Virus record (IMG/VR): IMGVR_UViG_3300042553_000685
From: a virus
Length of the DNA: 64,000 nt
Reading direction: 5' to 3' (one strand)
Each line of letters opens with the position of its first letter. Positions within the stretch are counted from its first letter, which is position 1. The notes beneath the pieces are model-generated. The model did no database searches. It was not told where the DNA came from and saw nothing but the letters and a program-made list of their open reading frames with translations. Shown here piece after piece: positions 1-64,000 of this stretch. The position numbers and the translations under genes are program-made.

Positions 1-1927
1 GCGCTAGGTCTGTTGAGTTATCACTTATTCTTAGCCCGCGGGCCGTGGTGTCTAGATCACTTAGTTCTAGGAAACCAATAGATAATAGCGATAGGGCGTC
101 TTTAATCTCATTGATTATATAAGTCTTGAGTGAAGGAGAATTAAGAAACAATTGCTTCAATTCTGCGGGCACTAGATCCTGACTGGTCCCGCCCTCTAGC
201 ATGGCTATGGGATCTATACTATTATTTCTACTGATAGTTAGTACCTGATTGACTAGAGTGGTTACCTGAGTGGCAGATACACTGAGCCCCAATCGTTGTA
301 GACCCTCTCCTACCTTTTGTACCTCTAGTTGCACGTCCCCCGCTATATCTATAAGGGGCGTATTGATAGATATAGTCAACTCTCCTACCGTTTCACCCTC
401 TCGTTCTAGATATACATCACTGGCTACTGATGATACTGCGGCCGGCTCTAGCGCTGCCAACGCTGGTGGATTCTTAGTTGTATCAGTAGCACTCTTAGCT
501 ATGTTCTCCTTACCTGGGTTCTTAGGAGTTACCTTAGAGGCTGATATAGAACGTCGTATATCCTCTCCTAGTGAGCCTATAGCATCGCCTCCTGGCGTAG
601 TGGCACCCGGCGTAGTGGCACCCGGCGTAGTGATAGAGTCATTAGGCTGAGTGGGTACTTGAGCGCCATCTGGATCAGACTGCTCTATATCAGACTGAGT
701 TGGTTTATCAGGAGTATTTGTATTTTCAAGTATGTCCCCGCATCCCTTAGGTAAATCAGGTAGTTTAGGGAACTCTGGTATGTGTGGGATGAGGTCGAGG
801 ATCAACTCTATCTCATCAGGTATAGGCGGCAGTGTATTAAGAGATATAACTCCGCTTATGGAGAATACAGAACCCGCGCCCTGGAATATGCTGAGCCCCA
901 CAGTTATGTGATTGTGAGTTATGCCCTGGAAGGCGCTCTTCAGTGCATAGGAGTTCATACCTTCAGGACTGAAGGTCATACCTGATAGACCGCCTCCTGG
1001 TATCGATGAGTATATATTGACGCGGCCCACTGGTATCTCAGCTGGCTCCTCTTTATCATCTGCAGCAGGCTCTCCTATAGGTGATGCGGCTGCTATTAGA
1101 TCTACGTTAGTGGCTCTTGCTACCATCCCGCCGTAGCTATAGAGCTTCATTTCATTTAATGATGTGCTAGTGTGTGTAGTAGCATAACTCTTGTAATCAT
1201 TAGAGACCCGTTCCATATCGCCTAGCGCCGTAGCCTTATCTACTTGGGCTACTGTCTCACTTCTATTTGATAGGCGTAGTCTATTACCGGCTCGCTGTAA
1301 GTCGTCGCCCTCTATAATTCGAGTACTATCCTTACCCATTGCGTAGTGGTGGTCGCTAATGTGATTAATGGAGTTCCCGGACTGCACTACATAGTTATCG
1401 GTGACGGACTGCATGAAGGGGGCCCGTTGCGTGATATTGGTATCACTCACAAACTGTATGTTGTTGGCTACCTGCGTGAGTCTATTGGCAGGGGCAATAT
1501 TGACATTGCCCTGACTTATATCAGCTAGCTCTGCTCTATCACTAAGGAGTGAGCTCTCCTTGAGCTTACGGATTCCATCTAGTGATTGCTCAGTATTACC
1601 ATTAACTGCCGTACCTACAGCATTAATATTCTGTTCTGTATTAGACGCTATGCCCTCCCGCAGAACCTGATTGGCCTGTAAGTTCATGTCTCTTAATTCT
1701 AATAGCCCCTCTACTGCCCGTACGGGCTCCACTATAATCTGAGAGCTGATGCGACGAGGTTCAAACGGAGTGGTAGAGGCCGTTGCCTGCCCTAGTGTCT
1801 CTGCTGCTTGTTGGTATGCTGTGTTCTTGGATATCTTATTGAGATCACTGAGCGCGGGCCCCAACGTAGGAGTGTTGCGGCCCGCCCCTAGATCTCCTTT
1901 CAGTAGTTGATCTTCTATTTTACTCAT
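1..1927 (-). CDS. Large virion (tail/baseplate module) protein, N-terminal 642 codons; ORF runs off the left edge
   Basis: I checked every codon of the minus-strand frame from ATG 1927..1925 (MSKIEDQLLKGDLGAGRNTPTL...) down to position 1 and found no stop. It is missing from the ORF track only because its stop lies outside the window. ATGA start/stop overlap with ORF 1924..3018. Confidence 0.8.
   Translation of the reverse strand, partial: MSKIEDQLLKGDLGAGRNTPTLGPALSDLNKISKNTAYQQAAETLGQATASTTPFEPRRISSQIIVEPVRAVEGLLELRDMNLQANQVLREGIASNTEQNINAVGTAVNGNTEQSLDGIRKLKESSLLSDRAELADISQGNVNIAPANRLTQVANNIQFVSDTNITQRAPFMQSVTDNYVVQSGNSINHISDHHYAMGKDSTRIIEGDDLQRAGNRLRLSNRSETVAQVDKATALGDMERVSNDYKSYATTHTSTSLNEMKLYSYGGMVARATNVDLIAAASPIGEPAADDKEEPAEIPVGRVNIYSSIPGGGLSGMTFSPEGMNSYALKSAFQGITHNHITVGLSIFQGAGSVFSISGVISLNTLPPIPDEIELILDLIPHIPEFPKLPDLPKGCGDILENTNTPDKPTQSDIEQSDPDGAQVPTQPNDSITTPGATTPGATTPGGDAIGSLGEDIRRSISASKVTPKNPGKENIAKSATDTTKNPPALAALEPAAVSSVASDVYLEREGETVGELTISINTPLIDIAGDVQLEVQKVGEGLQRLGLSVSATQVTTLVNQVLTISRNNSIDPIAMLEGGTSQDLVPAELKQLFLNSPSLKTYIINEIKDALSLLSIGFLELSDLDTTARGLRISDNSTDLA
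591..633. repeat. 15-bp tandem repeat (about 2.9 copies) inside the partial ORF
   Basis: cctggcgtagtggca / cccggcgtagtggca / cccggcgtagtga. Encodes TTPGA-type repeats on the minus strand. Confidence 0.85.
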
Positions 1928-3018
1928 AGGTCTAGATCCTGTATGGCTCCTCGTTGATTATCTATTTCAGATATGGCTGCTAGGTTATTACCCATTATTA
2001 CCCAGTGATCTAGCGTAGACCGCCGCAAATACTGCGAGGCGGTATATAGTAGATTACGTACCCGTCCTAGGCGTGTTCTCTCTTCATCATCAGCGAGAAC
2101 GTATACCTCTACATCGGGTCGAGGGGAATTATAAGCATGTATGTAAGCCAGGTTGGTCATGTGTGCCGCCATAGCCACCAGGTGCGTATTAAGGCCCCCT
2201 GGATATGGTAATGAGGTTATGATACTGCTGCTTACCTGCCGTAGTAGGCCGGGCTCTGTAGGTATCAACCACTCCCGTAACTCATCTGGTGGGTCCTGGC
2301 TTAGGTCCTCATAGAGATTAAATAACGCTGGGTCTATCTGCCCGTGCCATAGATCCCATAGTAGATCCGGCCCGCCTGGCACCACCCAGTAGCGTTCTAG
2401 ATAGGGAGCCTCTATATTCTGTATGGCGTTCAGGAAACCAGCTACGCGAGTTATACCAGTGGGTTGAGATAGAAATGCCTTGAAGAAGCGGTGGCTATCT
2501 AGTAGTTCCTCTACTCCTAGTGTTGCATAATACTCCTTCCAGTTGGGCTGCATGCTCCATAGAGTACGAGTGGCTTCATATACTAGACGACAGGGGCTGG
2601 CATAGTGCATCCTATAGCCTCCCAGTAGTAGGTAATAGCCTATGCTACTGGCAGAGGTCCCCCATACTCGCCTATCAGTTAGTAGTAGTGTCTCACTATA
2701 GTCATTGGGTGGTAGCCAATTAGGCCTCTCTGCTATACGCCGGTATCTATCTGCGTGCTGCGTAATGACTGTGTAGTCCAGATTACTCGATGTAGGTAGT
2801 GATAGTAACAGTATGAGCTGCTCTTCTAGAGAGCGAGTTATATCTCCCCACGTAGGACGGGTACGAGGGGCCGGCACGTTACGCATGATACTGGCTAGTC
2901 TCTCGTGAGAGCCCGCTATTAGAATAGATAGATTATTAATAGCCGCTTCATCTATGCGTGTTACAGCATCTGTATTAGCCCCGGGTAATTGAGGTACGGC
3001 CTCTAGGTTAATTAGCAC
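1924..3018 (-). CDS. Hypothetical virion/baseplate-module protein
   Basis: 364-codon ORF with a GTG start, overlapping the end of 3008..3520 and ending in an ATGA overlap with the next ORF. No motif recognised. Confidence 0.6.
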   Translation of the reverse strand: MLINLEAVPQLPGANTDAVTRIDEAAINNLSILIAGSHERLASIMRNVPAPRTRPTWGDITRSLEEQLILLLSLPTSSNLDYTVITQHADRYRRIAERPNWLPPNDYSETLLLTDRRVWGTSASSIGYYLLLGGYRMHYASPCRLVYEATRTLWSMQPNWKEYYATLGVEELLDSHRFFKAFLSQPTGITRVAGFLNAIQNIEAPYLERYWVVPGGPDLLWDLWHGQIDPALFNLYEDLSQDPPDELREWLIPTEPGLLRQVSSSIITSLPYPGGLNTHLVAMAAHMTNLAYIHAYNSPRPDVEVYVLADDEERTRLGRVRNLLYTASQYLRRSTLDHWVIMGNNLAAISEIDNQRGAIQDLDL

Positions 3019-3520
3019 GATATACTGCTCCTACTATGCTTTGCACTGACTCCTCCGAGTAGCCGAACCAGCGCGCTAGTTGAGCTGCCACTATTGGTCT
3101 ATTAGCCGAGTTAGCTAGCATCATAAAGTTGTTAATTAGTGGTGTATCAGGCATTCGTTTTCTTATTAGCACTTCGAGACCCTCGGCGTTTACGTTGGGC
3201 CTCTCTCTACTATCAGCTCGCATCTGTATGGTCTGTGGCAGTCTTACACCTATAGTAGCTGCATTCAGCGCTAGTACCTGGCCAGGCATCATACGACGGG
3301 GGCTACTAACTAACTCTATACCACTCAGTAGCCATACAGCATCTAACCAATAGGGCCTTGGTATTATTACTATTAATGCGTAGCCCGCACGCGCATCACG
3401 GGTATCCGCATCGTACGTATATTGTGTTAGGAGCCTGAATTGATTTACGTGAGTGCTAATACCGCCCGCGCGGGCTATAGCTCTCTCTAGTTCATCCCCA
3501 TCTCTACTAGTAGTTCTCAT
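3008..3520 (-). CDS. Hypothetical virion-module protein
   Basis: 170-codon ORF with an ATG start 5 nt after the stop of 3525..4718, in the same operon. No motif recognised. Confidence 0.55.
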   Translation of the reverse strand: MRTTSRDGDELERAIARAGGISTHVNQFRLLTQYTYDADTRDARAGYALIVIIPRPYWLDAVWLLSGIELVSSPRRMMPGQVLALNAATIGVRLPQTIQMRADSRERPNVNAEGLEVLIRKRMPDTPLINNFMMLANSANRPIVAAQLARWFGYSEESVQSIVGAVYRAN

Positions 3521-3524
3521 TAGT

Positions 3525-4718
3525 CTATATTAATCCCTTTAATACACTAAGGCGCGGGTCTACCGCATTCAGACCCCCACCTATACCAGATCTTACTCTC
3601 CACTCGAAGTGAAGATGGGGGCCAGTGCTACGGCCAGTACTGCCTACTTCGCCTATTACCTGTCCCTGCTTCACTATGTCTCCTAATTTAACAGCAAACT
3701 TACTCATATGCGCGTACCAACTCTGATTGCCCCCTACGTGTTCTAGTTTAACTATATTACCAAATCCATTATTCTCAAATCCGGCTGATATCACCTTGCC
3801 TGCCATAGTGGCTAATATAGGTGTGCCTATCGGAGCCCCTATGTCTATACCGTTGTGCATCCTACCCCAACGCCAGCCAAACCCACTAGTCAGAGATCCC
3901 TTAGAGGGTACTATGCCACTCCCAGAGCCTGGCCTACCAGGCATTACCTGACCTGCTAATGCGCTTACCTCATTGAACTGAAACCCGGGGGCTCCTGCTC
4001 CATAGGATAGAGTATTATTAGTCATAGCTCTATTAACCTGAGGTACAGAACCTGTATGAATAATAGCATCGCGTTGGTTATAGGGCCACTTGAACTCTCC
4101 TGTACGGTTGAATATAGCATTAACAAATCCATCTATACCCTCTGCTAGTGCCTGCGCCAACTGTTCAGTAGAATAAGCACTATCGCCCGGTATAGTGGGA
4201 GCATTACCCCCACCACCACTCAAAGTAGATGGTGCCGGGCCCTGTCCTCGCCTATAGGCTAGATACTGTTTATATAGAGTAGCTAGCGTATTCTCTCCAC
4301 CTCGTGCTTCAGAGGCCCCCGGTAGACTAGTCCATTGTTTCCGTAGCTTGTTATAGTAGCTTAGTATGTTACCACTCATGACCTCCTCTACCGTAGTACC
4401 AGTCTCATCGAGTATTAAATATAGTATGGCTAGATCCTGGTTCAGAGGGCTGAAGTCAGATAGCATTCCCCCAGTCTCTCTATTAATACCATCCCATGTC
4501 ACATCTAAGATCTGGTATCTACCTGCAGCCGTGGTGTAGTTCCCTCGACCTCCTATTGGGAATCTCTGGCGGGGGTGGTCCTCGTAACTACTGAATTTAG
4601 ATCCACCGTATAGTGTATTGTAATCGGCCCCCTCAAATTGTCCATCACTGATTACATCCAGGAGGGCCCTAAACTCAGGCCTATTCAGAAGAGGTTGTAG
4701 ATTCTCTCTATTCCACAT
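3525..4718 (-). CDS. Tail-associated lysin: lysozyme/lytic-transglycosylase-like N-domain + M23 peptidase C-domain
   Basis: NYTTAAGRYQILDVTWD resembles the lambda R-type AAGRYQ. The C-terminus has HNGIDIGAPIGTPI...WYAHMS...GSTGRSTGPHLHFEWR (the M23 HxxxD and HxH signatures). Confidence 0.8.
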   Translation of the reverse strand: MWNRENLQPLLNRPEFRALLDVISDGQFEGADYNTLYGGSKFSSYEDHPRQRFPIGGRGNYTTAAGRYQILDVTWDGINRETGGMLSDFSPLNQDLAILYLILDETGTTVEEVMSGNILSYYNKLRKQWTSLPGASEARGGENTLATLYKQYLAYRRGQGPAPSTLSGGGGNAPTIPGDSAYSTEQLAQALAEGIDGFVNAIFNRTGEFKWPYNQRDAIIHTGSVPQVNRAMTNNTLSYGAGAPGFQFNEVSALAGQVMPGRPGSGSGIVPSKGSLTSGFGWRWGRMHNGIDIGAPIGTPILATMAGKVISAGFENNGFGNIVKLEHVGGNQSWYAHMSKFAVKLGDIVKQGQVIGEVGSTGRSTGPHLHFEWRVRSGIGGGLNAVDPRLSVLKGLI

Positions 4719-6283
4719 TATTTTGGTGTTCCTCCCTTCAGGGACTGTAAAATAGCACGGGCCTTCCCTTCGAAATAGGCATTTTGTGCTGCTGTATCAT
4801 TACCTCTCATTAGGGCCTCTACCTGTGCATTCAATATTCCTACCTCAACTAGCGGTACCCCTCTATTGGGCCCGTATAAGCCGTTGCGGTGATTTCTGGT
4901 GAAGGCGCCGAATGTTTGAGCTAGTCTATCCTCGTATGGTAGTATCTCCTTACGGCTAGGTATGACGCCAGTGGCACCCCTATACTCTCCTGCCGCACCT
5001 GCGTCGAAGTGTATCTCTAGAACACCCGCGCCATTGGTCTTCTCCTGCACGGCTCTATCTAACACTGATTGCCAGGAGGTACCTATTGGTGGTAAGAATA
5101 TAGATAGTTGGAGACCGTAAGAGGGGGCCAGTCTCTCCATTATCTTGAGGACCTGTTCATTCATCCAACTCTCCGCCGACTGACCTGGGGCCTGGGGTAG
5201 AGGTGTGCCAGCAGCTCCACTAGTACCTGATTTACCATCGCGGTGGCCGGCTGTTATGAACCAGCGAGTAGGCTCCTTATTAGTAGCACTCTGCCAGTCC
5301 TTATCATTCTTACGGCTTTCATTATATGTATCAGATACCTCAGGCCCCCTCTGTGTAGGTATGTCTTGTGCTTTATCCTCAACGCGCGCTATGCCCTCAG
5401 CCTGTCGTTGTAGATTCTGGCGGCTAGCCTCTAGGTAAGCCTGACATAACCGCCTCTCCTCTTGTATACGATAGGAAACTGTTATAGCAGTAGTCGTAGA
5501 TACAGGCTCCTCCTCTTGCCCCGCTACCATAGGTGTTATGCCGCTAGGCAGTGACTCCGTGGTAGCCGATGTAGGCCTGATACCCTGCATCCTCTCTAGT
5601 CCATCCGCTCGGGCGCAGTGTCGTGCTGATAGCTGCATGAGATGATTGACACTGCTGCGGCGGTCGCCGTTAGCTACCAGGTAAATGTTACTATCACTGA
5701 ATAGTATATTCTCTCCGCTTGTATAGAGAGAGCGGGTGCCTTCGTCATTGCGTATCTCTATAACACCGGGGCGGGGCTGTCTATCATAGGCCTCTGCTAG
5801 TGAGCCATAATCAGGGCTATCATACGCCGTATCTAGTGAATTGATGCCTGTTACGTGGAAGAAGGCATTGGGCTGTGTTATGCGATTAGGGTGCCCTAGT
5901 GGTTGGTTGAATGTCTGACCCTCGGGGCCGCGCTGATTAGGCTTCTGTAAATCACCATCTACGTATAGCTTATCGTAATTACCCTCTGAGGTATATCCGC
6001 CTAGGATGAAGGCATCCTCCATCTTCCCATCATTGAAGCCCACTATGACTGGCTGTCCTATCTCGAGAGGGTTGTATACGCCTAGCCCATTATGACCAAA
6101 GGGGCCGCTTATCCTAACATTATCCAGGATCATACCCTTCAATAGGCGCACCGAGCAGAAGTTACCTAGGCGGCCCTCCCTAGTGATACTATGGACTATA
6201 CCGCGCTGTATGCCCCACTGGCTCTTACTGTACTTATAGGAATGGGGCTCAGAGTATAGGCCGCCATTGTTATTAGCAAACAT
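4718..6283 (-). CDS. Baseplate spike-like protein (gpV/gp45-type N-terminus) with amidase-like C-terminus
   Basis: N-terminus has YNPLEIGQPVIVGFNDGKMEDAFILGGY (OB-fold spike pattern). C-terminus has ITAGHRDGKSGTSG ... VLEIHFDAGAAGEYRGATG, resembling MurNAc-L-Ala amidase (Amidase_3) signatures. Motif-level evidence only. Confidence 0.5.
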   Translation of the reverse strand: MFANNNGGLYSEPHSYKYSKSQWGIQRGIVHSITREGRLGNFCSVRLLKGMILDNVRISGPFGHNGLGVYNPLEIGQPVIVGFNDGKMEDAFILGGYTSEGNYDKLYVDGDLQKPNQRGPEGQTFNQPLGHPNRITQPNAFFHVTGINSLDTAYDSPDYGSLAEAYDRQPRPGVIEIRNDEGTRSLYTSGENILFSDSNIYLVANGDRRSSVNHLMQLSARHCARADGLERMQGIRPTSATTESLPSGITPMVAGQEEEPVSTTTAITVSYRIQEERRLCQAYLEASRQNLQRQAEGIARVEDKAQDIPTQRGPEVSDTYNESRKNDKDWQSATNKEPTRWFITAGHRDGKSGTSGAAGTPLPQAPGQSAESWMNEQVLKIMERLAPSYGLQLSIFLPPIGTSWQSVLDRAVQEKTNGAGVLEIHFDAGAAGEYRGATGVIPSRKEILPYEDRLAQTFGAFTRNHRNGLYGPNRGVPLVEVGILNAQVEALMRGNDTAAQNAYFEGKARAILQSLKGGTPK

Positions 6284-8154
6284 TAATCAGCGCTTCCTTG
6301 AATAGTAGTAGTGTAATCTCTGTGTGTTAACTTATGACGAATCGAGCGTACTTTGTACTTCGGTAGTACCGCGTTAGCTAGATCAGCGTCTACATTGCTG
6401 ACTATGCGGCCACTATTAGGATCAGCATAGTTATCATCAGTGGCATTGACGTGGGCCCCCACGTACCGTGTTAGTATATCACTGCCATCAGGAAAGGGCA
6501 CGGCCCGCGCCGAGGGACTACTTGCTACGTGCTCTCGCATGCGCGCTGATAGTTCACTCAACTTCTTCTTAGTAGCGTGCATGGTGCTCTCCTCTGCTAT
6601 AGAGTCGTATGCTGATATAATCTGCCTATCGTGTATCAATGTATTATATACCTGAAACATCTCATTTGGATACCAGGTGGGGTCTCCTACTATCGTGATT
6701 TGTATCGTGCTAATATCTCTACTGGTACGGCGGGCCATGCCTAAGCCAACTAATAAAGCCCCTGTCTCTTTACTGATGCCTGCGTCAGTATAGGCGCTTA
6801 GGTTCTTATCCTCAACGACAGTGGCCCTACATGCAATACGGGGCTTTCTATCAGCGTACTTATAGGGCGTGGCCTGTAATGTAACCTCAATGGCGTCATT
6901 GAATGAATCAGATGCACCGTTACCTCCATCATCAGTTACTATAAAGCGGTTAGTTGTGGCTATACTACTACTTACTACCCGCATGGAGAGTATGCGCTGT
7001 CTCTCATCAGGGCATATGTTAAGCCCCGCCGGTAGGCTGCGGAAGAAATAGGTTCTATACAGTCTATTGGGATCTTGGAAGCCACTAGTATCGCCGCTAT
7101 TAGGCGCTATTATAAAATCACCATTGATATGACTGAATGAGGCGTCTACTACACGCTCCTCCTTGAGTAGAAACGCCGCTTGTATTATATCAGCGGGGCT
7201 CTCATTAATGAAGTTGAATACCCCGCGGTTCTGCCCCTGCTCGATAGGCGGACGCTGTAACCATATATGAGTACGGGGGTTACCCCCTGGGCTCATAGGC
7301 GTGAACATAGCAGCCCGTGTCCAACGCGGCGCATCTACTAGCTCTTCGCCTGGCGTAAGCTTATTCATGTCCTGTATGATCTTAACCTCAGAATTACTCG
7401 CATCTCCGGCTATTAGTTTATTAGCGAATAAGTATTCTATCTTACCATCTGCGCCTATGTCGTAGCCGCGTACAGTCATACCCTCCTTGAACTCTTTCCA
7501 GCAGCTGGCTACCTGCGGGCCGCTCTCTGTTTCAATAGGGGAGTAACCTACTGCAAAGTTCAGTATCTTACGCAGTATAAGGGCTCTATCGCCCTTCTGT
7601 TCCGGTGTGGGGGCACTGAATAAGGTATCTGGGTTAGATAGAACACGCGTGTTGTGTAGTAGCCTCATACGATCTTGACACGATAACACTACCTGCACAC
7701 CTGTATTAGCATCAGCCGTTACCTCTACCTTCTCAATGAAGCCCCAGAATACAGGGAATAGAGTAGCGCCCTCCTTCGGTTTCATATCTGTATTTGGTAT
7801 AGGAAATGGTATATCAGATAGATTACTGATATCCAGTACCTGCTTATCTGACCCTACCATCCCCATGTAAATTCGTATCTCATCCTCCTCGCTGAGGTAG
7901 GGGTAGCGCCCGCCTCTGTACTTACTAACATCAGGTAACGCTGGTAGTAATCCCGGTGCATCTGGTACGGTTAGCGTTACGCGAGCTCTATTTATATTCC
8001 AGTTATCGGCGTTGATTATAACATCTACGGCGCGTACAGTCCAGCGACTCTTGTTTATATCTGTAGCGCATGTCTGAGTGCCAAATAATATAGGTTGTAT
8101 ATCACTAACAGCTGTGGCCAGCGTTATTACTGCAGCAGGTGTCTTAGGACGCAT
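6283..8154 (-). CDS. Virion protein, possibly baseplate hub (gpD/gp27-like)
   Basis: 623-codon ORF between the tube-position gene and the spike gene. Assigned by position only. No tape-measure-like protein is evident. Confidence 0.4.
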   Translation of the reverse strand: MRPKTPAAVITLATAVSDIQPILFGTQTCATDINKSRWTVRAVDVIINADNWNINRARVTLTVPDAPGLLPALPDVSKYRGGRYPYLSEEDEIRIYMGMVGSDKQVLDISNLSDIPFPIPNTDMKPKEGATLFPVFWGFIEKVEVTADANTGVQVVLSCQDRMRLLHNTRVLSNPDTLFSAPTPEQKGDRALILRKILNFAVGYSPIETESGPQVASCWKEFKEGMTVRGYDIGADGKIEYLFANKLIAGDASNSEVKIIQDMNKLTPGEELVDAPRWTRAAMFTPMSPGGNPRTHIWLQRPPIEQGQNRGVFNFINESPADIIQAAFLLKEERVVDASFSHINGDFIIAPNSGDTSGFQDPNRLYRTYFFRSLPAGLNICPDERQRILSMRVVSSSIATTNRFIVTDDGGNGASDSFNDAIEVTLQATPYKYADRKPRIACRATVVEDKNLSAYTDAGISKETGALLVGLGMARRTSRDISTIQITIVGDPTWYPNEMFQVYNTLIHDRQIISAYDSIAEESTMHATKKKLSELSARMREHVASSPSARAVPFPDGSDILTRYVGAHVNATDDNYADPNSGRIVSNVDADLANAVLPKYKVRSIRHKLTHRDYTTTIQGSAD

Positions 8155-8161
8155 AATTAAT

Positions 8162-8192
8162 AAAAAGGGGACTCAGGAAATCCTGAGTCCCA
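8162..8192 (-). terminator. Rho-independent terminator after the tube-position gene
   Basis: gggactcagga/tcctgagtccc inverted repeat (8168-8178 / 8181-8191), followed on the minus strand by a T run (plus-strand aaaaa 8162-8166). Confidence 0.6.
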
Positions 8193-8212
8193 TAAGCGGA
8201 GAGAATGTGGGA

Positions 8213-8923
8213 TTATTGTGTAATACTATTCCCAAACGATGAAGAAGAGCTTCCCACAGATAAAGGACGAGTATTGTTTTTGAACTGCTGAACAGATTCA
8301 GGAATATACCGAATACCTTCAGCTACACCCTCCCAACGTTGTGCAGGTACGCGACGACCAGGCATGAAGCCGACGCTGTAATTATCTACCTTGCATCTAG
8401 TTATTTCATATCTGAACTTCGCCCTACGATTACGACTAGCAGCACTATTACTAGGGAACTCTATGCCGCTCTGATTATCGCCATTAGAAGCGATATTCCA
8501 GAAGTCGAGGGATCCTAATCTACGACTATCTGTTCCACTACGAGTTAGTGGATTAGTTACTAACTCAGACGCATTAGCATCGAAGGTAATCTGGAACCGG
8601 GGGCTCCGACCTAGTATTTGATCACGACCAATTTCATTAGTGCCGAACGTGCGGCCCATAAATTCACCATCAACTAAACCTTGTTCTAGTACCCACGCGA
8701 TGTTATATTCCCCGTCTAGATAGACAGGTACGCGTTGGCCTAATTCTAAATAGGTCTCAGTCGAATTTCTAATACTGAGCGTCAGGGACTGGAACTTACC
8801 GAACCAGGCAACCTGTCCGCTACTAGTGTCATTAACCCAGACCTCGAAGTCAAACCCACTAAAGGGATCGAGACCAAAGTTATTGACAGCAGGAGTGAGG
8901 AAAAGAGCATCTTTAGATGACAT
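8213..8923 (-). CDS. Putative tail tube protein (by position)
   Basis: 236-codon ORF immediately downstream of the sheath-like gene and followed by a terminator. Confidence 0.45.
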   Translation of the reverse strand: MSSKDALFLTPAVNNFGLDPFSGFDFEVWVNDTSSGQVAWFGKFQSLTLSIRNSTETYLELGQRVPVYLDGEYNIAWVLEQGLVDGEFMGRTFGTNEIGRDQILGRSPRFQITFDANASELVTNPLTRSGTDSRRLGSLDFWNIASNGDNQSGIEFPSNSAASRNRRAKFRYEITRCKVDNYSVGFMPGRRVPAQRWEGVAEGIRYIPESVQQFKNNTRPLSVGSSSSSFGNSITQ

Positions 8924-8927
8924 TATA

Positions 8928-11252
8928 TTACTCGCCTAAGGGACTGGTTTCTGTGTCGCGGCTAATCGTCACATAGATATAATCCGCGCTATAAAGGGGC
9001 TGGAATTGTAAACTAACGTATAGTTCGCGGCTAAAGTAAGACGCTGTGCTATTATTGCTGCCATCGATGATGGCAGGCCGGAAGCTAACAATGTTGCCAT
9101 TCCGCTTGAGCTCGCCCATAAAGGCATTAAGAGCAGCGGCTATCTGATTACGGACTAAACGACTATTAGGCATAGCCACATAATTCCGTAGGATAGCGTG
9201 CGCCCCCTGCCTAACAACGTCGTGAACCCGGCGTAGATATATACGCTCCCACGCAGGATCAGTAGATAGTGTAACACCACTAGCAAAGCGGTATGTACGG
9301 TCAACTGTATCCAGACTCAGTACCTCTAACCGCGCAGCTGAATAGATGTCCTGATTGCTGCGGCTAGTATAGTTATCCGTATCAGACTCTATGATGTTAA
9401 AGAGGGGCCCGACAAGAGACCGCGCTGCAGGACTGACAAAGAAGTCAATAGCAGCTAATTTACCTGCGTAAACAGCAGCACCAGGCACGCCATAGCGACT
9501 ACTATTAGGTTGGCCGGCGTACGTAAACCAGCCTGCTACCATAACCGCACGGGTGGAGTTGAATCCACGCGTAACACTGGCAGCCAGAGTAGGGGTAGTG
9601 CGCGGAGGAGCGGCTAATACTGCAATACGAAGGCCATCACTATCACTAGCACGTTCGGCTTCAGTAATAAGAGCCTGCTGAACACCTACGTTGGTAGTGC
9701 CCACTAGGAGAATATGCACAGGTTGGTTCTCTAGAGTACGGATGATGCTAACATAGTCATCATTAGTTACAGGAGGCCCGTCGTATCCATTCTCTAGTGT
9801 TACATCCACTAACACATTAGGACCATAAAAGTCCACGTGGGCAGGGTTCTCAACATCAGTCTCACTCTCGTCAGGCGGGGCTAGTCTCAGCGGTGACTGA
9901 CGTACTAGAGCGGCGTCGTAATTAATCGAGTCGATGGACTTAGGTAAGAAGAAGCCTCGGATAAACTTCGAATCGAGGAGTGCATTTAATTCACCTGATT
10001 CGTTTGTATCCCCCAGTTTAACAGTGTAAACTTCATCGGCGAGAGGTGGGTTGAAGGCACTACCATTTAGATCTTGTACAGTAAGGCGAAACTCGCTATT
10101 ATTCACAGGATAGATACTAACCGTAACTTGATTACCCCAGTTACCCTCACTGACTGCCTGGAGGCGCAGGAGGGGGGTACCATTGAAGGTATAGAAATCA
10201 CGGAATGCACTACGAGGACCATCCAATCCGCCCTGGAATGAGGTGAAATGAATAGCGGGATCCGGAATAGTAGTGACTAATGCAGGACTAGTGGTAAAGC
10301 CTCTATTAGCAGTGTTGTCGTTTGCCGTTACGTAGAACGAGAAGCGATTGCTGATAGAACCAGTGAGAGCAGGCTCTAATTGAATGACTACTCCGTTGTC
10401 CTCAACATTACGAGTAATCTCACCAAAGGGCTCCACACCTGCACAGGCACTGATCAGGCTAGTGACAATCTGGTTAGGTAGGTCGCCGCTAAAGATGGGC
10501 ACAGAGACTACATACTTGTTAACTCTAATACTCCAGCTATTACCCTCTACTAGATTGAGGGCCGCACCGACTACAGTACCGAAACGAACGCTGATGTTAT
10601 TACTAGTTAGTGGGATGAGAACGTTACTAGAACTACCTGCACCAGCAGCAATATTAACATCAATATCCGTAGTGACAGCCGCCCAGTTAAGTGGATTCTG
10701 ACCCAGTGGTACAAATTGCCATTTAATAGTAGCTACACCAGCAGCGACATCATCAACGCGAAGGAAATATCGGCCACTGGTAGAACCAGTATACGGGCCC
10801 GTCGCGGCTACTGTCTCTTTACTATTGACTACAGGCGCTACGGCAGTATTAGTGAGCATAGGCCATACTATATCAGCAGGTGCATCCTCGCGAGCAATAA
10901 CCTCTCCCACGAAATTGGTGTGGATATTGAGAGTGTTATTAACTCCCGCTACACCAGAGAATGTGAGGGATGCAGAAGCAGGGCGGCCCCGGCCAGTAAC
11001 TCGTACTAAGGCAATGTTAGCATCATCTTGATTAGCGAATTGATCATATACAGCCTGGTACTGTAATGAACCTGGACTAGTGTCGGAGCCATAGCGATAC
11101 GCAAAGTCCGAGAAGTTACCAATGTAGGTCAGGATGTTAGCCGGCCCTCGATTAAATCGGTCTATGATGGCGATCCGATTCAATACGTTCGGCCGCGGCA
11201 AGGCAAAACCTACATTAGTATCTTGAAATTCTATAAAGGGGGCGCGAGCCAT
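8928..11252 (-). CDS. Putative contractile tail sheath protein
   Basis: 774 codons. The C-terminal part (...AVMVAGWFTYAGQPNSSRYGVPGAAVYAGKLAAIDFFVSPAARSLVGP...) resembles the conserved sheath C-domain pattern (P.GA.AG..A......W.APAG). A tube-sized gene follows. Confidence 0.6.
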   Translation of the reverse strand: MARAPFIEFQDTNVGFALPRPNVLNRIAIIDRFNRGPANILTYIGNFSDFAYRYGSDTSPGSLQYQAVYDQFANQDDANIALVRVTGRGRPASASLTFSGVAGVNNTLNIHTNFVGEVIAREDAPADIVWPMLTNTAVAPVVNSKETVAATGPYTGSTSGRYFLRVDDVAAGVATIKWQFVPLGQNPLNWAAVTTDIDVNIAAGAGSSSNVLIPLTSNNISVRFGTVVGAALNLVEGNSWSIRVNKYVVSVPIFSGDLPNQIVTSLISACAGVEPFGEITRNVEDNGVVIQLEPALTGSISNRFSFYVTANDNTANRGFTTSPALVTTIPDPAIHFTSFQGGLDGPRSAFRDFYTFNGTPLLRLQAVSEGNWGNQVTVSIYPVNNSEFRLTVQDLNGSAFNPPLADEVYTVKLGDTNESGELNALLDSKFIRGFFLPKSIDSINYDAALVRQSPLRLAPPDESETDVENPAHVDFYGPNVLVDVTLENGYDGPPVTNDDYVSIIRTLENQPVHILLVGTTNVGVQQALITEAERASDSDGLRIAVLAAPPRTTPTLAASVTRGFNSTRAVMVAGWFTYAGQPNSSRYGVPGAAVYAGKLAAIDFFVSPAARSLVGPLFNIIESDTDNYTSRSNQDIYSAARLEVLSLDTVDRTYRFASGVTLSTDPAWERIYLRRVHDVVRQGAHAILRNYVAMPNSRLVRNQIAAALNAFMGELKRNGNIVSFRPAIIDGSNNSTASYFSRELYVSLQFQPLYSADYIYVTISRDTETSPLGE

Positions 11253-11303
11253 TTATCTATATATCCGTAGGGACTTAGTAGTCTTATCAGTTATTAGATA
11301 GAC

Positions 11304-12002
11304 TCAAGTAGGATCTAGTATAGTAAATCTCTCTAGGGGTTGTCTTAATCTATCCCGCCAGCCCTTGCTGACGTAACTATCTAGAGCTATTAATAGACTA
11401 CCCTGATGAAAGTAAACGTTACCACTGTCCTCCCATTTACTAGTTGAGTAATTACTACTCAATACCTGTATATTATCACCTGGTAGCGCTATGCTGTGTT
11501 CATTATCGTATAATGCAAGGCGCGTTAACTCCATGTAGTTACTGATAATAGCTAGTGGAGGACTAATAGCCAGTCTAGCAGTAGATACTATGGGTTCTTG
11601 TAGGCGTGGCTCTAAATTATCAGTTATAAGTACAGGACACTCCTCTATATCGAGATCATCGAAGCTAACCTCTTGCATAGAGAATCGTATTATGAAGTTA
11701 AAGCAGGCCTGTTCATAGCCCCCCATTCCTCCCATAGTATGGGGTTTATATACACTACTAACCTCATAACCTATAGAGCTATGAGGTGTGCTAGTCTCCG
11801 CTTCATTATTAGGGAATATAGAACAAACGAGGCCCGGCTGTGTAGCTAGTCCCGCTGCCTGTCTCCAGTACTCTATATTCACTACGGCTCCAGTGACAGG
11901 GTGCTTTACTAATGGGTAGTAGAGTAGAGGGTGATTAGATAAATATGTGAATAGACAGCGGCTGATGTCGTATAGTGAGTTCTCTATCCTGAGATCTGTC
12001 AT
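11304..12002 (-). CDS. Hypothetical virion-module protein
   Basis: 232-codon ORF with an ATGA overlap with the upstream ORF. Confidence 0.55.
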   Translation of the reverse strand: MTDLRIENSLYDISRCLFTYLSNHPLLYYPLVKHPVTGAVVNIEYWRQAAGLATQPGLVCSIFPNNEAETSTPHSSIGYEVSSVYKPHTMGGMGGYEQACFNFIIRFSMQEVSFDDLDIEECPVLITDNLEPRLQEPIVSTARLAISPPLAIISNYMELTRLALYDNEHSIALPGDNIQVLSSNYSTSKWEDSGNVYFHQGSLLIALDSYVSKGWRDRLRQPLERFTILDPT

Positions 12003-13876
12003 TTTAATCTCCTGAGACGGTCAAATACATCCTGGAGGCGTGGGCTCATATCTCCTGTAGTTACTCTAACTACCTTACCGCCCTTCTTATTAGAGTCTAG
12101 TATGGCGGCCCTATTCTCATTTAAGTTATCTTGCTTCTTAGCCATTATAATTAGAGAGCGGGGGTTCGTTGTATAGGCTGATCTATTGGCTACCTCATCC
12201 CCTACTCCTACCTCGAGTTTGCTAGGGAAGCCACCATCTCCTGCTAGTAGATCGATTATCTCTCTTATCTCAAGAGCTGATTCTCTAAAGGACGTGAAGG
12301 TTATGCCCGGCACGCCATCTCTATCAATATGTATAGCGCCTAGTACCCCAGTGTAAGGGCTTATAGAGTATGTAGCCTGTAGTAGAGTCTCTACTAGTGC
12401 CATAGGTGTTAAACCATTTACCTCTATGAGTAATGTATCGTCCGTATCTAAGAATGTATAACTCTCTTCTGTAGGTTGACTACTACTAATACGAAGTCGT
12501 ACGGTTCCTTCTAAGGGGCCCGTAGTTCTGAAGTAAAACGTATTGAGCTCATAATCGGTAGTCGGTGTGGGCTCCATAGCCTTATAATTACCCTCCTTGA
12601 CCTCGAGTATAAGAGAACGACTCCCCCATTCCCCCATAGAACTAAAGTCGGGTTCCGTACTATGGAGTAGCCCTGGGATGTGATACTCACTAGAGGCACG
12701 GGCTGCTATAGCCATGGCAGGTGTTATAGTAACAACTTCCCACCGTGCGTTGGGAGGGGCTGGATTTAGACCTGCTACTAGCGCTCGGTAGAATAGGCCA
12801 TTATATCTGACTACATTACCAATAGCGTATGTAGTGCCTGCGGTCCACTCGCCTAGATAGCCTGGTAATATAGCGCTTAGTGCTATAGTATGGGCCGACA
12901 TTATCACCAGCTCTTTACCAATAGTGGCATCGTGGCGCCGTACTCCCAGGCTCATACCTACCGTCTCGAACCATACAGAGGCCCTCGTGCGCTTAGGTAA
13001 TTCATTCGGGAAATAACTCTTACTATCTATGTCTAGTTGCACAGAGCGGGGCCTCTTACTATTAGGGCCCACCAATAGGTTGGTGCAGTCTAGTGCGCCT
13101 AGCGTAGCATTATTAATAGCCATAGTAACACTAGATATGACGTCGTGAATAGTATAGCCATCTACCATAGGCACTATGACTTCTACTGCACTAGAGTTAC
13201 TTACTACGTATCCGTCGGTGGGGCCCGTTTTATTAGATAAGTAGAGATATACATAGCTATAGTTATCGCTATCTATATGTAGTGTCTCTAACTGTCGTAT
13301 TGGTGAGTTGGGCCGGCTCGTATCTAGATTGATAGATGTGAAATCAGTATAGGACAGTGAGTCTAGGTTGAGGTTAAGTGCAAAGTAGAAAGTACGTTCC
13401 TTATCAGTATCTAGCTCTCGTGTCCCGTCTCCTGATACTAAACCATCCTTATAGAGAGTTATGATACGCTCTAGATCGGTTATAGCCGCCTTCTCTAGAT
13501 TTTCCGCTAGCGTTATATTCTTAACATTAGCATCAATAGGAATGGAGGCTATTAGACGACTAGCAGTGAGAGTAGCTGCTATGGCCAGTAGACCCTCTTG
13601 GAATGGTCCGCTAGAATCACTGAGTATCTCGACTACTCGCTGGAATACTATGGGATACGTATCGCCGAATAGATATGTGTTATCCAGGGCGCGGGCTGCG
13701 CTCAGTATCAAGCCCATGCGCGGATAGGCCTGTTGCAGCGCTACAGCCACTACCTCATCCTGCCGTCGTCTATAGGCTGATAATAGAACACTGTGAGAGA
13801 CTACCATATCGAGGAATGCCTCGCGGTTAGTCTCTATATAGGTGCGGATGGGACCACTCTGGCCAAAACTGTTCAA
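11999..13876 (-). CDS. Hypothetical virion-module protein
   Basis: 625-codon ORF. TTG start with GGAGG 6 nt upstream. Confidence 0.55.
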   Translation of the reverse strand: MNSFGQSGPIRTYIETNREAFLDMVVSHSVLLSAYRRRQDEVVAVALQQAYPRMGLILSAARALDNTYLFGDTYPIVFQRVVEILSDSSGPFQEGLLAIAATLTASRLIASIPIDANVKNITLAENLEKAAITDLERIITLYKDGLVSGDGTRELDTDKERTFYFALNLNLDSLSYTDFTSINLDTSRPNSPIRQLETLHIDSDNYSYVYLYLSNKTGPTDGYVVSNSSAVEVIVPMVDGYTIHDVISSVTMAINNATLGALDCTNLLVGPNSKRPRSVQLDIDSKSYFPNELPKRTRASVWFETVGMSLGVRRHDATIGKELVIMSAHTIALSAILPGYLGEWTAGTTYAIGNVVRYNGLFYRALVAGLNPAPPNARWEVVTITPAMAIAARASSEYHIPGLLHSTEPDFSSMGEWGSRSLILEVKEGNYKAMEPTPTTDYELNTFYFRTTGPLEGTVRLRISSSQPTEESYTFLDTDDTLLIEVNGLTPMALVETLLQATYSISPYTGVLGAIHIDRDGVPGITFTSFRESALEIREIIDLLAGDGGFPSKLEVGVGDEVANRSAYTTNPRSLIIMAKKQDNLNENRAAILDSNKKGGKVVRVTTGDMSPRLQDVFDRLRRLK

Positions 13877-13888
13877 TGTAACCTCCGG

Positions 13889-14521
13889 TTACTCAAGGTT
13901 CATTAGGGCATCAATAGTACGCGCCTTACCGATGAAACGAATACCTTTTTCTACAGCTATATCCTTGATTTCGTTAGATGTCAGTTTTTCTAACTGGGCT
14001 CGTCTATCTAAATTAGCAGCATTAATGAGGGTAGGGCTGTTAACGGTGCTAACCTCAATCTCCTTTCCATCTGCTGTCAGGAAGACCGTAGTCTCGTCAT
14101 CATCCTCATCGTAGATCTCAGGCTCTACGGGAGGCATACCGGACTCTCCTAACTCAGGAGCCTTTTCTTCAATAGGTACTAGAGGCTCTCCTGGTAAACC
14201 CACTGGGATATCATATACTTCGTAACTGATGAGACTCTCTTCTTGAGTAGAGACGCCGTGGGTAACCTCGCCTTCAATGTAATCGTAGTTAGCGCCCTCG
14301 CGGTTTACTTCATCCATCAATTCCTTATAGCCCTGTTGATACTCATCGAGATAGAAGTAATCTAGATGAATAGACTGCGGGCTAACTAGAAACTTGAGCT
14401 CCTCTTTCGCCTGTACATCATTAAGGTCGAAGTGAGGTCTATCTCCTGTGAAGTAAGCGCGACTTTTGCCCCCGAACTCATAGTCAAAGGGACTTAGGAT
14501 GGTCAGTACTAATGTAGTCAT
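13889..14521 (-). CDS. Hypothetical acidic protein
   Basis: 210-codon ORF with an ATG start and an acidic central region (IYDEDDDETT). Confidence 0.55.
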   Translation of the reverse strand: MTTLVLTILSPFDYEFGGKSRAYFTGDRPHFDLNDVQAKEELKFLVSPQSIHLDYFYLDEYQQGYKELMDEVNREGANYDYIEGEVTHGVSTQEESLISYEVYDIPVGLPGEPLVPIEEKAPELGESGMPPVEPEIYDEDDDETTVFLTADGKEIEVSTVNSPTLINAANLDRRAQLEKLTSNEIKDIAVEKGIRFIGKARTIDALMNLE

Positions 14522-14567
14522 ATATTTGGAAAATAGATATCATATACAATTTAACACATTCCATAAT

Positions 14568-14600
14568 ATAAAACGCTAGGAGAAATCCTAGCGTTTTATA
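14568..14600 (-). terminator. Hairpin terminator after ORF 14615..15721
   Basis: aaaacgctagga (14570-14581) pairs with tcctagcgtttt (14586-14597). A/T runs on both sides make it potentially bidirectional. Confidence 0.55.
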
Positions 14601-14614
14601 TAAGCATCGCACTA

Positions 14615-15721
14615 CTAGATTAAGCTTCTGTAGATAGTGCGGGAGATAGTGAGAGCATCAGATGGGCCTACAGTCACTTCAACTAGGTCAGTGGGATCAG
14701 CCCATTTAGTCAGGCGAGAGTCACCTGGTTTTCCGACCTTACGCATAGGAGCCTCATTCGCTAAGTAGATAGGATTGATGCGACCTAGTAATGCAGAGTC
14801 AGAACGAGTTAATACGCGCTGGATAGCTGGTTCGTTACCAGTCTGAGCAGACGCAGTAGTGCTGGGCATGTAATACTCAAACACAGAGACATGAGTACCA
14901 GACACAGCGTTGATGTTATTGATGTCAGCAACAACAGTACCCGCAGTGCCAGAGTTAGCGTTGCCAATGTTGGCGTAATGGAACGCAGTGCCGGGCTTAA
15001 TTAAGAAGGATTTACCAGCAGTGTTATAGCGGGCTACAGCCTCAGCCTTAGTAAATACCTTACGGACTGCAGGGAACTCAGGTACCTGAGCGCTCAACTC
15101 GAGAAATGCAGTAGAGGTGATGTTCTCTAAGAGATTCTGGGATGCTGCATTGGTCTGGGGAATTACTTCCTTGAGAACTAGGCGCACGCCAGAAGGAACG
15201 AGAGGATAAGGAGCATAAGGACGGCTGGTACTCTTAGCTCGCTCTTCTTCGTAATTGTTGAAGGCTACAATATCAGCTGCGCTAGCCGATCCCTTGAATA
15301 CGCGGTTACGCACATTATCGATACCACCAAGAGCAGCTACAGCAGCCTCGGCAGCGGGGCTGATGAATACCTCAGCGTAGGCCTCAAGATTAGCATCGTA
15401 GTTAACGAAGTAATTGACGCCAGCGGCGACAGCAGCAGTTTTATCAGTAGGTTCTAAGTAACTGGGTACTGCGCTAATGACGAAGCGCTGTCCTTGTGCT
15501 ACAAGAGAACCAAGAGCGCCAAAATCAAGAGATAAGCCATTAAGAGAAATAGGGATACCATCGAACTCGATGGTCCCACCAGTGAAGTTAATCGTGTCCT
15601 CGTTAGGAGAGGCCTGTACAGTTGCGGTGGGGGCGGTAGTTACCCCACCCAGCACATACAGCGTATCGTAGATCGGCTTACGCGCTCCAGGGAGAGCCTG
15701 CCAAACATTCTGGATAGACAT
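14615..15721 (-). CDS. Hypothetical, probably abundant head-associated protein
   Basis: 368-codon ORF directly after the capsid-like gene and followed by a strong hairpin terminator. No motif recognised. Confidence 0.45.
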   Translation of the reverse strand: MSIQNVWQALPGARKPIYDTLYVLGGVTTAPTATVQASPNEDTINFTGGTIEFDGIPISLNGLSLDFGALGSLVAQGQRFVISAVPSYLEPTDKTAAVAAGVNYFVNYDANLEAYAEVFISPAAEAAVAALGGIDNVRNRVFKGSASAADIVAFNNYEEERAKSTSRPYAPYPLVPSGVRLVLKEVIPQTNAASQNLLENITSTAFLELSAQVPEFPAVRKVFTKAEAVARYNTAGKSFLIKPGTAFHYANIGNANSGTAGTVVADINNINAVSGTHVSVFEYYMPSTTASAQTGNEPAIQRVLTRSDSALLGRINPIYLANEAPMRKVGKPGDSRLTKWADPTDLVEVTVGPSDALTISRTIYRSLI

Positions 15722-15749
15722 AGTTTAAAGATATGTGGGGGGTGAGGAA

Positions 15750-17063
15750 TTATAAACCAGGGAAGAATAGGTCTCCTTGGATACCTAGACGCTCATTGAT
15801 TTGCTGTACGGTACAGGGAGTTACATGGCAGACGCGATAGGGGAACTTGAAGTAGGGAAGACCCGCATTACCCATCTGAACCGCGATACCAGGTGCTGCC
15901 GGAGGAGGAACATCAGTAACAGTACGAGTCCATAAGCCGGGGCTATCAATGCTGTTTTCACTAGAGCAATACTGAGTTCTACCCGGTGCTTCTACGTTAC
16001 CATTGCTATCGCGGAAGCTGACAGCTACAATTTTGTTCTTAGGCCATACGCGCTTCTCAACACCATCAACTGGGTCCTTGTAGATAGTATCTACTACGTG
16101 AACGTTGATTCCCGCAATAGAGAGGATCTCGCCGCGGGTACCTAATACTAGGCCCATGCCAGTTCCTAATCCACCAGGAGGGAGGGGACCAAAGGACCCA
16201 CCACTGCCGCTGGAGTCAATTGTACTGTCTCCAAACACTGCGCCGAGCCTAGGGATAATACCGCCTTGTGCGAGACGAGCTTCTTCAGACATGAGAATAA
16301 CGTCACGCATCTCGGGACCCATATACATATCGGTGATATCCGATTTATTGGTATCCTTAAACCAACGGTTTAGTCGACGTGCAAAGTTGGAGAGAGCAAA
16401 CTGAGGATCAGTGATAGGAATACCTGAACTGGGAGTACCGCCTGCGTTTAAATCAACGAGGTTACGGAATAAACGGGCCTCATTACGGCCACGGTAACCT
16501 TGGGTAGTGTTGAAGTTAAAGAAGTTACGCGCGGGGATGTACGCAGGGGCCTTAACACGAACTCCAGAACGAGGATCAGTGTAATTGATGCCGCCGAGCA
16601 TCATAGCAGCCTGGAACACGTTCCAGGTTAATTGATGCTTCTGCATTTGACGGGTGAGTTTCTTCTCAATCTGTTCAGCAGCAGTAGCGCGTTCATTAGT
16701 AGTACCCTCTCTCACAGTGTTATTGAGTTGGGCATAACTCATGTACATCGATTGACGGATAGGAAGGGGTTGGTAGGATTGGCGATACACTGTATAGCCA
16801 TCGTCATCAACGAATAGGTCAGGTGCACCCCATTCAACCACAGGGAAAATAGTATCGACGCCTTCAATGACGTGTTCAGCAATGACAATACGCTCAGCAA
16901 TAGTCTCATCGGGGAATACAGTGCTGAGAGGGGTCGCAGGTAACTTAGCGAGAATAGAGCGGGCTAACTCAGTGTATACAGGCTCCCGAGGGAACGTAGT
17001 GTTGTCTACTAAGTAGGGGCTGCTGATAAGCGCTTGAAAGTTGGGGCTCGGAATATCTGCCAT
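15750..17063 (-). CDS. Putative major capsid protein (lambda gpE-like/HK97-fold class)
   Basis: 437 codons, located after the protease/scaffold-like gene. The overall pattern and C-terminus (..PGLWTRTVTDVPPPAAPGIAVQMGNAGLPYF..) resemble gpE-family capsid proteins. This is from memory, not a search. Confidence 0.5.
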   Translation of the reverse strand: MADIPSPNFQALISSPYLVDNTTFPREPVYTELARSILAKLPATPLSTVFPDETIAERIVIAEHVIEGVDTIFPVVEWGAPDLFVDDDGYTVYRQSYQPLPIRQSMYMSYAQLNNTVREGTTNERATAAEQIEKKLTRQMQKHQLTWNVFQAAMMLGGINYTDPRSGVRVKAPAYIPARNFFNFNTTQGYRGRNEARLFRNLVDLNAGGTPSSGIPITDPQFALSNFARRLNRWFKDTNKSDITDMYMGPEMRDVILMSEEARLAQGGIIPRLGAVFGDSTIDSSGSGGSFGPLPPGGLGTGMGLVLGTRGEILSIAGINVHVVDTIYKDPVDGVEKRVWPKNKIVAVSFRDSNGNVEAPGRTQYCSSENSIDSPGLWTRTVTDVPPPAAPGIAVQMGNAGLPYFKFPYRVCHVTPCTVQQINERLGIQGDLFFPGL

Positions 17064-17089
17064 ATTAGTGGGAAGTTAGTAAATTAGGA

Positions 17090-18463
17090 CTAGACCTTGG
17101 ATTTCTTAGCTGAATCCCAGTTCTTCTGGGCTAGCTCGCGGAGCTGGGCTTCTAGACCAGATGGGCGGGTGGCTGCGCTCTGGCCATACTGTTGTACTTC
17201 TACGGGCTTACTGTTAACAGCAGTATTTAATAGCTCTTCTAATTCATCGGTTACATCACGCTCGCCGCCAGCCTCTGTAGAAAGCTTAATAACACGAGAA
17301 CCACCGTGGAGTGCATCGGCTAATAAACTGAAACGCTCAATTAACGCAGGGGGTACACCTCTGCTTTGTAAGCGCTTAGTACGGTTGGCCTTCTCTCTAA
17401 CACTCACCTCAGTAGAATAGGCCTGAGCTACAGATTGGGTCATCGATAGCTTTTCCTCGATAGCCTCTAACTGTTTAGTGAGGGTAGCTATTACATCAGA
17501 CTGAGCCTTAGTCATAGCTGCTAGCTTCTCTTCGTATACCGCCTCTAAATTAAGGCGCATACTCTCAAGGGCATCTTTAGCCACTGCTAGTGAGGGCTCC
17601 GTTGCCGGGACAGTACCGATCTCGGTCTCGGGAGTTTCCATAATAATCTCATCCGACATAGTTGTTTGATTAGAAATTGTTTGTTCAGGTATAACTGCGC
17701 TTAATTTAAACACTGCTCCGGCTATTGTTTGTGGGCTCTGGCTAAGTGCCACTACCTTCTCTCTATGAGGAATGAATGGGGCATTAGTTAATGCAGTTCT
17801 AACTAATACAGTTCCTCGATTAACTCCTGTATTCTTATCAGTGAAATTAGTCAGGAATTCGCCTGAGCTGTATTCGTACTCTCCCCTGCTAACTGCATCA
17901 TAGGCTTCTGACTTAGGTGTGTAGTATCCCACCAGCATGTCGCCCTCAATGCGTAACTGCTCAAGGTCCCCACGCTTACGCTGGCCATCAAGTGCTTCTG
18001 CAGTCTCTATAAATTCATCGTAGCTATTAACGTCGGAGCTCTCAATAGGGTGGCCGAATGTAAGGTATGGCTCAAAGCCTAGTACATCATTCTCGAAGTT
18101 AGTGATGGCCTCTGTGAATTTCTCCATGGTGAAGGTTACTTCACCGTAGGTGTTGTGCTTCCAGGTGCCTATCTTGGCCTGCGGTACTCTTAGTTTACCC
18201 TTTAATAACTCTATACTGGCGTCTCCTACAGCAGCTGAGCTGAATAGTCTGGGGCCGTTATGCTCTATGTTGACTGGACAGAAGTCATCAGTGCACTCTC
18301 TAGCCGCTTCAACCTCGATAAGCGTAGTCTCAACCAATGGGGCTTCGGCTGCGCTAGGTGGGGTCTCTGATATCTCGAAGGTAGGGTTATCTATACTTAA
18401 ATTATCCTCTACAATAGAGGTATCAATAGTCTCGGGCATAAGCGTAATTGCTGGTGGCTTCAT
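17090..18463 (-). CDS. Putative prohead protease/scaffold (Mu gpI-like)
   Basis: The central segment GTWKHNTYGEVTFTMEKFTEAITNF...FGHP...GDMLVGYYTPKSEAYDAVSRGEYEYSSGEF resembles the Mu gpI family pattern. The C-terminus is coiled-coil-like. Located between the portal-like and capsid-like genes. Confidence 0.45.
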   Translation of the reverse strand: MKPPAITLMPETIDTSIVEDNLSIDNPTFEISETPPSAAEAPLVETTLIEVEAARECTDDFCPVNIEHNGPRLFSSAAVGDASIELLKGKLRVPQAKIGTWKHNTYGEVTFTMEKFTEAITNFENDVLGFEPYLTFGHPIESSDVNSYDEFIETAEALDGQRKRGDLEQLRIEGDMLVGYYTPKSEAYDAVSRGEYEYSSGEFLTNFTDKNTGVNRGTVLVRTALTNAPFIPHREKVVALSQSPQTIAGAVFKLSAVIPEQTISNQTTMSDEIIMETPETEIGTVPATEPSLAVAKDALESMRLNLEAVYEEKLAAMTKAQSDVIATLTKQLEAIEEKLSMTQSVAQAYSTEVSVREKANRTKRLQSRGVPPALIERFSLLADALHGGSRVIKLSTEAGGERDVTDELEELLNTAVNSKPVEVQQYGQSAATRPSGLEAQLRELAQKNWDSAKKSKV

Positions 18464-18500
18464 TAGTTTGTATTAATTGACATCACTAAAGGTAGGAAAT

Positions 18501-18899
18501 ATGCAATTAGAAAGATTATTGGCTTTAGAGGCTCTAGAGCGACTTCTTGTTCGCCGTATTCGTAATGCGACTATTGAAGATACCTCTCTGGTATTCAACC
18601 TCAATGAGGGGTTGAGTACCAAACCTTATAAAATAGATATAGCTTCCTTACTACAAGGTACGCTCGAGTCTACATATTATAATTACCTGGCCGGCCGCAT
18701 GCTAACTGAGGGCTACACTTATACTGCAGTTGAGGGAGGTGAGATAGTAGAGTCACCTCGTGGTGATATCTATCAAATACATGGCACAGACTGTAGTTGC
18801 CCTCAGCGAGGTTACTGTAAACATCTCATACTGCGAGACTGGCACCTAACATACCGAGCGCGGCAGAATGATCTACGTCATCGCGTAAAACCTAGGTAG
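18501..18899 (+). CDS. SWIM zinc-finger protein
   Basis: CSCPQRGYCKHLI fits the SWIM CxC...CxH signature. ATG 18501 is preceded by aggtagg; the ORF track starts at an upstream TTG at 18477. It is the only plus-strand gene inside the minus-strand head operon. Confidence 0.6.
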   Translation: MQLERLLALEALERLLVRRIRNATIEDTSLVFNLNEGLSTKPYKIDIASLLQGTLESTYYNYLAGRMLTEGYTYTAVEGGEIVESPRGDIYQIHGTDCSCPQRGYCKHLILRDWHLTYRARQNDLRHRVKPR

Positions 18900-20232
18900 A
18901 GCTAATGGCATCGGGTAATCCAGTAATGGAACGTATGTGATCCTTATCTCCATCTACTAGGAAGCCCATGTCATGCATCTGCTTAATGGCATCTATCAGT
19001 GCTGCTAGATCAGTGGCCCTCCCCGGTAAACGAGTTATATAGCCCGTGTTGTTAGCCAGTGGGTATAGTGCAGGATCGAAGTTCAACCTGATTAGATTGC
19101 CTATGACCTGCTCAGTGAAGGCGTGTATCACTGTATCGAATATACTGTTGATCTTACCATCGAAGAGTTCTAGTTGAATCTCACTGGCCCGGCCTGTACC
19201 AAAGGTAGTCTCTCTATTCTGCATCAGTAGATTAGGAATACCCATACCCATTAGCATATTGTTATCGCAGAGTGATATGGCTCTTTCGAATGAGTCGCTG
19301 AAGTTATTACCTGTAGTTAGGGCCCCCACCTGTACCGGCTGCTCCTTACTGAGCTGTGTTAATACTAAACCAGAGTCGGTGCTTAGACGACGGAGTGCGT
19401 CCTCTGCCTGCTCCGCTATAGTAGTGGTTATCTCTGTACCATCGGGGGCCTCCTCTACTACGCCCGTATTACCGGGTGGCACTATTACGTATATGAGAGG
19501 GGTACCATAGCGGTCTAGAGCTATGAGCATCATATCTCGAAAGGCCCGCTTAAAGATAGAGTAGTCTAGCACGCTAGTGAGGCAACTGGTACCCCAGGGA
19601 TTATTACCCTTAGTGTTGTAATTAATGAATAGCCGTTTGTGACTAGGGAGTCGTACATGACTACCTACCACGTCTACTCTCTTAGGGGGGTCTCCTATTC
19701 TATAGGGAGGCAGAGGCACCCAGTAGCCCGACTTGTATTGACTAGCTGTTACTGTATCACCATCTACTATACGGCCATTGTCGTTAGTGATGAGCATGAC
19801 CTGTAGTGGGTGATAATTAACTATGTCATCTAATACCGTAGCCGGCATACTATCTCGCGTGCCGTGGGCGTATATCTGCTCGCTTAGACTGAAGCCATAC
19901 GTCATAATAGACTTCACGCAATGAGATATCCATGTCTTGGCTCTATTGCGTAGTTGGTCATCTATGAAGTTCTTAATGCGTTTATCCCCGTGTTGATAGG
20001 GCCCGACCTTATTAAGTACGCTCAGTGCTATAGAGTCGAGGCCCTGCGCTATGATAGGCTCCGCCTGCGCTGCCTCATCCCAGGCACTCAGCTGCTGATA
20101 GGTAGGCTTGCCTGCTCGTTTATAGCCACCATCCTCAGATAGATAACTAGTGGCTAGGCCTAGGTGCTCCATAGCGTAGATAGTGCGCCGGCGTATTGCT
20201 GGCGTGGTGGTATTACGTACTTCCATATTCAC
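18892..20232 (-). CDS. Putative portal protein
   Basis: 446 codons, upstream of the protease/scaffold and capsid genes. The segment NPWGTSCLTSVLDYSIFKRAFRDMMLIALDRYGTPLIYVIVP resembles portal (DUF935/Mu gp29-like) core patterns. Based on position plus a weak motif. Confidence 0.5.
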   Translation of the reverse strand: MNMEVRNTTTPAIRRRTIYAMEHLGLATSYLSEDGGYKRAGKPTYQQLSAWDEAAQAEPIIAQGLDSIALSVLNKVGPYQHGDKRIKNFIDDQLRNRAKTWISHCVKSIMTYGFSLSEQIYAHGTRDSMPATVLDDIVNYHPLQVMLITNDNGRIVDGDTVTASQYKSGYWVPLPPYRIGDPPKRVDVVGSHVRLPSHKRLFINYNTKGNNPWGTSCLTSVLDYSIFKRAFRDMMLIALDRYGTPLIYVIVPPGNTGVVEEAPDGTEITTTIAEQAEDALRRLSTDSGLVLTQLSKEQPVQVGALTTGNNFSDSFERAISLCDNNMLMGMGIPNLLMQNRETTFGTGRASEIQLELFDGKINSIFDTVIHAFTEQVIGNLIRLNFDPALYPLANNTGYITRLPGRATDLAALIDAIKQMHDMGFLVDGDKDHIRSITGLPDAISST

Positions 20233-20477
20233 CAGAATGAGGGTCTCTTAATATCAGATAGTGGGTTAGAGTTCATATTCTCTAAAGATTTAGTCATTTC
20301 TTCTAGGGATTGCTGTTGTTTCTTATTCTGATTCTGAATATAGTTAGACGCCGCTTGATAAGCGGCCTCCTGCATATATTCGTCTTGCTGAATGAACTCC
20401 TGCAATCCTATACCAGTGACGCTAGCTATTATAACCCACTTCTCTAGCTGATAGTACTTGGTATAGTTCTGCGCCAC
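20229..20477 (-). CDS. Downstream (-1) frame of a candidate frameshift pair; stand-alone start would be GTG 20477
   Basis: This frame is open from 20738 to 20229. The 87 codons between 20738 and 20478 contain no ATG/GTG/TTG (checked by hand). Confidence 0.5.
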   Translation of the reverse strand: MAQNYTKYYQLEKWVIIASVTGIGLQEFIQQDEYMQEAAYQAASNYIQNQNKKQQQSLEEMTKSLENMNSNPLSDIKRPSFW

Positions 20478-20659
20478 CTGAACTACATAGTTATGTTTAA
20501 TAACGGGTAGATAGGGGTCAGGTGGCGGCGGTACTATAAACCTAGCACTAGGGAATATACTGCCGGCAATTTGTAGCAGAGGGTCGGCTATACGCTGGAG
20601 CGCGGCATTCTTACAGAATAACTCAGTGTTTATTAGGTGGAAGTACGTTAGATGAATGT

Positions 20660-21022
20660 TTAGATGGCTTGCTTCGATTTTGTAGTCGTAGCTCGCGTGG
20701 AAACACCCATAAGCTTTTTTGCCTCCGCTTGGGCCTTCTCACGCCCTTTATCGTCAATGAGATATAGGGTACTGAATACCTCCATGAAGTATTGTTGGTC
20801 CTCGACACACCAGTCGTCGGTGATACCATCGGGTTCGTAGTCGTAGGCATCGCTATCCAGAACCCGGCCATTGATGTTAACAATACAACGGATAGCTAGT
20901 ACTTCTTCAGGTAATAGGCCGCACTCCTTATTATAATGCTTGATCATCTCGCGACGGTCGTGAACCAGGGGCGGCTTGAAGCTAACCTCGAATTGGCCCT
21001 TCGGTAATGTGATAGTGTGCAT
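20660..21022 (-). CDS. Hypothetical protein, zero-frame product of the candidate frameshift pair
   Basis: 120-codon ORF. First gene of the minus-strand virion operon in this window. Confidence 0.6.
   Translation of the reverse strand: MHTITLPKGQFEVSFKPPLVHDRREMIKHYNKECGLLPEEVLAIRCIVNINGRVLDSDAYDYEPDGITDDWCVEDQQYFMEVFSTLYLIDDKGREKAQAEAKKLMGVSTRATTTKSKQAI
20714..20720 (-). promoter_or_regulatory. Candidate -1 slippery heptamer A_AAA_AAG
   Basis: Minus strand reads GGAGG C A AAA AAG. The zero frame of ORF 20660..21022 reads GCA AAA AAG. The -1 frame is open on both sides of it. Confidence 0.5.
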
Positions 21023-21078
21023 AACGTCTCTCCATGTATGTGCTATAAGATATCAGATAAGCTGATTGATATAATCCT

Positions 21079-24000
21079 ATGAGGCCACTGCCCGCTAAAG
21101 TAGGCAGTTTTTCAGCTATAGCTCTATTTAATAGGTTTTGTACTCTACTGATGGATATCAATAGCTCACTATTCTCTAGTAATCGATTTAATGACAGTGC
21201 TCGTTGGAATGCTCTCTACCGTATTCCTGAGGATACGCGCAGTAGATTATTACAGGGCTATAATCCTCTAGAAGTATTAATGGACCCTAACTTTATACCG
21301 CCTGGTACCGACGCCTCTATGGAGATGGTGCTAGCTGATGCTTTCTATGATAGGGTAGTTGATACTAGTAGTAGTCGAGCTGCTATCTCGAGTCTGTGGG
21401 ATAGTATGGAGGGCCCCGCTCGTCAGGAGTACTTCGAATACATGGCAGGTATGGGGGGTACAGCTACTCCTGCCCGTACCCAGACCGATGATATGCTTAA
21501 TTGGATGGCCCAGCGAGATCAGCTCACTATGCGGTCTAACCTAGAGGGCATAGACGATGAACGCCGCCTACTACTAGAGAATCGCTCTAGCATGTTGGAT
21601 CTAATATCTGATGATGGTTATAATGTACGGCCCGGCTTACTACCTATTGCCGCGCTAGTAGATACAGCAGAGAGAGAACTGCGTATAGACATTTATCAGT
21701 TCCAGAATGAGCGCGCTATAGATATGGTGGGTGAAGCTGTAGAGAGAATGGCTGGTAGTGGCCAGGGCGGCCGTGTGGTAGTTCGTATGGCTGCTCCATC
21801 TGAGACTGATGGAGACTCTCGTAAGAATTATGATATCCTGGGCCCCAACATTATGTTTTATAAGCGGCTGTCTTATCTACGGGACCGCTTCGGGAGTAAT
21901 GTAGATATAGATATCCAATGGGCTGATAGACGTAATCACCCTAAGTTCTTCGTTAGTGATAGGGCCGCTCTCATAGGTACGATGAACGTGACGCGGCCAC
22001 TAGGACAATCGCTAGAACAGGCGGGCTCTAATGTAGAGTTCACGCGGACTATACGCACTAACCTGACCTATAGCCAAATACAGGATGCCGATAGGGGTAT
22101 ACTGCCTGACATTATAACGCGAGCTGATAAGTTATACCTACAGGCCCGTGATGTTATGGATAGATTAGATGGTGGCGATAGAGTTCTATTCACGGGGCAG
22201 GATAGTATAGGTGGTGCTGGTGATGTTAATACTGCTCTACGCCGCCATATAGGTGAGCTCATTAATAGGCCTACTATCGATGGTAAAACGGGCCGCCTCT
22301 ATATGGTACTCAATCAGGTGTTCCTGCTCAAGCACGATAAGACCCTGATGGCAAGCCAGCTTAAAGGAGAGATGGGAGAGAATCCTGAGCATGAGAGAAC
22401 ACTATCGGGTTACCAGGCATACATGCAAGCCAGAGAGCAGGAATACTCTAAGCTCCAGGCTAATGTATTAGATCTGGTTATAGAGGGCCGCGCTCGTATA
22501 GGAGTAGATGTACATACCTATCGAGAGGATGTGCAGGACCCTATGAGCCGCTTACTACTGAGCAACCAGAAACTAGCTGCTGAGTTATCTCAATCTAATT
22601 ATGACGTGGCCCGCTGGATTAAGGAAAGCCGGGGTACTGATGTTAGTGATATGGCTAACGTGCTGAGCACGTATGGTTTCTATAGTGGAGATCTCGAAGG
22701 CCGGCAGCGTATGGCCCGACAATTATTAGCTATAGCTAGCGGTAATATAGAGCCGACCGCAGTACCGCGCAGCCACGTTAAGGCATACCTGGCAACCTAC
22801 GAGAATGATGTCATAAATCAAGGGGCCGGGCCTGGCATGCAGAATATAAACAATCGTCAGGCCTTCGATATCCTGGGTGGTAGTCAGGGATCTAGTAACT
22901 ATGGCCTTAATTCTCTGGCAGATAATGATGATCCCCTGAGCCGCCGACTCGTTAACCAGGAGATCAATATAATTTACGATAGGGTGGGTGGGACAAGCCT
23001 TCTCAGTCTCTCTGATGAGGAGCGTGATGAGGAGAATAGGGAATACGCGCGGGCCTTCTATAAATTACAGAGCTCCCTGGGAATACAACGAATAGGTGAG
23101 ACTCCTTATATTGGTCGGGACCGTAGGTCTATGTATGGTAATAGGGTAGATAGAGGAGCCATACTGGACCTAATCAGCGAAATAGAGAGAGTTAATGCGG
23201 CTGTCGGCTCTGAGATTATAGGCGTACAGCGAGACTACGATGGTCTTAACCTAGAGGGCGCTACTCTAACACTCAATAAGGGCCTACCTACTCAGCGTGT
23301 ATATAGATGGGGTGCCTATAAGAACGCTAGTGGACGGGGGCCCGCCGCCTTCATAGATATAAGTGGGGGTCGTCAGATAGAGTCAGCTGAGCTATTCAAT
23401 ACTGGCACAATGCGTATGGAGCTGGCTATGGAACGTGATGGTCTTGGTGTGGGTCTGGATCCTCGTAGACGCCTGCGCCTTAATCCACTGGATGTAGTAG
23501 TGGGTCTTATGAGCTCTATTGCGTTAGAGAGTGAGACTACTCGTTTAGTGCGGGCCCCACTTATGGAGTACCAGAGGTACTATAGCCCTGATAATATACG
23601 CGCCGCCCAGGCCGTACAGCGCGACCCCGGCGCTCAGTATCAGAGTGCCATAAACTTCTTCGAGAAGCTATTGGGTGTGAGTGGTCTTGACCTAACCACA
23701 GACGAGGGTACTAGTAGAGTACAGCAGGGCCTCAGTAACCTGACCTCCTTGTTCTACTCTAGTGACCCTGATCTAGATCGTATACGAGACCTAGCGAGTA
23801 TATCTCGTATTGATAGCCGCCGTAGAGTGGCCTTCGAGGAACTATCTAACATATTTCTTACCTATGCGCGGTCTGTAGATGAGAGAGGCCTACCCATAAT
23901 AGACCTAGAGGCACACCGTAGAGGGGCCCTTAATCTTGCCGCTAATAAGCTATATGAGATTATGGATCAGGGCCCTATGTTCGCTGATGTGTTATTCAAG

Positions 24001-27000
24001 TTTATCGAATCCCAGAATGATAGCCGTTATAAGACTGATGTGCGCGAGAGGTTAAAGGAGATACATGATAGTGCATTCGCCGCGTTCCTTACTCCTACAC
24101 AGGCTCGTAATTATGGTTCTACACAAGCAAGTAATCGTTTACTGGCCTATGGCTTTGGTCAGGGTAGGCAGCCCGCTGGTATATCTATAGTTAATGCTGC
24201 ACTACGTCGTATTAAGGCTAATGAGACTGCCTTTAGTAATCTGAGTGCCTTTGCTTATACTGCTAGCCCACTGCCTATAGGTCCGGTATCTGACCTTGGT
24301 GTAGGCGATGACTTCCTCTTTGTACGAGTTGCTGAAGGTAATATAGACTCTACGGCTACTGATGAGAGCCAGTACTTTACTGGCTATAGTAATGTGCTAC
24401 CTCTATCTCGCCGTGCCACTGCCAGTGAGGTCTTCGACCTATCCATCATACGCAGTACTGGTGTGGGGGATATCATACGGCGAGATGAGCTGAGCGAATA
24501 CATGAAGGCAGTGAGTCATTTGGGTATAGACCGCTCCCTGCTAGAGGCAGAGTTTGATGCCCGCGGCGATAACCTACTCCGGTTCTTCTTTGATCCTAAT
24601 AAGCCGGATCAGGTGCCTCAGCGTCTTAAGAACGTGATTGGTATGCGCCCGCTCATGGATATAAGCGAGGGTTATACCCAGGTATTGGAGTTAGTTAGTC
24701 CCACTAATACTGGTAAGGTCATACCTGAGTTGACCCCCGTTAGGTATCGAGCCCGTTACGGAGGTAGCGATGTAGATGTACTGCAGGGCAGTATGTATCA
24801 GGACGCATACCTAGCTGACCTGCGCGCCGGGTTAGATGCACGTGGACTAGATAGTAGTATCGTAGATGATAGCTATCGCTATGGTGCTATATTCAGTGGT
24901 AGAATATCTCGCTTTATGAGTAGTGAGGCGGCTGTAGAATTAGAGGCTATACGGTATGAATTAGCCGACCGCCTGGGTATCGATAGTGAGGATATACCCA
25001 CTGAGGATGATAGCGTACTGGCCGAGCTATTCCGCGCTACTATAGTGCAATCTCAACTCTTCGCTAGTAGAGAGCGTGGATTGATAGGCTCTGGACGGGC
25101 CCGCCCTACTGTTATGATTATGGCACTGGAGGGAGCCTATAGTGACTACGCGTATGCTAACCCTCTACATAGGGTAAGACGCGGCTTCCTAGATCAGGCT
25201 ACTAAGAGTAGTAAGGCTAGTCTATTAGGACGAGACTGGACATTCGATAATGTACTAGTGAGTAGCGATGACCGTATTGTATTCGATGAGAGAGAGCAGC
25301 GCTACTATCTACTAGATAGAGAGGGGCGTCGTAAGCAGGCTATCACTAGTCGTAGTGAGATGCGCGTGTTCCTAGACCAGATAGAGAGTACATCTCGTAA
25401 TCCTAATATGGGGGCCGCTATGGCTACTAGTGCCGCAGCCGGTATACGCGGCGAGTACGCTATTGAGCAGCTACTACAGGTTAGTAGGCTGACTGGTAGC
25501 GATGCTACTAATGAAGTGCAGGTGCAGATACAATTCCTACGCACTCTACTTGAGGGTGGCTCTCGACGGGTAGAGGCAGAGCGCGGTCTGGCTAAGATAG
25601 TCCCTGTGTTCCTGAGCGAGGATATTATGCGTAGTGAGGTGTTCCCCACTATACAGCAAGGGGGCTATCATAGTGCCCTCGAGATAGAGGACATCCAGTA
25701 TATAATCAGCCCTACTAACCTGAAGAGCTACGCATTCAACCACGGGGCTACTCTACTTACTTATAATGGCGGGGAGCTATTCCGTCGGGGGGTACTAGAA
25801 CGGAATGATCAGCAGATAGCGGCCGCTCTCCTTTCCATAACTGATTCGCGTCTCTTTAGTAATAATAGCAATATCAATATAGACAGTGTCTATATAGAGA
25901 TAGCACAGTTGGCAGCGCAGGGGCGGCTCGGTAATTACTATCGTGACCTCTATATGTCTACTATGCTGGAACTTATGCGGAGTGATAAGCTAGGAGATGG
26001 CTCCCCTCATCTCGAAATAGGTAGGAAGCTAGTACGCGGGGGTGATGGTGCTATTAATAGACTACAGAGTCCTGTTCTAGGGGCCATTGATATATCAGAG
26101 ATAATGACAGCCCTGCGTAGTGGAACTAGTAGCGGGGCATTATCCGATAAGGTAGGTCTGATAGTAGATGCAGCAGATGCAGCGCGCAGGGGTTATGTAG
26201 ATACTGGGGCTATGGGCCGCGGCTTTGAGCGCGCTGCTATAGCCGGTAATCTAGAGATTATGATGCAGCTCATGTCGCTTAATAATACCCTAGAGCTCAA
26301 GACTACGCCAGTGACTGGTAGCGATAGTATATCTCGTCATGCGTATGCGGCTATGAGCGCTATAGCAGGTGTTACGCAGGCAGATGAGATAAGCGTAGGC
26401 CAGGAGAACGTGGCCGTTATGCTCGATAGATTGAGTAATTACTCTCGCTATGTAGTGCTATATAATGCCGTGATGGGTAGTAGCTCTAAGGTGCCATTGA
26501 GTAGTAAGGACACTGCGCAACTAGAAATGCAGCATATAGTATCTAGTCCCTTCATGGCTAACGTGGATAAATTCAAGCGTGATGGTAGTGTTGATAGTAT
26601 GCGTAGGGCTATCCTTGGCGTCATGAAGATGGCCATAGGGGCAGACCCCAATAAGATAGCGGTGGATGACATCCCTATGTATGACCTGGCTAGTCTGGAC
26701 TTCCACGCTAACTCTACGTTGGGAGAAATACTACTAGGGGCCTATAACGATGCGCGGGCCCCATTAAGCGATATAACTAATCTACGCGAACGATACAGGC
26801 AGTTCCACACTGCCTTGTCTCTACTCGAGAGTGCCAGTGATACTGACATGGTGTCATATACTAGAGGGTCGGGCCTCGATATTACTAATGTTACTCATAC
26901 TATACTTGATGAGATAGCGACATGGATGGGGCAACCTGCTGGGACTGATAGAGATACTCTGCGTAATGTAGTGCGCCAGTCACTTCGTGTCCTGAAGAAT

Positions 27001-30000
27001 GATATATATGCCCATGCGTCTCGCTGGCGTCTAGCAGGGGATAAGGTACTGGGTGTAGAGGCTACTGAAGCTACCGTGCAGTCAATGGGCCAGAGGGGTC
27101 TTCGTCGTATAGCTTATGAGTTCCCCTCCTTCCGTATAGAGGGGAATAACGTTGTATTCAATACAACTATTAAGGATAGGGGATTTATCCTGAGTCCTGA
27201 GGACGTGAGGATAGCAGGTATCCAGTTCGGTAGCCACGAGAATGAGATAGCTGCTGCTACGGTAGATAAGTGGATTATGCTGGCCCCCGGTAGTGCAGTA
27301 CGCGATATCTTCGAGAAGGTGGCCATTGAGTCTGGCTCGAGGACTACTGTTGAACTGGAGGGCCTCAGTGACTTCCAGATACAGGAGTTGACTCGGTTCC
27401 AGGAACTCAACAACACTTATGAGGCCCGCGTTTATAATGACCTGGCGAGCGCATATCTGCAGTCTATCACTGGTAATAAGATAGGCGTGACAGGTACTAC
27501 TGGTGTGGGGGCCGCTAGCTGGTATGTACCTGTGCGCGGCGCCGTACTAGCAGAGGCCACTATGGAGCGCTTCGGTACGCGAGGTAGTCAGACACGAGAG
27601 GAGATACTTACTAGATTAGGGGACCATCTTAAGAATAACCTGTCTGTTATTGGCCAGTCAGGTGATAAGAGAATTGGTCGTAGGTTAATACAACAGCAGA
27701 TATACGCTATAACTGAGGGCCTCAGTATAGCGGGCATGTATGGGCTGGAGGCAATAGTAGATAAAAGTAAGAACTTCCAGAGCAAAGCGGCCGGTATAAG
27801 AAAACTGGCTCCTGATTCACAGGCAGCTGAATACGCTCAACTAGAGATAGAAATTAAAGTTGAGATGGATAGATTCAGTAGCATGAAATTCAGCGGTAGC
27901 GGGGATTCTCTGATATCTACTCTAGGTGAAGCCGAGATGGGCACAATACTAGAATCTCTGCCTGGAGCTGAAACTCATAAGTATAGAGATCTGGGTCACT
28001 TACCTGTTATTATCTCCGGGCTCATGATAGGTAGTCATGGCCCGTCCCGCTCTATCATACCTGATAATATGCGTATCTACATTGACACTAATGCATTAGG
28101 TAATAGGTTTGATAACCTGGATCTACTACAGGGCCGCATACGTAAGAATCCCATAGACCTATCCTTCTTCAGTGATACGCGTGGTAAGGATGGTGCTGAG
28201 ATGCTGAATATATTCTCTACTAGACTAGATAGTCTAGAGAGAACTATTAATGCCGTGACCTCTGCTGTAGATACGTATTTAGAAGGTAAGAGCCCCCGGG
28301 GCACTGATTTACATAATAGAGGCGTGGCTCTCATAGCTCAGTATAGGAAGCTGGTAGATAACGCAAACGCCGCCTATGCAGTGGAACTAGATACAGTAAT
28401 GGCTAATCGTGCAGCGCGCGATTCATTATTCATAATGAATAGTACTCTGCAGGCTGATATGAGTATGTTCTTCACTGAGCTGGAGTTAACGAGAGCCTGG
28501 ATTCAACGTAGCCCGCCCCCTGGGAACACCCATCTCGATAAGCTGGTGTTCGGCTTAGATACACTCAATAGTATTAATAACATATACCGGGACCTAACTG
28601 GCAGTGGCTTTAACTTCTTTGATGATACTCGTAATAAGTCGTTGACTCTACTTAATCCTATTAGCTTTATAACTAGTAACCTAGGGGACTTCGATGGGGA
28701 TACCTTCAGCGCTATATTCTTCAATTACTCTCAAATGAAGTTGCAGCGCGATGATATGCTGGAACGAGCTAAGGAACGGCGGGAGATGGCATCTCAGGCC
28801 GCTGATCCCGCTAAGCGTACCATTCTAGAGAAGCAAGCTAATGACCTAGATATGCGCGCCAGTGCTTTACTGGATACTATACAGCAGGTAACCACTAATG
28901 CTAATTGGAATGAGTATACCGACTCAGTGTATAGCTGGGTAGCGGGCTATATGAAATTAGATAAGGGTATGCTGGAACAGCGAGGTATAGAACATGCCCT
29001 GGTATTAGTAGAACAGTCCCGCGGTCTCTTTGGTATGATGGAGGACGTATACGCGCGTATACAGCCGGCCCATGAGCCCCTATTAGAATTAATACAGCAG
29101 AGCAGAACTGATAATGCAGTTGATATAGTTAATAGATTATCTACCTCTACAGACCAGAACATACTAACCGATCTCGTTAATAACCCTGATACGGGGCCAT
29201 TCGTGCGGGCTAGTCTACATGATATCCTGAGCGCTACAGGTAATGATCAAGAAGAGAAGGCCTATGACTTCCTGCATAAACTAACTGCTGTTAATGCCCG
29301 CGATAATCTCAGCAAGTACATGAAGCGCGCTGATGGTAGTGTCATGAGCGGCGGCCAATTCGATATGATGCAGAAGGTACTGGGCCAGGCAGGTAGTGTA
29401 ATCCTCGGTAAGACGTATAACACTACCGTGGGTATGCTATACGAGCGCTCCCCTATCATGGCTGTGTCTCACGCACTAGAGAATAGCCCGGCTCTACAGG
29501 ATGACATGCGCCGTATACTAATCGATCAGGGTATGGCAGGAGGCATGAGCGCGAGTGATGCTAACCTAGAGGCCGATAGTAAGATAGTGGATATACAGAG
29601 ACTGGCTCGCCAGAGTAGAACAGAGGTAGGCGAGGTAGGCACATTCCTGCAAGAGATACAACAAATGCTACGGGACGCTATTAAGCCTAAGATGGGGGGT
29701 GCTGAGTTCCTAGAGAACTTATCGCAGTACCATAAGCGCTTTGTAGATGCTGTCGATGATGTGGAGCGCCAGCGTGTAGTAGATGATATGAGTAGACTAC
29801 TACCATCTATAACTCCTCTATTTAAGTTAGATGCGTATATAGGAGCTCATAAAGAATTACTGGCATCAGCTACTAATGATGCCCAGGACTCTAAGATTAA
29901 TGATCTGCTGACTAAGCTATCCATTGGAGAAACTGAGCAGTTAGATTTATCTCGTCGATTGAGCGTACTGCGAAGAGATGAGATAGGTACCCATAGCCGC

Positions 30001-31767
30001 GCCCTCATAGCCAGTTATCAGCTACGTCAGGACCTAGTAGGTATGACGGCTGTATTCGCCTTCGAGCGGGCTATGCCAACCGATAAGGCAGGTAACCCCA
30101 TTAGCTCTGGTAGAGGCCTAGCAGAGAGTGTAGAGACCTACATAAATAGTGAGCCCGCGCGGGCCGCTCAGATAGATGCTCTCATAGCCGGCGGCATCAC
30201 TAATGGCCTCACCGAGATGGAGATAGAAGTAGAAGAGTTTCAGAACTTCACTCGTGACGTAATAGGAGATAAGCGCTTCCAGGATATGGGAGCGGATACT
30301 AAGCGTATATTAGCTATGAACTTCCTACGTAGTAGGGAGAGTGCATCACTCTGGGCTAATATTGATGGTAGTAAACTACTGCGCTTCGCTATTAATGATA
30401 GTACCCGCTCCACACTATACGGAGGACAACTAGAGGATGTACTTGGTCAGGATCTGATTACTGCCGCTGGTGACCTTACTGGCTCAGGAGCTAGTCCGCT
30501 GGTTAGATCACTGTTACAGGCTGTATCGGCCGGGAAGATAAACGAGCCTGAGCAGGTAACACGGGCTCTCGAGTCTCTTATGGATACCTTCACTCACGCT
30601 GATGGTAAGCGCTATGAAATAGCAGACATCTTTAGCGTATTACTCAATAGCGGTACCCCTAGCCCAGCTGATAAGGAGATAGCAGAGTTTATTCAGAAGA
30701 CAGTTCTCACAGATGAGACAGCCACTAGTCGATTAGTTACTTATGTTCGCGCTACAGCGCTAGGTCAACAGGTAGATACAGCCGATAGACTAGTAGAAGA
30801 GCTACGGGACTATGAGAGTCGTGACGTCGATACGCGCTATATAAAACTGCTACAGGATATGGGTGTCGCTCCAGATAGGGCTAAGGAGTTATCAGCTCGT
30901 CGGCGCGACTATCTACTGGCCGGCTCACCCCCTGATGTGGACCCACTGGATCCTCGCCCGCGACCAGATCGCCCCCTCTTACGCGTAGTAGATGATCTAC
31001 CTATTCTTAACAATACTGCCGGTAATCTAATGGATGTACTTCTATTCCCCTTATTAGCGTTGGCAGGAGATATGATTAGTAGTGGCGGAGCCCGCCCCGA
31101 GGCAATGCAGCAGACTATGGGTAATATGCTAGGCGCTATGGCCTACGTAAGCGCCCCAGCAGGTAACCAGATGGGACGTTTCGCTGCAGGTACTCTGATG
31201 AGTATGGGATTCAAGGGCCGCTTAGCAGGTCAACTACACGAGGACTATACAATTGGTGTCGGTATGCTATTAGCACAGGAGATAGCCTTTGGCGCAACAG
31301 CTCAACTCGCAGGCCGCTATATCATCAACCCATTCGTAGAGAAGACACTCGGTAAGGCTCCCACAATAGACTCTGACCCATTCGCGGGCCTGCGTAATGT
31401 AGCTAGCAACGTCATCACGGGGGCATTGAGCCTCGTATCAGCAGGCTTCGTAAATAAATTACTCCATCGTGGGCTAGAGGTCAGTATGCAGCGTAGTGTA
31501 GCCCCCGTGGCTCTAGACGCTGTTAGTGCCGGTATACGCGCTACTCAAGAAGCTATTAATCAGGCTCGCATGGAACGAGAGGATAATGCTGAAACCGAGG
31601 TCGTAGATGACGCGGGCTCCCCTGTTGAGTTCTTCGTACAAACTATATTCAATGGTGATGAATACGACACCTATGACGCCCTCTATATGAGTGACCTAAC
31701 ATTAGATCGTCCTAATAGTATGGCCTATCGAGATGAGAGCGAGAGTTACTCTATGGATCTGGTTTAA
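21079..31767 (+). CDS. Giant multidomain protein: HKD/PLD motif + beta-prime-like double-psi-barrel (DFDGD) motif + hydrophobic Gly-rich C-terminus
   Basis: Uninterrupted 3,562-codon ORF (alternative start ATG 21151). HPKFFVSDRAALIGTMNVT at 21937-21993 fits HxK(x)4D(x)6G(S/T)xN. QRSPPPGNTHL...LLNPISFITSNLGDFDGDTF lies at 28504-28710. The C-terminus has LLFPLLALAGDMISSGG...GALSLVSAGFV. Confidence 0.85.
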   Translation: MRPLPAKVGSFSAIALFNRFCTLLMDINSSLFSSNRFNDSARWNALYRIPEDTRSRLLQGYNPLEVLMDPNFIPPGTDASMEMVLADAFYDRVVDTSSSRAAISSLWDSMEGPARQEYFEYMAGMGGTATPARTQTDDMLNWMAQRDQLTMRSNLEGIDDERRLLLENRSSMLDLISDDGYNVRPGLLPIAALVDTAERELRIDIYQFQNERAIDMVGEAVERMAGSGQGGRVVVRMAAPSETDGDSRKNYDILGPNIMFYKRLSYLRDRFGSNVDIDIQWADRRNHPKFFVSDRAALIGTMNVTRPLGQSLEQAGSNVEFTRTIRTNLTYSQIQDADRGILPDIITRADKLYLQARDVMDRLDGGDRVLFTGQDSIGGAGDVNTALRRHIGELINRPTIDGKTGRLYMVLNQVFLLKHDKTLMASQLKGEMGENPEHERTLSGYQAYMQAREQEYSKLQANVLDLVIEGRARIGVDVHTYREDVQDPMSRLLLSNQKLAAELSQSNYDVARWIKESRGTDVSDMANVLSTYGFYSGDLEGRQRMARQLLAIASGNIEPTAVPRSHVKAYLATYENDVINQGAGPGMQNINNRQAFDILGGSQGSSNYGLNSLADNDDPLSRRLVNQEINIIYDRVGGTSLLSLSDEERDEENREYARAFYKLQSSLGIQRIGETPYIGRDRRSMYGNRVDRGAILDLISEIERVNAAVGSEIIGVQRDYDGLNLEGATLTLNKGLPTQRVYRWGAYKNASGRGPAAFIDISGGRQIESAELFNTGTMRMELAMERDGLGVGLDPRRRLRLNPLDVVVGLMSSIALESETTRLVRAPLMEYQRYYSPDNIRAAQAVQRDPGAQYQSAINFFEKLLGVSGLDLTTDEGTSRVQQGLSNLTSLFYSSDPDLDRIRDLASISRIDSRRRVAFEELSNIFLTYARSVDERGLPIIDLEAHRRGALNLAANKLYEIMDQGPMFADVLFKFIESQNDSRYKTDVRERLKEIHDSAFAAFLTPTQARNYGSTQASNRLLAYGFGQGRQPAGISIVNAALRRIKANETAFSNLSAFAYTASPLPIGPVSDLGVGDDFLFVRVAEGNIDSTATDESQYFTGYSNVLPLSRRATASEVFDLSIIRSTGVGDIIRRDELSEYMKAVSHLGIDRSLLEAEFDARGDNLLRFFFDPNKPDQVPQRLKNVIGMRPLMDISEGYTQVLELVSPTNTGKVIPELTPVRYRARYGGSDVDVLQGSMYQDAYLADLRAGLDARGLDSSIVDDSYRYGAIFSGRISRFMSSEAAVELEAIRYELADRLGIDSEDIPTEDDSVLAELFRATIVQSQLFASRERGLIGSGRARPTVMIMALEGAYSDYAYANPLHRVRRGFLDQATKSSKASLLGRDWTFDNVLVSSDDRIVFDEREQRYYLLDREGRRKQAITSRSEMRVFLDQIESTSRNPNMGAAMATSAAAGIRGEYAIEQLLQVSRLTGSDATNEVQVQIQFLRTLLEGGSRRVEAERGLAKIVPVFLSEDIMRSEVFPTIQQGGYHSALEIEDIQYIISPTNLKSYAFNHGATLLTYNGGELFRRGVLERNDQQIAAALLSITDSRLFSNNSNINIDSVYIEIAQLAAQGRLGNYYRDLYMSTMLELMRSDKLGDGSPHLEIGRKLVRGGDGAINRLQSPVLGAIDISEIMTALRSGTSSGALSDKVGLIVDAADAARRGYVDTGAMGRGFERAAIAGNLEIMMQLMSLNNTLELKTTPVTGSDSISRHAYAAMSAIAGVTQADEISVGQENVAVMLDRLSNYSRYVVLYNAVMGSSSKVPLSSKDTAQLEMQHIVSSPFMANVDKFKRDGSVDSMRRAILGVMKMAIGADPNKIAVDDIPMYDLASLDFHANSTLGEILLGAYNDARAPLSDITNLRERYRQFHTALSLLESASDTDMVSYTRGSGLDITNVTHTILDEIATWMGQPAGTDRDTLRNVVRQSLRVLKNDIYAHASRWRLAGDKVLGVEATEATVQSMGQRGLRRIAYEFPSFRIEGNNVVFNTTIKDRGFILSPEDVRIAGIQFGSHENEIAAATVDKWIMLAPGSAVRDIFEKVAIESGSRTTVELEGLSDFQIQELTRFQELNNTYEARVYNDLASAYLQSITGNKIGVTGTTGVGAASWYVPVRGAVLAEATMERFGTRGSQTREEILTRLGDHLKNNLSVIGQSGDKRIGRRLIQQQIYAITEGLSIAGMYGLEAIVDKSKNFQSKAAGIRKLAPDSQAAEYAQLEIEIKVEMDRFSSMKFSGSGDSLISTLGEAEMGTILESLPGAETHKYRDLGHLPVIISGLMIGSHGPSRSIIPDNMRIYIDTNALGNRFDNLDLLQGRIRKNPIDLSFFSDTRGKDGAEMLNIFSTRLDSLERTINAVTSAVDTYLEGKSPRGTDLHNRGVALIAQYRKLVDNANAAYAVELDTVMANRAARDSLFIMNSTLQADMSMFFTELELTRAWIQRSPPPGNTHLDKLVFGLDTLNSINNIYRDLTGSGFNFFDDTRNKSLTLLNPISFITSNLGDFDGDTFSAIFFNYSQMKLQRDDMLERAKERREMASQAADPAKRTILEKQANDLDMRASALLDTIQQVTTNANWNEYTDSVYSWVAGYMKLDKGMLEQRGIEHALVLVEQSRGLFGMMEDVYARIQPAHEPLLELIQQSRTDNAVDIVNRLSTSTDQNILTDLVNNPDTGPFVRASLHDILSATGNDQEEKAYDFLHKLTAVNARDNLSKYMKRADGSVMSGGQFDMMQKVLGQAGSVILGKTYNTTVGMLYERSPIMAVSHALENSPALQDDMRRILIDQGMAGGMSASDANLEADSKIVDIQRLARQSRTEVGEVGTFLQEIQQMLRDAIKPKMGGAEFLENLSQYHKRFVDAVDDVERQRVVDDMSRLLPSITPLFKLDAYIGAHKELLASATNDAQDSKINDLLTKLSIGETEQLDLSRRLSVLRRDEIGTHSRALIASYQLRQDLVGMTAVFAFERAMPTDKAGNPISSGRGLAESVETYINSEPARAAQIDALIAGGITNGLTEMEIEVEEFQNFTRDVIGDKRFQDMGADTKRILAMNFLRSRESASLWANIDGSKLLRFAINDSTRSTLYGGQLEDVLGQDLITAAGDLTGSGASPLVRSLLQAVSAGKINEPEQVTRALESLMDTFTHADGKRYEIADIFSVLLNSGTPSPADKEIAEFIQKTVLTDETATSRLVTYVRATALGQQVDTADRLVEELRDYESRDVDTRYIKLLQDMGVAPDRAKELSARRRDYLLAGSPPDVDPLDPRPRPDRPLLRVVDDLPILNNTAGNLMDVLLFPLLALAGDMISSGGARPEAMQQTMGNMLGAMAYVSAPAGNQMGRFAAGTLMSMGFKGRLAGQLHEDYTIGVGMLLAQEIAFGATAQLAGRYIINPFVEKTLGKAPTIDSDPFAGLRNVASNVITGALSLVSAGFVNKLLHRGLEVSMQRSVAPVALDAVSAGIRATQEAINQARMEREDNAETEVVDDAGSPVEFFVQTIFNGDEYDTYDALYMSDLTLDRPNSMAYRDESESYSMDLV
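21087..21150 (+). promoter_or_regulatory. Hairpin + TTTTTC element upstream of ATG 21151 (weak variant of the early cassette)
   Basis: actgcc (21087-21092) pairs with ggcagt (21103-21108), followed by tttttcagctatagctctatttaatagg. It lies inside the 5' extension of the giant ORF and argues for a start at 21151 (MDINSS...). Confidence 0.35.
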
Positions 31768-32026
31768 CTAGCTTCTCTATCATACGCAGTGGCACTATAT
31801 TGCAGGTAGCCACTAGCGTAGTACTGTGCACATATTGATTAGATAACTCTATTAAATTACCTGACTTATCGAATAGTGAAAAACGGCACTCGATAGGACC
31901 ATTAATAGGGGGCACCTCAAAGCGAGTGAAGTGAAATGGCTCATCCGCCGCGGTCATCCCAGCGAATATTATAGTCGGTAGTGATGTTATCTCGTATGTG
32001 AGTCTGTAGTCTGATAGTGTTACCAT
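31751..32026 (-). CDS. Hypothetical protein
   Basis: 91-codon ORF with an ATG start. Converges on and overlaps the giant ORF end by 17 nt. Confidence 0.5.
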   Translation of the reverse strand: MVTLSDYRLTYEITSLPTIIFAGMTAADEPFHFTRFEVPPINGPIECRFSLFDKSGNLIELSNQYVHSTTLVATCNIVPLRMIEKLVKPDP

Positions 32027-32283
32027 GCTAATTGAGTAGGACTTATGTGAACATTAAATTCTACTACGCCGTGCTCTATTAGCATGGCGCATATATATCC
32101 TATATTATCCGCTATATCATCTTCTATAGCTAGTACTGCCTCGTATGGTTCTAACTTCTCTACTATAATATTGTCCTCCCCCGCTGTCTGTAGCCAACCA
32201 AAGGCATCCTCTCCTACTGTATGTGACCAATCAGACCAATCAAGGGACTGATGCTGTGAGAATGTAATTGATATATAAATCAA
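32020..32283 (-). CDS. Hypothetical acidic protein
   Basis: 87-codon ORF with a TTG start in a TTGA overlap with the upstream stop. Confidence 0.45.
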   Translation of the reverse strand: MIYISITFSQHQSLDWSDWSHTVGEDAFGWLQTAGEDNIIVEKLEPYEAVLAIEDDIADNIGYICAMLIEHGVVEFNVHISPTQLAW

Positions 32284-32528
32284 CGTATAACTCCTGATTT
32301 CTTAAGGTAGTGTCCTAAGTAAACATATAGTAGCTTAAGGTGCTGAAGATAGGTACGGTTAACTCCGCGTAGTAATCTCTTACTTATTCTAATCCTAAGG
32401 ATATCTATATCAGCTGGTGTATCTAAGTAATATAAGCGTAGGAGCTGGTGTATGTCCTCTGGCTCCAGCTCCTCTAACTTCACCTTATCTAGTGGCGCTA
32501 GCTTATCTAGTAGTGTTAGCTTGTCCAT
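32280..32528 (-). CDS. Hypothetical protein
   Basis: I prefer ATG 32528 (MDKLTLLDKL...) over the track's TTG at 32552. Confidence 0.45.
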   Translation of the reverse strand: MDKLTLLDKLAPLDKVKLEELEPEDIHQLLRLYYLDTPADIDILRIRISKRLLRGVNRTYLQHLKLLYVYLGHYLKKSGVIR

Positions 32529-33418
32529 GATCCATTTCCCTGGCGAGCCCAATAATTATCTACTAATGGGGCTGTATCCCCACCGTTATTCCAGAAGTTC
32601 TGCGGCATACCACTCCTATTGGGGGGTAATAATCTGGTCGCTAGACTAGAGCCTACAGGGTGCTGTAGTATATCGCTCTCTCCTGAGTGATTTATCTCGG
32701 GACTGAAGCGAGAGAATAGATACTCTCCCCAAAACTCCACGGTTACGGTAGAGGGGGCCCCTAGTAATAATTCTAGTAGTTTAATACGTATAATAGGCCA
32801 GTGCAATAAGAATATACCGCTGACTACCTGGGCCGGCCCATCAAGAGTCTGTAGTATCTCTACCGTGTGAGATACGGGGGGATCTACGACTACACGGGCG
32901 GCCACCCTCTTACCTACATTGACTAGAGGTAGTACATAGGGTGTAGGAGGAAAGGTACCCTGCTCTTGTCCTAGTGATGGCCAATCAACGGGGCGCTGCC
33001 ATACCAGCGTATTCACACGCTTAGGTCTATAGTGCTTCTCCTGCCTATACGTATTAATACGCTTCTGCCACTGCAGGAAATCACTATCACTGGGCGGGCC
33101 CATATTATAGGGATTAGACACTGAGCCATAGTATACGTCCTCGTAGAAGGGGCGTATGAGTCTATAGTAGTGATCTGCTTCATATACACGAGAATATTGG
33201 CCCAGGCTGACCATATCTAATCGTACGAGATCTGTCTCGTTGAAGCGTATCTCGTGATATCGTCTACTATACACGCGGGCCCCCTGTGTGGTAACCTGCT
33301 GCTCTCCTACTACCCATTCCTCCTCCAATTCACTATTGAACTGCTGTATGACGGCATTAGTAGTAGTGGGGGGTGCGCTTATGGTGGCAGGCTGTGGATC
33401 TCTATTAAATGTAAGCAT
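32516..33418 (-). CDS. Hypothetical protein
   Basis: 300-codon ORF. Its ATG overlaps the PAAR gene stop. Confidence 0.55.
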   Translation of the reverse strand: MLTFNRDPQPATISAPPTTTNAVIQQFNSELEEEWVVGEQQVTTQGARVYSRRYHEIRFNETDLVRLDMVSLGQYSRVYEADHYYRLIRPFYEDVYYGSVSNPYNMGPPSDSDFLQWQKRINTYRQEKHYRPKRVNTLVWQRPVDWPSLGQEQGTFPPTPYVLPLVNVGKRVAARVVVDPPVSHTVEILQTLDGPAQVVSGIFLLHWPIIRIKLLELLLGAPSTVTVEFWGEYLFSRFSPEINHSGESDILQHPVGSSLATRLLPPNRSGMPQNFWNNGGDTAPLVDNYWARQGNGSWTS

Positions 33419-33675
33419 TAGTTTATGAAGGTGTCCTCACTACCTGTTATTATAACGCCACAGAAGACCTGATCTATAATACTCACGGCGGGTATGCCAT
33501 TAATAAGTGTGCGCGGGCTACCAGTGATAGCAGGGCCCGGCACTGACATATCTCCTATTCGTATGGCGGGTCTACCATTAATCATAGTATCAGGACTACC
33601 TGTGTAGAAGGGCCCGTCGGGTATCCTGGGGCATATGCTCCTCACCATATCCCCTATCCTGCACGCTGGAAACAT
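33418..33675 (-). CDS. PAAR-repeat spike-tip protein
   Basis: MFPACRIGDMV...TMINGRPAIRIGDMSVPGP..TLINGIPAVSIIDQ...GSEDTFIN shows the typical three-fold PAAR-like repeat pattern in an 85-aa protein. Confidence 0.7.
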   Translation of the reverse strand: MFPACRIGDMVRSICPRIPDGPFYTGSPDTMINGRPAIRIGDMSVPGPAITGSPRTLINGIPAVSIIDQVFCGVIITGSEDTFIN

Positions 33676-33845
33676 CTGGTCTACTGTCCTCCTTGTGATT
33701 GCAATTAATCATCATATGATTACTGGTATCTATACTCAACTCCCCCTGACCTACACGGATTATCACTCCCTCGTAGTCTACTGTGAGATACGGGCCGGCC
33801 CATGTAAGATGGGCTCGACTCAGTAGGCGTACTAGAGCTATTAAA

Positions 33846-34208
33846 CTACTTAAGAATCGTATTAGTTTCACCATCATACTCCAATTTACCGTACGTGTGT
33901 TCTAGGGCCTGTTCTGTTACAAAGATACCCTCGTCTTCTAGTGCTTGCATTAAGACCTCCTGGTTAACCTCGGCTGAGGGGCAGTCTAGCAATTCTATCT
34001 GCTCCTGAAGCCAGTCACATCCACTCTCATCTAGGCTATTGTAAGCCATATGAGCTGCTTCTACCTGCTCGGCCTCGCTGAATAATAGGGCGATGACATC
34101 TAGAATAGCCTCAGTGGCCTCCTCATCTCTCTTGATTACTGCTGCTACTAGTAGTTGACTAGCACAGTCTTCGAGTTGTGTGTGCATATTTTTCAATGAT
34201 AATACCAT
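33846..34208 (-). CDS. Hypothetical acidic protein
   Basis: 120-codon ORF with an ATG start. Confidence 0.5.
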   Translation of the reverse strand: MVLSLKNMHTQLEDCASQLLVAAVIKRDEEATEAILDVIALLFSEAEQVEAAHMAYNSLDESGCDWLQEQIELLDCPSAEVNQEVLMQALEDEGIFVTEQALEHTYGKLEYDGETNTILK

Positions 34209-34235
34209 ACCTCAATCCATTCTAGACTATATTCT

Positions 34236-34949
34236 ATGTATAAAAGTAGTACCCTCGTGATATGGAGTGGCCTTTCTCTCTGGGACAGTCAACCTATAAT
34301 AGTTCTCGCCAGTGGATTCCAACGCCCCAGTATGAATCGTAAGACGGGCTTTATGATACAGACATATATTCTGCGTCAGGAGGGCTCACCTATATCTAAT
34401 ATACAGTCTGGTGCTGATAGTAGTATATGCGGTGATTGTCCCCTGCGGAAACGGGTGTGTTATGTGGATCCGCGGGCCTCTAATAACCTATGGCGTATGT
34501 GGGAACGTGGTGATCTCGATACCTGGAAGAACACTACGCTACCATTCCCCCTACGCCTGGGAGCCTATGGCGATCCAGCTATGGTGCCCCTCTCTGCCTG
34601 GCTACCTCTGATTAATAAGGCACCGGGATGGACTGGTTATACCCATCGATGGCGTGATTGTGACCCTGAGTGGCGCAACTATCTCCATGCTAGTGTAGAG
34701 TCACGTGAGGATTTAAAGCTGGCCCACTCTATGGGCTGGGCTACCTATCGGGTTGCTATAGATGGTGAGCTACCTATTAGGGGAGAGCAGGCCTGTCTCT
34801 ATTCAGTTAACGAGACTCAGTGTAGCGCGTGCCTTAAATGTAATGGTAATACAGGTAAGAACATAGTCATACCGGTACACGGCGTGGTCCATAAGATACA
34901 AGCATTTAACAAGCTTAAGCCACCTATGCCAGACCTAACTCAAGGCTAA
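34236..34949 (+). CDS. Cys-rich hypothetical protein
   Basis: 237-codon ORF with CGDCPLRKRVCYVD and CSACLKCNG clusters. A lone plus-strand gene in a minus-strand block. Confidence 0.55.
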   Translation: MYKSSTLVIWSGLSLWDSQPIIVLASGFQRPSMNRKTGFMIQTYILRQEGSPISNIQSGADSSICGDCPLRKRVCYVDPRASNNLWRMWERGDLDTWKNTTLPFPLRLGAYGDPAMVPLSAWLPLINKAPGWTGYTHRWRDCDPEWRNYLHASVESREDLKLAHSMGWATYRVAIDGELPIRGEQACLYSVNETQCSACLKCNGNTGKNIVIPVHGVVHKIQAFNKLKPPMPDLTQG

Positions 34950-35006
34950 TTAGTATTGATTGACAGTTAAGTGTTGCGCCCTCAATCAATCTGGTGTTTA
35001 CTACTT

Positions 35007-35948
35007 TTATGGCAAAGAGTAATTTTCAGTAATAATTGGCATCAACAGGCTGCCGCCACCAGAACCATTACTAACTACTATGTGAAAGTGATCTTCTGGT
35101 GTCGGTGAGTCTGAATTTATAATTCTTACTACACTATTCACTGCTAGATTTTGGTTACTAAATACTAAAAAGGGTCTGGCTCTTCCTAGGGGATAATTAA
35201 TGCCGTAATCGGTAGCGCCGTCATCTCTAAACATAAGATCACTAATATTGGCACCAGGAGTAGGGGTAGTACAGTTTATAGAAGTAATCGGTAATACAGA
35301 TTGAGGAGCTACAGTGCCTGGTGGTGATAGTCCAGGTAACGTCATTTCTTTCATCCTTCCGAACCCTAATCCGCTACCCAATCCACGATAAGCAGCAATG
35401 TAATCCAGTGGATAGGAATTATTGTTCCCAAAATAAGCAACTGATGCCGGATTATCGCAGTATCCGAAATAATGGAATGAAGAATTATTGCCAAAAGTAT
35501 TCAATCCAGTATTATTAATCGCAAACATAGCGATCCCTTTGCTATCCCCACAAGCGTAAAAATATCCTGACTCCGCACCATAGTTACCAAGAATTGAAGC
35601 TCTATTATCGTTAAGTTGAGTTTTTGTTTGGTAAGTGTGGCCTAAGCAGCCCCAAAAAAAGGGGTTTTGTCCAATAGTATTGCTAAAGAAGATTTGCGCC
35701 CGATATCGTCCATCATTAAAACTGTCATTGACGTTTCCTAGCTGTATTAAATCACTATCAACTGCTGGAAACCGAATATTAATCTGATTATCTGGGCTAG
35801 TCTTGACAAACCGATGAGTCGAGGTGATGCCAATGGCATCCAAAAATAAAAGAAAATCAGCCAAATTGAAGTGAACTCCGCCAGCGTCAGCGGTACGCCA
35901 GCCATAAGTTGCGAATCCGTATCTCGAGCCGACAATAGGTAACGTCAT
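35007..35948 (-). CDS. Hypothetical protein (lower-GC, possibly fibre/receptor-binding related)
   Basis: 313-codon ORF, Gly/Asn/Ser-rich. No motif recognised. Confidence 0.5.
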   Translation of the reverse strand: MTLPIVGSRYGFATYGWRTADAGGVHFNLADFLLFLDAIGITSTHRFVKTSPDNQINIRFPAVDSDLIQLGNVNDSFNDGRYRAQIFFSNTIGQNPFFWGCLGHTYQTKTQLNDNRASILGNYGAESGYFYACGDSKGIAMFAINNTGLNTFGNNSSFHYFGYCDNPASVAYFGNNNSYPLDYIAAYRGLGSGLGFGRMKEMTLPGLSPPGTVAPQSVLPITSINCTTPTPGANISDLMFRDDGATDYGINYPLGRARPFLVFSNQNLAVNSVVRIINSDSPTPEDHFHIVVSNGSGGGSLLMPIITENYSLP

Positions 35949-36031
35949 GAATTACTCCTAATTAAATTTTGTGGACAATAATTAAATTGCAGAGGAACTA
36001 CAATAAATTTGCGGGGCCGCCTCTGCCAATA

Positions 36032-36442
36032 CTATCTGTATCTCTTGTGTATATACGCCCCTATCTGGCTCATTACCGTACCTAGCGTATATGCTAGTGT
36101 CTCTTCATCATCATCTATATCTTCTCCTAGTTTAAGTAGACCCTTCAGTCTCAGATATGATGTGGCTATGTGTAGAGCCTCGTGCGCTATTATACCGGCA
36201 TCTAAGTAGGGGAGACATAACCCTACCCATCCCACTCTACTATGTATATAGCCATCTTCATTTACATTATAGTCTGGTATTACTATGGCCTTATAGTCTA
36301 CTGTATGGCCCCCTCTCTTCTGGTGCCCCCATAATAGTAGAGATCCCACGGTGTCGTGAATGCGGGCCTCATAGTAGTGACCATCTTCCTCTAACATAGA
36401 GTTGTCTCTACTCGGATATATACGGAACCTTCCTGTTATCAT
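36032..36442 (-). CDS. Small HExxH-motif protein
   Basis: 136 codons with IAHEALHIA (HExxH). ATGA overlap with the endolysin gene stop. Confidence 0.5.
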   Translation of the reverse strand: MITGRFRIYPSRDNSMLEEDGHYYEARIHDTVGSLLLWGHQKRGGHTVDYKAIVIPDYNVNEDGYIHSRVGWVGLCLPYLDAGIIAHEALHIATSYLRLKGLLKLGEDIDDDEETLAYTLGTVMSQIGAYIHKRYR

Positions 36443-37194
36443 GTCAGCACCGCCTGTATTCTCTTCCAGTGCTCTAGTCTATCTGATAACCCTATCAGCC
36501 CGCCATTGATACGTCGTGTTACCTGCCTGAATGCGTTTATATCATTCTTGTCTGCTATTTCATTTAGCCCCCGTGTTCTCCAGTAGTGCGCTGCTATGCG
36601 TGCTGAGTTGATGGGCTCCCTTGCTAGTTCTGGGTTATCTACTAGCGGTAGCCCTAGCATATTCCCCATGTTTTGGTAATTGGCCCGGCCCGTTAACTGA
36701 AATAAACCTCTACCTCTGAATCTTCGCCCATCTCCTACCTTTATATTACCGAGGTCTCTCCTGCCCTCGTATCCCCTCTGTATTGGTGTGGGCCCCCATA
36801 TCTCCTCATCGTAGCGTAGGTTCCCTGACTCGTGCATCAGCTGAGCTAAGAACATCGCCATACGCGCGGGCCCTTTTATATTACACTCCTCCATCGCTGC
36901 CATTAGAGGCCTGTAGTATCGGTCCCTATCTTTCTTAGAGGCGGGAGCTAACGCTAGATCGTACTCTCCTCTCGTCATTACTTCCTCATCTGATAGTAAT
37001 AGACGCACAGAGCCTGGTCCTATTAGGTCGGGCTCCGCTTGATTATTTGCCTTCTTCCACTCCTTCCACCTAGTCTCTGTCCTCGGCCCCATTACTCCAT
37101 CTACTACTAAACCACCTAGCTCTTGTTGTAGCTCCCGCACCTGCTGACTATTTAACTCTTGCAACCGCATTGCTCTATCAATGTTTCTTAGCAT
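36439..37194 (-). CDS. Endolysin: PG_binding_1-like N-domain + GH19 (chitinase-class lysozyme) domain
   Basis: LNSQQVRELQQELGGLVVDGVMGPRTETRW (PG-binding repeat). FLAQLMHESGNLRYDEE and GRGLFQLTGRANYQNMG are GH19 signatures. Confidence 0.85.
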   Translation of the reverse strand: MLRNIDRAMRLQELNSQQVRELQQELGGLVVDGVMGPRTETRWKEWKKANNQAEPDLIGPGSVRLLLSDEEVMTRGEYDLALAPASKKDRDRYYRPLMAAMEECNIKGPARMAMFLAQLMHESGNLRYDEEIWGPTPIQRGYEGRRDLGNIKVGDGRRFRGRGLFQLTGRANYQNMGNMLGLPLVDNPELAREPINSARIAAHYWRTRGLNEIADKNDINAFRQVTRRINGGLIGLSDRLEHWKRIQAVLT

Positions 37195-37251
37195 ACTTCT
37201 ATTCGTATCAATGTGCTAATGCTCCTTGTCTTGTATGGGGAGGGGTAGGCA

Positions 37252-37878
37252 TTAGTATCTCCAGCGGGGCCCCTTCTTTCCTCCTGCTCTCCACCCCTTC
37301 GTTAACCCTAGGTGCGTGAAGCCTCTCCCACTCTGGGCCCCCCACCCCAGCGGCCCGTACCAATGCTCGTCTAACCACCTCTCGAACTCGATTAGCTCGG
37401 CGGGGTCTATGGACGCTATGTCTACCGCTAGCCCCTCTATATGCTGACTATTATCCACTCCTCCTACTGCCCTGTTAATCGCGAGGGGCCTATACCAACT
37501 CGTTACTATAATGAGCTTACCCCACTCCTCCCTTATCTTATCTAACTCCTTAGCTAGTCTCACTATATTGTCCTGGATGACCTTACTCGTTGGTATGCGC
37601 GCCGCCTGCCGCTTCGTTACCTCCCTCACAGTAAAGTACTTGCTTACCTTACTCGTCATATTTGTCCAGTCTATCTCCTCTAGTAATAGACCTATAGAAC
37701 CCGGCCCTATTAACCCCGGTTCCCCCATACCCTTACTCCTCTTCCAGTCCTCCCAGGCCTTCCTCGTCATTGGCCCCATTATTCCTGTCTGCTGTATCCC
37801 TAGCCTCCTCTGTAATTCTATTACCTGTATCTCACTCAACTTCTCTATACTAACCGCTCCCTTGATGTCCTTTAACAT
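37252..37878 (-). CDS. Endolysin: PG_binding_1-like N-domain + M15 zinc peptidase domain
   Basis: SWYRPLAINRAVGGVDNSQHIEGLAVDI is an M15 signature. I moved the start to ATG 37878 (MLKDIKGAVSIEKLSEIQVIELQRRLG, GGAGG 7 nt upstream) because it parallels the N-terminus of the neighbouring endolysin. The track start 38001 runs into a 70-bp repeat. Confidence 0.8.
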   Translation of the reverse strand: MLKDIKGAVSIEKLSEIQVIELQRRLGIQQTGIMGPMTRKAWEDWKRSKGMGEPGLIGPGSIGLLLEEIDWTNMTSKVSKYFTVREVTKRQAARIPTSKVIQDNIVRLAKELDKIREEWGKLIIVTSWYRPLAINRAVGGVDNSQHIEGLAVDIASIDPAELIEFERWLDEHWYGPLGWGAQSGRGFTHLGLTKGWRAGGKKGPRWRY

Positions 37879-37933
37879 ACCATTACCTCCTATATAACTG
37901 CTCCATACTGCCACACCTCTACAGCTTATTACT

Positions 37934-38003
37934 GAGCTCTTAGATTCTTGATATTTGCTGGCGGTATTTTGGTCTATTATAAGGTATACCCCCTCCCCCA
38001 CCC
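37934..38003. repeat. 70-bp direct repeat, copy 1
   Basis: gagctcttagattcttgatatttgctggcggtattttggtctattataaggtataccccctcccccaccc. Confidence 0.9.
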
Positions 38004-38043
38004 TCCTGCTGGCGGTATTAAACTATATACGTATTAATACCTA

Positions 38044-38113
38044 GAGCTCCTAGATTCTGGATATTTGCTGGCGGTATTTTGGTGTATTATAGGGTATACC
38101 CCCTCCCCCACCC
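38044..38113. repeat. 70-bp direct repeat, copy 2
   Basis: gagctcctagattctggatatttgctggcggtattttggtgtattatagggtataccccctcccccaccc. It has 4 mismatches to copy 1, a 110-bp period, and a partial third ctgctggcggtatta at 38007-38021. Confidence 0.9.
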
Positions 38114-38208
38114 AGGGGCTATCCATTTCAACTAATATAGGGATGCTCGATCCTCTTGGGTATTGGTATCACCTGCTTCAAGTAGATGGTGGTATGGCAT
38201 TAATAATA

Positions 38209-38260
38209 GGGCCTGCGGGCCCCTTTTTCCTTCTGGTGAATTTTAATCCTAGGAGGATAC
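38209..38260 (+). promoter_or_regulatory. Early cassette A (hairpin + TTTTTCC-TTCTGGTGA...TTTTAATCCTAGGAGG)
   Basis: gggcctgcgggccc ctttttccttctggtgaattttaatcctaggaggatac ATG(38261). Confidence 0.6.
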
Positions 38261-38599
38261 ATGATCTACAAACATTTGCCACGAGAATTTGACTACGCCT
38301 ACCGTGGTCATACTCACACCGACCTCGATTGGGGTCGGTGTGGCGAAGTTCTTTACGCCAGCCGCAGTCTGGCAGTGGCCAAGGACTTCGCTCGTGGAGG
38401 GCATGGGGCTGTGCTCATTCTCGCCTTCGACGGCGACGTCGAAGGCGACCGACCTTGGTGGTACGTAGAGGATGACCCCTCCTACTACGACGAAGTAGTC
38501 CTTCCGACCAGACTATGCGTCTGGTCTAAGTTAGTAATATTCGGCGGTGAGATCATCGCCGAACCAGTGATTAACTGGAACCCAGGTTATACCAAGTAA
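38261..38599 (+). CDS. Early protein, unknown; weak R-S-E (ADP-ribosyltransferase-like) motif pattern
   Basis: 112 codons with a cassette and SD upstream. YAYRGHT ... LYASRSLAVAKDF ... YYDEVVLP occur in ART-like order. Confidence 0.6.
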   Translation: MIYKHLPREFDYAYRGHTHTDLDWGRCGEVLYASRSLAVAKDFARGGHGAVLILAFDGDVEGDRPWWYVEDDPSYYDEVVLPTRLCVWSKLVIFGGEIIAEPVINWNPGYTK

Positions 38600-38613
38600 C
38601 CTGGGGTAATTTA

Positions 38614-38669
38614 GGGAGTGTAATGCTCCCTTTTTCCTCGTAGTGAACCTTATCTCTAAGGAGGAGATT
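38614..38669 (+). promoter_or_regulatory. Early cassette B
   Basis: gggagtgtaatgctccc tttttcctcgtagtgaaccttatctctaaggaggagatt ATG(38670). Confidence 0.6.
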
Positions 38670-38993
38670 ATGCTTTACGTTTTGAACTCTTTTCCCAATT
38701 CTTTGTACCCCACCACGCCGGGTGGGGTTATAACCAGCACTTGTATTTCAGAGGAAGAGGCCCGCGCTCTCCTCTCCATTACTGACTGGACAAGTGCTAT
38801 AGGGCACCTCTCTACGGCGGAGCTACTCTCCGCCCGTCTCGGAGTAACCGTACCCGATTCACGGGTACAGGTGCCCCCAGGGGCCGAGTATATTGTATGT
38901 TTATTTGTCAGCCCTCGGCGGCTGGCAGAAGGAGAACGATGGACGGAGGAGGATATACTCCAGTTCGACATCAACTACATCCTTGTTAAATAG
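38670..38993 (+). CDS. STIV B116-like (DUF1874-type) protein
   Basis: MLYVLNSFPNSL...TSAIGHLSTAELLSARLGV...SRVQV... matches my memory of the B116 family (NAFSINML ... AIGH.ST ... NR). I prefer ATG 38670 with AAGGAGG over the track's GTG at 38643. Confidence 0.55.
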   Translation: MLYVLNSFPNSLYPTTPGGVITSTCISEEEARALLSITDWTSAIGHLSTAELLSARLGVTVPDSRVQVPPGAEYIVCLFVSPRRLAEGERWTEEDILQFDINYILVK

Positions 38994-39002
38994 TTGATAG
39001 AA

Positions 39003-39055
39003 GGGGCACAGTGCCCCCTTTTCTTCTAGTGATCTTTATACCCAAGGAGGGTATT
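39003..39055 (+). promoter_or_regulatory. Early cassette C
   Basis: ggggcacagtgcccc cttttcttctagtgatctttatacccaaggagggtatt ATG(39056). Confidence 0.6.
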
Positions 39056-39190
39056 ATGAATACTAAACTATCAATTGTTATTGCTGTCAGTGCCGTTTTA
39101 CTAACATGCTCTGCCATCATTGGTGGAGTATACGTAGGCATTTGTCACAGTAACTACCCCGTGACGGCGTGCGAGGTAGACAAAGAGTAG
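39056..39190 (+). CDS. Small membrane peptide (44 aa), paralog 1
   Basis: MNTKLSIVIAVSAVLLTCSAIIGGVYVGICHSNYPVTACEVDKE. Below the ORF-track size cut-off. Has its own cassette and SD. Confidence 0.6.
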   Translation: MNTKLSIVIAVSAVLLTCSAIIGGVYVGICHSNYPVTACEVDKE

Positions 39191-39197
39191 TAGTTAA

Positions 39198-39253
39198 GGG
39201 GCCTGGGTGAGGCCCCTTTTTCCTTCTAGTGATCTATAACCCTAGGAGGGATT
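39198..39253 (+). promoter_or_regulatory. Early cassette D
   Basis: ggggcctgggtgaggcccc tttttccttctagtgatctataaccctaggagggatt ATG(39254). Confidence 0.6.
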
Positions 39254-39388
39254 ATGAAATACACATTATCTTACATAGCAGCTATTGCGGTAATTCTTGG
39301 CACATGCGGTGCCATCATTGGTGGAGTATACCATGAGGCCTGTTATGGGCCTCTACCTACCTCACTATGTAAGGTAGACAAAGAGTAG
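39254..39388 (+). CDS. Small membrane peptide (44 aa), paralog 2
   Basis: MKYTLSYIAAIAVILGTCGAIIGGVYHEACYGPLPTSLCKVDKE. Shares ..C.AIIGGVY...C......C.VDKE with paralog 1. Confidence 0.6.
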   Translation: MKYTLSYIAAIAVILGTCGAIIGGVYHEACYGPLPTSLCKVDKE

Positions 39389-39395
39389 TAGTTAA

Positions 39396-39451
39396 GGGGC
39401 CTGGGCAGGCCCCTTTTTCCTTCTAGTAGTTTATAATCCTAGGAGTACATC
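39396..39451 (+). promoter_or_regulatory. Early cassette E
   Basis: ggggcctgggcaggcccc tttttccttctagtagtttataatcctaggagtacatc ATG(39452). Confidence 0.6.
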
Positions 39452-39967
39452 ATGAATGGTCTACAAATGGAGAAAGTAGTGTTGCGTGTGATTGAAGAAT
39501 TAGGTTTTAAATGTCCCAAGCCCCGTGAGGTATGGGGGGAGGGTTACTTGTATAACGCCGCCCATGAGCTCGCGAATAAGCATCTAGAGCTCAACTCCCG
39601 AGGCGGTGTCCTTCGTCGTCTCGTCCCCACTGATGATTGGGGAGTCCTAGACCGGGTATACAAGGTGGACGTAATAGTCCGCCAGTATACTGGGGAATTA
39701 TGGGCTCTTCAGCTTACTACCGATGCCGAGGCGGTATATAAGAAGCTGGGCCAGCTTTATAGTACCGATAGTCTTCGTCTGGCTGTTGGCATCGCCAAGA
39801 CCTGCTTGGTGGAGATTAAACCCCCTCAGCCTACCTGGGAGGGGCTCGGCCTGACTAGCCGGGTGGACCGGGATCAAGTAGAGGAGTGCCTCTATGAAAT
39901 GTTCGAGACAGTAGAAAAGAGTGACAAGCTCTTTCACTACCAGCTAGACCTAAGCTGGTTAAAGTAA
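39452..39967 (+). CDS. Early protein, unknown
   Basis: 171-codon ORF with a cassette upstream. Confidence 0.65.
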   Translation: MNGLQMEKVVLRVIEELGFKCPKPREVWGEGYLYNAAHELANKHLELNSRGGVLRRLVPTDDWGVLDRVYKVDVIVRQYTGELWALQLTTDAEAVYKKLGQLYSTDSLRLAVGIAKTCLVEIKPPQPTWEGLGLTSRVDRDQVEECLYEMFETVEKSDKLFHYQLDLSWLK

Positions 39968-40017
39968 TTTAAGAGTATAGGCAAATCCTCAGAGTAAATG
40001 GGATGCCTACGCTACCT

Positions 40018-40082
40018 GAGTGGAGTCACGGCTGTGGTTCCACTCGCTTGATTACATAGACGCTAAGTGCATCTATGTAATC
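40018..40082 (+). ncRNA. Two strong hairpins in a 180-nt ORF-free spacer (candidate small RNA or processing site)
   Basis: gagtgga(40018-24) pairs with tccactc(40039-45). gattacataga(40050-60) pairs with tctatgtaatc(40072-82). Confidence 0.3.
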
Positions 40083-40093
40083 AATTAATACTC

Positions 40094-40149
40094 AGGAGGG
40101 CCCACTCCCCTTTTCTTTCTAGTGAATATTTACTCTAGGAGGTAAATCC
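40094..40149 (+). promoter_or_regulatory. Early cassette F
   Basis: ggagggcccactcccc ttttctttctagtgaatatttactctaggaggtaaatcc ATG(40150). Confidence 0.55.
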
Positions 40150-40299
40150 ATGTCCCCTTATCACACTTATCTTCAATTAAATCATCAAACGATTCAACTC
40201 CGGTCCGTAGATGGGCCAGCATGTCATCTAGACCTGGATGGTCACCGCTGGTATGTTCTACCAGATGGTGACTTCGAGATCATCACTCTAATAGACTAA
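40150..40299 (+). CDS. Small early protein (49 aa)
   Basis: MSPYHTYLQLNHQTIQLRSVDGPACHLDLDGHRWYVLPDGDFEIITLID. Has a cassette and SD upstream. Below the ORF-track cut-off. Confidence 0.55.
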   Translation: MSPYHTYLQLNHQTIQLRSVDGPACHLDLDGHRWYVLPDGDFEIITLID

Positions 40300-40306
40300 C
40301 ACTATA

Positions 40307-40361
40307 GGGGGCTATATGCTCCCCTTTTTCCTTCTGGTGAATTTTAGTCCCAGGAGGACAC
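40307..40361 (+). promoter_or_regulatory. Early cassette G
   Basis: gggggctatatgctcccc tttttccttctggtgaattttagtcccaggaggacac ATG(40362). Confidence 0.6.
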
Positions 40362-41120
40362 ATGTACAAAATCCTAGCAACGTCAATCTACGCCGCACTA
40401 CAGGCAGCAGGCATCTACGTCCACCCAACGACGTGGGCGTTCATCTCGTACTATTTCATGGGCGGTTCCCAACCCCCAACCCTCTCTGAGGCCGACATCG
40501 CTGAGACACGCGACGCGGTAATACGAAACCTCAAGGCTCGTCTTAAGGACGAAGAAATGAGCCGCCGCTCTCTAGTTACTTTCGTGGACATAAATATAGA
40601 AAACGGTTGGTGGTCTTCTTTAAAGGGGGCCATCGGTAACTTCAACTACCGCATTTTGGCGGTAGGTCCCGACACGATTAAGGTGGAGTGTCGTGACACG
40701 TGGGACTTCAATCCCAACTCCCATTACATAGAGCTACCCTGTTCGCCTCGTTTAGCGAGTGCAATATCTTCTCTGGCTAAGAAGGTAGGTATAGAGGTCT
40801 TCTACAATAAAAATAAAAGAGAGCTAATTTTCTGTGAAAAGGATCTGGTCAAGCTCAATCCTGGTCGCGCCTTCACGACCGTGTGGAAAGTAGAGGTCCC
40901 CACAGCGGAGGTAATTCCTGAGTGGGCTACTTACTGGGAGGTGGCTACCTGGAATGAAGGTAACTATGCCTTCATTCGGCCTCTCAAGTACGTACCCTTA
41001 CCCCTCTGCCGCTACCAGCGGGGTAATGGAGTTTATGTTGGACGGGACTACCATCCCGACATCGATTACGTGTCGATGTTAGAAGCAGGTTGGGCTCCCG
41101 CTGTAGATTTACCTGAATAA
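40362..41120 (+). CDS. Early protein, unknown
   Basis: 252-codon ORF with a cassette upstream. Confidence 0.65.
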   Translation: MYKILATSIYAALQAAGIYVHPTTWAFISYYFMGGSQPPTLSEADIAETRDAVIRNLKARLKDEEMSRRSLVTFVDINIENGWWSSLKGAIGNFNYRILAVGPDTIKVECRDTWDFNPNSHYIELPCSPRLASAISSLAKKVGIEVFYNKNKRELIFCEKDLVKLNPGRAFTTVWKVEVPTAEVIPEWATYWEVATWNEGNYAFIRPLKYVPLPLCRYQRGNGVYVGRDYHPDIDYVSMLEAGWAPAVDLPE

Positions 41121-41146
41121 TTAAACATTTATTCTAGGAGGTAAAT

Positions 41147-41251
41147 TCAGCATCGGTCTGTAAATGGGCCGGCATGTCATCTAGACCTCAATGGTCATCG
41201 CTGGTATGTTGCACCAGATGGTGATTTGGAGATTATTACTCTAATAGGGTA
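41147..41251 (+). pseudogene. 5'-truncated duplicate of the 40150..40299 gene
   Basis: aggaggtaaattcagcatcggtctgtaaatgggccggcatgtcatctagacctcaatggtcatcgctggtatgtt... would encode RSVNGPACHLDLNGHRWYVAPDGDLEIITLIG. The ATG and first ~17 codons are missing. Confidence 0.6.
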
Positions 41252-41366
41252 ATGCTATGGGCCCGTCTCTACTTCTTATTCAAGATAGAGGCGGGCCCCT
41301 CGTCTCTAAATGATAGCGCCTTAAAAAGAAGAGGAATGAAGTTCAGCACCTGAGTTCGTTAAGTAC

Positions 41367-41419
41367 GCCAGCAATTGGCCCCTTTTCTTTTAGTAGTCCT
41401 ATACACCCAAGTATACACA
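41367..41419 (+). promoter_or_regulatory. Early cassette H (degenerate, no SD)
   Basis: gccagcaattggcccc ttttcttttagtagtcctatacacccaagtatacaca ATG(41420). Confidence 0.45.
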
Positions 41420-42157
41420 ATGAGAAACAACAACAACAACGACAACCAGGCCTCTAATCAAGCCTCTAACCAAGCCTCTAACTCCAAAAGCTACGTATTT
41501 ACCCTTAACGTAAGTCGCACTGCCAGCACTAAGTCTGGCGTTCTTGCTTACGTGCACAATGGTGCTATCAAGCGCCGCCTGGATGGGTCTAGCTACTGGC
41601 TGGAGTTCCGGCTGATATCCATTAAGAACGGGGAGGTACCTCTCACTACCTCCGATGGTCGTAGTTTATGTACGTCCGAGTTTGTAAAGCTTCTCTCTGG
41701 AGACGCTAGCGATGACGTGATAATGTCTGTAGAGTTATCTACAGATTTCGAAGACGGGTGGGATAGCTCGTGGGGATGTGTAAAAGTTAGCTTCAACGCA
41801 GAAGACCTCCGCGTTGGGCGCGAAACAGAGTACAAGGGCACAATAACCCAGTACCTTCACCTTGAAGGTGCGGAAATCCAACTTCATCGGGAAGTTGTCC
41901 GTCCGAAAATAGACCCGTCTATACTAGATGGGTTTGAAAGTATCGCAAAGCCTAACGTAGTAACTGCGGAACAGTTACATAGTAAAGCGGCCGCCCGCAA
42001 ACGCAAACGGGAGGCTGCTAAGGCTGCACGAGATGCTGCAGCAATAGTATCTAAGCCAGGTACTGTTGTTGAGTCAGTAGTAGCGTCTAATGATACTGAT
42101 ACTGATTGGGAAGTGCCGGCTGCCCTATCCGTCGACATCGACTATATACTTGACTAA
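41420..42157 (+). CDS. Early protein with N/Q-rich N-terminus and basic Ala-rich tail
   Basis: I prefer ATG 41420 (MRNNNNNDNQASNQ...) after the cassette. The C-terminus has AAARKRKREAAKAARDAAA. Confidence 0.6.
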   Translation: MRNNNNNDNQASNQASNQASNSKSYVFTLNVSRTASTKSGVLAYVHNGAIKRRLDGSSYWLEFRLISIKNGEVPLTTSDGRSLCTSEFVKLLSGDASDDVIMSVELSTDFEDGWDSSWGCVKVSFNAEDLRVGRETEYKGTITQYLHLEGAEIQLHREVVRPKIDPSILDGFESIAKPNVVTAEQLHSKAAARKRKREAAKAARDAAAIVSKPGTVVESVVASNDTDTDWEVPAALSVDIDYILD

Positions 42158-42162
42158 TAAAA

Positions 42163-42215
42163 GGGGCCCTGCTTGGGCCCCTTTTTCCTTTAGTGGCTAT
42201 ATATTACCACTAACC
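42163..42215 (+). promoter_or_regulatory. Early cassette I
   Basis: ggggccctgcttgggcccc tttttcctttagtggctatatattaccactaacc ATG(42216). Confidence 0.55.
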
Positions 42216-45200
42216 ATGAATACCATCAACTCTATCGTCTTCCAATCCAATGTTCTCGTAGCCTCTATCGGCGCCGTTATCGCAAACACTCGTGTTACTA
42301 CACGACGTGTAGGCCCTGGTCGCCGTGCTCAGCAGATAGCAAGCCGCCGCGCTAATCGCGTAGTACGCCGTCGCTCTCGTCGTATTGCGTCGGCTGGTCG
42401 TCCTATCCGCTCCTTACCTCAAAGCCAACGCCCCTGCGTTGTAAAATCGGCACGACGTACGCTACGTCGTGCCGCAGCTGCCACAGTCTTAGCCGCTCGC
42501 AAACCCGTGTTACGTAACCGTAACGTCGTAGACAAACTTATCTTACGACAACGTAAGGCCAAACCTATAATGCGCGCTGTCAGCGCAGTATTTGCGCGTC
42601 CCTCGCGTCCTACTAACACCGGCACCGGCACTAAAGCCGTTGCTACCGTAGTTAATAATGCTGCTGGTAGTATTATCGCTGCCCTCGACCAAGGGCGCCT
42701 AAACTATCGTGGCAACGGCCGCACATGTGTGGGCAAGAAGTACAAAACTAAAAACGCTAAAGCCGTTTTAGCGATAGCTAAAGCTGCTAAAGCTACTGAT
42801 AAAGCAGCACGCGTTAAACGCTGTATGAGCGTTGTAGTACCAGAATTACCAAGTGATGTACTGGCTTGCCGCATGAGAGTCGTAGGCAAACTATGCGGTG
42901 TGACCTTTGTACAAGGGGACATAGCGTCTTATTGTGACAATGTCGTTACTATACCTTCATTCGAAGATATATACGCGATAACTCACGAGCTTGTCCACCA
43001 CTGCCAAGCTCTAGGTCTTACTGAAGACCTAGATATAGCTCTGGTGTCTGAGGCCGCTATTGGCGCGGGCTCGGCTCAATGGCATGACACTAAATCGTTC
43101 TACGAAGGTACTGAGCATGAGAATGATGAATACGAAGCAGCTCTGCTTATGTACGACCCGGCGTTAGTGGCCCGCCTCTTATGCACTCACTACCTCATGA
43201 CCGCGTTTGTAGAAAGCGGGGCACCTGGTCCTGATGATACATGGATGGATGTGGTAGATAGTTTAGATCCTGCGATTTGTCGTGAAGTCGTAGGTCTCGA
43301 TGATCGCGTACTCGATTATAAAACCTATGGCGAATATGCTGAAGCCGTTGGATATGATGACACTAATACGTTATTAGACTGGGAATTTGTCTTTAACAAT
43401 AGTGTCAACAACGATAATGCTGTTGCGCTAACCATTCAAGCAATTGATGGTCTTATTGGTGCGGCGCCCGCAGCAGTAACTCCTACCCACCCGCTCTCTA
43501 ACATAGGAGCCCCTACTAAGGGGTTAGAGAGTGATAGCTCCTCTAACAATACCACCAACACTAGCACTACCATGAAGAGCATTATCGAGATGTTAATTCC
43601 TGACCCTAGTACTCTCGGTGGAGCCGTGTCTCCTAAGCAGGAGGCGCGCATTACGGGAGCTCGTAAAGAGTTAACCCGCTTGTTTGGGGCTAATAACTTC
43701 GACCTTCTGCCTGAAGGTCCGATTCTCTATGTCGTATCTGGTTACAACCGTATGTGTAAGAAGTTCCTTGCGCTTCTAGACCATCGGGTTGTTTACACCA
43801 CGGATTCTAAAATGAATCCTAAGGTCATTAACTTAGGTGTAACTAAGTCTATTCCCTATGAAGACGACAAGCATACCTATACTACTAAGACCGAATGCTT
43901 AGTTAGCATGTATAGTGAGCACTTCCTCACTAAATTAGCCACGTGGTCTGGTGATGACCTGGCCGCTCTTGTAGGCTGCCTGTGTATTAAACAACACCGT
44001 ATTGTTAGTGTTGAGGGCCCCTGTGTTGTCATCAAGGGTAATAACCGTAACACTACTTTCAACTTTAGTACAGGTACCGTCAATGACGGCCGTCAGAGTC
44101 GCATCGCTAATGAGCTAGTTAAAGTAGGAGGCAAAGACTACAGTGGTCGTGTAGCCCTTGTAGCGCTCTGTATGAAGGTAGTGTATAACGCTACTGGTGC
44201 GCGTGCTATCCTCAATGAGGTAACTAACCTATGGCGCGAGGACATCAACTACGGCGCTCAGCCTAAAGAGGGTCAATCTCTATTTGAGATTAATCGCTGT
44301 ATGTCCCGTCCTGTTGTTTTCAAGCCTTGGGATAAGGCCTTCCCGTTCCTGCAAGTGGAGAACGTTGGCCTCGCACCCAGCGATCTTGAATTGTCGCTCA
44401 AAGCCGGTGTCATAGCAGCACCTGATAAATACAATTCAAAATGGATCGCTGTAGGTAAGGGTGCCAAGGCCATGTTCCTCGGACTTAAGGATAGTAAGAT
44501 ATACTCCATCCATGACTTCAGCAAGCCCACTAAGGTATACAACCGTCCACCTAGCTCGGGTAAATACACCCGTGCTGAGGTGGTAGGTCGTCATGATAGC
44601 CTACTTCGCGTTGATTTAGGTGATGGTAGCTATAGTTGTGGTGGTGGCCTCTATCTACGCACCGCATTCACCAATAGCCGCTTTGGCTTTGGCAGTGGTG
44701 TTGCTGCTATACGCCGCGACCTTGAGTTCGAATACACCGTACCGAAGACCATTACTAAGGAGTTTCACGTACTCCGTATTCCTAGCGAAGTCCGCGCTCT
44801 TATGGCTGCTGATCTAGATGACCCTATGAGTAAACTCATGGAAGTCATCGAAGGCAAAATAGAGAAGGCAAAGGGGCAGGTCTATGCTCCTGGTAACCCT
44901 ATCATTAGCATTATGCGGGGCAAGTACTGCATAGTGAAGAACGAGACATTCGCGCAGGACATCCGCGTAATAGGCGGGACTGTCACGCGTAATGGCGTCG
45001 AGGGCCGCGCTGATAGCGTCACTATTCGACTTGAGACTGAGATGGTAGGGCGCGACCAAGCCCTCAAACTCCGCGGTCTAGGTAAGAAGCTTACCACTCT
45101 TCCCTATGACGTTGAGGGACTATCTCAACCCTGGGATATCATCCTAAATAACGAGACCACCAAGGGATGGCCCGCGCTCATAGAGATGTTCGCCATTGAG

Positions 45201-47297
45201 AAGAGAGGCTGCACCTATACTCCTGAGGGTGCGCTTCTCACCATCGATGCTACTGGTGAAGTTATTGATCTTATGACTAAGAGTAATACCTTTACTGAGT
45301 GGGCTCGAGCCAACAGTGTTAAAGAGGTCATCTCTTTTAATATGGCCCGCGACCTGTGGGATTCCATCTCCTCCGTAGTAACTAACGATGACATCAAGGT
45401 AATCGACATCGACGATACCAGCGTCCGTATCGAAGAAACAGTAGAGGTTATATACGGCTATCTGCCGTATGATATCGAGATAGCCACTCCTCGTGAGTCC
45501 GTAGCATTCTCCAAAATGACTATGGAACAGGTGGGTATTGTGGCTCTACAGAACCGCTCTTGGGGCGAAGCACTCATGGAGGAGGTTAAGTACGATAACG
45601 TCATGTCCATAGTTAGTATGATCACGTCTAAAAACTGTGCTGCTCACATTAACATCAGCACTACTGAGGGGCGTGACCATCTACGGAACATTATCGGCGT
45701 AGTTAACAACTACGTTTCTGATAGCACCCCCGGCAGTGACCGCAAACTGCTAGAGCGTTTTGCTACCATCTATCCAGATGGAGTGGATATCGTTGCCCAG
45801 AATAACGGTAATGAGGTCTCTCTTCATATCAATGGTAAGGCCCTAAGCGCGTTCGGTACCTTCTCTGGCGCCTCCGCTACTGGTATTATGCTAGACCTCT
45901 TGACACTGTTGGCCTACGTTACTGATGTAGGAATTGAAGACCAAAGCGGTTTGGATAGTAAAATCTACTCCATGACCGCTAAGGTCAGCCGCGGTTTACG
46001 CACATGGTGTAACACCATGGTTAAATCCAAAAGCATTCTGAAAAGTATGGCCCGCGCTGGCGATGTGGTCGTTGGTAAGGTCAAGACCAGCTATAGCCCC
46101 TTGCTCCATAGCTCTGATGGCGTGCCTGTAATTCTCATGCACCCCGATTGCCCTATGGTGCGTATGCTTGGCATCGAAGAAGGTCAGGTTATTGGGATAC
46201 AACGGACTCCTATGGGCTTCGTCCTATGCGGCCGCGTTAAGTTCTCTGCTACTGATGCCTTTATCGCACACTACACAATCAACCCTCTCCTATGGCACGC
46301 CGTTAACGAAGGCGATGCTGATGGTGACCAGTGCGGCGGCATTAATGCTCACAAGTATAGCATCGATGCTGAGAGTGCCCTCACTATCAATGCTAGTCTC
46401 ATGGGCATGGGCGGCTACTTCTACTGCTACGAAGCAGATGACCTGCCGTTCTTCGCCTTCATGAGTTATGAAGATAAGATGGGCAAGAAATCCCTCACTA
46501 AGTGGGATAAGCCTGTAGCTACTGCTATCGCTGTTGATAAGTATGTAAGCGATGCTGCTGAAGTGCACACGCATTATAAAGTAGCCGTAGGTGTCGGCTA
46601 CGGCATCTGCTCCGCACTTGCCTTCCAGACCTGGGATAGTATGTACCGCGCTAGCGGCGTCGATACCGACGCACTTAAAGCATGTGTTATCGCTTGGCGT
46701 TTCGTTTATGAAAGCATGGGTCTCGGGGGCTATACCCCTGAGGCTAAGATCTTCATGGCTACCTTAGTGCAAGCAGCTCGCGCCTGGGCTGCTGGCGTAT
46801 CTATGTATAAGTCGTTGCAAGACGGGTTATACTACTCTGCCAACTCCACTAAGCTTGCGGATACGGATCGCCAGGGAGGTAGTGTACCTCCTGCTCGGGT
46901 TATGGCTAACCTTATGCCTGCTAAACTAGCTAAGGAGCCCGCGGTAATCTACCATCTTATAAAGGCCCGCGCCCGTACTCTCACATACGGCGCTCTCGAA
47001 CGGGGCAACTTCGCTCGCAAGAGCCTTATCATGTCATCTGCCATATACGGAGCCTTCCGTCGTACTGGCCAGGGTCATGATCCTGTGGTTCCTATGACTC
47101 AGGATGACGCGGCCAGTTATGGCGCTGATGATATCGTCCCCGTTAGTGTGTTCGACATGGTAAGTGAGTTCCAACTCTCTAACTATGTCAAGAACCCTCA
47201 ACTCAAGCAGCTGTTGGAAATCGCAACTGCTGTACATCTCGATCTCGGTGACTACAAACTAGAACTCGCTGAAGCTGAAGATCATCCTGATTTCTAA
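42216..47297 (+). CDS. 1,693-aa protein: Arg-rich N-terminus + HExxH + beta-prime-like double-psi-barrel motif (DADGDQ)
   Basis: Uninterrupted ORF. I prefer ATG 42216 (MNTINSIVFQ) after cassette I. HELVH is at 42984-42998. IQRTPMGFV...TINPLLWHAVNEGDADGDQCGGINAH is at 46197-46352. E. coli beta-prime, for comparison, has [10 protein letters not shown]...[21 protein letters not shown]. Confidence 0.85.
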   Translation: MNTINSIVFQSNVLVASIGAVIANTRVTTRRVGPGRRAQQIASRRANRVVRRRSRRIASAGRPIRSLPQSQRPCVVKSARRTLRRAAAATVLAARKPVLRNRNVVDKLILRQRKAKPIMRAVSAVFARPSRPTNTGTGTKAVATVVNNAAGSIIAALDQGRLNYRGNGRTCVGKKYKTKNAKAVLAIAKAAKATDKAARVKRCMSVVVPELPSDVLACRMRVVGKLCGVTFVQGDIASYCDNVVTIPSFEDIYAITHELVHHCQALGLTEDLDIALVSEAAIGAGSAQWHDTKSFYEGTEHENDEYEAALLMYDPALVARLLCTHYLMTAFVESGAPGPDDTWMDVVDSLDPAICREVVGLDDRVLDYKTYGEYAEAVGYDDTNTLLDWEFVFNNSVNNDNAVALTIQAIDGLIGAAPAAVTPTHPLSNIGAPTKGLESDSSSNNTTNTSTTMKSIIEMLIPDPSTLGGAVSPKQEARITGARKELTRLFGANNFDLLPEGPILYVVSGYNRMCKKFLALLDHRVVYTTDSKMNPKVINLGVTKSIPYEDDKHTYTTKTECLVSMYSEHFLTKLATWSGDDLAALVGCLCIKQHRIVSVEGPCVVIKGNNRNTTFNFSTGTVNDGRQSRIANELVKVGGKDYSGRVALVALCMKVVYNATGARAILNEVTNLWREDINYGAQPKEGQSLFEINRCMSRPVVFKPWDKAFPFLQVENVGLAPSDLELSLKAGVIAAPDKYNSKWIAVGKGAKAMFLGLKDSKIYSIHDFSKPTKVYNRPPSSGKYTRAEVVGRHDSLLRVDLGDGSYSCGGGLYLRTAFTNSRFGFGSGVAAIRRDLEFEYTVPKTITKEFHVLRIPSEVRALMAADLDDPMSKLMEVIEGKIEKAKGQVYAPGNPIISIMRGKYCIVKNETFAQDIRVIGGTVTRNGVEGRADSVTIRLETEMVGRDQALKLRGLGKKLTTLPYDVEGLSQPWDIILNNETTKGWPALIEMFAIEKRGCTYTPEGALLTIDATGEVIDLMTKSNTFTEWARANSVKEVISFNMARDLWDSISSVVTNDDIKVIDIDDTSVRIEETVEVIYGYLPYDIEIATPRESVAFSKMTMEQVGIVALQNRSWGEALMEEVKYDNVMSIVSMITSKNCAAHINISTTEGRDHLRNIIGVVNNYVSDSTPGSDRKLLERFATIYPDGVDIVAQNNGNEVSLHINGKALSAFGTFSGASATGIMLDLLTLLAYVTDVGIEDQSGLDSKIYSMTAKVSRGLRTWCNTMVKSKSILKSMARAGDVVVGKVKTSYSPLLHSSDGVPVILMHPDCPMVRMLGIEEGQVIGIQRTPMGFVLCGRVKFSATDAFIAHYTINPLLWHAVNEGDADGDQCGGINAHKYSIDAESALTINASLMGMGGYFYCYEADDLPFFAFMSYEDKMGKKSLTKWDKPVATAIAVDKYVSDAAEVHTHYKVAVGVGYGICSALAFQTWDSMYRASGVDTDALKACVIAWRFVYESMGLGGYTPEAKIFMATLVQAARAWAAGVSMYKSLQDGLYYSANSTKLADTDRQGGSVPPARVMANLMPAKLAKEPAVIYHLIKARARTLTYGALERGNFARKSLIMSSAIYGAFRRTGQGHDPVVPMTQDDAASYGADDIVPVSVFDMVSEFQLSNYVKNPQLKQLLEIATAVHLDLGDYKLELAEAEDHPDF

Positions 47298-47304
47298 TTA
47301 CAAT

Positions 47305-47375
47305 GGGGTCATATGACCCCTGGGGCCACCTGGCCCCTTTTTCTTTTAGTGGAGCTCTTTACTCCATATGATAGG
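47305..47375 (+). promoter_or_regulatory. Early cassette J (double hairpin; no ORF follows)
   Basis: ggggtcatatgacccc t ggggccacctggcccc tttttcttttagtggagctctttactccatatgatagg. It lacks SD/ATG and leads into the repeat region. Confidence 0.5.
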
Positions 47376-47395
47376 TAGTATCTGGTATTGCCCAT

Positions 47396-47757
47396 GACAG
47401 CGAATGTTACTAGCGGCGGCTTATGCTCGTGACGGCGAATTCTATTAGCGGTGGCAATAAACTATCTGTTGGGTACTCCCTAAGCACCCAGCAAGAGCTG
47501 CGTTAGTTTCATTAGCCACTCCCTTTCAGAAGAGCTATTGTCGCGATAGCTACCATAGCTATATTAGCCACTCCCCAACGGAGGAGCTTATGGTACTCGA
47601 GCTGCGAAAGTAGCCAGTGCCACTCCCCAACAGAGGGGCTTGTGTCGCACTAGTCGTGATAACTACTATAGCTGCACTAGCTGCTCTAGCCACTCCGTTG
47701 GGGAGGGCCTATGGTACTCGAGCTGCGAAAGTAGTCGATACCACTCCCCAACGGAGG
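47396..47757 (+). repeat. Non-coding array of short repeats and hairpins (candidate structured RNA or origin/iteron region)
   Basis: A 25-nt pair at 47396-47420 / 47431-47455 (20/25 identical). gccactcc-ccaac-ggagg-type hairpin units at 47567, 47619 and 47740, plus one at 47689 with the loop inverted (gttgg). A 24-nt duplicate atggtactcgagctgcgaaagtag at 47590 and 47711 contains a GCUGC-GAAA-GUAGC hairpin. Confidence 0.7.
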
Positions 47758-47798
47758 GATATAACCTCTAATTACTCATTATTACCTATTAGCTAGCC

Positions 47799-48485
47799 AT
47801 GAGAACACAACGCGCCGCCAAAACCACCGCAGGAACCACCGCCAAAACCACTACTACTCTATCCCCTATAGAAGCATTCAAAGCAGCGGTAGCAGAACCT
47901 AAACCACAGGAATCCAAAGCGCAACTGCTTTTCTCAATAGCGTTTACAACTAAGTTCCTTCCAGAACGCATGTGGAGCAAAATGTGTGCCGATGGAACCG
48001 TCCGGCTAATCGGCACAGTCGCGCGGACTAATAACATTACCCATCAGGGCAACCCAGTCAACAACGACCAGTTAGCTGGTCTCACAGTTGAAGTCCGGGT
48101 AACACCGGACCAATTTGAGATTATCACTGATGGCGCTGAAGACATGGTAGGAGGGGGCGTCTCTATCCTGTTTGAAGTAGGGGAGCCCAGCTTATCTGAA
48201 CTCACCGCAGCAAACGGTGAGGAAGTCAATAGCATTGTCTTCTACGCTAAGTCCTTATTAGGCATAGAAGTCAATCAGACTGCTATCGGCAGCCTAGGCT
48301 TTGAGACAAAGGAAAAGATGGATGACTGGTTCTTAGCAGCGCGGTCTCAGAATAATAATCGGCAGAAGCGCCGGCAGGAGGAACGTACTTCCCGACTGCA
48401 AGCTGCTCGTGCAGCAGCAGATGCAGCAAATAATAATAATACGGAGTGGGCGGCCCCTGCCGCAAGCACCAATCCTATGGAATAA
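47799..48485 (+). CDS. Hypothetical protein with basic Ala-rich tail
   Basis: 228-codon ORF. The C-terminus NNNRQKRRQEERTSRLQAARAAADAANNNN parallels the tail of ORF 41420..42157. Confidence 0.6.
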   Translation: MRTQRAAKTTAGTTAKTTTTLSPIEAFKAAVAEPKPQESKAQLLFSIAFTTKFLPERMWSKMCADGTVRLIGTVARTNNITHQGNPVNNDQLAGLTVEVRVTPDQFEIITDGAEDMVGGGVSILFEVGEPSLSELTAANGEEVNSIVFYAKSLLGIEVNQTAIGSLGFETKEKMDDWFLAARSQNNNRQKRRQEERTSRLQAARAAADAANNNNTEWAAPAASTNPME

Positions 48486-48574
48486 GAATCAGCTGACCTT
48501 ATCGGAGGTCGGCTGATATACGCCTCTCTACCAGTAGAGAGGCGTATAAACCGTTCTACTACAGAGAGAAGGAA

Positions 48575-49585
48575 ATGAACGCTACACCACACACAATAAT
48601 ATCTAGACAGGGCGTCGAACAAAATAGAAGACAGTTTAAAGAACAACCCTTCGGGGAAGATTTGGGCAACGACATAACCTTAGAAATGGTTGCTATCCCA
48701 GGGGGAACTTTCCTGATGGGTTCATCGCCAAATGAGAAATATAGTTTTGATGATGAACACCCTCAACATCAAGTAAGTGTCCCACCCTTTTTCATGGGTA
48801 AATACCCCATCACTCAGGCTCAGTGGAAAGAGGTTGCCTCTCGCACAGATTTAAAAGTTGAAAGAGACCTTGATCTCAACCCAGCCTATTTTAAAGACCG
48901 TCCCGATAGTGATCGCCGCCCCGTAGAACAAGTCAACTGGTACGATGCCGTTGAATTTTGTGCGAGATTATCGATACTGACGGGAAGGGAATACCGACTA
49001 CCGAGTGAAGCGGAATGGGAATACGCTTGTCGTGCTGGAACTACTACCCCATTCTACTTTGGGGAAACCATTACAGGGGAATTGGCTAACTATGACGCCA
49101 GCGAAACAACTCCCGTGGGACAATTTACACCCAATGCCTTCGGACTGTACGATATGCACGGCAATGTCTGGGAATGGTGTGCTGATACTTGGCATGATAA
49201 CTATGACGGTGCGCCTAGTGACGGTAGTGTTTGGCTTGATAATAATCAAGAGGAAAATATTGATGGAAAGAGCAGATTCGGCACATATTCTGTCATGCGG
49301 GGCGGTTCTTGGTGCATACATCCGTCTTACTGCCGTTCCGCTTCCCGCAGCAGCCGCGATCGCCGCGACTACTTCAACCTCTACGGTTTTCGGGTAGTCT
49401 GCGTCGACCTTGATCGCGAGGGTGCTGATTCCCCTCGATTTTGGGATAAAGCTGATCGCTTGATGGTGGTGACGGTAGGAGGTGCAGCCCTAGGTGGATC
49501 GATTGCGGGAGTTTACGGTGCGGTTATTGGTGCGATATTAGCGGCGGGCTGCGGATGGTATATTACCTTTAGGAAAGCAAAATGA
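48575..49585 (+). CDS. FGE-sulfatase (SUMF1/formylglycine-generating-enzyme-like) domain protein with C-terminal TM segment
   Basis: MVAIPGGTFLMGS...HQVSVPPFFMGKYPITQAQW...VNWYDAVEFCARLS...YRLPSEAEWEYACRAGT...GLYDMHGNVWEWC...RGGSW...GFRVVC. The C-terminus has VVTVGGAALGGSIAGVYGAVIGAILAAGCGWYI. Confidence 0.85.
   Translation: MNATPHTIISRQGVEQNRRQFKEQPFGEDLGNDITLEMVAIPGGTFLMGSSPNEKYSFDDEHPQHQVSVPPFFMGKYPITQAQWKEVASRTDLKVERDLDLNPAYFKDRPDSDRRPVEQVNWYDAVEFCARLSILTGREYRLPSEAEWEYACRAGTTTPFYFGETITGELANYDASETTPVGQFTPNAFGLYDMHGNVWEWCADTWHDNYDGAPSDGSVWLDNNQEENIDGKSRFGTYSVMRGGSWCIHPSYCRSASRSSRDRRDYFNLYGFRVVCVDLDREGADSPRFWDKADRLMVVTVGGAALGGSIAGVYGAVIGAILAAGCGWYITFRKAK
49356..49363. repeat. HIP1 (GCGATCGC) site
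   Basis: The only GCGATCGC I noticed in the window. It lies inside the FGE-like gene. Confidence 0.6.
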
Positions 49586-49624
49586 AAACTTTGTTATCAG
49601 CAATCAAATAATAGAGGTTATGTC

Positions 49625-49990
49625 ATGTTGTCATTTGAAGAGCTTCAGAGTAAAGCATTAGCAGAGAAACAATTGCTGTCATATGAAGAGTTTCAGAATC
49701 GGGTCTTAGAGGTATTTAATGCCTCTGAAGAAGAGTGCGATTTTTATGATTTCTCGCGTAGTTTCGTTGCAGAAATTAGTTACACTAATCGCCAGTGGTT
49801 ACAGTTTGTGATCAAGTATATCACAGACCCTGAAAACTGTTACTGTGGCCACTGGATTACCGTAAAAAGGTACGACAAGGCCTGTAAGAGTATTACTGAG
49901 TTATTGCCTCAAGCAATAGAAGTTCTTGCACAAAGAACAGAGGAAAGTATAAAAGAAGAAATTGCTGTTTTTAACCAATTAAAGAAGTAA
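49625..49990 (+). CDS. Hypothetical protein
   Basis: 121-codon ORF with ATG and an SD-like agagg upstream. Lower GC, like the FGE gene. Confidence 0.55.
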   Translation: MLSFEELQSKALAEKQLLSYEEFQNRVLEVFNASEEECDFYDFSRSFVAEISYTNRQWLQFVIKYITDPENCYCGHWITVKRYDKACKSITELLPQAIEVLAQRTEESIKEEIAVFNQLKK

Positions 49991-50004
49991 TTAGGGAGTA
50001 AAAA

Positions 50005-50190
50005 ATGAGCCTCTGCCTATCATGCGCCCGTCCTAAAGATAAAGACCCGTGTATGGGTCAATTCTCTGACGGGCATTACTATTGGGGAACTCCAGTAGTT
50101 CGGTCCGAATTGGAGAAGGTACCTTCTTGGGTACGGGATAAAGAAGTATATTCTGTTAAGGAGTGCAGCAGATGGGAAGAAAACCCTTAA
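50005..50190 (+). CDS. Small Cys-containing hypothetical protein
   Basis: 61-codon ORF with agggag upstream. Confidence 0.45.
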   Translation: MSLCLSCARPKDKDPCMGQFSDGHYYWGTPVVRSELEKVPSWVRDKEVYSVKECSRWEENP

Positions 50191-50801
50191 GTGCCTTAAT
50201 AATATGTGCAATAACGGCACTCGGCGTAGCTGCATTCGCTGGCGTAGGATCTAACCTATCGAAGGCCTCGCCTTCCATATGTAGCGCTAATAATGACAAG
50301 GTAGTAGATAGAGTTAAGGTAATCACATCCACCGATCCCCTACTTGCCTCTAATAGGAGAGGCTGTTATGTATATATACCCTTAGATGGGCCCCCGCCTG
50401 AGATAGGCGAGCGGTTAACTATACGAGGGAGAATGGTGAATGGTGAGTTTAAGGGCACCTATAACCGTACTTATCTAGACTATGATAGTGATAGCAACCC
50501 TAGGCTTAAGAAGCGGTTCCTCAGAATAGAGGAGCCCTTACAAGAGACCGAACCTGGTTCTGGTTACTATCTGTTAGGTAACCTCAGCCTACGCGTCGAT
50601 GCGCTCGACGTGCGGGCCATCAATTATGCGTTACGACACGGCGGTGTCGTATACGCCATCATCGAATGGGACCAAGGTGTAGTTTATACTATGACCTTCG
50701 TTAACGAGACCGAGTTCTATGAGGCCATAAAACGTGCTAGATACACTACTCGCTCTTATACTAGGGAGGAGGCCCCCGCCCATACCAGTAGAGCTATGTG
50801 A
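50172..50801 (+). CDS. Hypothetical protein with N-terminal signal/anchor
   Basis: I prefer ATG 50172 (MGRKPLSALIICAITALGVAAFAG) with AAGGAG 8 nt upstream. Confidence 0.55.
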   Translation: MGRKPLSALIICAITALGVAAFAGVGSNLSKASPSICSANNDKVVDRVKVITSTDPLLASNRRGCYVYIPLDGPPPEIGERLTIRGRMVNGEFKGTYNRTYLDYDSDSNPRLKKRFLRIEEPLQETEPGSGYYLLGNLSLRVDALDVRAINYALRHGGVVYAIIEWDQGVVYTMTFVNETEFYEAIKRARYTTRSYTREEAPAHTSRAM

Positions 50802-51039
50802 TATAAAGCGCCATAATGGCGCCCACGTGACAATTAGGAAGGCCTGGGTTAAGAGCACTACATACTCTAACCCTCTACTACCCGACCATGCCTACGCCCT
50901 CCTATACGAGGACGTAGGCACTAGTAGGTGCAGTGTACTTATCCTGGCTAAAAGAATACGCAGCGGTAGGTTTATAGAAGTAACGGGTAACGTTAGTAAC
51001 GGCACGTTAATTAACGTTACCTTTAAAACATTACCTTAG
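50734..51039 (+). CDS. Hypothetical protein (start uncertain)
   Basis: 101-codon ORF overlapping the previous gene by 68 nt. Confidence 0.35.
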   Translation: MLDTLLALILGRRPPPIPVELCDIKRHNGAHVTIRKAWVKSTTYSNPLLPDHAYALLYEDVGTSRCSVLILAKRIRSGRFIEVTGNVSNGTLINVTFKTLP

Positions 51040-51049
51040 GGTAAGTCAC

Positions 51050-52093
51050 ATGACAATCGTATTGGGGGCACTGGCCCTCATAGTATCTCTGATACCATAT
51101 CTCAGTATCGAGATTCTGTTGATGGCGCTTATGCCGCTTATTAGCGGCGATAACGCGATGGGCGTATTAGCTATAGTGATAATTGGCACTATCACCAGTG
51201 AGGCCCGCATGAGTAACCCGGCCTTCACTGGTATGAGGGTAGTTACCGCCACTAGCGGGTACGACGCATCGGCTTCGCTGTTAATACGCATCACCAGCCT
51301 AATTGGTGGCATAGTAGCCAGTCTAGGCATAGTAGTCATGGACCAATACCTCGGTGTATCTCATATGTGGATAACGCCATTAATGATGGTCATCTTCATA
51401 TTGGTGCAGTGTTGGGGCCGCGCCGAGATGGTAGGTCTAGCCGTGATAACGGCTATCTTCCTATGGTTCCTGCATAGTCAGCCCCACGCTACTACCATCC
51501 TGGGTATGGGGGGCTACGTTATGGCCAGCCTAATACGCCCCGCTAGGCGTAAGACTGAGGACTGTGAGACCAGCAATGCGCTGGGCATCGCTATATCACT
51601 AGGACCATTCCTGGCTATTGGGTTACCTGTAGCCGCAGCCGCCCCTGATGGTAAGACTGAATCCTATCTCGAAGCGGTAGTGCGGGGCATATCATTGGGA
51701 CTAGTCATGTTAGGTAATAGTAGTGGGCGAGATGCCATGAGTTCCTATCTGGCCCTAACGGATGTAGATCAGTTGAATTGGCCCGCCTTCGTCGGCGTAG
51801 TAGTGTTACTGACGCCCCTATTCTTATCAGCCTATTGGCTGACCATCTGGATGATAAGGAGTCCTATGTGGCAACGCTGGTTACACGCCGGCCCCACTCG
51901 CCTTATCAATCTAGGTGTAACGGCGGCCGCGCTGGTCGTGTTGATGGCATCGGCTCACGTTAGTATTCTATTCCTACCGGGGGCCGTATGTCTAGGACTG
52001 ATGTATATGGTAGGGGAGTTATCAGGAATAGATAAGATGCTACCCTTCCCCATACTAATAGTCGTCAGTTATATAAGCCAATGGGTCTCCTAG
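51050..52093 (+). CDS. Polytopic membrane protein
   Basis: 347 codons with many hydrophobic stretches (about 8-10 predicted TM segments by eye). Confidence 0.6.
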   Translation: MTIVLGALALIVSLIPYLSIEILLMALMPLISGDNAMGVLAIVIIGTITSEARMSNPAFTGMRVVTATSGYDASASLLIRITSLIGGIVASLGIVVMDQYLGVSHMWITPLMMVIFILVQCWGRAEMVGLAVITAIFLWFLHSQPHATTILGMGGYVMASLIRPARRKTEDCETSNALGIAISLGPFLAIGLPVAAAAPDGKTESYLEAVVRGISLGLVMLGNSSGRDAMSSYLALTDVDQLNWPAFVGVVVLLTPLFLSAYWLTIWMIRSPMWQRWLHAGPTRLINLGVTAAALVVLMASAHVSILFLPGAVCLGLMYMVGELSGIDKMLPFPILIVVSYISQWVS

Positions 52094-52194
52094 TGTAATA
52101 CTAGGCCCCAGTGGGGCACTAGGGGACATCGACTGCGGCCTAATCGGCGGCACTGGGTGTACCCATCCATTAACTACATACGCCGGAGAGCTAT

Positions 52195-52434
52195 ATGCCT
52201 ATAGAATTAGATGCGCGTCACGTAGCGTATCTATCACTGTTCATGTTCGCGGTGATCGTGCTGGTCATCACGCATAGTGTAGCGGTATTGCTAATCGTAG
52301 CATTCCTGGCCCGCGCGCTCTATCTATCGAGCTCCAAGCGGAGCAATGCGCGTATCATACTATCACCTAATGGTGTAGAGAGTCGAGTAGGCGGGAAGAG
52401 CTACTGGAAGATAGGGGAGGTAGGAAATGTCTAG
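52195..52434 (+). CDS. Small membrane protein
   Basis: 79 codons with a TM stretch YLSLFMFAVIVLVITHSVAVLLIVAFLA. ggagag lies upstream. Confidence 0.5.
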   Translation: MPIELDARHVAYLSLFMFAVIVLVITHSVAVLLIVAFLARALYLSSSKRSNARIILSPNGVESRVGGKSYWKIGEVGNV

Positions 52435-52603
52435 CTACCCCATTCATCTATATAGTCTAGCCATTAAGCCGCGATATAAAGAACTAGTAGTTCTTGTATC
52501 CAAGGCATGTCTGGAGATGAAGAAGGCCCCCGCAGGGGGGACCAGCCGTCAAGTATGGCCATACTACGGAGCCCGCCGCGGAGAAGAGTGGCCGCACCAC
52601 TAA
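52427..52603 (+). CDS. Small hypothetical protein (58 aa)
   Basis: The ATG overlaps the previous stop, with ggggagg upstream. Below the ORF-track cut-off. Confidence 0.3.
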   Translation: MSSYPIHLYSLAIKPRYKELVVLVSKACLEMKKAPAGGTSRQVWPYYGARRGEEWPHH

Positions 52604-52649
52604 GGGGCACCAGGTCCCGCCTTATCAATTAACCAACTAACGAGGTAAT

Positions 52650-53159
52650 ATGAAGCTCAGAATCAAATTGACACGTAGCAACAAGACCCAGCAAGTAACA
52701 TTTACTACTAGTCCTAAGAATGGCAACACGGTGCTAACTGGCACCGTGGTGGGGGCCAGTGATTATCAATTGAACGTGAATGGTAACCTCGTTGATGTCA
52801 GTGAGTTAGCCATTGGGCTGACTGTTAATCTAGTATTCAGACCACAAGATACTGATACTATAGCCAAGCACGTAGCTAATGGTTACCGTATCCATGGAAA
52901 TGGCAGTCCATTCATCACGATGGTGATTGAATGTCAAACTAAGAAGCCCGCAGCCGGGGGCAACATAATCATCATGGGGGACGACATTGAGTCAATTGAC
53001 TATGAAGCATGGAATGACGATACCTTCGTGAATGAGGACGAGTTAGATATGCTCTTCAATAAGAAGGCAGAAACTAAGGGAGCAAGTGGAGCAGCGCGTG
53101 AAGCAAGTGCTCCTACTTCAGGTGCTCCCAACTGTTTCAACCGTAAGGTAACTCTCTAA
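52650..53159 (+). CDS. Hypothetical protein with acidic segment
   Basis: 169-codon ORF with gaggtaat upstream. Confidence 0.55.
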   Translation: MKLRIKLTRSNKTQQVTFTTSPKNGNTVLTGTVVGASDYQLNVNGNLVDVSELAIGLTVNLVFRPQDTDTIAKHVANGYRIHGNGSPFITMVIECQTKKPAAGGNIIIMGDDIESIDYEAWNDDTFVNEDELDMLFNKKAETKGASGAAREASAPTSGAPNCFNRKVTL

Positions 53160-53259
53160 GAGAGACACTAATAGAGAGCTAGAGTAGCCTAGCTATAAAT
53201 TACACGGCCCGCGGCTACTAGCGGGCCAACCCCGCTCATACCAGAGGGCGCGTAATACA

Positions 53260-53670
53260 TTGAGTAAACTAAACACAGCACTAGAGGTAATAGCAGAATG
53301 GTTAGAGGAGTATGGCCCCGCCCATCTCCCCATTCTAATGCGATACGCCTTACTAGAGAGATACACATTAACGAAGGCCCGAGAGATGGGCCACGATATT
53401 AATATATGTACAACAGCGTTCAAGAGCCTATGGATAGAGGCCAATGATGAGGAGGTGCAGATCGCGATATTACTGGGGAGGTATCTAGAGGGAAGAGGAA
53501 GAGTAGAATACTTCCGAGAGAGGCCCGAGTTAATAGAGGCGATGGGCTACTTCATGGCCCTAGGAGACCACGAGTTTTACAGAGGACTAGACAATAAGAC
53601 AATAAATGCGGCTAGAGAGAGAGCCGCGCGGGCAAGCAGTACTAGACTAAACAAATCATATGCAAACTAA
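53260..53670 (+). CDS. Hypothetical protein
   Basis: 136-codon ORF with a TTG start per the track. Confidence 0.45.
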   Translation: MSKLNTALEVIAEWLEEYGPAHLPILMRYALLERYTLTKAREMGHDINICTTAFKSLWIEANDEEVQIAILLGRYLEGRGRVEYFRERPELIEAMGYFMALGDHEFYRGLDNKTINAARERAARASSTRLNKSYAN

Positions 53671-53905
53671 ATACACAATACGAGCAAAGGATGGTAGGTA
53701 CCTCTCTCCCATTACTAGAGAGGAAGCAGAGGAGTTACTGAAGAGCGGTCTAATTAAGAAGGATAGCGAGGACGGGTACATAATGGTAGCAGACAGCGCG
53801 TTTGCCGTCAGTCAATACGTGATATATGATTGCCAGCACTTATGTGATGATTTAATAAATAATAATAAGACAACAGCTACCGCCGAACAGCCCCGCTCCT
53901 TATAA
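53660..53905 (+). CDS. Hypothetical protein
   Basis: 81-codon ORF with an ATG start. Confidence 0.5.
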   Translation: MQTKYTIRAKDGRYLSPITREEAEELLKSGLIKKDSEDGYIMVADSAFAVSQYVIYDCQHLCDDLINNNKTTATAEQPRSL

Positions 53906-53985
53906 GTAAACAGCCCCTATAAGGGATAGAGCCGAGAGGTAGAGGGGCCCGTCGTAATTGTGAGTACAGCCTCATAGCAACAGCG

Positions 53986-54312
53986 TCACACGTAGGCGGC
54001 CTGCTCACTCCTGAAGATATCAAGTAGGGGATCGATAGTAGATCTAAGGCCAGCCATGAGATGGCGAGCTGCATCAGTAGGTAGGCCCCGCCACCAGCGT
54101 TGCACCTTCTCCTGAGCCCAATCGAGGCCCAATCGCGTCATAGTGCACTGTAGTGTGCGCTCAAGCAGGCGGGTGAACTGAGCGAGGGGGCGTATATCAC
54201 CACTATCGGTACCGTAGTGTGCTACCCACTGAGAGGGGTCAGCGATAACCTCAGGATTCTGAGTAGCGTAGGCCAGGAGTTTATTCTCGATGGGGTTAAA
54301 TACAGAAGCCAA
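53986..54312 (-). CDS. Hypothetical protein; 5' end abuts the IS607 left end
   Basis: 108-codon ORF whose only start is TTG 54312. The frame is open only 8 codons further upstream, to a stop at 54339-54337. Confidence 0.45.
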   Translation of the reverse strand: MASVFNPIENKLLAYATQNPEVIADPSQWVAHYGTDSGDIRPLAQFTRLLERTLQCTMTRLGLDWAQEKVQRWWRGLPTDAARHLMAGLRSTIDPLLDIFRSEQAAYV

Positions 54313-54365
54313 AAACCTAACTAATATTATCCAAAATTACTCATGACTTGTGCTATAATAGTTCT

Positions 54366-54974
54366 ATGAGTAAGTTAACCATATCGGAAGCCGCTAAATT
54401 GAAAGGTGTAAGCGTATCGACGTTAAGGCGTTGGGAGTCTGAAGGTAAACTAATTCCAGAACGGACTGCTAATGGGCATCGTCGTTATACAATTTCTCAG
54501 TTGCTTGGTTTAAAAGAGAATCTCTCTTATACTGTTGGCTATTGCCGTGTTTCTAGTCATGACCAAAAGAAGGATTTAGAACGTCAAAAAGAAGTTGTCG
54601 AACTGTTTTGCGCTCAAAACGGTTGGCAAGTTGAAATTATAGACGACCTAGGTTCAGGACTTAACTACAACAAAAAAGGATTAAAGCGATTAATTCGGTT
54701 GATTGTTGATAGTAAAGTAGAGAGATTAGTCTTAACTCATAAGGATAGATTACTTAGATTTGGTAGTGAATTAATCTTTAGTCTGTGTGAGCAATTCGGG
54801 ACTGAAGTTGTCATTATTAATCGAACTGAAGACAGTACATTTGAGGAGGATTTAGCACAAGATGTCTTAGAGATTATTACGGTATTTTCCGCTAGATTGT
54901 ATGGCTCTAGAAGCCATAAAAATAGAAAAATCGTAGAGGAGTTAAGAGACGTTGCTACTAGGATTCAAGACTGA
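54366..54974 (+). CDS. tnpA: IS607-type serine recombinase transposase TnpA
   Basis: MerR-like HTH MSKLTISEAAKLKGVSVSTLRRWESEGKL plus the resolvase catalytic segment VGYCRVSSHDQKKDLERQ. I prefer ATG 54366. Confidence 0.9.
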   Translation: MSKLTISEAAKLKGVSVSTLRRWESEGKLIPERTANGHRRYTISQLLGLKENLSYTVGYCRVSSHDQKKDLERQKEVVELFCAQNGWQVEIIDDLGSGLNYNKKGLKRLIRLIVDSKVERLVLTHKDRLLRFGSELIFSLCEQFGTEVVIINRTEDSTFEEDLAQDVLEIITVFSARLYGSRSHKNRKIVEELRDVATRIQD

Positions 54975-56124
54975 GTTAAAACTAAATAATCAACAACGCT
55001 CATTATTAGCCCAACACGCAGGAACCGCACGTCATGCTTGGAATTGGGGTTTGGCTTTAACCAAGCAAATTTTAGACCATAATCAAGCTAACCCTGATGA
55101 AAAAATCAAGTTTCCTACGGCTATTGACCTTCACAAATGGTTGGTAGCATTGGTAAAATCAGAGCATGATTGGTATTATCAAGTGTCTAAATGCGCCCCC
55201 CAATGGGCGTTAAGAGCTTTATCCGATGCTTGGAAAAGATGCTTCAAGAAGATAGCCAAACCACCAAATTTCAAGAAGAAAGGTAAACAGGATAGTTTCA
55301 CTTTAGATGGGAGCATTAAAGTTGCTCATCAAAAGATAAAAGTTCCTGTAATTGGTTGGTTAAAAACTTACGAGCGGCTACCCTATGGATACCAGCCAAA
55401 ATCTGTCACTATTAGTAAAAAAGCTAATAGGTGGTTTATTAGTTTTAAGATGGAAGTTGAACAGCAAACAACCAATAAAACTCATGATGTAGTTGGTTGT
55501 GATCTGGGAATTAAATCTTTAGCTACTTTATCGACAGGGGAGACGTTTGAAGGCTCTAAAAGTTATCGTAAATACGAAAAACAATTAGCCAGACTTCAAT
55601 ACTTGAACCGACATAAGGTAAAAGGTTCAAATAATTGGAACAAAGCCCAACGGCAAATAGCTAAACTTCATTTTAAAATAGCTAATATCCGTAAAGATAC
55701 GTTACATAAACTCACCACTTATTTAGCCAAGAACCACGGCCAGATAGTAATTGAGGATTTAAATGTGTCTGGGATGATGGCTAATCACAAATTAGCTAAA
55801 GCCGTTCAGGATATGGGGTTTTACGAGTTCCGAAGACAACTTGATTATAAAACTCAGTTGTATGGTTCGGAATTAATCATAGCCGATAGGTGGTTTCCTA
55901 GTAGTAAAACCTGTTTTAATTGTGGGTACAAGAAAGAGTCTCTATCTTTAACTGAAAGAGTTTTTGAGTGTGAACAATGCCATGCAGTTTGCGGTCGAGA
56001 CTTGAACGCTAGTCTAAATCTAGCTTCTTTGGCGGTGAGTTCCACCGTGTCAGCTTGTGGAGTAGATAGTGCCGACACTACTACAGTGAAGCAGGAAGTT
56101 AACGTCAAATTTGCTCATGAGTAG
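54952..56124 (+). CDS. tnpB: TnpB (RuvC-like RNA-guided nuclease family), catalytic residues intact
   Basis: VVGCDLGIKSLA (RuvC-I D), IVIEDLNVSGM (RuvC-II E), and the zinc finger CFNCGY...CEQCHAVCGRDLNASLNLA (RuvC-III D). Confidence 0.9.
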   Translation: MLLGFKTELKLNNQQRSLLAQHAGTARHAWNWGLALTKQILDHNQANPDEKIKFPTAIDLHKWLVALVKSEHDWYYQVSKCAPQWALRALSDAWKRCFKKIAKPPNFKKKGKQDSFTLDGSIKVAHQKIKVPVIGWLKTYERLPYGYQPKSVTISKKANRWFISFKMEVEQQTTNKTHDVVGCDLGIKSLATLSTGETFEGSKSYRKYEKQLARLQYLNRHKVKGSNNWNKAQRQIAKLHFKIANIRKDTLHKLTTYLAKNHGQIVIEDLNVSGMMANHKLAKAVQDMGFYEFRRQLDYKTQLYGSELIIADRWFPSSKTCFNCGYKKESLSLTERVFECEQCHAVCGRDLNASLNLASLAVSSTVSACGVDSADTTTVKQEVNVKFAHE

Positions 56125-56150
56125 ATTTGAGTAGGTTTAATAGAACGGTC

Positions 56151-56179
56151 TTGAAACAGTGGGTCATTTGCTGTATAAT
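56151..56179 (+). promoter_or_regulatory. Near-consensus sigma70-type promoter 27 nt after the tnpB stop
   Basis: TTGAAA (56151-56156), a 17-nt spacer, then TATAAT (56174-56179). Confidence 0.5.
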
Positions 56180-56248
56180 TGGTTTATTGCGGGTGCGGCG
56201 CAAATGAACCTTGAAAACTCCATAGCGTATGGCCTTTACCACTGGGCG

Positions 56249-56285
56249 GTTCGAATTAATCTTAAACCCTACTAGGGATTGAAAC
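56249..56285 (+). CRISPR. Solitary 37-nt CRISPR-repeat-like unit
   Basis: GTTCGAATTAATCTTAAACCCTACTAGGGATTGAAAC. It has an internal CCCT/AGGG stem and the ATTGAAAC 3' handle typical of Cas6-processed repeats. It is close to a cyanobacterial repeat class I recall (unverified). No second copy occurs in the window. Confidence 0.45.
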
Positions 56286-56332
56286 CTCATAAGACGGCTC
56301 AAAGTGATTCGATTCCGCTATTCTGCATACAG
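56285..56332 (+). repeat. tRNA(CAT) fragment copy 1 (anticodon loop to 3' end plus trailer)
   Basis: 42/48 identical to 57478-57525. The first 15 nt (56285-56299) are identical. Counted by hand. Confidence 0.9.
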
Positions 56333-56724
56333 CGTTAGAGCAAAACCCACAACGTCATATAAGTTAAACCTATGAGTCACTATCAAAGTACCATTCCACC
56401 CTCTGGGGCAAACCTATTAACTATTGATTGCACTCTATGCTGGCGTTACTTAGTATAGAGTATAATATTGTATATCGATAAGTTATACTTATCAATTAAC
56501 CACAGCTTCTCTCACCTCAGATAGATATGCCCATAACATACAGTTATAATATATAACAATTCAAACATAAATAATTGGGGTTTTTAATACAGCGTTGTAA
56601 ATACGGCAAATATCGCCATATTTAGCTATATTTAAACAAATATTAAGCTATCAAATGCGAGCGAAACCTAGGCAGAGAGATAGACAAGAGTGAGTAGCCA
56701 CTCAATTATTAAGGAGATATAGGC

Positions 56725-56886
56725 ATGTCAAAAACAGTATTAGCTTTATATGTGACCCTTACCGTGTTCATAGTGATTCTAATGTATATAATGATATCAA
56801 TCATATCTGCTGGAGGGCCCGCCAGCGATACATGTAGTAGAGTGTGTAGCCACTCAATTATTAAGGATATACAAGCATGTCAATAA
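56725..56886 (+). CDS. Small hydrophobic peptide (53 aa), tandem paralog 1
   Basis: MSKTVLALYVTLTVFIVILMYIMISIISAGGPASDTCSRV..., with aaggag upstream. Below the ORF-track cut-off. Confidence 0.5.
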   Translation: MSKTVLALYVTLTVFIVILMYIMISIISAGGPASDTCSRVCSHSIIKDIQACQ

Positions 56887-57089
56887 CAGTAATAGCGTTA
56901 AATGTAGTCTTTATCGTATACATAGTGTTCCTGATGTATCTAATTCCTAGAGTAGGGCCCCGCGCTAGGTGGGGCCTTGTCGCGTTAATATGCGTCATAG
57001 CGTTGGTATGGATATCGATCATGTCTAATGGAGGGCCCGCCAGTGATACATGTAGTAGAGTGTTCCACTTCTCTATATCTAGGCTATAA
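56877..57089 (+). CDS. Small hydrophobic peptide (70 aa), tandem paralog 2
   Basis: MSITVIALNVVFIVYIVFLMYLI...ISIMSNGGPASDTCSRV... It has the same upstream box gtagccactcaattattaagga (56694 and 56846). Confidence 0.5.
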   Translation: MSITVIALNVVFIVYIVFLMYLIPRVGPRARWGLVALICVIALVWISIMSNGGPASDTCSRVFHFSISRL

Positions 57090-57112
57090 CACTACTTAAT
57101 ACTTGTAGCGCG

Positions 57113-57142
57113 GTAGTAGTAGTAGTAGTGGTAGTGGTAGTA
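57113..57142. repeat. GTA/GTG trinucleotide microsatellite
   Basis: gtagtagtagtagtagtggtagtggtagta. Confidence 0.85.
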
Positions 57143-57150
57143 TATAGAAC

Positions 57151-57190
57151 GAGGCCCGCGTCATAATAAGGAGGCCCGCGCCATAATAAG
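57151..57190. repeat. 20-bp tandem duplication
   Basis: gaggcccgcgtcataataag / gaggcccgcgccataataag (19/20 identical). Confidence 0.9.
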
Positions 57191-57210
57191 GATAAGTGGA
57201 ATAGTGTAAC

Positions 57211-57236
57211 CGACTCCGCTGTCCTGCATACAGTAA
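57211..57236 (+). repeat. tRNA(CAT) fragment copy 2 (T-loop to 3' end plus trailer)
   Basis: cgactccgctgtcctgcatacagtaa is 23/26 identical to 57503-57528. Confidence 0.8.
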
Positions 57237-57266
57237 ACCTTATCAAGAATTAAACTCAGGAGGAAG

Positions 57267-57398
57267 ATGTTGATTTTATTGCTTTCGCGGATTGGTGGAT
57301 TAATCTTCTCTATGATTTTGCTTCACAGGCTGTTACATCACTTCTATGTAGCGGCGTGGGACAAGAATACAGATAGATTGATAAGAAAGGGTAAGTAA
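57267..57398 (+). CDS. Small hydrophobic peptide (43 aa)
   Basis: MLILLLSRIGGLIFSMILLHRLLHHFYVAAWDKNTDRLIRKGK, with aggagg 5 nt upstream. Below the ORF-track cut-off. Confidence 0.45.
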   Translation: MLILLLSRIGGLIFSMILLHRLLHHFYVAAWDKNTDRLIRKGK

Positions 57399-57447
57399 CA
57401 ACATACTAGATATAACGCGGCCCCCCCCAATTAGGGCCGCACCACAA

Positions 57448-57520
57448 GCAGGATTGGCCGATAGGTGGAGGCACCGTCCTCATAAGACGGCTTAGAGCGG
57501 TTCGATTCCGCTATCCTGCA
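57448..57520 (+). tRNA. tRNA with CAT anticodon (elongator Met or Ile2 type), no encoded CCA
   Basis: Hand-folded cloverleaf. Acceptor gcaggat/atcctgc (7 bp). D-arm gcc-gataggtgga-ggc. Anticodon arm ccgtc-CTCATAA-gacgg. Variable loop cttag. T-arm agcgg-TTCGATT-ccgct. Discriminator A. The G1-C72 pair and the lack of three G-C pairs in the anticodon stem argue against an initiator tRNA. Confidence 0.9.
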
Positions 57521-57574
57521 TTCAGTAATATAAGGGGCCCCCCTATTAGAAATACCATAATACTAAGGAGAGCT

Positions 57575-57865
57575 ATGAAAGTATTAACCTCTTACGTCTT
57601 ATATCCATCACCAGACGAGCAGATCAACATTAAGAGGTATGCGTGCTTTGTGAAGCATATCATCAGTGTAGAGATTGATATGGTAATGTGGCCCAATAAT
57701 AGGGCCCGCAGTGTCCAGCTGATGAGATACCTGTTCGACACACTGAAGCTACAGTATACAGAACACGAGGATGGGTTTATGATCAGATTGCATAAGTTAG
57801 TATATACTGATGGCTCTACAGCACTAATAGTGCCAACGGCATATACAGACAAACTACTACGTTAA
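57575..57865 (+). CDS. Hypothetical protein
   Basis: 96-codon ORF with aaggagag upstream. Confidence 0.55.
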   Translation: MKVLTSYVLYPSPDEQINIKRYACFVKHIISVEIDMVMWPNNRARSVQLMRYLFDTLKLQYTEHEDGFMIRLHKLVYTDGSTALIVPTAYTDKLLR

Positions 57866-57998
57866 TCAGACACGTGTATACAGCGCAGCGTAATGTATCA
57901 CTAGGGGCCCGCCTCACTCTCAACTACATACAGCTCTAATAGACATAGTCTATTATTGATATACCTCTCTGTCAGCAGAGAAGTATATCAATAGCTAA

Positions 57999-58937
57999 TC
58001 AGCTCCATAAGCGAGGTAGCATCTCCTTGCACTTATGTATATACCAGTGGCCTTCAGGAGGAGTGTTATCTAATGCTTCCTGGAATAACATATCGCGTAA
58101 CCCTTGTACAGACATAAATGAAACAGGCTCGTGCAATAAACGTTGTGCTTGAGGGGTAATGCTGGGCCCCACAAATATAAACTCAACTGGTGTATCAAAG
58201 TGGTTATTGGCTAGTTCTATATAACCCTTATCAGCTATAGTAGATACTACGTCCTCTACGCCAATAGGGTTAATCTTAATCTCAATGACCTGTGTCTTAC
58301 CATTGCTAGAACGGCATAGGTCAAAGCGACGAGTGCGGGCCCGACTCTCTAGTGTGTTGATTACTGTTAACTCCCTAGTGAAGGGGTTAGTAGTATAACT
58401 AGCTAATAATACTAGATCCATCTGTAACTCAAGCTCAGAGTTATAGGTGGGGCCCGTCTCTACGTTACGTATAGATGTAGCTCGTGGTGCAGGTGCTGTC
58501 TTAGTTCCCTCTACACGAGAGAGAGCGGGGCCCAGCCTAATATTATTATGGAGGGCTATACGTCCATAAGCCGCTGTCCAATTACATACCCATAAGTGAT
58601 TATTATAGTAATTGACATCGTAATAAGTACATAGTGCTCTTTGAAATGGTTTAATAGCTAAGGCATCTAGTTTAATCAAACGCGGTTTAGGTAGGCCAGG
58701 TCTATCTGCCCAGGTGCGTACAATAGGGTTAAATAAGTTCCTGACATTGCTAGTCGACATCTTGAGTCTTTGCGCTATTTCAGGCATTAAGAAGTAAGCA
58801 TCTTTACCGTCTCTATCAGGTACCCAGGTGAGTTGGTATTCATCAACCCAATGAACTAATTGATCTAGTATGGGGCCCGCGCAATTAGGGTATTCTTTAA
58901 GTATGGCCGTAGATAAATCTGGCAGTGCAGCTGGCAT
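57999..58937 (-). CDS. Hypothetical protein with PD-(D/E)xK nuclease-like motif
   Basis: 312 codons. ...ELELQMDLVLL...RRFDLCRSSNGKTQVIEIKINP fits an E...D...ExK arrangement. Confidence 0.5.
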   Translation of the reverse strand: MPAALPDLSTAILKEYPNCAGPILDQLVHWVDEYQLTWVPDRDGKDAYFLMPEIAQRLKMSTSNVRNLFNPIVRTWADRPGLPKPRLIKLDALAIKPFQRALCTYYDVNYYNNHLWVCNWTAAYGRIALHNNIRLGPALSRVEGTKTAPAPRATSIRNVETGPTYNSELELQMDLVLLASYTTNPFTRELTVINTLESRARTRRFDLCRSSNGKTQVIEIKINPIGVEDVVSTIADKGYIELANNHFDTPVEFIFVGPSITPQAQRLLHEPVSFMSVQGLRDMLFQEALDNTPPEGHWYIHKCKEMLPRLWS

Positions 58938-58980
58938 ATTTGAATCCTAAAGTAATTATTCTAATAATAACACACAACTA

Positions 58981-59014
58981 TTAATAGCACACAAGTCAAT
59001 TTGTGTGCTATTAA
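58981..59014. repeat. Long palindrome 1 (14-bp arms)
   Basis: ttaatagcacacaa gtcaat ttgtgtgctattaa, between the genes 57999..58937 and 59043..59285. Confidence 0.9.
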
Positions 59015-59042
59015 TTAAACAAATAGTTACTATACAATCTTT

Positions 59043-59285
59043 CTATGCGGCTGTATGATTGGCATTCATTATACTAAGCATTTTATCTGCTTCTAGAATA
59101 TCACTCTGCTGCTCGCTGTTTAGAAGCATGAGGTAATCAGTATTCATCTGTCTAGCCCACCTCTTTACCAGTGATGCGGGTATCGTTACAGAGCCGTCAC
59201 TATTTACTATAGATTTTGAAAAGAGATAGCGCATCCACCTTGACCAAGCTTCGTGGGCATATTCTGCAAGTTTTTCTCTGAGCAC
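59043..59285 (-). CDS. Hypothetical protein
   Basis: 80-codon ORF with a GTG start per the track. Confidence 0.45.
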   Translation of the reverse strand: MLREKLAEYAHEAWSRWMRYLFSKSIVNSDGSVTIPASLVKRWARQMNTDYLMLLNSEQQSDILEADKMLSIMNANHTAA

Positions 59286-59331
59286 AGATAATCTCCGAAG
59301 ATTAAATCAATTAATAATCCACAAATAATTA

Positions 59332-59363
59332 TAATAGCATACAAGCTAGCTTGTATGCTATTA
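59332..59363. repeat. Long palindrome 2 (perfect 32 bp), homologous to palindrome 1
   Basis: taatagcatacaagctagcttgtatgctatta. It shares TAATAGCAyACAAG...CTTGTrTGCTATTA with palindrome 1. Confidence 0.9.
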
Positions 59364-59391
59364 ATATATTGCCGTTAATATCAATGTGTCA

Positions 59392-59574
59392 CTAGTCTCC
59401 TAATCCAGTATACGCTTTTCTTTCTGCTTTATCAAGCTCGTCAGTTAATAATTTAATATGAGACTTTAACTCATACACTTCATCTTCTAAAGCTTTAATT
59501 CTCTCCACTTCAGTCATATTGGTGATTACGACACTGTCATTAGAGTCAGAAACAACATAAGCTTTTAGCGACAT
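59392..59574 (-). CDS. Small coiled-coil-like protein
   Basis: 60-codon ORF with ATG and agagg upstream. Confidence 0.5.
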   Translation of the reverse strand: MSLKAYVVSDSNDSVVITNMTEVERIKALEDEVYELKSHIKLLTDELDKAERKAYTGLGD

Positions 59575-59754
59575 AATTACCTCTTGGCTTTACTATATTC
59601 TATCAATAATAAATTAGTTTTAACTACAATAGTGAGCATCTATTATTTTCTTTACTACAAACTAAAAAAAATCAAGACAGCGCCATACAAATGTACTGTT
59701 CTTTTAAAAAAAGGACAACTTTAAAAATAACCACCCTAGTTGCGCTGATTAATT

Positions 59755-59904
59755 ATGAACATCATTCTTAATGTTATTTTATCTATTGTAGTATTCACAA
59801 TACTTGTACTAATTGTTGCTTTTATTATGGTTTATACAATTAGTTTTTTTGATGGGTTTATTAAAGCTCTTAAAGATTTTGTCAATACTCGAAAAAATAA
59901 ATAA
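59755..59904 (+). CDS. Small membrane peptide (49 aa)
   Basis: MNIILNVILSIVVFTILVLIVAFIMVYTISFFDGFIKALKDFVNTRKNK, in a very AT-rich spacer. Below the ORF-track cut-off. Confidence 0.35.
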   Translation: MNIILNVILSIVVFTILVLIVAFIMVYTISFFDGFIKALKDFVNTRKNK

Positions 59905-59993
59905 TATAATCCCTCTCTAGAATAATTTGCTGATACTCAAGAGAGGAACTATACGCTAAGTCAATTAATCAGTGGCAAGATTTTGCCACTCTC

Positions 59994-60482
59994 TCAAGAG
60001 ATTAGAATATCAATAAAGTGACTAGGTAGGTTACAGATCTGAGCATACCCAGCCCATTGACTTTTATGCTCCGGCGCGATGTTAGGAGTAGCCAGGCTCC
60101 AAACCATTGCAAAAGATTCTGCCCGCCCCAGACTTGCTTGAGATAGAGCTACTTGTAGACTCCCTGCAAGTAATGGATTTAAAGGAAGCAATTGCTGATA
60201 GAATTGGTTGAACTCGGCATCTACTAATATTAGCCGGGCAAATTCTACCCAATCAGGAGTAGGAATAGAAGGGGGAATTAATTCTAAACTAAATTCCAAT
60301 CCGTTCCAGTTTAATTGATGAGTAGTTGGGTCATAATCCGGTTCTTCGACTGCAAAATAGCCAGCATCGGCTATCTCTTCAGCGGTGTAATTTCCCCCAG
60401 TACGGGAGAACCCATCACTGAGAAAAATTCTATCGGGTAGTTGTTGAGGGTATTGCCCTCTTAAGGAATACAGAGTAGTCAT
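59994..60482 (-). CDS. Hypothetical protein, last gene of the fibre-like operon (possible fibre chaperone by position)
   Basis: 162-codon ORF directly after the LamG-like gene. Confidence 0.5.
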   Translation of the reverse strand: MTTLYSLRGQYPQQLPDRIFLSDGFSRTGGNYTAEEIADAGYFAVEEPDYDPTTHQLNWNGLEFSLELIPPSIPTPDWVEFARLILVDAEFNQFYQQLLPLNPLLAGSLQVALSQASLGRAESFAMVWSLATPNIAPEHKSQWAGYAQICNLPSHFIDILIS

Positions 60483-60490
60483 AGTTGCAA

Positions 60491-61243
60491 TTAGCTCATA
60501 TAAGTGTCGGTTTCAGGATTAAAGTTTGTTAGATACCGAGCAGCTTTAGTGACTCGGAAATTGTCGATATTGGCACCCCAGCAATAACCTGTAGAGAAAT
60601 AAATTCCAATATTATAAAAAGTTTGAGTATAATTAATGGCATTAGTGGCTTGATTGATTAAGGCTCCATTTAAATATAATCTTGATTGGTTAGCTCCCGT
60701 GCCCTGACGAACATAAGCAAGGTGAAACCAACTACCGAGAGGAATTGTCGCTATATTACTAGCATTAGATAATTGTAACAAATTACTAGAAACAAACAAA
60801 ATAGAAGTAAAAGTGCTATTACTTGTACCAAATGATAGAAGTCCGTGACTAGAGCGAGAGGTGGCGGCAAATAGCCACATCTCAATAGTAAAATTCCCAG
60901 TTCCCAATGCTAAATTAGGGTGATTGACACTTAAATACCCGTTTGTATCAGGAAACAAGCCAGAAGCAGCTCCGTATTTAGATCGAGTGGTACTCGTTGT
61001 TACCCCCGTGGTTCCCAGTCGCGAAACTGGTAGTAACAGTGGACCACTGTCAGCAAACACGATCCCATTGTTTGCGCCATCAAATCGAAGATCGCAAACA
61101 ACACTATTAATGAAAGGATCATTAGATCGAATCCAAAGATTTCGCCTTTGCCGATTATAAACATCAAGAACACTCCAATTCCCTGGTCTATTGGCTCCAT
61201 CCCAAGGGGGTTGAGAGCCCATGAAGCCACCTTCACGTGTCAT
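60491..61243 (-). CDS. LamG/concanavalin-like domain protein (fibre/receptor-binding candidate)
   Basis: GNFTIEMWLFAATSRSSHGLLSFG...GSWFHLAYVRQGTGANQSRLYLNGALI fits the Laminin_G_3 pattern. I prefer ATG 61243 (ATGA overlap with the upstream stop). Confidence 0.6.
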   Translation of the reverse strand: MTREGGFMGSQPPWDGANRPGNWSVLDVYNRQRRNLWIRSNDPFINSVVCDLRFDGANNGIVFADSGPLLLPVSRLGTTGVTTSTTRSKYGAASGLFPDTNGYLSVNHPNLALGTGNFTIEMWLFAATSRSSHGLLSFGTSNSTFTSILFVSSNLLQLSNASNIATIPLGSWFHLAYVRQGTGANQSRLYLNGALINQATNAINYTQTFYNIGIYFSTGYCWGANIDNFRVTKAARYLTNFNPETDTYMS

Positions 61244-61563
61244 AAAAACTCCGTACAACCTATTAACATATCCATTACATTAGGGGCAGAAGCTGAAGCC
61301 CTTAACTTCTGATTCGGCTTGACGATAATAGGGCTAGAAATAGGAACAAAACTAGACCCAACTGGGATAGGTATCGTAAAGCTAATGAAACACAAAATCG
61401 TGTTTTCGCTATTAGTTAAAACCAGATTTAAGTCGGTTGCCGTCGACGCCCTATTACAACAAAGAATTGAGAAGACAGATACGACTGATACGCCGCTAGG
61501 AGGGACGTACACATCCTGAAAGGATGTCGTCAGTCCTGAAAAAGTAGCGTTATTTAGTGCCAT
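61240..61563 (-). CDS. Hypothetical protein (fibre operon)
   Basis: 107-codon ORF with an ATG start. Confidence 0.5.
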   Translation of the reverse strand: MALNNATFSGLTTSFQDVYVPPSGVSVVSVFSILCCNRASTATDLNLVLTNSENTILCFISFTIPIPVGSSFVPISSPIIVKPNQKLRASASAPNVMDMLIGCTEFL

Positions 61564-61566
61564 TTA

Positions 61567-61794
61567 TTATCCTAATCCTATAGCTAGGAGGTACTCGTAA
61601 GTAGCCAGAGAGGTAATTTCAGAGCCGCCGCCGCCGCCGCCCCCATTCTCTTGATTTATAGGATAAGCTACGCTTCCCGTGGCATCTGACGCGTAAATCG
61701 TAAACCCAGCTCCTACCCGTACGAAGTATATGGCATTAGGTGTGAGAGTAGCAGGCAGGCCTCCTGTTACTTTTTGAGGGTGAAAAACTACCAT
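61567..61794 (-). CDS. Small protein with poly-Gly tract
   Basis: 75 codons. GGGGGG is encoded by (GCC)5 on the plus strand at 61624-61638. Confidence 0.5.
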   Translation of the reverse strand: MVVFHPQKVTGGLPATLTPNAIYFVRVGAGFTIYASDATGSVAYPINQENGGGGGGGSEITSLATYEYLLAIGLG

Positions 61795-62366
61795 GCGATG
61801 GGCCCCTCCCAGCCAATTTTGGGCAAGGCATTATTATAGGTAAAAAGTCCGTCAGCATTTTCTCCTATTTTATTAAGTTGGCTCAAATTCCCATTGTGAA
61901 CGTGGCTATTAGATACTGCCGTATCGATAGCACTAGGAGAGCTAATAGGCCTTCCCTGAATATTAGCCCACTGGAGAATTAGATCGAGTGATTCCGCTTC
62001 ACTTATTTTAATCCAAGAAGTTGTAGAAAATCGATAGATATAAGTGGCTGCGCCGCTTGCCACAGTGGCATCGCCAGTTGCGTCTAGTACCAGAACCTGA
62101 GTATTCTCAGTTGGAGATAGGGCATTTCTAGCTGCTATATTAGCTACAATCGGCATTTCACCAGCTAATCCAGAAATTGAAGCATCGATTAATGCCTGAA
62201 TATCTACATCTGTCAATAGTCGCTTTAGAGCAGTCCCAGAAGTATTGCTTACATATATTTCAATATAGTTCGGTTTGCCCTGAGGCGCAACAAAAAATAC
62301 AGCGTTACCCTCGCAGGGTAGCGATGGGACTGCAGTTAATTTAGAGGGCTTAAAAGTTGTACTCAT
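61788..62366 (-). CDS. Hypothetical protein (fibre operon)
   Basis: I prefer ATG 62366 (MSTTFKPSKL), 5 nt after the upstream stop. The track uses TTG 62387. Confidence 0.5.
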   Translation of the reverse strand: MSTTFKPSKLTAVPSLPCEGNAVFFVAPQGKPNYIEIYVSNTSGTALKRLLTDVDIQALIDASISGLAGEMPIVANIAARNALSPTENTQVLVLDATGDATVASGAATYIYRFSTTSWIKISEAESLDLILQWANIQGRPISSPSAIDTAVSNSHVHNGNLSQLNKIGENADGLFTYNNALPKIGWEGPIAW

Positions 62367-62370
62367 ATTT

Positions 62371-62847
62371 TTACCAGTCTGTAACAATCCATTGTTGTTT
62401 TAGGCTATCGAGCCATTCTTGCTCCGTGCCAATAAAACTATTGTTCAAGGCTACTTGATAAGCGGATAGCCCAATAGGGCCCTGTAGTTGTCCACCATTA
62501 ATCCACGCTATACCCGACCAAGTGTAAAGAATACCTTGAATTAGGTAACCATGTCCTATAGAGGGGTTAGTAGGCAGATCGCCTATAGAATTAAGATTAC
62601 CTTTAATTAATAGAGGCGGGCCAGGCGGGCCAGGAAATCCAGGAGGAACATCTTTAAGCACTAATGCACTTAGGCGCTGTTCTCCTTGAAGACTACCTAT
62701 CTTGTCGCGTATACCAATAGCACTGGCAGCCTCTGATAGATTACCTCCACCTATGGCGATGAGGTCGCTGGGCGTATCCGTTATTATTAAACTGGTCTGA
62801 CCCGAATCCGGGATTACTAGAGTAATTGGTGGGCTCATGAGAGACAT
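62371..62847 (-). CDS. Collagen-like-repeat fibre protein
   Basis: The PGFPGPPGPP segment is followed by a Gly-rich beta-like C-terminus. First gene of the operon. Confidence 0.55.
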   Translation of the reverse strand: MSLMSPPITLVIPDSGQTSLIITDTPSDLIAIGGGNLSEAASAIGIRDKIGSLQGEQRLSALVLKDVPPGFPGPPGPPLLIKGNLNSIGDLPTNPSIGHGYLIQGILYTWSGIAWINGGQLQGPIGLSAYQVALNNSFIGTEQEWLDSLKQQWIVTDW

Positions 62848-63209
62848 CGTTGATTATAATTTACACATACAGGATTAGGCAGGCACTAGGCAGGCATGCA
62901 CTAACTAAAACTATGCGTGGCTAGTTTTATAGCAAAGGCTATTCACACAAAACACAGTCATATTATGACTGACGTTCTAGATTACATCACTATCTATGTT
63001 TCATAGCTAGTTATAATTCCTGCGGAAGGTTTATCTTGTGGCATCCACGACACACTCTACAGCGTGACGGCTTTAGTTGATTTGTCTCTAGAGTTGCCGA
63101 CGGCGAAAGAGATATACAATGTTTACAAAAACAATAACGCCCATTTCAGCGTAGAGGTTATAAAAAGTGGCTATCACTTTTACAGCATTTGGTAACAAGC
63201 AATTAAGTC

Positions 63210-63233
63210 AAAACGGGAATAATTTCCCGTTTT
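63210..63233. terminator. Symmetric hairpin (bidirectional terminator-like)
   Basis: aaaacggga (63210-18) pairs with tcccgtttt (63225-33). Confidence 0.4.
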
Positions 63234-63752
63234 ATGTTAACACTAGCATTAACAAAGATTATGAACATATACAAAAGATTGGGCGCAAAAACGGTATCTT
63301 TGGCTAATATGTGGAACGCAAAACCTCCGTTTATCGGGGAAGACGGTAATCCCTGTGAAGAAACTGTAAAATGGGCATTAAACAAACAAGGTTTTGTCGA
63401 TACAGATAATATTAAGTTTGATTCTTGCTGTTATTTAAAAGATGCCTGGACGGATTCTGTTGTCGCTGTCGTTCCTGCTACAGCTACTAGAAATGAAGAA
63501 ACGATCTACTTGCATCCTAGTCTTAGCGGTATCTTAGGGGAGTTTTACGCTGAATGTTGCCGGGTCGATAGTCAAGAAATTATTATCGGACCATATCAAC
63601 CACATCAAATAGAAAAAGCTTTTGATGACTGCATAAAAAAGCGCAAGATGTACTTGAGTACATCAAAAGTAAGTGTATTTATACCAAAGGTGCTAATCTT
63701 GATAAAAGATTTACTTTTTTACATGATGATGGCTGGTATTGCGATGGTATAA
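63234..63752 (+). CDS. Hypothetical protein
   Basis: 172-codon ORF. ATG 63234 abuts the hairpin; an alternative ATG is at 63261. Confidence 0.5.
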   Translation: MLTLALTKIMNIYKRLGAKTVSLANMWNAKPPFIGEDGNPCEETVKWALNKQGFVDTDNIKFDSCCYLKDAWTDSVVAVVPATATRNEETIYLHPSLSGILGEFYAECCRVDSQEIIIGPYQPHQIEKAFDDCIKKRKMYLSTSKVSVFIPKVLILIKDLLFYMMMAGIAMV

Positions 63753-64000
63753 AAGTTGTTTTTTTGCCTGTTAGTTTTAATTGTCTTCCAGCAATTAAAG
63801 GATTTTTCTATTTACCTCAAGAGTGATTTGCAACTTTATAATCTTAATTATGTTTCTTAGATAAGAAGATTTTGAAGTTTTAAAATCTTCTGTCTTAAAT
63901 ATTGTTAAGTTACAAGATCACTCTCTATCAGGCGTACCGCTGACAAGAATAGCTTTAATCTGTGATAAGCATCCTGAGATAATCAAAAAGCAAGGGATTA

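Follow-up and report, generated by a model that had tools for sequence, protein, structure and literature searches.

RNA anti-CRISPRs (Racrs) are made from solitary repeat units (SRUs), in which a phage carries a single repeat near-identical to that of its host, with a promoter no more than 250 bp before it (Camara-Wilpert et al. 2023, PMC10651486). The main text of that study mentions type I-D only in a reference title, and the accessible part of its supplements makes no mention of Microcystis phages. Other viruses carry mini-arrays. Those of the Sulfolobales viruses SPV1 and SPV2, which have no cas genes, consist of a host-like, promoter-bearing leader and host-type repeats that bound one or two spacers targeting sibling viruses (Medvedeva et al. 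2019, PMC6858448). Mini-arrays of bacteriophages are stated in the same work to be without leaders, which makes the presence of one in a bacteriophage unusual. The Nostoc cyanophage N-1 has an array of five 37-nt repeats and four spacers, transcribed and without cas genes; its repeats belong to the DR5 family, as is typical of I-D systems in cyanobacteria, and it was on account of AT-richness that a leader was inferred (Chenard et al. 2016, PMC4916379).

We analysed a 64,000-nucleotide stretch of viral DNA (the window) in which the tnpB gene of an insertion sequence (IS) is followed, in the same orientation, by a repeat of CRISPR type and then by a tRNA-like sequence. TnpB guides come from the DNA that flanks the right end of the transposon. 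IS607-family transposons, with their TnpB and omega-RNA, are reportedly treated by Karvelis et al. 2021 and Altae-Tran et al. 2021. Phages and CRISPR loci can recombine where a spacer and its protospacer are identical; Varble et al. 2019 (Nature Microbiology) reportedly showed this in laboratory staphylococci, where it allows CRISPR loci to be transduced.

A preliminary description of the locus, made from the sequence alone, offered three readings: an omega-RNA whose 3' scaffold mimics or derives from a CRISPR repeat, a phage-borne solitary repeat unit, and a homing guide like those of CRISPR-associated transposons (CASTs). As a whole this interpretation is partly supported. We report that the repeat very probably belongs to a captured piece of host DNA, a type I-D leader with its first repeat, that is fused to a phage pseudo-tRNA and was joined only later by the IS.

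How does such a locus compare with those already described? It resembles the Racrs in having one phage repeat near-identical to that of the host and a promoter within 250 bp upstream; it differs in that the promoter and upstream RNA are those of a host CRISPR leader captured with the repeat, and in that its subtype is I-D. It shares with SPV1 and SPV2 the host-like leader with its promoter and the host-type repeat, but has one repeat and no bounded spacer. Like N-1 it puts a 37-nt DR5-family repeat on a cyanophage, once rather than five times, and its leader is identified by homology to host leaders. The IS itself is ordinary. It has the MerR-HTH serine recombinase, TnpB and GG ends of IS607 elements with TnpB and omega-RNA, as well as their structured RNA over the tnpB 3' end, stopping at the right end; the insertion site, in a captured CRISPR leader, is the sole notable difference.

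Results

The insertion sequence and its right end

A Microcystis myophage, a member of the Ma-LMM01/MaMV group (Fukuivirus), is the source of the window. The features of the locus are listed in Table 1.

Table 1. Features of the leader-repeat locus and its surroundings (window coordinates)
Feature	Position	Strand	Basis or remarks
Truncated Ma-LMM01 gp051 homologue, C-terminal ~108 codons	53986..54312	-	Homology to relatives
IS607-family insertion sequence	54293..56148	+	1856 bp, ends GGGTTAAATACAG ... AATAGAACGG
tnpA, IS607-type serine recombinase, MerR-type HTH + resolvase domain	54366..54974	+	Pfam
tnpB, 390 aa, apparently intact	54952..56124	+	Pfam, motifs
Predicted TnpB omega-RNA scaffold	56033..56148	+	Stops at IS right end; helices ~56033-56095
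Inferred TnpB guide position, first ~16-20 nt past right end: TCTTGAAACAGTGGGTCATT	56149..56168	+	IS end mapping
Last 100 nt of Microcystis subtype I-D CRISPR leader	56149..56248	+	Homology to host leaders
Solitary copy of host I-D CRISPR repeat, first-repeat position	56249..56285	+	Repeat comparison
Decayed second tRNA-Met copy, 3' half (anticodon loop to acceptor end)	56286..56327	+	Phage DNA in spacer position
Intact phage tRNA-Met(CAT)	57448..57520	+	ARAGORN, Rfam

Both genes and ends place the element in the IS607 family, for which neither inverted repeats nor a target duplication is required. The tnpA product matches Resolvase (1.1e-21) and, at its N terminus, MerR (4.9e-16). TnpB matches OrfB_IS605 (5.4e-28), Cas12f1-like TNB (1.5e-19) and HTH_OrfB_IS605 in Pfam; its CDLG, IEDL and RDLNA motifs and CxxC zinc motifs are all found, and it is 95-98% identical to full-length copies in Microcystis chromosomes. 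The ends read GGGTTAAAT...AACGG, with GG at both ends and in the target. GC content is 0.377 in the IS and 0.49 in the left flank.

To locate the right end we compared 33 other copies and relatives: 11 close host copies, two phage copies and, for the rest, divergent relatives with 65-85% TnpB identity (22 right ends mapped). Seven Microcystis copies (93-99% identity) and four from Cyanothece/Crocosphaera (~83%) have the same two boundaries as the window IS, and their flanks are all different. The two phage copies lie at other sites, in Ma-LMM01 and MaMV-DH01, and have their right end at the equivalent of window 56148; the former (134688-136543) is full-length and 98.0% identical. Every copy compared ends in ...ACGG, followed by unrelated DNA. 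On the left, the phage target sites read ...GATGGGG (gp051) and ...GCGGGG (leader), and the flanks of eight copies show no clear motif except GG(G). Since the IS ends at 56148, the promoter, the next 100 nt and the 37-nt repeat (the 37-mer) all lie outside the transposon.

The omega-RNA is predicted to lie inside it. RNAalifold, applied to 23 right ends, gave 18 base pairs, 12 of them with compensatory changes, upstream of a conserved terminal motif, ...GAGTAGGTTTAATAGAACGG. Because the IS ends at 56148 and the covarying scaffold lies within it, the guide position should begin at 56149 and not in the tRNA-like sequence; it overlaps the -35 box of the captured leader.

These boundaries refute the first reading of the preliminary description, in which the 37-mer was the omega-RNA 3' scaffold and the locus an intermediate between TnpB and CRISPR with a tRNA gene as its target. 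Only nearness and shared orientation spoke for it, the 37-mer lying 125-161 nt past the tnpB stop codon. The comparison of right ends, which that description had proposed as a check, has the other copies all stopping 100 nt short of the 37-mer and then running into unrelated DNA; the 37-mer is absent from the entire set. Moreover, the covarying scaffold is located within the IS, and the unit of leader and repeat is homologous to host leaders and is found without the IS in five phage contigs. We therefore reject the 37-mer as scaffold, a reading that now has almost no chance of being right, and the claim of an intermediate falls with it. The CAST-like reading is unsupported. A CAST carries a Cas effector together with Tn7-like transposition genes, and its array ends in a short or atypical crRNA; the present element encodes only TnpA, an IS607 serine recombinase, and TnpB, and the repeat lies outside it.

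A host leader and its first repeat

The sequence from 56149 to 56285 is host DNA: a I-D leader, with its promoter, and the first repeat. We compared it with 15 metagenome contigs that have a leader ahead of arrays of the Microcystis repeat DR1. Leader and repeat together are 89-93% identical to these 15 leaders, whose arrays reach 122 repeats (at one contig end just two are visible). Fourteen of them are identical at 122-128 of 137 positions and the fifteenth carries a 1-nt deletion; the distance from leader to repeat is the same as in the window. In one contig (L096) the order is cas6-cas4-cas1d-cas2 and then the leader, with Cas1d scoring 420 bits on TIGR04093 (cut-off 385), so that the captured sequence matches what host arrays have between cas2 and their first repeat. 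In phage contigs without the IS the leader homology reaches ~35 nt further upstream. A published Microcystis CRISPR leader primer, MaeCRf2 (PMC5852275), matches these contigs at 20/20 positions. When the 100 nt before the 37-mer were searched for in isolated phage genomes, only the repeat part matched.

The promoter that the preliminary description placed 27 nt past the tnpB stop codon is indeed there: TTGAAA-17-TATAAT at 56151-56179 (-35 box 56151-56156, -10 box 56174-56179), an 11/12 match to the sigma-70 consensus in a promoter scan. This match and the homology to the promoter of host leaders make it a candidate promoter. Its -35 box reads TTGAAA in all phage copies and TTGAAG in 15/15 hosts. 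The "about 100 nt of hairpins" reported downstream did not hold up. RNA from 56186 to 56335 folds no better than its shuffles (z = +0.67), and we reject a structured RNA here; the sequence is that of the host leader.

The 37-mer, GTTCGAATTAATCTTAAACCCTACTAGGGATTGAAAC, occurs once in the window and has no match in 100 shuffles. The preliminary description named a Microcystis repeat with two differences, and rightly so: GTTCCAATTAATCTTAAACCCTATTAGGGATTGAAAC is DR1, assigned to the subtype I-D arrays of M. aeruginosa (PMC4428289). Closer still, at one base, is the ...CCCTACTAGGG... variant, the commonest among 801 sampled host repeats (344 copies). The window repeat fits the form GTTCCAATTAATCTTAAACCCTA(T/C)TAGGGATTGAAAC and is identical at 36/37 positions to the commonest variant and at 35/37 to DR1. 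The stretch CCCTACTAGGG and the 3' handle ATTGAAAC are the same as in host repeats. Both the 8-nt handle, AUUGAAAC, and the hairpin CCCUACUAGGG, which is present in the MFE fold, are intact. Position 5 is a phage-specific G, seen in 0/801 host repeats. Rfam CRISPR-DR5 aligns with the whole of the 37-mer, scoring 29.4 bits, under the gathering score of 40.

The window holds no CRISPR array, defined as at least two repeats with spacers of about 33-40 nt: there is one repeat in 64 kb even with nine mismatches allowed, and at the same tolerance none of the Microcystis repeat types DR2-DR7. What it does hold is a viral repeat mimic with no further repeat inside 100 bp and, by consensus match, a promoter 70 nt upstream, well inside the 250 bp allowed for an SRU. 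The second reading, a phage-borne solitary repeat unit, is thus supported as to identity, and can be sharpened to a captured host I-D leader and first repeat. SRUs are not accompanied by cas genes on their element; here a Pfam scan of three of the ORFs at 51-60 kb, those of tnpA, tnpB and the gp051 remnant, found no cas gene.

The tRNA-like sequence

As had been noticed, the sequence after the repeat resembles the tRNA-Met(CAT) gene of the window, with 42 of 48 positions alike and an identical run of 15 nt. The tRNA gene scores 52.8 bits in an Rfam E-value scan; at the gathering threshold a scan of the entire window gave no match, this gene included, which we take to be an effect of filtering. 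The tRNA-like sequence makes no complete cloverleaf and is called by neither ARAGORN nor Rfam. The preliminary description also found no 5' half of a tRNA at the left end of the IS and concluded that simple insertion into a tRNA gene does not explain the locus. Both points are borne out. The sole match with at most eight mismatches is the tRNA itself, and flank mapping leads us to reject simple insertion: the left flank is the gp051 homologue, and the tRNA fragment adjoins the repeat, not the IS.

Where, then, does the fragment come from? A collinear counterpart, with homology running over more than 500 nt, exists in MaMV-DL01 (L002 6665-6725) and in MaMV-DH01, in both of which the pseudo-tRNA is present without the IS and without the repeat. 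The similarity on which a tRNA-directed guide had been proposed is a relic of this pseudo-tRNA, an outcome that the preliminary description had itself listed as refuting; phage DNA meets host DNA exactly at the repeat/spacer boundary. In the intact tRNA-Met, as in the MaMV-DL01 pseudo-tRNA, the trinucleotide directly 5' of CTCATAAG is GTC, which fits the I-D PAM GTN. This PAM was inferred from host spacers that match these phages, four of which have the 5' flanks GTT, GTT, GTC and ATT. By chance, GTN is expected before the junction in 1 of 16 cases. A host spacer beginning CTCATAAGACGG... is absent among 613 unique spacers (15 host contigs and contig L084).

The locus in related phages

The unit occurs without the IS, with phage DNA on both sides, in five contigs from five metagenomes (L085, L086, L087, L098 and L104). 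It is older than the IS, which is a separate, later arrival, and the proximity of the CRISPR unit to TnpB is coincidental. The IS entered at a GG 2 nt upstream of the leader -35 box. The associated deletion spans ~1.3 kb (in Ma-LMM01 coordinates) to 3.2 kb (relative to L087); it took ~35 nt from the upstream end of the captured leader, half of a gp051 homologue and a stretch where relatives hold other repeat copies. Ma-LMM01 gp051 has 227 aa (684-nt CDS). Its window homologue, which has no Pfam match, lost the N-terminal half and start at the breakpoint, and homology to Ma-LMM01 and MaMV-DL01 breaks off at 54294/54295 (L001 2639, L002 3341). The pattern of the IS left end within an otherwise intact leader has no match in IMG/VR.

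Four of the contigs are identical over the first 200 nt (200/200), which comprise the unit and the start of the pseudo-tRNA, and diverge by 1.5-7.8% over the next 400 nt. L104, the single variant contig, keeps stem and handle. Such conservation could reflect recent spread among phages instead of selection. Good conservation extends, in three of the four, to the flanks closest to the unit.

Ma-LMM01 and MaMV-DL01 carry two to three host-type repeats, with spacers of 33-38 nt, after a perfect 12/12 promoter (TTGACA-17-TGnTATAAT) and without the host leader; what the Ma-LMM01 genome annotation calls "56 bp repeat units" are copies of the host CRISPR repeat that follow this strong promoter. Among the papers accessible to us, we found none on CRISPR repeats or leaders in Ma-LMM01-type phages. 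No cas genes are annotated in the stretches of relatives examined, and nothing near the unit was recognisable as an acr-like gene. M. aeruginosa NIES-298 is infected even though it carries spacers against Ma-LMM01 (PMC5780444).

Discussion

Origin of the junction

The unit was probably captured by recombination between a host spacer and the corresponding phage protospacer, with loss of the PAM. According to this proposal, a host took a leader-proximal spacer, which would read CTCATAAGACGGCTCAAAGTGATTCGATTCCGCTA, from the phage pseudo-tRNA, where the protospacer was preceded by the PAM GTC. Recombination between spacer and protospacer would then have brought leader and repeat into the phage, with the left junction forming at a short GCGGGGC microhomology. 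The exchange would have put repeat sequence in place of the PAM, and the protospacer would therefore have escaped I-D targeting. One junction is common to all six genomes, which points to one capture event. The process ascribed to Varble et al. 2019 predicts the junction seen here, host array up to the end of the repeat and then phage DNA from the start of the protospacer; here it would have left a fixed natural product in a lineage of lytic cyanophages, in which only ~172 nt of host DNA are retained. If this is right, the capture is a natural record of spacer/protospacer recombination as a route of CRISPR escape.

The locus is of interest because authentic host CRISPR leader sequence, promoter included, stands with one repeat in a bacteriophage genome, and because a PAM precedes the corresponding phage sequence. 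It offers a sequence-level example of how phages may gain solitary repeats, a question that the literature on SRUs, Racrs and mini-arrays leaves unanswered. It is also a candidate type I-D RNA anti-CRISPR in phages of Microcystis, a genus that depends strongly on type I-D CRISPR and whose toxic blooms make control by phages a practical concern.

What the unit may do

By analogy with RacrIF1, the unit may act as an RNA decoy that ties up Cas6 and backbone subunits, an idea to which we give somewhat less than an even chance. RNA would start near 56186 from the host-type promoter. The I-D Cas6 would bind the repeat hairpin and cut 8 nt before the end of the repeat, between 56277 and 56278, leaving a leader-hairpin product of ~90 nt without a 5' handle (RacrIF1 yields 70-76 nt; PMC10651486). 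As with RacrIF1, this RNA would hold Cas6 and backbone subunits in dead-end complexes. Hints that the unit is kept or used come from the identity of the 200 nt in four contigs, the stem and handle preserved in L104, the -35 box TTGAAA, the promoter-driven repeats of relatives and the infection of NIES-298 in spite of its spacers. The downstream product, if loaded as a crRNA, would face the phage's own tRNA-Met beside a PAM with four mismatches in the first 35 nt. Such a self-match would be harmful, so either the product is not loaded or the mismatches protect.

We suggest, tentatively, that Ma-LMM01-type phages as a group use promoter-driven host I-D repeats as RNA anti-CRISPRs, here a captured leader and first repeat and in Ma-LMM01 and MaMV-DL01 two to three repeats behind a perfect promoter. 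Type I-D would then have its first Racr, which would also be the first made from a host leader. It would also explain the lysis of strains with matching I-D spacers, NIES-298 being an example.

A serious competitor, though not one that we think probable, is that the unit has no present function and is the neutral scar of a single recombination event involving a host array, which may once have served as an escape by PAM loss. The single junction, the unremarkable RNA structure, a region that is a hotspot of rearrangement and IS insertion in all relatives, and the toleration of an IS insertion with loss of upstream leader are all what a scar would show. It fits less well that four contigs have the 137 nt unchanged while their flanks vary by as much as 7.8%, that the -35 box is nearer consensus than in any host, or that Ma-LMM01 and MaMV-DL01 have independent units of promoter and repeats. 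Those same phages, with their two to three repeats and bounded spacers, lend something to the idea of an adaptation decoy or seed array. A leader with one repeat is a minimal integration site, so the phage copy would receive spacers that host Cas1-Cas2 acquired, in place of the host array or in addition to it; indeed, 100-135 nt of authentic leader are joined to the repeat, as in virus mini-arrays thought to gain spacers. We consider this improbable, given exactly one repeat in all six leader-bearing genomes, the lack of host leader in the mini-arrays of relatives and the change at position 5, near the leader junction, which no host repeat shares and which could disable integration.

The downstream RNA could instead be a working phage crRNA, its 8-nt handle and pseudo-tRNA sequence serving in the host I-D Cascade against competing related phages. 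Its targets would be tRNA-Met or pseudo-tRNA loci with the PAM GTC, a case of interviral conflict. The handle is intact, the 15-nt PAM-proximal tRNA match adjoins GTC, and the mini-arrays of Sulfolobales viruses with host-like leaders target related viruses (PMC6858448). On the other hand, no second repeat sets the 3' end, the "spacer" is merely collinear phage DNA with homology over more than 500 nt, and the phage's own tRNA-Met gene, next to a PAM, would be among the matches of the RNA, with the four mismatches noted above. We judge both the working crRNA and these targets unlikely. An assembly chimera, in which a host array was joined to phage DNA at a shared spacer/protospacer, has next to no probability: spacer-length identity could in principle mislead an assembler, but the host piece is a mere ~135-172 nt with phage DNA on either side in five independent contigs from five metagenomes. 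Finally, the site of the IS might be no accident. TnpB guided by TCTTGAAACAGTGGGT would cut IS-free captured leaders in sibling phages, in ordinary homing, and possibly also host I-D leaders, disabling host arrays. This is very unlikely: most host leaders mismatch at two or three positions (8, 9 and 11) within the first 12 nt, and the left flanks of eight copies offer no clear motif beyond GG(G) as a candidate TAM. In its favour, the leader sequence does occupy the guide position and matches IS-free sibling phages at 20/20 positions, and one host leader type (L100) has a single mismatch in the first 16 nt.

A host CRISPR leader end and repeat on a phage

The preliminary description placed tnpA, tnpB, the promoter, the 37-mer and tRNA-Met correctly (see table). 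Its '100 nt of hairpins' did not hold up: the fold is not special (z = +0.67 versus shuffles). The alignment of the 37-mer with Rfam CRISPR-DR5 is full-length but scores 29.4 bits, short of the gathering score of 40. Run at gathering thresholds on all 64 kb, Rfam gave no hits, not even the tRNA, which is probably a filter effect of the software. The 100 nt before it are not in any isolated phage genome, where matches cover the repeat part only. Promoter, 100 nt, 37-mer and the CTCATAAGACGG sequence recur together in IMG/VR contigs L085-L087 and L104 and in JGI contig L098, flanked on both sides by phage DNA and without the IS607 element (IS).

Just 5' of the shared stretch, L085 and L086 carry CTTATCCCGTAAGGTTTTGC, an exact match to MaeCRf2, a primer of Kuno and Kimura for the Microcystis I-D CRISPR leader (PMC5852275). 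Scanning metagenomes from the MaeCRf2 site to the repeat yielded 15 host contigs in which the leader precedes arrays with as many as 122 repeats (just 2 are visible at one contig end). Aligned with window 56149-56285, fourteen of these share 122-128 of its 137 positions, with the repeat starting at equal distance; the fifteenth leader has a 1-nt deletion. In host contig L096, cas6-cas4-cas1d-cas2 is followed by the leader, and the 37-nt repeat DR1 is subtype I-D according to Yang et al. (PMC4428289). The commonest of 801 host repeats is one base off the 37-mer; the differing base, G at position 5, occurs in none of the 801. Judged from these alignments, 56149-56285 is the end of a host Microcystis I-D leader plus a repeat.

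Features of the window and of related phages
Feature	Location	Strand	Remarks
tnpA	54366-54974		serine recombinase, MerR-HTH + resolvase
tnpB	54952-56124		HTH_OrfB_IS605, OrfB_IS605, Cas12f1-like TNB domains
Promoter TTGAAA-17-TATAAT	56151-56179		11/12 consensus match
37-mer (repeat)	56249-56285		unique in window; 0 in 100 shuffles
Small hydrophobic ORF, 53 aa	56725-56886		covered by ~106-nt duplication
Small hydrophobic ORF, 70 aa	56877-57089		covered by ~106-nt duplication
tRNA-Met(CAT)	57448-57520		E-value Rfam scan of 53000-59000: 52.8 bits, gathering score 29
Host I-D spacer match (metagenome array)	63084-63117	-	31/34 aligned positions; flank ATT
Host I-D spacer match (metagenome array)	63474-63506	+	31/33 aligned positions; flank GTT
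Repeat copies, Ma-LMM01	L001 3159-3392 = record 35708-35941	+ (record)	three copies
Repeat copies, MaMV-DL01	L002 4349-4516		two repeats, same promoter as Ma-LMM01
Degenerate repeat-like sequences, MaMV-DH01	L106 1623-1659, 2008-2044, 2089-2125	-
TnpB-like transposase genes, MaMV-DL01	L002 4777-5985, 7922-9109	-, +
TnpB-like transposase genes, MaMV phage	L003 2093-3301, 5240-6427	-, +

The IS element and its ends

The 37-mer had been proposed to be the 3' scaffold of a TnpB omega-RNA guided to the tRNA gene. Eleven host copies of the IS, seven on Microcystis chromosomes (93-99% identity) and four from Cyanothece/Crocosphaera (~83%), align to the window only between 54292-54303 and 56148/56149. 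They begin with GGGTTAAATACAG and end with AATAGAACGG, and their flanks differ each time. A full-length 1856-bp copy elsewhere in Ma-LMM01 (gp135/gp136; 98.0% identity) has the same ends, copies with internal deletions in MaMV phages keep them unchanged, and all 22 remoter relatives stop at ...ACGG, diverge beyond it and lack a CRISPR-like repeat. Folding 23 right ends with RNAalifold gave 18 pairs, 12 with compensatory changes, equivalent to window ~56033-56095. This covarying structure is the predicted omega-RNA scaffold of TnpB, which ends at 56148; the TnpB guide position would therefore be TCTTGAAACAGTGGGTCATT. Because every IS copy ends 100 nt before the 37-mer position and runs into unrelated flanks, and because the scaffold lies inside the IS, the 37-mer belongs to neither the IS nor its omega-RNA, and the proposal is refuted. 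TnpB motifs CDLG, IEDL and RDLNA and the zinc motifs are all intact.

By comparison with IS-free relatives, the IS is a later arrival than the captured leader and repeat. These relatives read ...GTTTTGCGGGG/TCTTGAAAC at the leader insertion site and ...CTCGATGGGG/CTCACG at that in gp051 (slash, insertion point); in the window the IS bridges the two GG sites. The DNA missing at the IS amounts to ~1.3 kb in Ma-LMM01 coordinates and to ~3.2 kb when L087 is the reference. Two insertions, with the IS copies then recombining, would fit this, and so would a deletion made by the recombinase. The leader promoter has kept both its -35 and its -10 box.

Origin of the junction

The region is 88-92% identical to the Fukuivirus myophages of Microcystis (Ma-LMM01, MaMV-DC, -DH01, -CH01/02 and -DL01/02). 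Homology breaks at 54294/54295, within the gp051 homologue, and restarts at 56285 (versus MaMV-DL01 and MaMV-DH01) or 56326 (versus Ma-LMM01). The tRNA similarity 3' of the 37-mer is as described, with 42 of 48 positions matching and an identical run of 15 nt, and the IS has no tRNA 5' half at its left end. At the same place MaMV-DL01 and MaMV-DH01 have a decayed tRNA-Met paralogue, ...GGCACCGTC/CTCATAAGACAGC..AGTGATTCGATTCCGCTATTCTGCA, of which the 5' half alone is left in Ma-LMM01. In the window's lineage the host leader and repeat replace all paralogue sequence 5' of the anticodon loop, with an exact join at repeat/CTCATAAG.

In paralogue and intact tRNA alike, the three bases 5' of the junction point are GTC. 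Host spacers matching these phages have 5' flanks GTT, GTT, GTC and ATT, compatible with a GTN PAM, the motif of type I-D; the ATT at 63084-63117, where GTN is expected, may be a PAM escape mutation. Given GTC before the protospacer and a GTN-type PAM, a spacer acquired from here would border its repeat at just this junction. Recombination between host spacer and phage protospacer would be the simplest route of capture. A GCGGGGC microhomology marks the crossover on the left, and the exchange would delete the PAM, with immediate escape. Varble and colleagues reportedly demonstrated spacer-protospacer recombination with phage experimentally in staphylococci in 2019. An assembly artefact is excluded as source of the junction because five independent contigs carry it with phage DNA on either side.

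Further tRNA-3'-end-like fragments lie at window 57207-57232 (GTAACCGACTCCGCTGTCCTGCATACAG, between the unit and the intact tRNA) and at the gp051 start in Ma-LMM01 (L001 2970-3000) and MaMV-DL01 (L002 3670-3705). The recurrence of partial tRNA copies suggests that tRNA sequences were once sites of integration or recombination.

Possible function of the unit

The unit has the sequence features by which solitary repeat units and candidate RNA anti-CRISPRs (Racrs) are recognised: a near-host repeat, solitary on a virus, with a promoter within 250 bp 5'. Checks close to the unit and in annotated stretches of relatives showed no cas gene. Transcription would begin near 56186, and Cas6 would cut the RNA at a predicted site, 56277/56278; the ~90-nt handle-less product would tie up Cas6 and Cas7, as RacrIF1 does. 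By this analogy the unit RNA may be a Racr-like decoy, a reading we hold tentatively, at somewhat less than an even chance.

Several observations are suggestive of such use. The first 200 nt are identical (200/200) across four contigs; the next 400 nt differ by 1.5-7.8%. L104 is changed at just one base of the leader and two of the repeat (position 2 and, in the loop, position 24), and the -35 box is TTGAAA in every phage copy versus TTGAAG in every host. On the opposite strand of Ma-LMM01 and MaMV-DL01, a 12/12 consensus promoter precedes 2-3 copies of the host I-D repeat, a stretch deleted from the window. The three Ma-LMM01 repeats lie 25 nt 3' of this perfect TTGACA-17-TGnTATAAT promoter; their two spacers are 36 and 33 nt long, and all three repeats end in GAAAA, not GAAAC; none of 801 host repeats ends in A. 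The record annotates part of this stretch just as '56 bp repeat unit(s)'. Finally, strain NIES-298 has spacers against Ma-LMM01, yet is lysed (PMC5780444). That the unit is instead a neutral scar is almost as likely as the decoy. It is improbable that the unit yields a working crRNA, that it acts as an adaptation decoy or that TnpB targets leaders.

There are precedents for solitary repeats, Racrs and virus-borne mini-arrays. Mini-arrays of archaeal viruses have host-like leaders, and those of phages are said to be leaderless (PMC6858448); here an authentic host leader is on a bacteriophage. Cyanophage N-1 carries an array of the same repeat family (PMC4916379). The literature searched describes no bacteriophage with an authentic host leader and one repeat, no junction recording its own origin and no subtype I-D context; these three aspects are apparently new.

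Other repeats and rearrangements

Three degenerate repeat-like sequences in MaMV-DH01 (8-9/37 mismatches), ~1 kb from an IS607 copy, may be more decayed solitary repeats of this phage group; two have well-preserved 3' parts (...TTATTAGGGATTGAAAC and ...CCCTACTAGAGATTGAAAC). The IS607-free L087 has, at 1620-1646, a 27-nt partial repeat, 100% identical to window 56258-56284 in the same orientation, adjoining a different TnpB-type IS.

The region around the unit is a hotspot of insertion and rearrangement. Other ~400-aa TnpB-like transposase genes occupy varied positions in this genome part of MaMV phages. A ~106-nt direct duplication (56687-56792 and 56839-56944; ~82% identical) is present in relatives too; the two hydrophobic ORFs that it covers, just 3' of the unit, are probably paralogous small membrane proteins. 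A short run of GTA/GTG trinucleotides (gcggtagtagtagtagtagtggtagtggtagta) lies at 57108-57140.
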